Shown here: piece by piece, positions 1-64,000 of the stretch
How the letters are laid out: each line of letters starts with the position of its first letter
How positions within the stretch are numbered: position 1 is the first letter of the stretch
Assembly (NCBI RefSeq): GCF_000315625.1
Contig: NW_005434622.1
Coordinates: forward strand, 138,883 to 202,882
Direction: 5' to 3'
Length of the DNA: 64,000 nt
Origin: Guillardia theta CCMP2712
Lineage: Eukaryota > Protista > Cryptophyta
The notes under the pieces: generated by a model
Told to the model about the DNA's origin: nothing
The model's input: only the letters and a program-made list of their open reading frames with translations
Database searches by the model: none
Translations under genes and position numbers: made by a program

Positions 1-2420
1 CCCCGGGATGCAAGAGAAGTTCACAAAGTGGCAGAAGTGCAGGTGCGGAGGGACACAGTACCGGGAGATAAGAAAGCTGGTTCTGCTCACTCGTTGCCCC
101 CAGAGCCACAGAAAGCCCGAAGAGTTTAAATGTTAAGGCAGAGTTCCCAGGTTTGGCCGAGATGTTGTCTCCGAGCCATTTTTGAACTTGTTACAGACCA
201 TGCAGTTGATGTACAAGAATGAAGGACGAAGAGATTCAGCGGCTGAGAGAAGAGGTTTTGCCCTCTCCTTCCGCTCTCGTCCTCTCTCTCTCTCCTCCTC
301 CTTTCCTCCACCCCCCCCCCCCCCTTCCCCCCCCCCTCCCGGTCCTGTTCTCTTCTCATCTCCATCCTCTGCCCTACAGTGCTGAAGTTTTCTTGACCAG
401 CTGGAGATCCTGCGCTCCGCCAACGAGAAGAGCATCGAGATGAGTGCGAGGGAGAAGCACCAGGTTCCGCTCCTCCTCCTTCACTCATCCAATGACGAGG
501 AGGCAGCTTGAGGATATGCTCATCACCTCAAGACGCAAGGAGCAGGAGCTGCAGGTTGCTCCTCCTCTTCGTGTTGCTCCTCCTCTGACGCCGGCGACGT
601 AGTACCAAGTCCAACAATGTGAAGCTCGAGCAGATGACCTAGTTGCGTCTGTTCGCTCCAAGCATGCTCAGGTTGCCAGGACGAGACTTCTTCGGCTGGA
701 TCCCAGCTGACGAGGTTGCAGATCTCACAGCTCGAAGAGAGGATTGTCCAGCTGAGCTGCGAGCTGCAAGAGGGTATCGCTGTGAAGGATGATGATTATC
801 GCTCCTGATCCTGAGACTCGCAGAAGCGTCCAAGAGAGAAGCCCTCACGAGGAACGAGCTCCCTGCGAAGGCGGAAGGAGGCGAGGAAGCATCAAGATCC
901 GATCCTAGCGACACATGGGAGGTGAGATGAGTGCTCTTGCTGGAGTGTCCTGGGATTGTTTGGAGTTGTGAGCTCTGCAAGTAGGCGGCACAGAAGGAGG
1001 AGACGGAGGCTGAGGTGAAGGAGTTGAAGCTTCGAGTTGAGGTGGGGAGCTGAATCCGGTTGAGTGCTTTCCTAACGCATATGCAAGTCTCTCCAAGCCG
1101 AGTGTTCCAACCTTGAAGCCATCAAGTTCCGGCTGGAGAAAGAGGTTCGATACTCTCCTTTGTCCTCTTCCTTTGTCCTCTTCCTTTGTCCTCTTCCTTT
1201 GTCCTCTTCCTTTGTCCTCTTGCTTCATCGTCCTCTTGCTTCATCGTCCTCGTGCTTCAAGTCCACTTGCCTTATCCTCGCTCGAAGTATGACGGACTGG
1301 CTCCAGCATTTTGAGTACAGAGAAAGGACGCACAGAGATCGAGCGAAAGTCTTCGACGAGATGAGGTCAATGACATTCAGCTTCGATTCTCCAATACTTC
1401 TGCTACCCATCTGTTTCTCTTCCCCCCTCCCTCACATCCCCTCCCTCTCTCGTGTTGCTCTGCCCCATCAGCAAGCTGTACTGTTGCCTTCCTCAACCAT
1501 TTCGCAGGTTGGCGTTCAAGGAGCTGAAGGCAAGGCAGCAGCGCATTGAGCTCTTTAAGAGGCTCATGAGCCTCCTAGAAAAGGTTGAGGAGGACGAGGA
1601 GGTGGTGGAGGAGAACGAGGAGGACGAGGAGGACGAGGAGGACGAGAAGGACGAGGAGACAGGATGAGGAGACAGGATGAAGAGACAGAATGACAAATGT
1701 TCCAGGACATGGAAGATCTCATCTCCTCACGCGATGAGACAGAGGAGGAGAAGGCGATGCATGAGCATCGGGTCAGCAAGACCAACGTGATCCGCAGCAG
1801 GCTCTCTCTGTCGCCGGATCCCTATGAGAAGGTTGGGAGGAGAGGAGGAGGAGGGTATGTGCAAGGGAAAGAAGATTTAGACTGCCTCAGGTGTGCCTGA
1901 TGCGAGAGCAAGGGGAGGAGGAGGAGACAGCAGCTGTGGTGGCAGACTTAACGCAAGGAGCCAAGCGACAAGCACCCAAGGGAGTGCTCAAGTCGTCTCG
2001 GTCATCTCCTTGTCTTTCGCTTCATCCTTCCCCTCACTCGCACTACAGCCCCGGTGTGGAGCGCGTGGAAGGACTGGAACCATCCACGGGTGGGCAAACC
2101 TCGACCAAGTGAGCACGAGCGATTTCTTTCCCTCTTTTCATTTGATCACACAGGCAAGAGGACAGAGCATGTGAGAAGCGAGTGATGTTCGCCATGGATG
2201 AGAGCGCCGTGCTGGAAGAGATTGCGGAGGAGGGAGATGCTTGTTCCCCGTTCGAAGCGTCAGAGCTTGACACTGTATCCTTGTGACATCGAGAGTGATA
2301 ATGTAACATACTTGTACTCCAAACTCTACTCACCAACCGCCTCTCCCTCTCCCCTCACATATGTGTACAACGCGTTCCTCCTTCAAGGAGCTGGAGCGAA
2401 CGTCCCGGCCTCATTGCTGA
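1..2420 (+). CDS. 3' part of a multi-exon coiled-coil protein of unknown function (5' truncated by window)
   Basis: Successive short Glu/Arg/Lys-rich exon-like segments bounded by gt..ag (LNLLQTMQLMYKNEG, MTDWLQHFEYRERTHRDRAK, LAFKELKARQQRIELFKRLMSLLEK, DMEDLISSRDETEEEKAMHEHR); no family motif recognised; end approximate. Confidence 0.4.
1158..1222. repeat. 13-bp tandem repeat (ctttgtcctcttc)n, intronic
   Basis: About 5 units visible. Confidence 0.8.
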
Positions 2421-2635
2421 GAGGGTTCAGCCGGCACTCCGGGTGCTCGGCATAGTCTGTGTCCTCCACCTTTGGAGTCCCCCACCCTCTCATGCCCTCG
2501 CATACTCCGCCAGGGATCCACAGCGACCCGAAGCCCAGGAGCCGATCGAGCATGGCGACCCTTGACCAGTAGGGGTATGTGTGGGGATGAGGATTCAAAA
2601 GTGTGAGCGGGGATGAGGGACACGGGAAGGGCACA

Positions 2636-3586
2636 ATGGCGGGGGACGACGTGATAGTGATTGACTCGGAGGAGAGCATGGGGGAGGGCGAGGGGAGGGA
2701 GGGAGGAAGTGGGAGGGGGAGAGAGTCGCGCGATGGCAAGAGCATGAGGGACAGGGAGAGGAACGAAGAGGGCGAGCAGGGGAAGACCAGATCAAAGGCC
2801 TTGAGGAATAGAAGGAGCAGCGGTAGATCGGAAAGTGCCTTTGCCAGGGCAGACCTTGCCTTCTCGTGCCCGATCTGTGGCCATGGCTTTCATGCCGAAA
2901 GGGAGGTCACGATGCACGTGGAATGGTGCGCGGCAAAGGAGGATCGGAAGAGCGAGGAGGGAGGGCAGGCTAAGCGACAGACTCCTGCCGAGCAAAGGGA
3001 TGGGAACGAAGAGAAGTCAACTGAGCAGTCAAGCGCCCGGAGAGAACTGAGTGAGATTAGGCCTTCTAGCCTGAATGCTGAGAAGGAGGGAAGAGCGAGA
3101 AAGGATGAGAGGTCTGGGGTCTCTCTCTCTGAAGCAGGTGGAGTCTTCGAGGGGAAGGATTACAAGGTCGAAAAGAACAAGTCGAGGATGGAGAAGCTGA
3201 AGCTGAAGAAGAGGAAGGGTGACAACAAAACTTCACTAGAGGATCCTCCTGACAAGTCCTCTCCTGCTGCACAAGAGTCGACCTTGCCTCACTTGAAAGT
3301 TACTTCCTTCTTCACCTCCGCCTGCCGCCAGGAGGTCGAGCGACAGGGAGAGAGCAGCGAAGAGCAGATATTGGAGAGGATGGCAGCGCAAGGATGCTAC
3401 AGAGTCCCTGATGAAGTGAGAGTGACTTGCATCAGGTCCGTCAAGGCGAAGATCAAACAATCCTCCTCCAGTTTCGCTCTCCCGGAGCAGCAAACCGGCA
3501 AGGCTGTACAGCTTCCAACTTTCACCAACTTCTGGGCAGAGCAGGTGCTGACAAGGAAGATCGTCTTTCACGAGTTCCCCAGGTGA
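2636..3586 (+). CDS. Disordered basic protein with a UBZ/Rad18-type C2HC zinc finger
   Basis: ORF 2603..3586 (ATG at 2636) contains FSCPICGHGFHAEREVTMHVEWC; SIM-like VIVIDSEE and NLS-like KLKKRK; aataaa at 3605. Confidence 0.55.
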   Translation: MAGDDVIVIDSEESMGEGEGREGGSGRGRESRDGKSMRDRERNEEGEQGKTRSKALRNRRSSGRSESAFARADLAFSCPICGHGFHAEREVTMHVEWCAAKEDRKSEEGGQAKRQTPAEQRDGNEEKSTEQSSARRELSEIRPSSLNAEKEGRARKDERSGVSLSEAGGVFEGKDYKVEKNKSRMEKLKLKKRKGDNKTSLEDPPDKSSPAAQESTLPHLKVTSFFTSACRQEVERQGESSEEQILERMAAQGCYRVPDEVRVTCIRSVKAKIKQSSSSFALPEQQTGKAVQLPTFTNFWAEQVLTRKIVFHEFPR

Positions 3587-3693
3587 GGCAGACGAAGCGT
3601 CAAGAATAAAACTTTGTTGAACTACTGAAGGAAGAGGAGGTGGGAGAGGGAGAAAAGGAGGAGGAGGAGGGGAGGAGAGGACAAGTAAACACG

Positions 3694-6673
3694 TTACTGC
3701 TTCCCTGATTCGATGATCTGGGAAAGGATGTGCAGCTGGTTCTTCTTGATAGCCTCCCTGCATGCAGATATCACTGCCATCTTGCTCGACCCTACGCGAA
3801 GCCTTGCAGCCTTCTGGATCATCTGCAGAAGCATGAGGACACGCCCGCTCGAGCTGACATTGGAGCATGAACCTGGTTGACCTTCTTGAGGCCGTCGAGC
3901 AGCTCCTGTTGGTTGTTGTATCTCTTCATGTGCTCGATCACCAGCTCGTTGTTCTGGTCCATCAGCTGCCTGTACTTCTTCTTCATCTCCGTGAAGTTTC
4001 CAAGCAGCCTGCGACACTCTCACTCCCCCTCATCGCCACCCTCGCATACTACCGGCAGTCCTCAGCTCGGACCACGAGCTCTTTCACCCTGCCGCTGAGC
4101 TCCGCCGACTCCGCAGCAAGCGAGAGCCTCGTCTCGTTGTGCCTCTCCACCACCTGAACGATGTCCTTGAACGACTCCATCTCCTGCCCAGTCGGTCAAG
4201 GCCAGTGAGGATGGCCGACCATCACCTGGGGGAAGTGCGCAGTCGATTCCAACTCGGCCAGGTTTGCAAACTCAGAGAAATCCTGCACGAGATCTCCTGC
4301 GGGCGACAAGTCAGACCAAGATGCACTGAGACGGCAAGTCCTGCCTGCGAGCTGCATGCTGTCCGTTCGGATCTTGATCTGCGGGCTCTTCAGTCGACCG
4401 ACAGGTGGGGCAACAGGCCGGGCGCACCTCCTGCTTGTTGACGCAGATCATGAGCAGCGAGTCGTCCCTGAGAGATCGGAAGCTGAACGTCAACTTGTCG
4501 CCCTTGAGCTTCTCAAACTGAACGTTGAAGCTGGAGTCCAGCCAGCTCTCGATCTGCTCACCAGCGATGGAGCTCAGGCAAGTTCGTTTCAATCACAGCC
4601 TATTGACCTTGGTGGCGTTCGGCCCTCCGTTGAAGGTGACGTGGCCTTGCGGCGAGTCTTTGGGAGTTTCTTGGTCGGCGGTCAGCGGAACGTACATGCT
4701 GAATCGAGGAAGTTTGTAGTCGAGCTCCTTGAGATAATACCTGAGCCGAGATCAAGAAAGCGAGAGGAAGAGGTTGAAACTCACACGCTGCTGTTCCTCA
4801 GGCCAACGAAGACTTTGAGAGCAAGTTCGGCAGCAATGTCCTCCTTCGGGGAGAGGGGAACTGAGATAGAGGGAGCTTGCTCTTTCGGACAAACGAAGTG
4901 AGATTCTCCTTCAAAAAGCTGCGAAGCGAGTCAGTGATAACGGAATCTGATGCGATACCAGAACAAAACCTGGTCTGCAAGTATGATCACTCCTCGAACT
5001 ACGCAAGAATTGTTTGTTGAGACTTGCAGGCAGAGCCGATTGTTCGTTTTGTCAACCTTGGCACAATTGATCACAGCAAGGGATTGAAACTCTGGACTCA
5101 CCTGCCACTCACAGTTGATGTCTGTGTCAATAGGAATCATTATCAGCTGCCCCTCGCCTTGTTTCATGCGGCCAGTCTGCAGATGTCTGAAGTTGTCCTC
5201 ATAGTTGCGAACTTCGCAGAGCAGCTCTTGTTTCGTCTGGTTCAGCTCGGCGAGCTTTCAAATGTGATCAGTGGTCGTTAAAGAGAGGCAAACCATCATG
5301 ATAGTTGCTTACAAGTCTTTCTTCTTCTTCTAAAACCGCTTCTTCTGTTCGCACGACGCCTGTACTCTGCAAGTATCCCCTTATCTCTCCGTCTGTTGAG
5401 ATTGCAATGATCTATTCTCTCAACCATCAACATGAAATGGTCAAGACATGCATGCAAGTACCTGCATTCGCCCATCCAGGCGAAGATCAGCTTTGAGCAC
5501 TGCGGCGATTCCGTCCTGAAAGTTGTCTTTGGCAATCACCTCTCCGTTTGAACTCTTGCGAGCTTCCAATTTCCCGTTCTCCCATCTACTCATGAGTAAG
5601 TTCAGAGAGATCATGTGTCAAGATCGCTTGAACAACATGTAGGACCTACCCAATAATAACCTCCTGGGCCCCGTCCCCATTGATATCGAAGACATTTAGC
5701 GCAACAATCTTCGATGGCAAGTCACACTGAACATGGTCCAAACAGTGAGAGGTACCTTATGTTTCGACTTTACCCTCCACTTCAAGGTCATGTCTCCCTG
5801 GCTCCATTCGTAGACTCCAACTGTCCCATTCGCTAACCCAAACGCAAACCTCCGATCTGAGATGTAGCACAGCGCGGTGACCTGAGTTCCAATCATACAT
5901 GACCGGTGATAACAGGCACTTTGTACCTTGTCTGTCTGTTTGCTTTCAAGCATGACTTCTCCATCATCCAAAAAAACTCGTATTTCATTGTCATCACTTC
6001 CTGAGATGATCTCGTTCTTTCCGTCCCCGTTGATATCACACACCTTGGAGGGGAATCAATCTTCAACCATGGCACAGCACGTAAAACCTCCAAGGCTCCG
6101 ACCCAGTCACCTGCTACAGTCCAATACTTCTCCTCGCCCTGTTCGGAATCAGCTCAGACCCGTCCATCTCCCCTCGCCCTCCATCACACCTCGTGATTGT
6201 ATCCTTCAATCGAACAGTTGCCCCCGATGAAGCACAGCTTTTCTTCAACGCTCTTGATGTTTGCTGAGCACAAAGAGCTTACACCATTGGGAACTTCCCT
6301 GCATGGAACGGATTCAGCAAGAGGCGAGATGTGGCAGAGACAGGTTTTGGACTAACTTGAGGAAAACATCCTTGTTTTCTTCTACATCATAGGCCAATAC
6401 ATGTGATGGCGATCCCACCAATAAGATGTCACAGGAATTGTCCGGTATGAGTTTGGAGGTCGTTATCGACTTCAATTGCCTGTTGATGTTGAGGAACCTT
6501 CTCTCCACGCGTTTGTCTTCAGCATGTGTATGAGGGCTGAAAATAACGACTCGATGTCCCGTAGTACCGCATGCTAACGCTGGATTCTTGCCATCAAATT
6601 TACCAACAGCCGCCAACCTTGGGAGAACAGGGGACCCGATAGAAAGCTTATACGATGGTTGAAGGGTTGCCAT
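3694..6673 (-). CDS. BBS2: Bardet-Biedl syndrome 2 protein (BBSome subunit), multi-exon
   Basis: N-term VGKFDGKNPALACGTTGHRVVIFSPH...LLVGSPSHVLAYDVEENKDVF; mid DINGDGKNEIISGSDDNEIRVF and FAFGLANGTVGVY...WRVKSKH; C-term IQKAARLRVGSSKMAVISACREAIKKN. Confidence 0.93.
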
Positions 6674-7258
6674 GCTCTCGAACGCTTGCAACCTCAGGTT
6701 GTAGGTAGCTCTTGATCAGACCTGTATCCTCTTGCGAACCCCCTCTCCTCGTTGTAAGCTCACTTGTCTTGTCACTCGACGAGATCCTTTTTCTCCCTGC
6801 TATGAACTCCTTCCCTTCCCTCTCTGTCCTGCCTCCCCCGCTTCAGTTCCGCATCTTTTCGCTTCGTCCCGTCCAATGCTCGCCATTCCCCTCAAGCCCC
6901 TCAGTTTTTTGCCCCTCATAGAGATATCCTGGCGATTTAGTTCAAAAATCGCAGTAGGTTGGTAGTAGGTAATTTACCCTAAACCTAAGTTTCTTTTTTG
7001 GCTCAGGGCCAGCCTCAGGGCCAGCTCTGGGGCCAGCCCGGGTGGCACGGGGATTGAGGGGGATGTGGGTGAAGTAGGTCCGCAGTTCAAATGGATAAAG
7101 GGACCCCTCTTTTTACAGGCTTTAGTACCGGTGGAAGACATGGGGACACAAGTTGTGATCAGGAGGTTTGTCTTGCCGCTTTGCTGCCATGAGCTGCGGG
7201 AGTAGGAGGGTGAGGGAGGGGTAGAGGAGGAGGGCGCTAACCACTGTGACATCCTCCC

Positions 7259-10200
7259 ATGGCACGCGCAATGATGATTCCCATCTTTGTGCTGCTCCAT
7301 CTCTTGTTTCTCAACTTGGATGGATGTTTTGGAGCGCTTGCTGACTTGCATTTGATTCCCTTACAACACAATCAAGAAACCATCTTTTCTAGATTCCTTG
7401 AATATGATGTTACAAGAGTCACATCCAAGGGCATTGTAACATCCGCAGAGAAACATCACTTCATGATACGAGATGTGAAGCGGATCAACATTCAGAGTGC
7501 TGCAAACTTAATACTGTCACGAACTGCTATACAGTCAAACTCAGGTTTGTCATTTGCATATGCATGAGCTGTTGGAGATTGACTCTTGTTTGCTTCAGGT
7601 TCAAACCTTGGATTGAATGTGTCCATGTCGGGTGACATCATTTCATTGTCGTTTGGCGGTCAAGCAATATACAGCTTCTATGGCAATTATGGCAGTCAGT
7701 TCTATGTACCACAAAACAGTCTCTATTACTACTCCTTTGCTGCCCTGGATCCCCCGACCACTGTGGTCTCATCAGAAATGGTTTGCTTCTCACTTAAAAG
7801 TCAAATCAAGTGTTACGTCCTCGGTCAGTACGTGTGGAACGATGTTGCGTTGTACAGCCCCTGCTCCAAGGTTCAGTGCACAGCAGGGAATCCCATGTCC
7901 CTGTGGAGGTCAGCGATAGCATACAGCGGTACCACGCCGACGGGACGGCGCTATGTCCAGGTATCAGCAGCTAAGAGCTCCCAAGGATCGTACTCCATGT
8001 CTTGTCTCGGAGGTTGTGGATATTCCACAGACGTCATGACAAGCTCGGACCCTACCTTCGGGACGTCTGTCGCCCTCTCTGAGAACTTTCTTGCTATCGG
8101 TTGCCCCGGGAACAACTACGTGCGAGTGCTGAAAGCGAGTGGAGCTGATTTGTCCGCAGATCCTTACAGCCCGTTCACTGGTTGGACTTTGTTTAACACC
8201 TTTTACGGAAATCCGGATCAAAACTTTGGTCAACAGATGTCAATAAGCAGCAACTTTCTCATCGTTGGAGCTCCTGCAACGTCCTGTACCAGTGGGATGG
8301 TTGCAGTGTATAGAGTGGATGGATCGACAAACGTCTCGAAATTCTGTGAGATTACAGACTCGAACATCGGCAGTCTGTTTGGGTTCTCAATCGCGCAAAT
8401 CTCGTACGGAAACCTTACTTTTGCTGTTATCGGTGCTCCTGGAGAGAACATGGCTTATGTCCTTGCACTAAGACATTCTCCGTACCTGTGCGAGGTTCGA
8501 AACTCCTTGGCCCCGGTCAGCGGCACTGTGTTTCCAGGAGATCAATTCGGCTACTCAGTTGCCATCAACAGGCAGTCCATCTTTGTTGGAGTTCCTTACT
8601 ACAGCACCCCAGATATCTCAGGGTTGCTGTATGTTTTCACCTACTGCTCGCCAGGTTATGTGGCTGCTTCCTCCTCTTCTTGCACTCCCTGCTCTACAGG
8701 TCAAACGTCCGACGGCGGGGTGTCGCGTTGTGTCCCGTGTAACGTCTCAATACCTCAACATGCTTCTTGTTCCCCAGGCTGCAGCCCCTCGTGTGAATGT
8801 AATGCTGGGTACTTTGGAGATCGGTGCTTGCCATGCTCGCAGTACGCTCTCAGTGCAGGGCATACAAAGCCTCTCAATTCCTCTTGGATTGACCAGCAGG
8901 CAACCTGCACTTGGAAATGCGACATGGGGTTTCAGAAGACGAACGATACTTGCCTTGCTTGTCCGAACACTGATCAGTTTGACCGACTGCTACACGTGGA
9001 GTGGATACCCGGAACCTGCTCATGGCGGTGCAAGGCCACCTACTTCAGAGTCAATCAAAGTGGGATTGAAACGAACTGTACCTTGTGCTCGCAGTACAAG
9101 GCTGCTCTAGGTCAGCAACCCCCTGCCAATGCGGAATGGCTGGATCGCTTCAACGAATGCAAGTATGTTCCGCTCCCTGGATACTCATGTCAGTCAGATC
9201 AAAATTGTTTGGCATGTAATGTTTCAAAACCAAACAATTCTCACTGGCTCACTGTGAATGATCGCTACTCCTCTCCGAGCCAGTCAGTCACCATAACTTC
9301 TCTTTGTGAATTCGCTTGCGACCAAACCTTCTTTATCGCTCCGACTTCGCCGCCCACCTGCGTACCATGTGACGTCTACATGAGCAATTTCAGCGATGCG
9401 ACTTTGCCCGCCCATGGCCTCTGGCAGGCTTCTACTGCCGTCTGCACCAGTGACTCGTGGATGTGCACGGCAGGTTACAGCCGCAGCAACACAAGCCGCT
9501 ACTGCTGTCCGAACGCCGTCAACCATTCCGTAGTGAACCAGAGCTATGCTCCCTGCGGCGTCTCTTGCGAGTATGGGTATCGATGGAGCAACGAGCTGGC
9601 TTCATGTCTCCAGTGCAATACCAACATGACGGAGGGAACATTCAGATGGTTGTTGGATTGCGACTTCGAATGCTTCTGCAATGATACTGTTTGCTATCAT
9701 GGCAAAGAGACTCTCGGTGCATGTTACACCTGCCAGGAGTATTCACAAAAGGTCGGATGGGTTCCTCCACTGTACGGGGAGTATCCAGTGTATTCCAAGA
9801 CTTGTCGCGTTGATGATTGGCAGTGCAAGAATGACACTTTCAGCAAGTCGCTGGTGGCTACGCCTCCTGGATGCTGCCTGAAGTCGACTCCCAACGCCGT
9901 AGCGAATCTTTCCAGCCCAGCCACGTGCAACTTGGATTGTGAGCCCGGGTACAGGTGGGATCCTACCAGGAAGCAATGCTTCTACTGTGGGATTCCCTTC
10001 CCACGATCTGCGCACATGCTCTGGTCGTCGTTGACCTGCAAATGGATATGTGAGCCTGCGTTTATGCAAGTCTTTAACTCTTCCTCTATCCAATCTGAAG
10101 AATTTCAATGTCTCAATTGTCCGACCTATGCAGCTTTCAATTCCTGGCAGCTACCTAGCCTCGCGTATTGGGTCAACTCAACCACACTGGAGCAGCAAGG

Positions 10201-13062
10201 TGCCATCTGCTCGACAAATGCTTGGCAGTGTGCTGATGGCTACCTCAAGAATGCCCCGGCGAAACTTTGCTGTCAGAATCTGAGTTTCCCATTCAATGCT
10301 GGTAAATTTAGCACAACGAGTTGTGACTGGATTTGCAATGTGGGGTTGTTCCCGAAAAATCGTATAGGAGAGACAAGTACTTGCTCACTGTGTTCATGCA
10401 CATGTGAACAATACCTTGCATCTTTCGGGATTGAATCTCCATGCCAAACTTGCTCTGCTGCTTTCAGCAAAGCGTCAGGTTGGTGTAGCAGCGTTGGATT
10501 TAGCTCTGCCCCGTCGGCCTGTACCGTTTCAATCAAGGGTTTTTTCATGATCAAGGGAATAAGCTTACAGAGCTTCTTCGCTGCGTCTGTCGTGAAAAGT
10601 ACCCTTGCTGCATTAGGAGGTATTCTTCTGTTCCTTACACATCAGACACTGACCTCTCCTCAAAGCTATCATCAACCCAAAAATTGTTCCCGTTGTAGCA
10701 AGCGCAACACAAGCAGCTCAAACCAGGCGTTCAACTGCCGATTCCGTCTCCTTAAGCGTGATCTATCAAAACGTCGATCCTACGATAAGCAGCTTCCTCT
10801 TAAGTCAGATCGACAATTACGCAAGCAGAGCCATTGAGAGCGCGTTATCTTCAAACGGATATAGCGTGCAGGTTGCGAACTTGTTATGTCTCGAGCATTC
10901 AAATCATGATCAGTTTCTGCACGGGCAGGTAACTCTCGCTCAGCAACCCACGCGGTTCATTTCCGGTGCTTCTGTCTCGTGCAGGTTGAGGTTCTCTTGG
11001 AAGTGAATCATCTGAACACGATTTGAACAGTGTTGGATATACTTACAACCCCGAGACCGGAATCTGCTGCCCCTCATCAAAATTTCGAAGTCCACCAAAT
11101 GTAAGGATATCAAGTGCATGACCTTCTGCGCTTTGACGCTGATAGCAGGGGAGTTACGTCTGGTCAACCGATGGATGTACTTGGAGCTGTCAGCCATACT
11201 ACTTTGTAATCATTTCTGTGCTTCTTACGCCGAAAATGATTGTTTGCGATTTGACAGGGAGATAAATGTGTGACGTCAGTGCCAAACACTTGTTGACAAC
11301 CGACAATTATCACAATCCTTTGCAGATGTGAACAATCACGGGCGGGATCGTACAAGCCGCAGTACGCATATTGGGACAATAATAGTCCAACGTAATTCAT
11401 TGTTCTTGATGCAATATCTTGTGCAAAAAGATTGCTCTGAACAGTGTCATCAGATGTGACCAATGGAAATGCATTCAAGGCTACGTTGTCTCGCAAACTG
11501 GGACAACATGTCTCTCACTCGCAGATATGACTGCAAAGTGTTCCGGATACTTCAACTGCGCGGGATGCACAAATGATGCTCATTGCGTGTGGTGTTCGGA
11601 CAAGTGTGTGCCGGGTCAGGTGCTTACAAGCTCGGCTGTACCTCGTACCACCCCTGACTTGTCGAGACAGGGCAACCTTGCAGGCAAGGGCTGCACGTAC
11701 AATGACACGACGATCTCGACGAACTGCACCTGTGAGAAAGTCACCTGCACATACGAGGTAAGTCTTCAAAGAGCTGACTGACTCACCCCCATCTCACTTC
11801 TTCCCGTCCCAGTGCAAGCACACCTCGTGCGGCTCCTGCGTCAATGACAACTTCTGCGGCTGGTGCTCGTCCAGTAGCCAGTGAGACTCTCAGTGAGACC
11901 ACGTCTGCCGCCAGCTGAGTCGCCCAGGTGCATGCCAGGAGACTACTTCTCTCCCAACGCTGGCCTTGGAGCTTGTCCGGTCGGGTGGAGTGTGGGGGCA
12001 TTTGCCAACTGCCCTCAGAACAACAACATCTGGTTGGTCGGCATCATCTGCGCCGCCGTAAGATCTTGACTCGGGTGTTGAAGTCGAATCTCACGAGCTC
12101 TTGCAGATCAGCACCTTCCTCATCGTGATCTTGTGCATTCACTTCATCCTCCGCATCCGAGCCGCTTCCAACCGGCGGCCCCGCTTGATGTTCTTCCAGT
12201 ACGGCGATCAGTCTGGTGGCCTCGTGGTACTCCACGAAGTTGACGATCGAGTCTCTTCACGTTGAGTGTGTTGATCGCAGGCGCGGGAGCAAGTTCAACG
12301 CTTCCTTGACACCTTCCCTACGTTCAAGTTCGATGTGAGGAGCTGCTGACTCGCTGATCATGGTGACATGCTCATGACTTGCTCCTCGCAGGAGAACAAG
12401 CTTCCCCCGTCTTTCTCAGCTTCACGATCATCCGAGGCAGAAGGTCAGACAGAAGGTCAGACAGACGGCCAGGACGAGGAGGACAACCGACCGACATGCT
12501 CGATATGCCTTGGCAACTTCTTCACCGGAGAAGACTGTCGCATGCTGCCTTGCCTACACGTCTTTCACAAGAACTGCATCGACCAGTGGCTCTCGATGAG
12601 GTGAGCGAAGGAACTGAATTGCTCGATTGACTGTTCGGCTCTCAGTCAAGAATGCCCCTTGTGCAAACGCTCCGTCATCAGCATGGCCAGCGAGGGGGTA
12701 GGAGCTGTTGTTTCCAATCTATGAGTCACATCTCTTTGTTGGTAGGAAAACTCGACAGCAAGCGCTTACCTGGTGCTTTTGCAGCAACACCAACAAAACC
12801 AACGTCAGCAGGATCAGAATGCAAGTCTAGGACAACCTCATGAGAGCCAGGAGCCGGCGGGGCATCAGAACGAGCCGGGGGGTCATCAGCACGAACAGCA
12901 GGCTCGCGCTCCGACAGCAACAGCGGCTGTACCATTTGACGACAGTAGAGTCGAGGGGATCGTCGATCAGTGCAGGTGAGAAAGAGTGACTTGCTTCCAT
13001 CTTGTGACCTGCATGTCAGAGATGAGGGTGATAGCGAAGGGTCTGTGGACGCTGTTGTATGA
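7259..13062 (+). CDS. Receptor-like transmembrane RING-H2 E3 ligase, paralog A (signal peptide, FG-GAP repeats, Cys-rich repeats, PSI domains, TM, RING-H2)
   Basis: Signal peptide [25 protein letters not shown]; intron 7545-7598; ~3 kb exon with FG-GAP motifs ([34 protein letters not shown]) and CxWxCxxG[YF] repeats; PSI-like [20 protein letters not shown]; [24 protein letters not shown]; RING-H2 [28 protein letters not shown]; stop TGA 13060-13062. Confidence 0.8.
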
Positions 13063-13268
13063 TGTATGTGAACCCTTTTGAGGAGAGGCCGATCTGCCAT
13101 TTTAAGTTAGAAGCGTGAGAGAATCGTCTGTAAAACTAGTTTAACAGTACAATATTGTTGCCCGATGCAGCAGGCTGCACGCTTGGATTCGACTAGAAGT
13201 CGTCACCCTCTCAGTGCGCGGAAGATCGGCAGGCTGCCGGGCAGTGTCACGAGTCACCCAACGCGCGG

Positions 13269-13390
13269 CCACGGATAGTCTCACGGATAGTCCCACGGAT
13301 AGTCCCACGGATAGTCCCACGGATAGTCCCACGGATAGTCCCACGGATAGTCCCACGGATAGTCCCACGGATAGTCCCACGGATAGTCCC
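13269..13390. repeat. 12-bp minisatellite (ccacggatagtc) x10
   Basis: 10 near-perfect tandem units just upstream of the ATG at 13414. Confidence 0.95.
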
Positions 13391-13413
13391 CGATTTGGCA
13401 TGGATTGACAAGC

Positions 13414-37537: not shown

Positions 37538-40500
37538 ATGGTGGTTGATGTGGCCTTGAGACTGGCTGTCGAGGAGTCTCTAGCAGCATACGCCACCTCT
37601 AACGCAGTCTTTCTGGCTGAGCGGCTTGTCGCCTGTTCTTCATCGCCGGAAACCAAATATTTGCTAGCTACAGCATACCATGCAGCTGGCGAAACCCACA
37701 GAGCGTTTGCGGTGTTGTCTCCGGCGACAACAGCCAAGAACAGGTGAAACAAGAACCTTCATTCTACTAACTAACACGCACGTGCGTCTGGGGCAGATTC
37801 CTGCTGGCTGTTTGTGCATTCAAGCTGGGCAAGTTCAAAGAGGCTGAAAATGCTCTCACCGGATGTCAATTCGGCTCTGACGGGTCGCCGAATGAAGCTT
37901 ACGCGCAACTGCTGCTCGGTCAGATCTGTCGGTATGAGACAAGAGCTCAGCAGCGAATCTTCGATGTGACGTTGTACTAGGGCTTCAAACCGCAACACTC
38001 AGGCTATCGATCACTTCCAAAAAGTGCGATCGCGACATTGACTGCTGCTCTTTGTTCACCCGTCGTGCCGCAGGCCCTCATGCTACAGCCAACCCTGTGG
38101 GTGGCATGGGACAACCTCTGCCAGCTAGGATACGACGAGGACCCCAGCACTCTGTTCCACGAGGAGGCGATTCTCCTGCAGTTCCAGCAGGTGAGGGTGC
38201 GACTGGAGCTGGCCAGACCTCTGAGAGAGCAGCAGATGAGGAGCAGCTTGTCGACCCCAGCTGTCAAGCCTCAATCTCAACCGTCAGGCCTCAGCCTTGA
38301 GATGCCCGAGGCCGCAACCCCGATGAGTATGAGCAATGCCAACACGAGCATCAGCGTACATCCTTCTACTCCTGGATCCAACGGTACGAGCTCCCTCCCT
38401 CCTCCAACCCTGTGCTGTTGTGCTCGCACGTTGCTTCCTGGTGGCCTTGTTGCTGGTCTTACTGTACAGGAACAGCAGGCGGCATGAGCACGGTAACGCC
38501 AATCACGCCGTGGGCGAGCTCGAATCCACAGACGGTAAGGCTGGAATGAAAGGACAAGGATGATGATGAGGAGGAAGAGGAGGAGGAGGGGCGGGTAAAG
38601 ACGCTGAAACGAATTCCGAAGGGATCCACTCCTGTATCGGCTCCCACCAACACGAGTGCTCTCGCTGCCAACTTCGCGACTCCTGTACAGACTCATGTGA
38701 TGTCGAGCCTCCATACCAAGTTCAGCATGACTGACGATGTGGTCAGATGGACTTCACTCCAGACTCCTCCCTTACCCCTACAGGGAGCGGCCCCCCTCCT
38801 CTCCTCTCCAAGGTGACTCAAGGGCTGGTCTTCCAACTCCGAGACTCACAGTTGACCTCCCCCCTTCCCCCTCCCCCCCTCTTTCTGCTCCTCCTTTGTG
38901 CTAGGTGGCTGCTCCTCCACGGCGACCTCGCAGCGATAGATCAGAAATCCCGCGGGCCCAGAGATCTTCGGCCGTTCGCTCCCTCGATGGTGAAAACACA
39001 GATCCCTCCCTGGTGAGTCCCTGTATGTGTCTTCCTGCTATCTTACCCTTCTTCTCCTCCTCCTTTCAGACTTTGGGGATGGGGTCGAGCTCCGTTCGGC
39101 GATCGACGAGGTCAGCAGCCATGAACTATATGCTGATCCCCGGGCCCATCGGCTTTCCTTCCATCAGCAACAACCACGAGATGATGGACGAAGACCTGCC
39201 TCGCGTCAAGAAGCAGGCGGTCAGAATCTCTCCTGATCTCCTCTCCTCTCCTCTCCTTTCCTCTCTCCTCCCCTCCTCTCCTTCTCTCTCGTCTGACTTT
39301 CTGCCGCACAGCAGATGACCTCGTTCCCCTCCACGAGAGGATCGGTATCCTGCAGCCCCTGCCCTCCTCCTTCCTCCTCATCCTGCCTGCAGGCGGGCTC
39401 CTCTCACTCTAGCAACCAGAACATCACAAGCTGTCAATCTCCCCGACCGGCTGACTCGCTCAGTGCGACCTCGCTGCAGACAACCGATGTTAGCCAACCT
39501 CAGACCCTCCTCTCTCCCCTTGCACATCCTTCACGTCCCTTGCCCTGTTCTTCCTGCGTCGCGCTCTGCTCCCGCCGCATCTTCCCCACCTTCCTTGCAC
39601 TTCCTCACTGAATAGTCTACAGGCCCTGGAGCTCCTGCAGCTGCTCAAGAAGTTTGCACAGGCTTTCCGTCACCTCTCCATGTTGGGAGGGGAGGGGAGG
39701 TAGAGGGAGGCGCTGATGCCCATGGCCAGGTACCGGTCGACTGAGGCCCTCCAAGCTCTCTCCGAGCTGCCCAAGTGCCACTACAACACCGGATGGGTCC
39801 AATGCCAGGTAAGACCTTTTTGGGCTTCAGCTCCCCGGGACGTCCGAACAAGCTGAGCAAATGACTAGGTTGCCATCGCCTACTTCAACATGGCGCAGCA
39901 TCTCAAGGAAAGGAGGGCGTGCTGCCTTGTTCCCCTTGCCTGACTTCCTCTTCCTTTCCTGCAGGCAGAGGAGGCCTTCCGTCGATGTAGACAGCTGGAG
40001 CCGCACAGGTTGCACGCTGAGGCCTGGAAGGAGCGGCGGGAGGTTGATTAGCTCGGCAGGCTCAAGGGGATGGAGATTTACTCCACCGTCCTCTGGTTCC
40101 TCAAGCGCGAGCACGACCTCTGTTACCTCGCACAAGAAATGGTAGCCCTCGACCGTCTTGCCCCACAGGTTTTCCTTCCCCATCCCCTTCTTATACCTCC
40201 TCCCCCCCCCCCCCTCGTTCGCGCGTTTCCCATCCTTGCTCCTGCTCTCCATCAACCAGTTCGAGCTTGCCCTGAGCTAGGTGCGAACAGACTTGGTGTG
40301 TGCTGGGGAACTGCTTCTCTCTGCAGAGAGAGTTCGAGACGGCGATCAAGTTCTTCCACCGGGCGGTGCAGGTAGACCCGTGCTTCACCTACGCCTACAC
40401 GCTAGCCGGACACGAGCATGTGTCCAACGAGGACTTCGACAAGGCGACTAGCGCGTTCAGAGATGCCGTGAGGTATGACGACCGACACTACAACGCCTGG

Positions 40501-41899
40501 TAAGAGAGAACCTGCCCTTGCTCTTGCCTCTCTCCCTCCCTCTTGGTCTCCCTCTCCCTCTGCATCTCCTGTCTCAAAAGGGTTCAGGTACGGGTTGGGA
40601 ACCATCTACCTCAAGCAAGAGAAGTTTCAGGTCTGCGCCTCTCCTTCCCCCGCTCGGGTCCAGCTGAGCCGTGAGCAGCTGGCCGAGTATCACTTCCGAC
40701 GAGCGCTCGAGATCAACCCGAGGAACTCGGTGCTCCACTGCTACCTCGGCATGGCCCTGCTGTCCTCCTCTTGCTACGACGACGCGATCGCTGTTCTCAA
40801 TGTGAGCTGAGATGACAATGAGCTGAGTGGAGGGTTGGGGTTGGGGGTTGATTGGAAGGGGGTGGAGGGGGGAGGGGTCTGGAGGAGGAAGAGAACAGAA
40901 ACGTGGGGGAGAGGGAGTTCACCGGCGGTGAAACTTTTTTCAGCGAGCGATCAAAATGGACCCCAACAATCCCTTGGCAAAGTTAAGAAAGGTCTGAACC
41001 TCCGCCAACCAGTTCCCTCGCTCTCCTCTCCTCCCTCCTTCCAATCTGTCTCTCCCCTTCCCTTTCTCCCGCCTATCTTCTCTTTCTCCTCCATCTTCCA
41101 TTCCCACTCTTCCTCTCTCCTCCTCTCACTCTTCTCGTGCCAGGCAATCGCTCTCTCGCAGCTGAATAGGAACGAGGAGGCTCTTGAAGAGCTCATCTCT
41201 CTCCAGCAAATCGCCCCAAGAGAGAGCACAGTGCTGATTCAGATGGGTACGTTCAGGAGGGAGGGTGGTGGTGGTGGTGGGGGGATGGGGGGGGTGCGAT
41301 GGGCTGAATTCTCGTTGTTTAGGCAAAGTGCAGAAGAAACTTGGGAAGCTACATGACGCGCTGGCAAGTTTCAACCACGCCTCGGACCTTGACCCTAAGG
41401 TAACGAAGCAGCATCCTCCTCCTCTACTCTATCTTGTTCCTTCCTCCTCCTCTACTCTATCTTGTTCCTTCCTCCTCCTCTACTCTATCTTGTTCCTTCC
41501 TCCTCCTCTACTCTATCTTGTTCCTTCCTCCTCCTCTACTCTATTTTGTTCCTTCCTCCTCCTCTACTCTATCTTGTTCCTTCCTCCTCCTCTACTCTAT
41601 CTTGTTCCTTCCTCCTCCTCTACTCTATCTTGTTCCTTCCTCCTCCTCTACTCTATCTTGTTCCTTCATCCTCCCTCCCCTCGTGTCCCTTTCTCTTCTC
41701 GTATTCTGCTGATCCGTTTCCTCCACTCTGCACTTCTTTTCCCCTTCGCTGCTCCCTCCCCTTGCTTTCACTCGTTCACCGTTTCCTTCCTTGTGTTCAA
41801 TGCTCCCTACCTGATGTGCGATAGATGGGAAACATCATCAAGGGACACATCGACAAGCTGCAAATGGCAGATCTGCTGGAAGAGGACTCGATGCTGTAA
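37538..41899 (+). CDS. CDC27: Anaphase-promoting complex subunit 3 (CDC27), TPR protein, multi-exon
   Basis: NAVFLAERL..YLLATAY N-terminus; GMEIYSTVLWFLK, WCVLGNCFSLQRE..AIKFF, FTYAYTLAGHE, RHYNAWYGLG, AEYHFRRALEINPRNSVL; stop TAA 41897-41899. Confidence 0.93.
41414..41668. repeat. 28-bp minisatellite (ttccttcctcctcctctactctatcttg) ~9 copies in last CDC27 intron
   Basis: Direct inspection. Confidence 0.9.
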
Positions 41900-42281
41900 T
41901 GCAAGTGATGGCATGGAGACAGAGGGCACGAAAGGAGACTGGGAAAACCTCCCCCTCCCCCGCCTTCCGCGAGTTAGCATACCAATCAATCAATCAAGTG
42001 AATGAATCAAGGGTATACACGGCTCGCGATCTCTCGCTCTCCTCTCGCCTCCTCCTCTCAAACATATTCTGTCTCGTTCAGATTTCTCGCATCGCTTCTC
42101 CCAACAGGTTCCCTCCCCCTCGCTCTCCTCAATGAAATTGTGGAGGGAGGAGGAAGCAGTTCTGCCATCGTGTTTCAGAGAGTGGCCTGGCATTTCCCTC
42201 TTAAATCCCTTTCCTCCTGACCGTCTACCTGTATCAACCCTCCTCTCCCTCCCATGAAAAGTTTCTCATCGTTTCAATGAT

Positions 42282-43415
42282 TCACTTGCTATGCTTTAGT
42301 TCCTGCACCTTCAGCTCCATCTCCTCTCCTCCGCTCGACGCCTGCAGCTCGTACACATAGATGGTGAGCTTGCTATCCTGGATGTCAAGTAGGACGAAGG
42401 AAGGGGTCACATTGCTGCCGTTCCACGTGTCACTCCAAGACAACAGGCAAGCAGCGATATCCTTCCCACCTTGTCATTCCGCTGTATGCTCCGGTGATCG
42501 ATCCTGGGTTTATGTACAGCTTTTCCTCGTGGACATTGATCGAGTACTTGTGCGTGTGTCCGGTGATGAGAACATCCACATCTAGTTGTCTCTGCAGCAT
42601 CGCAAGGGCCTGAGAATACGTGAGAGGAGAAAGAGCTGGAGGAGAGAGGCTGAGAAGGAGGCTGAGGAGAGAGGCTGAGGAGGAGGCTGAGGAGGAGGAA
42701 GCTGAGGCTGAGGCTGAGGCTGAGGAGGAGGCTGAGGCTGAGGAGGAGAAGGAGGAAGAGGAATGCAGAGCAGAAGGGAGTGGAAGTGGAGAGTTCATCA
42801 TGACCTCCTGATCACCCCAAGGAACAACTTGATGACCATGGCACAACCCGATCTTCCAGTTGTGGATGTTCACGACCTTAGTCTCCCTGCGGGCGGGTCA
42901 GCAGCGCAAGGCGAGCTGCTTCGTCAGCTCACGGGTAGTTGCCCTCGTCGAAGTCGCCTTTGACAATCTGTGGATGATTCTTTCCATCAGTGCTATGACC
43001 ATCATTTCCTCCCACACGATCGTCTCCAGGAGTGACTTTCGACCTCGCAGCTAAACTGCCTCACTGCACTAATTGCTGGGTGGTTGTCAAAACCTAAACC
43101 CCTGAAGCTATCCCTCACTCTCTCCTATCCCATCCTTTACACAGAATATGCACGAGCACATAAAAATGACAAGAAAGCTTCTCTCCCCGCCTTCCCCTTC
43201 CCCGCCTCGCACTCCTGCCTCTCTCCCCTACCGACTCGGCTTACATGGAGATCACTTGAGAGGGAGCGGAAGTACTCCTGCATCTCCTTGCTGCTGAGAT
43301 TTCCTGTGCATAGAACACCTTCGATCTTCTCGGGCACGAGGAGGCGGCGAAACTTGGCGGGTATGTCTCCTGCTCGCCCTGGCACCAGCGCGTCCCCTAC
43401 CGCGAGCACCAGCAT
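42282..43415 (-). CDS. VPS29: Retromer subunit VPS29, multi-exon
   Basis: MLVLAVGD..LCTGNL; VKGDFDE; KIGLCHGHQVVPWGD; LDVDVLITGHTH..INPGSITGA; PSFVLLDIQ..YVYEL. Confidence 0.95.
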
Positions 43416-43777
43416 AGATGCTGAGGTCACCGATGCTGCGCGGGGATGCGGTCCATGTTTGAAGGAACCGGCCCGGCCAGGCCCGACGGTTCACTCCGCC
43501 GGGACTAGGAGAGGTGTAGGGTGGGGTGTTTTGACAGAGAAAAGGAGGGGTGAATATGGGCGGGGATGGAGGTTGGATAAGGGGGTACGTAGGGATAAAA
43601 TTGATGTGAACAGGAGGGGTAGTGGCGGGCAGGCCAAGTGCGAAGGGGCGCGGCGACAATGGTGAGATATCGCGATGGATGTATAAAGATCACAATCAAA
43701 GAATTCAACAAGTGAAAGACATCGTCTCCCTCTTGTGACGAATCAATAAGTAGAGGAGATTGTCTCGTTCTGATTTG

Positions 43778-44661
43778 CTACTCTTGGACTCTGCCTGTTG
43801 TTCCCTTCTTTGTCCACTGTCTCCGGTATCTGTTCAGCTTCTGTGATATGATGGCTGAGTTGCGACATGATTGTGGAGCTTTTCGATTATCGAAGTCGAC
43901 CCTGTGACTTCCAAATTTGTTTTGTATCATCCAGTGAACAACAAATGATTGTGAGTCAATATTGTGTGTCCGCCTAGATTTTCTCAGATATGTTTCAAAA
44001 TCCTTTCCGTATTTTGAAAGGTTCGTACAGGTCCGAGCCATTCTTTCGATGCTTTTGGACATGAACAGCACAGACACGTGCACCTCTGATGGTCTATACT
44101 GCTTCACGGGCATTCCCGGTGACGACGAGCTCGGGCTGGAAGATGTTGGACTGACGCAACGCAAACAGGAGCTGATGGCTATGGTGTGAGAGATGTTAAC
44201 GCGGACGATGTGTGGACAAACATGTAAAGAAGGAAAGTATTCATAGATGATGATGATGACCTTTTGCCTACCAGCTATGACGTGGACACTCGTTATGGCG
44301 GTGGTTCCGGCGTTGGTAATACTTCCGTTTAATCGTACCTGACCGGCTGACGTCAAATGTTTCAGCATCTACCTGGGATGCGAGTGATGTCAAGCCATTC
44401 ACCTACCATAATGTCTATTACTGAAGCCGGCCGCTTTGACTGCTTTGATATTGGACAATCTGTTGTGTGCTTGCTTGTGAAATCATGAAGCTTGACGGTT
44501 GAGGCAAATTTAGCTCCACAGCAGTGTTGGCTAATTAGTGAATCAAGTTTTTGGCAAACAAGGTACTGGTGTTGAGAATTATATACCAAGAAATTATGCC
44601 CTTTTGCGAGAAGTTCTCGATCATAGCTGCCCTCGCCCCAACGCTCAATCTGATCTGCCAC
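43778..44661 (-). CDS. Hypothetical Cys/His-containing basic protein, probably spliced
   Basis: Two abutting ORFs (44362..44661, 43778..44368) with candidate short introns; no family recognised. Confidence 0.3.
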
Positions 44662-44689
44662 TTTGGAACTGGCACGACCGTACTCGGGA

Positions 44690-45085
44690 GTCAGGAGTCC
44701 GAGGCTCTGGCCGGCCCACTGTCGCAGCCCGGCCCCCCGGCGCTCAGCCTGGCAGCCACGGGGTGACTCCCGGCGTCCGATGGGCCGCCCGGCAAGCCTG
44801 CCCGGCCAGCCTAGCGGCTGGCGGCGGGCTGAGGCGGCCGCCGCGGCCCGCGGCCCGCCGGGCCGGGTCGCGGGCCGCGGCTCGGCGACCCCGTACCGCC
44901 GGGCCTACGGTAGCGCGGCCTCAGCCTGCGGCCGGCGGCGCGGCGGCCCCCGTGCCACCCCGGCGGACCGGGTGGCTCAGTGGGCCCTCAGCCGGGAGCC
45001 TCGGAGTCCGACAAACTTCAAGCGGCGGAGTTTGACTTGGCCGCGGCGCCGGTGAGCCAGGCTCAGCGGCCGCGGGGCTCGAGTC
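44690..45085. other. Extremely GC-rich island with nested inverted repeats
   Basis: Visibly almost all G/C; stem 44840-44856 / 44865-44881. Confidence 0.7.
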
Positions 45086-46153
45086 ACGCTTTGTATTACG
45101 TGACCTAGCCTTCTTGACAGTGTGCCAAGAAGGTGTAGTCGAAAAGCTATCTTTTCGCGAAGGAGGCAATCGACCCAAAATAATCGATTTCGGACAAGCT
45201 TCCGCTTTCCCCTTCGCCGTTTTTAATCGAAATCATGTCTTTTCAGCGACTTCTCGAGATTTTTTCGGAGTTTACCGTCGACTGGGGGGTAAAAACGCGG
45301 GGCCTCGGAACCTGAAAGGGGTCCAAGGGTGTTGACTTAATTTTGAGGCCCTCGCTATTTCTAGTGGCAGCCCATGAGCGCTGGGCCCTCAAGTTCTTTT
45401 AATACCGTTCGGAAGATTCCGATGTAGAGATGCTTTACAGCATTAATTAATCTAGATTATGATATTGAAAATCTGGACGGTTTATTCAGGATTAGTGGCA
45501 TCTTAATCCTTGAGACCCCAAGATTAAGGCCCGACTGCCAAATAGAATATCCTTTCTACCCGAGTTTTGCCTGCCAACGTTTGCCTCCCAATACACTCTT
45601 CCACCCCCTTGGACTACCATACCATTCTAGGAGATCAACGGGGGTGGGGGTAGCGGGTTTGAGGCCCGAGATACATTGGAGATTGCAATGGTCGTAATTC
45701 TCGAGATCCCACCTACCCCTCCACCGTCCATGAACATGACTTATACTACCCTACCATCGATTTCTCAAGTTAATGTTGGGAAAACACCCTATCCTTAGAG
45801 TTGATTTATGACCCCACCCCACATGGTCCATTTTGTGAAATGCCTGGATGTTTTCCCCTCCTCGCCCCCATCTCTACTACCAAATACGGTCCCCCTTTCG
45901 CACGCACACACTCCCCGCCCCCCGCCCCCTCTCCTCCTCCCGTGCTTCTACTTCTTCTTCTGTATCAGTTGATCGATATCCTCTCTCCTTCTTCGAGCCT
46001 CCACCTTGGTGGTGAATCCAATTCCCTTCAAGGGCAACACATTTCACAGAAATCACCATCAAGATCGCCCTTGATCTCTTTCAGAGACAATCGGCCTTGA
46101 CTTGAGAGACTGTTGTCAGTCTAGCTGAAAGAGTTCACGTCAGCTTGAGCAGA

Positions 46154-46802
46154 ATGTCGCAAGGAGTTCAGGTCAACGCAAGGCCGAGACACGCTGATGG
46201 GTCGATCACCGTGAGAAAAGTACAACTCAACGAAAGCAACCTGCGGCCGCTGTTCGATATTCGCCAGGAAGATGCCGCCCAACTCCTGGTAAGGCATACA
46301 CATATTCTTTTTGTTCCACTTCTTGACAAGTTCCTTACAGGGAGTCTCTCTCTCCAGCCTTAAAAGCGCTTGCAGGAGGCTAGGTATCAACCGCTGGCCC
46401 TACACTCGGAGTAAGGTTTTACTACGCACAAGGGATTCTAGCGACAGGTCCAGTTCAGAAGCTGATAGCGGCTCAGATCCAAGTCCTCGTGAAGAGAGGG
46501 ACATGTTTGATTTCCATCAATTGCCAAGCAACCGCGAAGACCAGCATGGGGCGTTCACGCATAATCACGTATTGCATTTGAACGAAGAGACAGCTGTCAA
46601 CTGCGATAGCGAAGAAACAAGTCGCGACAATCATTTTGATGACAGCGAAGACCTTTTTCAGCAGATCCTTGACCTCCCACATGGGGAGCCCAACAAGGAA
46701 AGGCCTCCGGAAGCTGAAGAAGACCTGGATTCCTTCTTCTTTCATCCGATTCCTGAAATGAATGGATCTTGGATCGAACACTTTCACCCCAACCAAGCCT
46801 GA
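46154..46802 (+). CDS. RWP-RK domain transcription factor, two exons
   Basis: LRPLFDIRQEDAAQLL / intron 46289-46340 / GVSLSSLKSACRRLGINRWPY; acidic C-terminus. Confidence 0.9.
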
Positions 46803-48478
46803 TGAATTTGATCGTTTGAGAAATATTCTTTGAGTTCAAGGAGTTGATTTCCTTCAGGAGTAATGATTTGAAACAATAGTACACACTCCGCCGTTGTTGA
46901 ACCTCGCATTCAGCTCAGCGTTTAACAGCTCGTGACTACCCAACATTAATGTTTTTTATTTAAGTGAAATAAAATTTCTATGTTCTAGATAGAATCCAGA
47001 ATTGACGGATGAAAACTGAACTTGAGCTCTGAGTCACTAAGGCGTGGAGTACTACCCCAGTGATCGAGTGTGCTGCAGACAAAGCCCCACTGCCAGGCTG
47101 CATTGTATGTAACCTTCCGGGCGATCGGGTCTTTTGAAGGATGCAACAATGGTGGACCTTGACATCGTGGGGAAAATGCAGCAGCTGCAAGAAGACATGC
47201 AGGAGGATCTGATCTATTGAATATAAGGGAGCGGAGGACGAGGTCGAGGACGGGGATTGAGATGGAGGAAGGTGAGGAACAAGTGGAAGATGTAAGGCAC
47301 CAGATATAATCAGTGAGGGACTGAAGACATCGGATGACTCGAAGGCATGCTATCACAGTTGTGTAAGCCATCTGATTGCTTGGCTGTATGAGAACAGAGC
47401 ATGTCGTTGTTTGTCACGCAGAATGCAAGAGGAATGCAAGAGGAGTTTGGAAATGGAACCGAGGAATCTGGTCTAAGCACAAACAAGATCAAAGATAGTT
47501 TGGGTTTGATTCCTCTCCACATGAGGAAATGAGTGGCTATGAAGCAAACATTGAAGCTTCCGTCATACTTGTCTTGAAGGTCTGGGGTCAGGCATGTTTT
47601 CAGAAGGCACAATCGCTCAAAGACGTATCGGAAGTTTGCTACCCAAAGTTCTGATTCCTACCTTGGCCTTCAAAACAAAACCACTGATTAAACGAAAGTG
47701 GATGGTACTTTTACTAAAAACAAAAATTTACTTCGGGAAAGGCCTTGTCGTTCACGTTGTATGCAACAATGGGCCCGGGAAGGGATATTGTACTAGGATA
47801 TAAGAACCTGGATGTGATCATGGGAAGGACATCTCTTAAGTTTAGTTTGAATCCAAGATGATCAAAATGTAGGTTGCCAAGAGAAGGGCTGATCCAACGG
47901 GCGAACGAAAGGAATCGAAATCCATCCATGCGAACTTTGAAACCCATCTGTCCTGAAAGATGTCCATTTGATGCTCTTTCGTGAGATTACACGAACAGAG
48001 AAGATGATGTTACATTCATAAATTGAAAGCTTGTATGTGATATCAAAAGTGTTTGGGATGCCACCTAGTATCCGATCATCACTGTCATGTGATGACCGGG
48101 CCCGGCGATCGCCGAGCACCGGGGCCGTGAACTTGTGGTGGACTCTGATGATTCCGAAGTTCGTTGAGAGGTTGATGGCGGGACTCCGAGGGATGAGGAG
48201 AACGGTAAACGCGAAGCAACTATACCTCTACTACTAGTCAACAGCTCGTGTCACAGGCTGTGACACGTTCAAGTTTGAACTCGCCGGGGCGGCACGGCGG
48301 GCCGTTGTGAGCGACGGTCTGAGGCAGGCTTGAGTTTAGCAGCGCACAGTCCAACAAAGATGCAGCGGAAAGGAATGGTTGGGGAAACGATCACGATGAG
48401 CATGGCGATACGAAGATGAAGAGATGAAGGGATGAGTAGGGGGAGAGAAGAAGACGGAAATATCAGAGACTATACCCT

Positions 48479-50610
48479 ATGCATATCCTGCGTTGGCTTC
48501 TGACGTTTCTCTCACTGTGCGCGACTGGTATATCGGATTTGAATGAACCATGCAGCAGTTTCGTCGGAACGCAGGAAGAGGGAGGCAGCTGGCTCACCTG
48601 TGTAGTACAGAACCCTCAGCTCTGGGGAGACTTGAGCCGGAAGAAATGGAGCGGACCAGCGAACGGTTGCAGCGAATTGAAGAAGCATCTAGGAGAACAC
48701 TTCAACATGACCGTCTCGCACATCCAGTACTTTGATGAGCAATGTAACGCGTACATCGACTTGGACGACGAATACAACTCATGGAATGACTTCATGCTTC
48801 AAACGTACAAGCGATTGAGCGTTCGGCATGAGCCCATGGCTGACGGCATTGGAACTCGATCCTTGAACCTCCCTCAGAATGGATCTGAACTAACCACGAT
48901 GAGCCGCACCGACTTGAAAGATCAGGATGGATCTGCCAGTGACTTTTACGAGGGGGAGTCTGTGAAGCAGGTTGTGATGCTGGCATGCTCCTGTCCTACT
49001 TGACGCTCTCTTCGTAGTTCAAAAGAGGAGATTTCTGTCTGCAAGCATTTGTGCTTGACGTCAACCCACTATGTGCGGAGGACAGGATGAACTCGGAGAA
49101 GAGTGATGGTTGCTCCTGCTGTATTCAAACAAATGTGAAAAATTAAAGCAGGAAGCTCAGAGCTTGACAACGTCAAAGCAAGAATACGAAAGGTTAGCAA
49201 ATGCCGTGATCACCGAGTGTGAGAGTACCGAACCGAAGATGCTGGATCTGGGATTACGGAAAGATACGAGCGAGAATGAAGCAAGGCAGGCACTGAAGAA
49301 TGCGATGAGGCTGCTCACAAAGCATAACCTGAAAGTGAGTGTTGTGGATTGAGGATTCCTTCTTGTACTGAGATGTGTTGGGAAGCAAGCCGACGTTCTC
49401 ATGAACGAAACAAACAAGGACCTTGGCGATCTCAAGGCAAGTTGAGAAATGGACAGGAGCACATTTGTGGTTTCGCATAGACTGACATTTAGTAGGGAGG
49501 AATGAAGATTGTTGAGTTGAAAGGAAGAGGAGAATCGAAACTTGGAGGATGGATGAGAGAACTATCCATGGTTGCTTTTGCTGTGTTCACTCACCTCTGC
49601 GGTAAACGAAACTTTACAAGGTTACCTCAACGGTCTTCGATGTCAACACTTTCACACGACTATTCAGAAGGAAAGCTGCTCAGGTACATCTTGAGTGATG
49701 TCTTTCGACAGTCTCAGGTCGATGTCTCAGGTTGTCTTCTATGGAATCCAAACCAATGCTGTTTGTGCAGCGTATGCTTACGCTGCGTCCTTCAACAGGA
49801 TAGGTGCTCGAGCATGCCAACCTGCATTTTTTTTATTGAATGTCTTGTTGCGGATTTACTTCACTAGTCGCGCTATCACGAGACATCAAAGTTCCCAGAG
49901 ATTTCTACCAACGGCAGCTCGCATCTGGCAAAACACAGGCAGGTTCAATTTCTCTCAATGTGTGTCCAGTGAAGAAGCTTACAGTGCCCAACATACGGCG
50001 CCTTCACTCGTGTATGGAGAGCGAGGTGAGATGTTGTATGCAAGAGATAGCTGGCAGCTGACCATTCGATCAAGCTACCGCGCTGGGCTTGTGGAAGGCC
50101 TTCGCGTCATCACGCCCCCGGTTTCCTCCTTCATGTTCGATCCCTCTCCGTGCTCGCAAACCACGACGGAGCTGGACGTTGAGAAGAGAAAGCAATATGA
50201 AGATATTGTGAACGAGGAAAGAAAGTTGGGTGAAAGCAGTCAAGAAGATTTAGGAAAAGAGCAGCAAGAAAGACAAATGCAGCGAATGAATGCGATCATC
50301 CTGCACGCAAAGAACGTCGGGGAAGAGGTGCTCAAGGAGAATGTAAGTCTTGATCAAGCTTCAACAATTTTTTTCTCTTCTGAATTATCAATTCAAGTTC
50401 CTGACGATGCATTGGCTGTTTCAGAACATCAAGTTGTATAAGGGCCGAAAATATCATCTGTGAGTGAACCGCAAGAAAGAATCCTTGCTGCTCACGGTCC
50501 CAGCTGACGTTTGGCTGAGCAATAGGTGGGGAGTCGAGAAGAATCTGCACGCCTATCGCAGGGGGAAGCGAGGTGAAATCAGGCGGCGACTAGTGTCGCA
50601 GTCAAGCTCT
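48479..50610 (+). CDS. DUF2786-type protein, multi-exon
   Basis: KMLDLGL..SENEARQALKNAMRLLTKHNL, later VVFYGIQTNAVCAAYAY and SYRAGLVEGL; ends approximate. Confidence 0.6.
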
Positions 50611-51395
50611 CAGTGACTTGACTGACCGTCACTTCAGATTCACACATGGTCGACATTCTCCGTCGGGGCATCACTACCAAGAGGTGATCCGATCATCGGG
50701 ATGCGGCGGCCCACGGCCGTTTTGGTTCCCTAAACTCTGCGAGCTAATCGATTAAAGTCTCGGGAGTTAACTATAATTTACTCAATGGTAGCTGGGAGCC
50801 TCGACCCATCACTGCGGTACCACCCCTACTGGACCACCCCCTATTTCCCAACTTGTCGGCTTCAAGTTCCTTCTCTACCCCCTTAGGTCCCTTGGTCTCT
50901 AATTGTCTCATCGAGTTGTAAGTCACGGGCTCTTTCCTTGGTCTTGCACTACCCCACACCCAGCCTCCCATAATCTTCTCGCGTACCGAATTCCACTTTG
51001 CGACCCCCTGTTGCGTAAACTTGGTTGCAGAAACATGCGCCTTCCCTCTCTCTCCCTCCCTCTCCCTCTCTCTCCCCTTCTCTCTCCCTCTCTCTCCCCT
51101 CTCTCCCCACCCTTTCTCCCTCTCCCCCCACCCTTTCTCTCTCTGCCCCCCCCCCGCTCTCTCCCCGCTCTTTCCCCTCTCCCCCCTCTCCCCCTCCCTC
51201 CTATATTCCAATCAAGCTACATCTTTACAGCTTTCTTCCATGCCCTCCCTCTGTTATCATTATGTATCGTCTAATCATTCTCCTCCTTCCTGGCAACTGA
51301 TCGTATACAGAATGGTCCTATTTCTTGGGCTAGCCACAAAGAATGTTCCTATCTCTACCAGACTTCATTCATCTTGAATGAACCAGACTCTGACA

Positions 51396-52656
51396 CTGAC
51401 CACAGTGCTGTCCGCCAGGATGGCACAACAAACACCACGCTGGAAGGTCTTGAAGCGATATGGAGCAGGATTCGCGCTCGGTCCTGCTCAGCAGGAGGTA
51501 GACGATGATTACCTTCGATTTGTGTCAGAGACGGTAAGATCCTCACAAGAGGACAATTGCTAACAATTTGCTATCTTTGGTCGGATTGAGTTCTTTGCCA
51601 GCTACTTGCAGACATAAGGCGTTTGAGCATAAGGGCGCAACCTCAAATTTCGTTGAGACTGGAGTCAAAAAACGTTGGGGATGAAGGAGTCATATGCGTC
51701 CTGAATGCCCTTCACAAGGTTGAAACCAGAAAGATTGAGGAGGGAAGGGGTTAGAGCAGTGGGATGATGGGATAGATGGGAAAGCAAGGGATGAGGAGAG
51801 CGTAAAAGAACCAAGGGATGAGGAGAAGCACACAACTGGAGGAAAGAAACGAGAGGAAGAAGAGGGTGGGGGAGAAGAAAAGGGGGGAACAGAGAGCTGA
51901 AAAAGAGATGAAACGGAGACTCAACTGCTTTTTCAGGTTGTACAAGCAAGAGTTGCTGTAGTTGTAAACCTCTACCTCTTTAAGAACAACCTTACCGATG
52001 CTGTTATGCCTCACGTGCCTCTTTTCCTTCCTTCTCTTCCTCTTGCTTACGTTTGCCCCGCTGTAGATCAGAAGCTTCGTCATTAGCTGCAAGGGATCAG
52101 TCCGCGAGCTGCACCTCTCTCACAACCGGATCCATCGGGAAGGCTTCGAGATGCTTTTCCAGCAATCTGATGAGGTTCTGTATGCTCCTCCTGCCCCCGC
52201 TCCTACTCGTGTTCGTGCTCCCGCTTCTAACGCCGCTGCTACTGTTGCTGCTCCCGGCATTGCTCCTGGCATTGCTCCTGGCATTGCTCCTGGCATTGCT
52301 CCTGCTTCTTTACGCTTCGACTATCCTCTGCTTCCTTCTTTCATGCTCATCATCCATCAATCTTATGATTCAGCAGCACTTGCCCCACCTCTACCCTGTC
52401 AAGACCAAGGACGGTTTCCACCCCCTCTTTGTCCGCCTCGAGCAGAATCCGATCGACCTACGAGCCCTCCATCTCTCTGCGGACAAGTTTCTGACGCAGA
52501 CAAGAGAAGTCTTGCTACAAGGGAGTCGCGGTTTCTCCTACCAGTGCCCTCCCTTTCATGTTCCATTCTATCTCAACTCTCCTGCCTCCACTATCGCCAA
52601 ATCTGCCCCTGTCCCTGCCACTCTCTCTGCTCCTGTTTCTAAAGCTGTTTCACCTG

Positions 52657-52702
<46 letters not shown>

Positions 52703-53290
52703 TGCTCCTGTTCGTGCTGCTGCTCCTACTGCACCTGTACCTGCACCTACTCCTGCTCGAACCCTTGCTCCTGATCCTACTTCGTCTACTCTTCCTCAAC
52801 CTCCTTTTTCCTCTGCTGCTGCTCCTTCAGGCAACGATCATGACCCTCAGACGTATGTACATGATTCCTATGGTGCCATGCAACATGATCATCTCAGATT
52901 TCAATATCCTCCCGACTTTCTACAAACTCATCATCGTCAGGATTTTCAAAATAATCACGATCTTCAACTTAATCAGGATCTTCAACATGGTCAACACTAT
53001 CAATACTCTCAGGACCTTCCACAATATTCTCAGGATTTTTATCAATTTCATCAGGATCTTCAACATGGTCAACACTATCAATACTCTCAGGACCTCATCT
53101 TAGTCTACCATGTCAATATCTTCAATATCCTGGGTCACTTGGAAGTTCGCTGTCTGCTCAATTTGCAACCTTGCTCGTTCTGATTCCTATGCACCCTTCT
53201 CTGCTTCAAACTGCGTACAATCATGCAAACAGACAGCAATTGGACAGGGACAGCCACCATACAGAGCCAAAAATGCACACAAGTTCACGT
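51396..53290 (+). CDS. Leucine-rich-repeat (RNI-like) protein, multi-exon with low-complexity introns
   Basis: Exon pieces LRLESKNVGDEGV, LYLFKNNLTD, VRELHLSHNRI, PLFVRLEQNPID; boundaries approximate. Confidence 0.5.
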
Positions 53291-53919
53291 CCAGTGGTTG
53301 TTAGCAGGAAAGAGAGAATGGAGGACGAGGCACGGGTCGTGTTAGTAAAACAGAAGGGCGTGAGGGAGGAAGAGGAGAGGGAAGGAAAGGGACAAGATTG
53401 CGAAATGGAGCAAAGAAAAGATGAAGGGATGGACCCATGGCTAAGAAATGAAGTGGAAGCTAGGAAAGCAGAGGAAGGCCCTGAGAAGGCCAAAGAAATT
53501 CATCACGACAACATCTTGGTCATTAGCCAGAAGCGCATACCGGACACGGATACCTTGACGTCTCAACAACTGGTATGCTGCACGATGCTGCTGCTGCTGC
53601 TGCTGCTGCTGATCATGATCATGATGACAACCACGACCATGGTAGTGGTGATGATGATGACGATAATGACAATGTTGATGAGGATGGTGATTGCAATCAT
53701 GACAGCCGCTTTCGAGCCATCATACGTCATTTGACCATCATACCCCAGTTGACTACGAAGATGTAAGGGTTTGATGTCTTTTCTTGTTTGCTCGAAGCCG
53801 TTGTTGCTATCCGATGACTTTGTGAGGGAAGGGAACTGAAGTTGAATCAAACGGATACTTCATCTCTGAGAGACACCAACACAAGGTATTCAGCCTCCCA
53901 CTTGCAACCTCTGACCTGA

Positions 53920-56180
53920 TGCAGTACTTGCTCAACATCGCATTTGTTGGTGAGGGATTTCATGGAATGCAGAAAAACACCAAAACAACAGTTCAGTCAA
54001 CCCTGGAAGATGTCCTGTGAGAAAGACCAGCTCTTCTTCTTTCTCTCCCTCAGCTCTTCCAACACCTGCTATGCTCTCTTCTACCCGCGCTTGTCGGACA
54101 AGCTGATGTAAGTGACTGGCGTGCAGGATGGCGATGGGGGCAGCGTTGAAGCAGAATCTCGAGGACTGGATTGGTTTCGGGACCTCCAGCAGGACCGACA
54201 AGGGAGTTCACGCCGCTCAGTTGCTGGTCAGTAAACATCCGGAGGGGCCCGTTGCTGGGAGCAGCGCAGCTCTTTTCCACTGGGAACTTGCTCGTGATGT
54301 CACATGGCATCCGCTGCGTTCTTGCTGATCGGTCTTGATTGGTTTGTTGTTTTCACAGTGTTGTTTTTCCTGCAGGTCGTCGTAACTATGAAGAGTATCT
54401 ACCCAAATGGTCTCCGTCTCTTTCTTGAAGAATTAAACAGGTCAGTGAAGAGGGGAAAGGAGGGTTGGGGGAGGAGCAGTAAGGAAGAGTGGAAAGGAGG
54501 GGAGATGAGGGATGCGGAGGAGAGATTGGAGACTATACGACGGACCAGCAAAGTACAAAGGATAGGAAAGTGACCTGGGAAGGAAAGGGAGGGAAGGGCA
54601 TTGTAGAAGGAGAAGAGTGGAGAGGAGAGGAGAGGAGAGGAGTGGAGAGGAGAGGGGACGAGACGAGACGAGACGAGACGAGACGAGACGAGACTGTGAC
54701 AGTTCGAAGAACTGCTCACTTCTTATTCTTGCTTTCAGGCGTTTGAAGAATGGACAGCATCTAATTCGTGTCATAGACATCTTGGCTGTTCGGCCTGAGA
54801 GCAAGCTAAACGGAGACCTTGAAAATCGAGCCATACATTTTCCATGTTTTGTCGACAGGTGGAATGATGTCTGCATGACACTGATCCTCTTTCATGTCGT
54901 CTCACATCCTGTATCCACATGCTTCTGCTGCTGGGCCTACTTGCTCTCTTCCTCCCTTTTTCATAAAATTCTCCCATCTCTTCTTTCTGCACTTCTTGTA
55001 TCTCCCATTCGTTTTCCATTCCACTTCTCCCGTTCCTTGTTCACCGTTGCGCTGCATAACCTCGTGCTTCTGCCATGACCATGATGGAACAGCCGCGTGT
55101 ATCGTTACATCATCCCCTCGTTTGCCCTTGCGCATCAAGAAAAGGAGCAAGCAAGAAACGAGAACAAGATGAAATGGGAGATGGAAAGATTCCGTCTGTC
55201 ATCCGAGCAGCAGCACCGAGCTGAGAGTGTACGTGATGTCAAGTTTGATCATACTCGTCTTTTCCGTTTGTGTCACTCACGCTCTCGTCTCTCTTGTTGT
55301 ATTGTCTGCTTCCCCCGATTATGTTACATGTCATTCTTTGCTTCCACCTTCCGCTCATTGTCTGGCACTTGCATGATTTTCTGCGATCTCTGAACCTCTT
55401 GACCCTCAGATTCTCTCTGTTTTCAGGTACTGCAGGCATTTCAGCGCACAGCTGACTTTGAAGCATTCACGGACATCAAAGACTGCAAGGTTCAGACCTT
55501 TCCGTTGGATGGATCCTCAGCCAATTTGTTTGTTCACCAGGCCAAAATGATGAGAGAAGTAAGATCCTTTGTGATCAAGACTCTGGAGATCTACAAAAAG
55601 ATTCAGTTTGCCGTGATAGAGATTGAGGTCAAGTGACGTTTGTCCGATCATCGTTGAGGCTTCAATCCCACTCATTGGTTTCTTCCTTAGGGAACTGCTT
55701 TCCTTCACCATCAGATCCGCAACATGGTTGGTCTAGCCATTCTCGTCATTCAAGCAGGAACTCCCTTTTTATTATCACCACCAACTCTTCGTTCTCCTCC
55801 TCGCCCTCCTCCTCATATGAATCTTCTCCTCCTTCTACCTCTTCCTCCTTCTGCCCTCCTGCCTGCTTTTTTTCCTCCTCTACATCTCCTCCTGATCTTG
55901 TAGTTGCGCTCCCGTGCACTTGTTCCGTCTCTGCTCTTCTCCTCGATTTGTATTTGACGAGCAGCAGATCTTTCGATTTCAGAGAGTGTCGACCGCATTC
56001 TGAACAAGCTTCCAATAGCTGGCCATGTAACAACAAAATTCCTCCTCCCATCCATCTGAATTTTCTCACCATGCTTTTGCCCCCTCGTCCTCATCCTCAC
56101 ATTCTTACAGGAGAAAGTCTCCAACTTTCGCATTGCACCTGCCGAGGGTCTTTTCCTCAAACGTCAAAACTACAAGTGAG
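53920..56180 (+). CDS. truA: tRNA pseudouridine synthase, TruA/Pus1 family, multi-exon
   Basis: IAFVGEGFHGMQ..TVQSTLE; SSRTDKGVHA; DFEAFT; GTAFLHHQIRNMVG; IAPAEGLFL; true start and stop not resolved. Confidence 0.85.
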
Positions 56181-56553
56181 ATCACCTGAATATGCCTTCT
56201 ATCTCAACCCCTCCATGTCCTCCTCTCCTCCTTTCAATCCCTCCATCATCTGTTATCCCTCCTTGTGTCTCCTCCACTCCGCCGCTCTGCCTCCCTACCG
56301 CTCTGCCTTTCCTTCTCTTCTTCTTTTCGTTTCTTTTGTTCTTCTTGATCCTTGACATGCGTTAGCAGACACAAGCTAATCAATGATTTCCTCAACAAGT
56401 GTTCAGAGCAGGTGCCGATAATTTTATCCTGATATCTTCAATCATTTTTTATCCCTTTCTTCTCCAAGCTAATCAAAATGACTCGTTCATTCCATACACT
56501 CTCCATCGTATTCTTTTTTATTTCTCCGCTCTGACGATCGTTCTTTCATCTCC

Positions 56554-57003
56554 TCACTGTTTCCTCTTCCCTCGTCTCTGAGCTGTTCCCGTCAGAACCT
56601 TCAGTTTGAGGAGCAACACATCGTCCCTCACGTTTTCAGGCACTCCCTCGATCCCTTCATGAACTTCTTTCAAGGTCTCGACCTCTTTCCTACCCTTCTC
56701 TTGCCCTTGCTCTTGCTCTTGCTCTTGCTCTTGCTCTTGCTCTTGCTCTTGCTCTTGCTCTTGCTCTTGCTCTTGCTCTTGCTCTTGCTCTTGCTCTTGC
56801 TCTTCCTTCTCCTCTTCCTCAACCATTTCCCAGCCCAACCATTGGCTTCACATTTCTCATGATCTTGATTCCTCCCCAACGTGATTGCATGGTAGACACG
56901 CTCAACGATGCGGATGTTATCAACCGACTGAGAAGGAGATGCTGAACTTGCGGCAAACAAGGAGAATTGAATCTTTAAAGCTGGAGCATCGCTGGAGGAG
57001 CAT
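56554..57003 (-). CDS. Hypothetical small spliced protein
   Basis: Exon-like DNIRIVERVYHAITLGRNQD and VETLKEVHEGIEGVPENVRDDVLLLKLK separated by a microsatellite intron. Confidence 0.25.
56706..56802. repeat. (ttgctc)n microsatellite
   Basis: About 16 units. Confidence 0.95.
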
Positions 57004-57034
57004 GAAAAACAATTGCTGCGATGGTCTAGTCTGA

Positions 57035-57310
<276 letters not shown>

Positions 57311-57772
57311 TGAGAGGTCTGAATTATCCGGCGATCCTTACGATTTAAAAACACGAACCATGCAAGTAAAATTGCGCCGTACAAATGAAAGTCAAATGTC
57401 GTAGCACAGAAATATAAACCTCCTACAGCTCTTGTACCACTCCCATATTAAAATGTTTTAAAGACACAATTTCTAAAACCTTATAATGTTTTAAAGCCAG
57501 AATTTCTAAAAACTCTTGACAGCCATCAATCACATCCCTGACCCCGACCCCCGCCGTCCACCCGTTAAATCACCCCGTCCTATTCCCACTACCCTTCACA
57601 ATCAAAGAGTACCCCCAATTTTCGTATGAATTTAGAAGATTTTTACACCGGTTACATTACTACCCCTACCCACCATATTTACAAGAACCCGGTTCTCTTC
57701 AGCAACTCAAAGACATAGCTTTGTCCGCGGCATGGCTGGAGCTGGAGGGAAAGTCGTGGTGGGGTAGCGAAG

Positions 57773-60700
57773 ATGCAGATGCAGCGAAGGAAGCGATCGG
57801 TTGTTCTCTCCATCCTCCTTCTACTAGCTCATCTCGAGCCGTGTTGTGCTGTCCTTGACTCTGCACATGGTACACGTACTTCTCAGCCAAACAAGCCCAC
57901 GCCAATTTTTCGGTTCACCGAGTTCGAAGGCAGGGCCGGCGCGCACGTCAAGACAGGCTATCAAGTCTCTGTGCGAGATGCGAGCAGGATTAACCTTGAT
58001 GCTCCAGTCAACGTGATTCAAACTTACACAGCTCTGCAGTCGAGTGCAGGTAGCTCACCTTCCATATTTGCTCACAGTAACTTAGTGTGTCTGCTTCAGG
58101 TTCAAACCTTGGTCTTAACTTGTCTGTTACTGGCAACATTCTCTCTCTAGCCTTTGTAGGAAATGCCATGTTCAGCAGCAACGCAGCAGCTGGCAGAATC
58201 TTCTATCAGCCGACGAACAGCATACAAACGTACAGCGTTTCGGCAGACGCCACCCCTACGACTGCTGCATCCTCGGACATGGTCTGTTACTCTCTCGCCA
58301 ACACGCTCAAGTGCTACATCCTTGGATACACCGTGACAGGGATGAGCTGGAACGATGTTGCGTTGTACAGCCCCTGCTCCAAGGTTCAGTGCACAGCAGG
58401 GAATCCCATGTCCCTGTGGAGGTCAGTGATAGCATACAGCGGTACCACGCCGACGGGACGGCGCTATGTCCAGGTATCAGCAGCTAAGAGCTCCCAAGGG
58501 TCGTACTCCATCTCTTGTCTCGGAGGTTGTGGATATTCCACAGACGTCATGACAAGCTCGGACCCTACCTTCGGGACGTCTGTCGCCCTCTCTGAGAACT
58601 TTCTTGCTATCGGTTGCCCCGGGAACAACTACGTGCGAGTGCTGAAAGCGAGTGGAACTCTTGTTCCTACAGATCCTTACAGCTCGTTCACGCTCTGGAC
58701 CTTGTTCAACACTTTTGTTGGCAGTGCAAATCAAAACTTTGGTCAACAGTTGTCAATCAGCAGCACTTTCCTCATTGTGGGAGCTCCCGGGACCTTCTTC
58801 TCAAAAGGTGCTATTACAGTGTACAGAGTGGATGGATCGACAAACGTTTCGAAATTCTGCGAGATAACAGACTCACACGTCGGCAGTCTTTTCGGGTTCT
58901 CAATCGCACAAACTTCTTCGAGCAATGGCCTGACATTTGCTGTCATCGGCGCGCCAGGGTCGAATCTCGCACATGTGGTTGCTCTCAGGCAATTTCCCTA
59001 CACGTGCGAAGTAAGGAATACTTTGTCTCCTGACAGCTCTGACTTCCTGGTGAATGATCAATTCGGCTATTCAGTTGCCATCAACAGTCAGTCGATTTAT
59101 GTTGGATCGCCATACTACGCACGGTATTTCAACCCAGGCATCTCAGGACTCCTTTACATCTTCTCGTATTGCAATCCAGGGAGCGCTATCCCTCCTTTCT
59201 ATCGCGATTGCTCTGCCTGCCCTGTCGGCCAGACATCCAACGGCGGAGCCTCGTCCTGCATCACATGTACACTTCCCCTCCCTCAGCATGCGACCTACGG
59301 TGCTGGCTGCACCACCATCTGCGATCCTGGATACTTTGGATCCAGTTGCTTGCCTTGTTCGCAGTACGCTCCTGCCCAAGGCATGACCAACCCCCTGAAG
59401 TCCTCGTGGGTTGACAATCAGCCTACGTGCACTTGGCAATGCAACGCAGGTTATCAGCGAGTCAATGACGACGGTTGCGCGCAGTGCCAGAACGATATTC
59501 AATTCAACCAGTTGTCAAACGTGGAGTGGATACCCGGAACCTGCTCATGGCGGTGCAAGGCCACCTACTTCAGTGTCAATCAGACTCAAAACTTCCTTGA
59601 CTGCAAATTGTGTTCGCAGTACAAGGCTGCTCTAGGTCAGCCACCCCCTGCCAATGCGGAATGGCTGGACCGCTTCAACGAATGCAAGTATGTTCCGCTC
59701 CCTGGATACTCATGTCAGTCAGGAACATGCACAGCATGTTCGAATTCGAAGCCGCAGCATTCTCACTGGCTCACTGTGAATGATCGCTACTCCTCGCCGA
59801 GCCAGTCAGTCACGATCACTTCTCTTTGTGAATACGCTTGCGACCAAACCTTCTTTATCGCTCCGACTTCGCCGCCCACCTGCGTACCATGTGACGTCTA
59901 CATGAGCAATTTCAGCGATGCGACTTTGCCCGCCCATGGCCTCTGGCAGGCTTCTACTGCCGTGTGCACCAGTGACTCGTGGATGTGCACGGCAGGTTAC
60001 AGCCGCAGCAACACAAGCCGCTACTGCTGTCCGAACGCCGTCAACCATTCCGTAGTGAACCAGAGCTATTCTCCCTGCGGCGTCTCTTGCGAGTATGGGT
60101 ATCGATGGAGCAACGAGCTGGCTTCATGTCTCCAGTGCAATACCAACATGACGGAGGGAACATTCAGATGGTTGTTGGATTGCGACTTCGAATGCTTCTG
60201 CAATGATACTGTTTGCTATCATGGCAAAGAGACTCTCGGTGCATGTTACACCTGCCAGGAGTATTCACAAAAGGTCGGATTGGTTCCTCCACTGTACGGG
60301 GAGTATCCGGTGTATTCCAATACTTGTCGCGTTGATGATTGGCAGTGCAAGAATGACACTTTCAGCAAGTCGCTGGTGGCTACGCCTCCTGGATGCTGCC
60401 TGAAGTCGACTCCCAACGCCGTAGCGAATCTTTCCAGCCCAGCCACGTGTAACTTGGATTGTGAGCCCGGGTACAGGTGGGATCCTACCAGGAAGCAATG
60501 CTTCTACTGTGGGATTCCCTTCCCAAGATCTGCACACATGCTCTGGTCGTCGTTGACCTGCTCCTGGCTGTGTGAGCTCGGATATATGAAAGTTGACGGA
60601 TCTGCAGGTCGATTTCAATGTGTCAATTGTCCGACCCATGCAGTTTCCAATTCCTGGCAGCTACCTAGCCTCGCGTATTGGGTCAACTCAACCACTCTGG

Positions 60701-63700
60701 AGCAGCAAGGTGCCATCTGCTCGACCAATGCCTGGCAGTGTGCCGATGGCTACCTCAAGAATGCCCCGGCGAAACTTTGCTGTCAGAACTTGAGTCTGCC
60801 CTACTCCACGGGCGTTGGAGGCCTCAGTACAACGAGTTGTGACTGGACCTGCAACGCCGGGTTGTTTCCTCCGCGTCTTGCCGACATCAACCCTGCGTGC
60901 AACCTGTGCGGCTGCACTTGCGAGCAGTATCTTCAGTCATATGGCTTCACCTCCCCCTGTCCCATCCAGTACAGCTTCATCGGAGGCTGGTGCGATGGGA
61001 TGCAAATCACCCCCAGCCCCGCCGCCTGCTCCGTGTCAGTCCAGGCCTCTTTCGTGCTCACTGGAATCAGCCTCGAGACTTTCTACCTTCCCTCGACTGT
61101 TTCGGCGGTTCTCAACGCCCTGGGAGGTGACTGACCGCGTTTGACACGTCTACATGTGCTGATGTCACTCGCCAGGCTTGTCGGGGATCTCCTCCGTGCC
61201 CAGCCTCACCTACTCCTCCTCCATCAGCACCCGACGGGCAGCGGCTGACACTGTGTACATCGGGGTCACCTACCTCAATGTGAATCCAGCTGTTGGCCAG
61301 CAGTACACCCTGAGGGTAAACACTGACGGAAGTCGAGCTGTCCGCAGCGCCCTCTTCTCCAAGGGTTATGATGTGCAGGTACGGGATGAGACGAGGGGAG
61401 GAAGGGGAGCGCGGAGGAGGAAGGAAAGAGTGAGGGAGAGGAGGGAGAGGAGGAGAGGAGGGAGAGGTGGAGAGAGGAGGAGAGGAGGGAGAGGTGGAGA
61501 GAGGAGGACGCTGACAGAGGAAACAGGTTGTGATGAAGGGAGATTCGTCGGTGTTTGTCTCAGGCGCCTCAATCTCCTGCAGGTTGGATCGACGTTGGTG
61601 TTTTTCTCATGTCTCATCGAATGATACAGAGCTGGGTACATCTACAATCAAGCGACAGGGAAATGCTGCAGATTTACGTTATTTCTAGACCCTTCAAATG
61701 TCTGCATCAAAGATCAAAGCAAACTAGGTTGACACGTGCTCTTGGTCAGATTGCATCGGAAAGATATATCTGGTCAGCCAACGGCTGCGATTGGAGTTGT
61801 GCTCCGAAATACTATGTATGGAGGGGATGAGGTGTGCTCGTGAACTGACGTGATGGTATTAGGGACAGAACTGCCTGACGTAACAAGTCGAACATAACAT
61901 CGCTGTGTTTGTTGAACGAATGTGCAGATGTCAGGAGTACAAGAGTACAACGTACAAGCCAAGCTTCTCGGTGTGGGACAACAACAGCCCAACGTAAATC
62001 CCCCACATCTCTCCTCGTTCAACGTTGTTCCTCCCTCACTTGACCTGCCAGGTGTCAATGGAAATGTATGGACGGCTACGTGCTGTCCCCCAGCGGCACA
62101 TCGTGTCTCTCTCTTGCCAACGTGACAAGGACGTGCGCGTCGCTCACCCGCTGCGCGAGCTGCACGACCAATGCAGCGTGCGTTTGGTGCTCAAACCAGT
62201 GCGTGCCGGGGGAGGTGAAGGAAGGAGCGAAACCTCGTGGTCGATGCTTGACTAGCCGACGAGCAGGCGAACTCTGCAGGGAATGGCTGCCCCTACGACG
62301 GAGTGACGCTCTCTTCGAACTGTACATGCGACAAGAAGACTTGTCCATATGAGGTCATGGCCCTGCTGCTCCTGTTGCTGCTCCTGCTGCTGCTCCTGTT
62401 GCTTCTCCTGCTGCTGCTGCTACTGCTGCTGCTGCTGCTGCTCATCTTCCTGCTCCTCCTCTTTCTCATACTCGCCACCTCTTCCTCCTCATGCTCCTGC
62501 CATGCGCAGCAAATGTCATCAATTTCTCTCTTCTCGTTACCCTGACTCTCTCGGCAGTGCCAGTACTCTTCTTGCAGCTCTTGCGTTCAAGACAACTTCT
62601 GCGGCTGGTGCTCGTCTGCCAGCAAGTGAGTTTCACTGTGGCTCCTGCTCCTCGCCCTCATCCTTGTTCTCTATGGGACCAGGTGCATGCCAGGTGACTA
62701 CTTCGCTCCGAGCGCCGGCATGGGAGCTTGTCCACTCGGGTGGAACGTCGGCCCATATGCTACATGCCAGCAGAGCAACAACATATGGCTGGTCGGCATA
62801 ATCTGCGCATCTGTAAGGAATTCTTCTTTCTCTCCCCCCCCTCCCCGCTCCTCCGCCCCCTCGTTCTTCTCCACCACCACCTCCTCTCCTCCTCCTCTCC
62901 TCCACCACCTCCTCTCTTTCTCCTCCATTTCCTGCGGTGACTGGCTCGACAGACGAGCACAGCGCTCATCGTGATCTTGTGCATTCACTTCATCCTCCGC
63001 ATCCGAGCCGCCGCCAACCGGCGGCCCCGCACTATGATCTTCCAGTACGGCGATCAGTCGGGAGGTGTGACGGTGAGTTTTCCCTATCAAAGAGGAAAGG
63101 AAGAAGCAGCTGACCCTGTTCATCGCAGGCGCGGGAGCAAGTTCAACGCTTCCTTGACACCTTCCCTACGTTCAAGTTCGATGTGAGGAGCTGCTGACTC
63201 GCTGATCATGGTGACATGCTCATGACTTGCTCCTCGCAGGAGAACAAGCTTCCCCCGTCTTTCTCAGCTTCACGATCATCCGAGGCAGAAGGTCAGACAG
63301 AAGGTCAGACAGACGGCCAGGACGAGGAGGACAACCGACCGACATGCTCGATATGCCTTGGCAACTTCTTCACCGGAGAAGACTGTCGCATGCTGCCTTG
63401 CCTACACGTCTTTCACAAGAACTGCATCGACCAGTGGCTCTCGATGAGGTGAGCGAAGGAACTGAATTGCTCGATTGATTGTTCGGCTCACAGTCAAGAA
63501 TGCCCCTTGTGCAAACGCTCCGTCATCAGCACAGACGAAGACAACACAACCGTACCACATGCTGTTGCCTGCTCGCTGCTGCTGACGTCTCTTCAGGCCG
63601 CTCGAGCCAACGCCTTTCTTGTTCTCCAGCAGATGCACTCAAGAGGACCTGAGGGAGAACAGCAGCGACCGACGTCGTCGTCCTCGGCCGCCATGCGAGC

Positions 63701-63827
63701 GGAGGAAGGGAACGTGCAGGGAGTGGTGGAGTGCAGGTGAGCTGGATGGTGCAAGAAGGAGAGGGGATGAAGAAACTGCAGGTATCAAGACGACAGCGAC
63801 GACGAATCAATCGATGTCGAAGTTTGA
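57773..63827 (+). CDS. Receptor-like transmembrane RING-H2 E3 ligase, paralog B
   Basis: Signal peptide [18 protein letters not shown]; 1015-codon ORF colinear with paralog A; PSI-like [20 protein letters not shown]; TM; RING exon identical in translation to A; stop TGA 63825-63827. Confidence 0.8.
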
Positions 63828-64000
63828 GCAAGAGGGGGTTGATCGAGATTTGTCAAGTGTTGTACAGTATGTGTTTTTCATACCCCCCTCCTCCTTGCAT
63901 TCATCACTCGATATCTCCACGTCCTCCATTTACCCTCCACTCTTTCCTCCTATCTCCTCTCCCGAAAGCATGTCGATTCCCTTCCTCGACCTTCCAACCC

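Follow-up and report, generated by a model that had tools for sequence, protein, structure and literature searches.

Gene A of Guillardia theta encodes a putative receptor-like RING-H2 E3 ligase with an FG-GAP propeller and a Cys-rich stalk

The window analysed here, a 64-kb stretch of Guillardia theta nuclear DNA, carries on its forward (+) strand, as do all features below, a gene (gene A) whose 1,645-aa product, made from one spliced mRNA, spans the membrane once in type I orientation. We consider it probable that this protein is a receptor-like E3 ligase, albeit a putative one, on the RNF43/ZNRF3-Frizzled pattern. The part preceding the membrane, of ~1,370 residues, is equipped for the secretory pathway: besides its signal peptide it has over 100 Cys and 25 N-glycosylation sequons (115 Cys and 25 sequons in the P0001 model). 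From the tip towards the membrane it is laid out as a propeller, a Cys-rich stalk of ~600 residues, a ferredoxin-like domain, a further Cys-rich unit and a pair of PSI-like modules. The cytosolic cassette of transmembrane helix, pre-RING motif and RING-H2 is common to the ATL, RNF13-type and RNF43/ZNRF3 ligases.

Gene A is a single gene with one spliced transcript

The complete CDS occupies 7259..13062, from the ATG at 7259 to the stop codon at 13060-13062, exactly the span proposed in the initial annotation. The gene model was obtained from the exact mapping of P0001, from spliced contigs and their joints, and from exon joining. It consists of 18 exons: 7259-7544, 7599-10619, 10666-10871, 10929-10984, 11031-11100, 11149-11205, 11258-11274 (a micro-exon of 17 nt), 11326-11391, 11454-11619, 11671-11757, 11813-11880, 11928-12057, 12107-12226, 12281-12334, 12392-12600, 12646-12697, 12746-12975 and 13020-13062. 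After joining, these form a single open frame of 4,938 nt encoding 1,645 aa, and all 17 introns are of the GT..AG type and 44-57 nt long.

Two independent studies each provide a spliced contig that spans all exons, 5,098 nt long in run X1 and 5,086 nt in run X4. These contigs extend from 7200/7214 to beyond 13017 with every intron absent; the RNA status of the two runs is recorded as a guess, drawn from the lack of 17 out of 17 introns in these contigs. The last exon joint is crossed by 11 raw RNA reads (run X21). Moreover, the independent MMETSP transcript protein P0001 maps exactly to the window and is identical to the gene A product up to residue 1555.

An annotation artefact would mean that a secreted FG-GAP/Cys-rich gene and a small TM-RING gene had been read as one. 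The C-terminal third of gene A is indeed made of 16 small exons, prone to mis-joining, and the public models of this gene and its paralogue, gene B, are discordant, P0001 being truncated and P0002 mis-spliced. However, the ORF is continuous, full-length homologues, some of them intron-poor, show the same fusion, and each of the 17 introns is bridged by single spliced contigs. Since such contigs from two studies cover every exon, the two-gene explanation, to which we assign next to no probability, is refuted. Thus, it can be concluded that gene A is one gene with one spliced mRNA running from 7259 to 13062, as initially suggested.

The N-terminal part carries a signal peptide and an integrin-like propeller

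Residues 1-26 (7259..7336) were judged by eye to have the basic start, hydrophobic core and small-residue end of a signal peptide, in agreement with the first reading of the sequence. A hydrophobic segment is also present at the start of P0050 and P0213, two homologues with complete N-termini. This call and those on topology were made by inspection and a hydropathy scan. In cryptophytes a signal peptide is the first step to the plastid, and the SELMA system requires a membrane RING ligase. The gene A product could therefore be imagined as a SELMA-type ligase of complex-plastid import, routed by its signal peptide to periplastid membranes. We find this very improbable: no known SELMA component resembles an ectodomain of this kind, 1,370 residues long, glycosylated and rich in disulphides, and a shorter protein colinear with the gene A product (P0107, 989 aa) is found in Ancoracysta twista, a predator not known to have a plastid.

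The region of aa ~86-445 (7514..8647, its coding sequence split by the intron at 7545-7598) is predicted to fold into an FG-GAP beta-propeller with seven blades, as in integrin alpha. The four FG-GAP-like motifs noticed at the outset are canonical and lie at aa 249, 305, 356 and 412; Pfam assigns the repeats to FG-GAP_2 at 42.8-52.1 bits (cut-off 23). The AlphaFold2 (AF2) model (pLDDT 79.9, pTM 0.83) has 28 strands, which make seven blades. When this model was submitted to Foldseek, integrin alpha heads accounted for all 50 of the matches listed (best E 3.7e-10, TM ~0.5), at a sequence identity of 12-16%. Other sequence matches nearly all contain FG-GAP_2 and are metagenomic, and the few named ones are bacterial or archaeal.

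With integrin alpha the gene A product shares its type I topology and the seven-bladed FG-GAP propeller that forms its tip. The DxDxDG loops, with which the last integrin blades bind Ca2+, gave no match in a pattern search of the gene A propeller, therefore integrin-like ligand binding should not be assumed. Moreover, the integrin leg is built of Ig-like thigh and calf domains, whereas that of the gene A product is a stalk of Cys-rich repeats, and Pfam found neither thigh nor calf families in it. No GFFKR motif was seen after the transmembrane helix, where the gene A product has a different, basic sequence of 11 residues, and we know of no beta subunit for this protein.

With its integrin-like head carried on a long, rigid stalk, the gene A product might also be a molecule acting mainly in adhesion or recognition (cell-cell, mating, cell-bacterium or periplast attachment), whose RING would set its own turnover with no signalling output. 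Autoubiquitination is common among RING E3 ligases (10.1101/2020.05.25.113944), which is in line with such a function. However, no stretches of the cytosolic tail are better conserved in homologues at ~30% identity than the RING and pre-RING motif. This fits a wider role without proving one, and we regard a mainly adhesive or recognition function as improbable.

The stalk is built of a family-specific Cys-rich unit

The gene A product contains eight copies of a unit of ~95 aa with a double-CxxC/CxWxC pattern, which is specific to this family. Seven of them constitute the stalk (aa 445-1070, 8645..10522), as found by an iterated HMM search within the family. The eighth (aa 1189-1282, 10980..11520), located by HMM search, unit alignment and spliced contigs, follows the Cys-free domain and is encoded by six small exons, among them the micro-exon at 11258-11274. 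Seven Cys are invariant in the alignment of the units (A4).

The long run of Cys repeats described in the initial annotation is thus present, but the TNFR-like label given to it is weakly supported. The best Pfam match of the repeats, TNFR_ELAPOR1_6th, reached 19-21.5 bits, below the cut-off of 33.2. This family was matched by 3 of 34 units (E 0.047 or worse), and Ephrin_rec_like and TNFR_c6 by one of the 34 each. The unit profile found nothing in the PDB below E 0.24, so that neither Pfam nor PDB provided a significant sequence match. All matches to a TNFR, ELAPOR or ephrin-receptor-like class in this sequence test were sub-threshold.

Between the stalk and the eighth unit lies the Cys-free stretch that had been called SEA-like (aa ~1070-1183, 10520..10964). 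In the AF2 model (pLDDT 84.1) it has a beta-alpha-beta-beta-alpha-beta ferredoxin-like fold. The best VIA-align matches were dystroglycan (Z 8.7), protocadherin-15 MAD12 (8.3), CELSR1 (7.6) and GPR126 (7.0), values which are borderline, a Z of 8-8.7 being the level of common-fold matches, and Foldseek returned generic ferredoxin-like matches only. The SEA/MAD domains of these four proteins share with the Cys-free domain both the fold and the membrane-proximal position, at weak Z. No match to Pfam SEA was obtained for the gene A product, and no G/SVVV motif of SEA autoproteolysis was seen on reading its sequence by eye. Thus, the Cys-free stretch itself stands, and the SEA-like label, which comes from a borderline fold match of a model, is weakly supported.

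Two PSI-like modules follow (aa 1288-1343 and aa 1345-1395, together 11536..12012), the second adjoining the membrane; such modules had been noticed in the initial annotation. They were found with Pfam PSI (PF01437) and by profile search. In the gene A product the Pfam score is 20.4-21.1 bits, slightly below the cut-off of 23.1, while among homologues P0060 reaches 22.2 bits and P0070, with 26.1 bits, exceeds it. In the PDB, the matches of the family profile were confined to PSI domains of plexins and semaphorins and were weak (E 0.018-0.9); it is the Cys pattern that the modules share with them.

The cytosolic cassette has the features of RING-H2 ligases

The top hydrophobic segment of the protein starts near aa 1401-1403, with a Kyte-Doolittle mean of 2.96 over 19 residues, and was modelled as a helix. 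The transmembrane helix was placed at aa 1401-1425 (12028..12151, including the basic residues that follow), which agrees with the one hydrophobic helix and adjacent basic residues noted before.

Downstream, PDB sequence matches and the family alignment delimit a pre-RING motif, GL...V..F....P.F.F (aa 1449-1468, 12221..12334). It has the form found in ATL, RNF13 and ZNRF3 ligases and is conserved within the gene A family; the matches to ZNRF3 structures (9ozx_A, 8xfp_C) begin ~20 residues upstream of the RING. An acidic low-complexity insert separates this motif from the RING.

The RING-H2 (aa 1504-1546, 12497..12670, split by the intron at 12601-12645) was identified by Pfam zf-RING_2, with 48.9 bits versus a cut-off of 27.3, by PDB matches and by family alignment. 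A pattern search found the C3H2C3 zinc-ligand pattern at aa 1504 with canonical spacing and all eight ligands present, and the RING can be called canonical, as it was at first sight. Matches to solved active RING-H2 ligases range from E 2e-18 to 1e-10; RNF165/Arkadia gave 2e-18, and RLIM, ZNRF3, RNF13, AtRMR and EL5 were also found. In RING domains, the E2 is contacted by the Ile following Cys1, the Trp preceding Cys6 and the Pro following Cys7, and Cys8 is followed by a basic linchpin residue; active RING E3 ligases conserve these positions. In the gene A product they correspond to the Ile of CSIC, the Trp of DQWL, the Pro of CPLC and the Lys/Arg behind it (CPLCKR), all conserved in 13 family members and in homologues at ~30% identity. 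The protein ends with an acidic Gln/His-rich tail (aa 1547-1645, with the stop codon 12671..13062), delimited by spliced contigs and exon joining.

Comparison with known transmembrane and receptor-associated ligases

RNF43 and ZNRF3 are animal transmembrane RING-H2 ligases which remove Frizzled under the control of R-spondin. The gene A product shares with them the type I order of ectodomain, one transmembrane helix, pre-RING segment and RING-H2, as well as sequence across the pre-RING segment and RING (ZNRF3 9ozx_A, E 3.4e-14; 8xfp_C, E 6.8e-13). As a putative receptor-like E3 whose RING is fused in cis, it also follows the same concept. The difference lies in the ectodomain: a single PA-type domain of ~150 residues in RNF43/ZNRF3, and, in the gene A product, ~1,370 residues that comprise the propeller, the stalk, the ferredoxin-like domain and the PSI modules. 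Scanned with Pfam as a whole and in parts, the gene A product gave no PA domain at E up to 1. The PA-TM-RING ligases (RNF13, RNF167/Godzilla, GRAIL, plant RMR) and plant ATLs (e.g., EL5) have in common with gene A the transmembrane helix, the GLD-like 'P.F.F' motif and the RING-H2, and the PDB matches to the gene A cassette include RNF13 (4.6e-12), AtRMR (8.5e-13) and EL5 (6.5e-11). However, the former carry the PA domain that gene A is missing, the latter have nearly no ectodomain, and the acidic insert sets gene A apart from both.

Attractin and MEGF8 resemble the gene A product in their giant single-pass ectodomain with a beta-propeller and PSI modules. Together with MGRN1 they mediate RING-dependent ubiquitination of membrane receptors, MGRN1 being a separate cytosolic RING subunit recruited via a MASRPF tail motif (10.1101/2020.05.25.113944). 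Their propeller is of the kelch type and the RING resides in another protein, whereas gene A combines an FG-GAP propeller and the RING in the same chain. No kelch, CUB, EGF/laminin-EGF or C-type lectin domain was found by Pfam in the gene A product, and no MASRPF was seen by eye in its cytosolic tail. The contrast that the initial annotation drew with both groups is therefore upheld. Since RING-H2 domains in one chain with a membrane helix and an ectodomain are known from RNF43/ZNRF3, the novelty lies in the gene A ectodomain and not in the principle. A full-text literature search found no description of a propeller, Cys-rich stalk, PSI, transmembrane helix and RING-H2 in one chain, which had not been recognised as a described architecture at the start either.

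Ligase activity, a cell-surface location and ligand sensing are what we infer for this protein. The RING would recruit a ubiquitin-loaded E2 at the cytosolic face, and the gene A product may ubiquitinate itself as well as membrane proteins nearby. The propeller would bind an extracellular or luminal partner, and clustering or relocation driven by this partner could select which membrane proteins are marked for endocytic uptake and degradation.

RNF13, plant RMR and many other PA-TM-RING relatives belong to the endosomal or vacuolar pathway and not to the cell surface, and control of trafficking has been proposed as the role of plant RMR and animal RNF13/RNF167. The gene A product might likewise be an endomembrane sorting or quality-control ligase, whose large domain would bind cargo on the luminal side of ER, Golgi, endosomal or vacuolar membranes (e.g., glycoproteins, periplast or ejectosome components) and whose RING would control trafficking of receptor and cargo. 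Its cytosolic cassette is closest to the group of RNF13, AtRMR (AT5G66160) and ZNRF3, all among the PDB matches, and nothing in the sequence separates the plasma membrane from endosomal membranes; such an RMR/RNF13-like role is as compatible with it as one at the surface. However, the PA domain absent from the gene A product by Pfam is the cargo-binding module of RMR/RNF13. In addition, a propeller, a stalk, a membrane-adjacent ferredoxin-like domain and PSI modules are, in animals, typical of surface adhesion and guidance receptors, and the best fold matches are integrins, dystroglycan, protocadherin-15, CELSR1 and plexins. We consider the endomembrane role possible, if rather unlikely, and the receptor-like ligase the probable function.

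The architecture is conserved in homologues and in a paralogue

Homologues colinear with gene A at ~30% identity are present in Baffinella frigidus and in marine metagenomes, with full-length examples in P0221 (Baffinella, 1,633 aa), P0050 (1,885 aa), P0052/P0229 and P0054. The ectodomain-RING fusion is also carried by intron-poor full-length homologues, and the contig of the metagenomic P0003 goes on downstream with a transmembrane helix, the pre-RING motif and the beginning of a RING. Judging by this colinearity, selection probably acts on the whole chain, and the single-chain architecture put forward initially is borne out by the transcript as well as by the homologues.

The window also contains the paralogue, gene B (GUITHDRAFT_141168, P0002; 57887..63737), ~50 kb downstream of gene A. 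It was identified by tblastn of P0001/P0002, Pfam and DNA comparison, and has the same architecture. Homologues and paralogue alike are annotated as hypothetical proteins throughout.

Gene A is transcribed as one mRNA

The largest open reading frame of the gene A region (7586-10837) matched two Guillardia theta proteins: P0001, the public protein model of gene A (1,563 aa, from a 5,126-nt contig; JGI, UniRef A0A7S4U9B9 and MMETSP), at 100% identity, and P0002 (GUITHDRAFT_141168, 1,546 aa) at 74% identity. By these two matches, the window is nuclear DNA of the cryptophyte alga Guillardia theta. P0001 aligns exactly to the + strand as 16 blocks, the first beginning at 7259, with short GT..AG introns between them.

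For the gene A transcript, public sequencing runs were aligned to window 7200-13100. In each of two runs from different studies, X1 and X4, a single contig (5,098 nt and 5,086 nt, respectively) lacked every gene A intron; these contigs start at or before 7200 and 7214 and extend past 13017. At least 16 splice joints are listed for them, and one further joint was reported. Identical joints, in shorter pieces, were found in X7 from a third study, and in X21, a 3'-biased raw-read RNA run of 2026, the last joint was crossed by 11 reads. A micro-exon of 17 nt (11258-11274), which lies within the eighth Cys-rich unit, is confirmed in three runs by the letters standing between the two sides of the joint 11206/11326.

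Introns 12698-12745 and 12976-13019 were spliced out in the contigs and not in P0001. Since the first of them is removed in the spliced contigs, P0001, which runs through it and ends at a stop at 12722, is about 80 residues short at its C-terminus, and this stop is ruled out as the true end of the gene. When the exons are joined at GT..AG, a single open frame of 4,938 nt (1,645 aa) is obtained, from an ATG at 7259 to a stop at 13060-13062, and its product equals P0001 up to residue 1555. Thus, the start and end proposed in the initial annotation (7259 and 13062) proved exact. Two separate genes, with transcripts ending before the PSI and TM exons, had been considered there as well; the X1 and X4 contigs run beyond these exons, and an artefact of two genes is ruled out, as all introns are bridged by spliced contigs. 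Gene A yields one mRNA, as had been proposed, and one chain.

The ectodomain carries an integrin-like propeller on a long Cys-rich stalk

The product has a secretory-type ectodomain, in which an integrin-like propeller head is followed by a long Cys-rich stalk, and it has one membrane helix. Residues 1-26 fit a signal peptide by inspection, as expected from the initial annotation, and a hydrophobic N-terminal segment is also present in homologues with complete N-termini. The four FG-GAP-like motifs noticed earlier were found as canonical FG motifs at aa 249, 305, 356 and 412, and Pfam FG-GAP_2 scored 42.8-52.1 bits (cut-off 23). The AlphaFold2 model of aa 28-480, built on an alignment of 44 rows (mean pLDDT 79.9, pTM 0.83), has 28 strands, i.e., seven blades of four strands each. 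In a Foldseek comparison of this model with the PDB, all 50 matches listed were integrin alpha heads (best E 3.7e-10, TM about 0.5, 12-16% identity). The DxDxDG Ca2+-binding loops of integrin are absent from the gene A product. When aa 1-1420 (the ectodomain) were compared with PDB sequences by phmmer, no match was significant.

From aa 445 to about 1070 there is a succession of Cys-rich units, of which an iterated HMM search found seven copies, with an eighth at aa 1189-1282; the copy number is similar in homologues. In an alignment of 34 units, seven cysteines were invariant and a proline and a tryptophan nearly so. None of these 34 units gave a significant Pfam match, and the unit profile had no match below E 0.24 among PDB sequences. 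The sub-threshold Pfam matches were scattered: TNFR_ELAPOR1_6th in 3 of the 34 units (E 0.047 at best), and in one unit each Ephrin_rec_like, TNFR_c6 and RANK_CRD_2. The run of Cys-rich repeats described in the initial annotation is therefore present, but its likeness to TNFR appears to be only a hint, and we dropped the name "TNFR-like" for the stalk. We define the repeat, of about 95 residues, as new.

The membrane-proximal part was modelled as aa 1040-1430 on an alignment of 28 rows (pLDDT 84.1). In this model, a ferredoxin-like domain (about 1070-1183) precedes the eighth Cys-rich unit, after which come two small modules rich in disulphides and then a long helix (1399-1429). The ferredoxin-like domain dominated the matches of a wide VIA search. 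VIA-align matched it best to single-pass surface receptors, namely to domains of dystroglycan (Z 8.7), protocadherin-15 (MAD12, Z 8.3), CELSR1 (Z 7.6) and GPR126 (Z 7.0), with Z values within the tool's range for common folds, and Foldseek returned generic ferredoxin-like enzyme subdomains only. Of the Cys-free, SEA-like stretch reported earlier, the model bears out a ferredoxin-like fold; the matches to these receptors stay at the level of common folds. The PSI-like modules also noted there correspond to the two small modules, which scored 20.4-21.1 bits against Pfam PSI, just below the cut-off of 23.1, while homologue P0070 exceeded it with 26.1 bits. Against the PDB, the family profile of this region matched plexin and semaphorin PSI domains only, and weakly.

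An intact RING-H2 follows a single membrane helix

The strongest hydrophobic segment of the protein begins at about aa 1401-1403 (Kyte-Doolittle mean 2.96), with basic residues after it, in agreement with the single helix read from the sequence initially. Between this helix and the RING-H2 lies a GL...V..F....P.F.F segment. The RING-H2 itself (aa 1504-1546; Pfam zf-RING_2, 48.9 bits) is canonical, as had been claimed, with all eight zinc ligands present; it is intact and of the ATL/RNF13/ZNRF3 type. Its Ile, Trp, Pro and basic positions, which are those of active RING E3 ligases, are conserved throughout the family. When compared with PDB sequences, the cytosolic part matched RNF165/Arkadia (E 2e-18), ZNRF3 (3.4e-14, in a match that takes in the pre-RING residues), and further RLIM, AtRMR, RNF13 and EL5. 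Elsewhere, the 216-residue cytosolic tail is acidic, with many Gln and His residues. A feature search of the ESM Atlas with aa 1190-1563 gave RING clusters only, at low scores (0.75-0.78).

The arrangement is conserved in distant relatives

With aa 1190-1563 as query, an exhaustive HMMER search found 20 cluster representatives at E ≤1e-30, most of them with the Cys-unit/PSI/TM/RING module; weaker matches were RING-only. The whole arrangement is conserved in distant relatives. Colinear full-length proteins of about 30% identity are P0221 (1,633 aa), P0050 (1,885 aa), P0052/P0229 (1,870/1,928 aa) and P0054 (1,874 aa), and in each of them the RING-H2 lies downstream of the strongest hydrophobic segment. 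The named members come from cryptophytes, Baffinella frigidus among them (CCMP2293, KAJ1471470.1, in one cluster with P0221), and from Ancoracysta twista, a distant predatory protist. Of the members in the latter, P0107 (989 aa) is colinear but shorter: it has FG-GAP repeats, two Cys units, a single PSI-like module (Pfam E 0.013), a TM helix and a RING-H2. A second protein search by words for named relatives added no further named taxa. The metagenomic homologue P0003 looked as if it had no RING, but its model was cut by introns: on its contig, the pre-RING motif and then the beginning of the RING follow in other frames before the contig ends. All family members are annotated as "hypothetical" or just as "RING-type domain-containing".

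Two partial proteins, P0199 and P0200 (MGB1596042.1, MGB1595705.1), are labelled as coming from a "Promethearchaeia archaeon" MAG and fall into the 90% cluster of P0050. Probably their contigs are of eukaryotic origin and were wrongly assigned to the archaeal MAG in binning.

Comparison with known receptor-like E3 ligases and possible function

Animals (RNF43/ZNRF3, MEGF8-MGRN1) and plants (ATL, RMR, GDU1-LOG2) are the main sources of known receptor-like E3 ligases, which have either a small ectodomain or the RING on a separate subunit. The concept has been set out by contrasting RNF43/ZNRF3, which carry the RING in cis after a small ectodomain, with MEGF8/attractin, in which a giant ectodomain brings in MGRN1, a RING protein, in trans (10.1101/2020.05.25.113944). 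RNF43/ZNRF3 are nearest in layout to the gene A product, and a cis-fused TM-RING-H2 ligase of the receptor-like kind is already known. In contrast to the known systems, proteins of the gene A family carry in a single chain both a RING-H2 and an ectodomain that is very large and of the adhesion-receptor type. The product is excluded from the PA-TM-RING, integrin alpha and attractin/MEGF8 families because, when tested, it lacked defining features of each.

The initial annotation had not recognised the architecture as described, and the full-text literature covered (FG-GAP, integrin, PSI, PA-TM-RING, receptor-like E3 and Guillardia E3) likewise gave no description of it; two papers mention Guillardia FG-GAP proteins in passing, with no RING. 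Neither the 1,370-residue ectodomain (propeller, stalk, ferredoxin-like domain, PSI) nor the Cys-rich repeat was found described. Domain fusions are frequent in protists. The architecture itself is real, it is conserved, and the literature covered does not describe it; its significance is tempered by this frequency.

The RING is predicted to lie on the cytosolic side and to recruit an E2; the product would then ubiquitinate itself and adjacent membrane proteins, and engagement of the ectodomain would set the time and place. We tentatively suggest that cryptophytes, and at least Ancoracysta, may possess lineage-specific cell-surface receptors with an integrin-like adhesion head and a ubiquitin ligase in one polypeptide, in which binding of an external partner leads to ubiquitin-dependent removal of membrane proteins, a mode independent of animal RNF43/ZNRF3 and MEGF8-MGRN1. 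Candidate partners would be the surface of a cell, of prey or of bacteria, or part of a matrix or of the periplast. The main rival is a role in endomembrane sorting or quality control, like that of RMR or RNF13, whose sequences the cytosolic part also matched; the sequence is compatible with it, and we regard it as less probable than a receptor-like ligase. The occurrence of the family in deep-branching protists suggests a repeated origin, via domain shuffling, of direct coupling between extracellular recognition and ubiquitination, and the family offers a simple system for studying how a RING linked in cis responds when the ectodomain is engaged. Genetic work in G. theta is difficult.

The paralogue and the flanks of gene A

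P0002 maps to a second locus of the window (about 57887-63737), with 99-100% identity in the longer blocks; this is gene B, a paralogue about 50 kb downstream of gene A. The DNA of the two genes forms a patchwork. Identity is 97-100% at 7835-8134 and 9317-10016, where exact runs reach 210 nt, and 92% at 12119-12683, and these tracts alternate with others at only 57-76%. The pattern resembles that of recurrent gene conversion across the 50 kb between the copies. At 61400-62400, about 90 residues of GUITHDRAFT_141168 align to nothing in the family, and other frames hold exons matching the eighth Cys unit and the first PSI module of P0001; the public model appears to be mis-spliced there.

Upstream of gene A, a short open reading frame (7189-7224; ATG, 10 codons more and a stop) would lie in the 5' leader if transcription begins before 7189; the X4 contig begins 3' of the start of this frame, at 7214, and the X1 contig extends past 7200. 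About 200 nt 3' of the stop, at 13269-13390, there is a near-perfect 12-nt tandem repeat, CCACGGATAGTC, with 10.2 copies and 98% matches.
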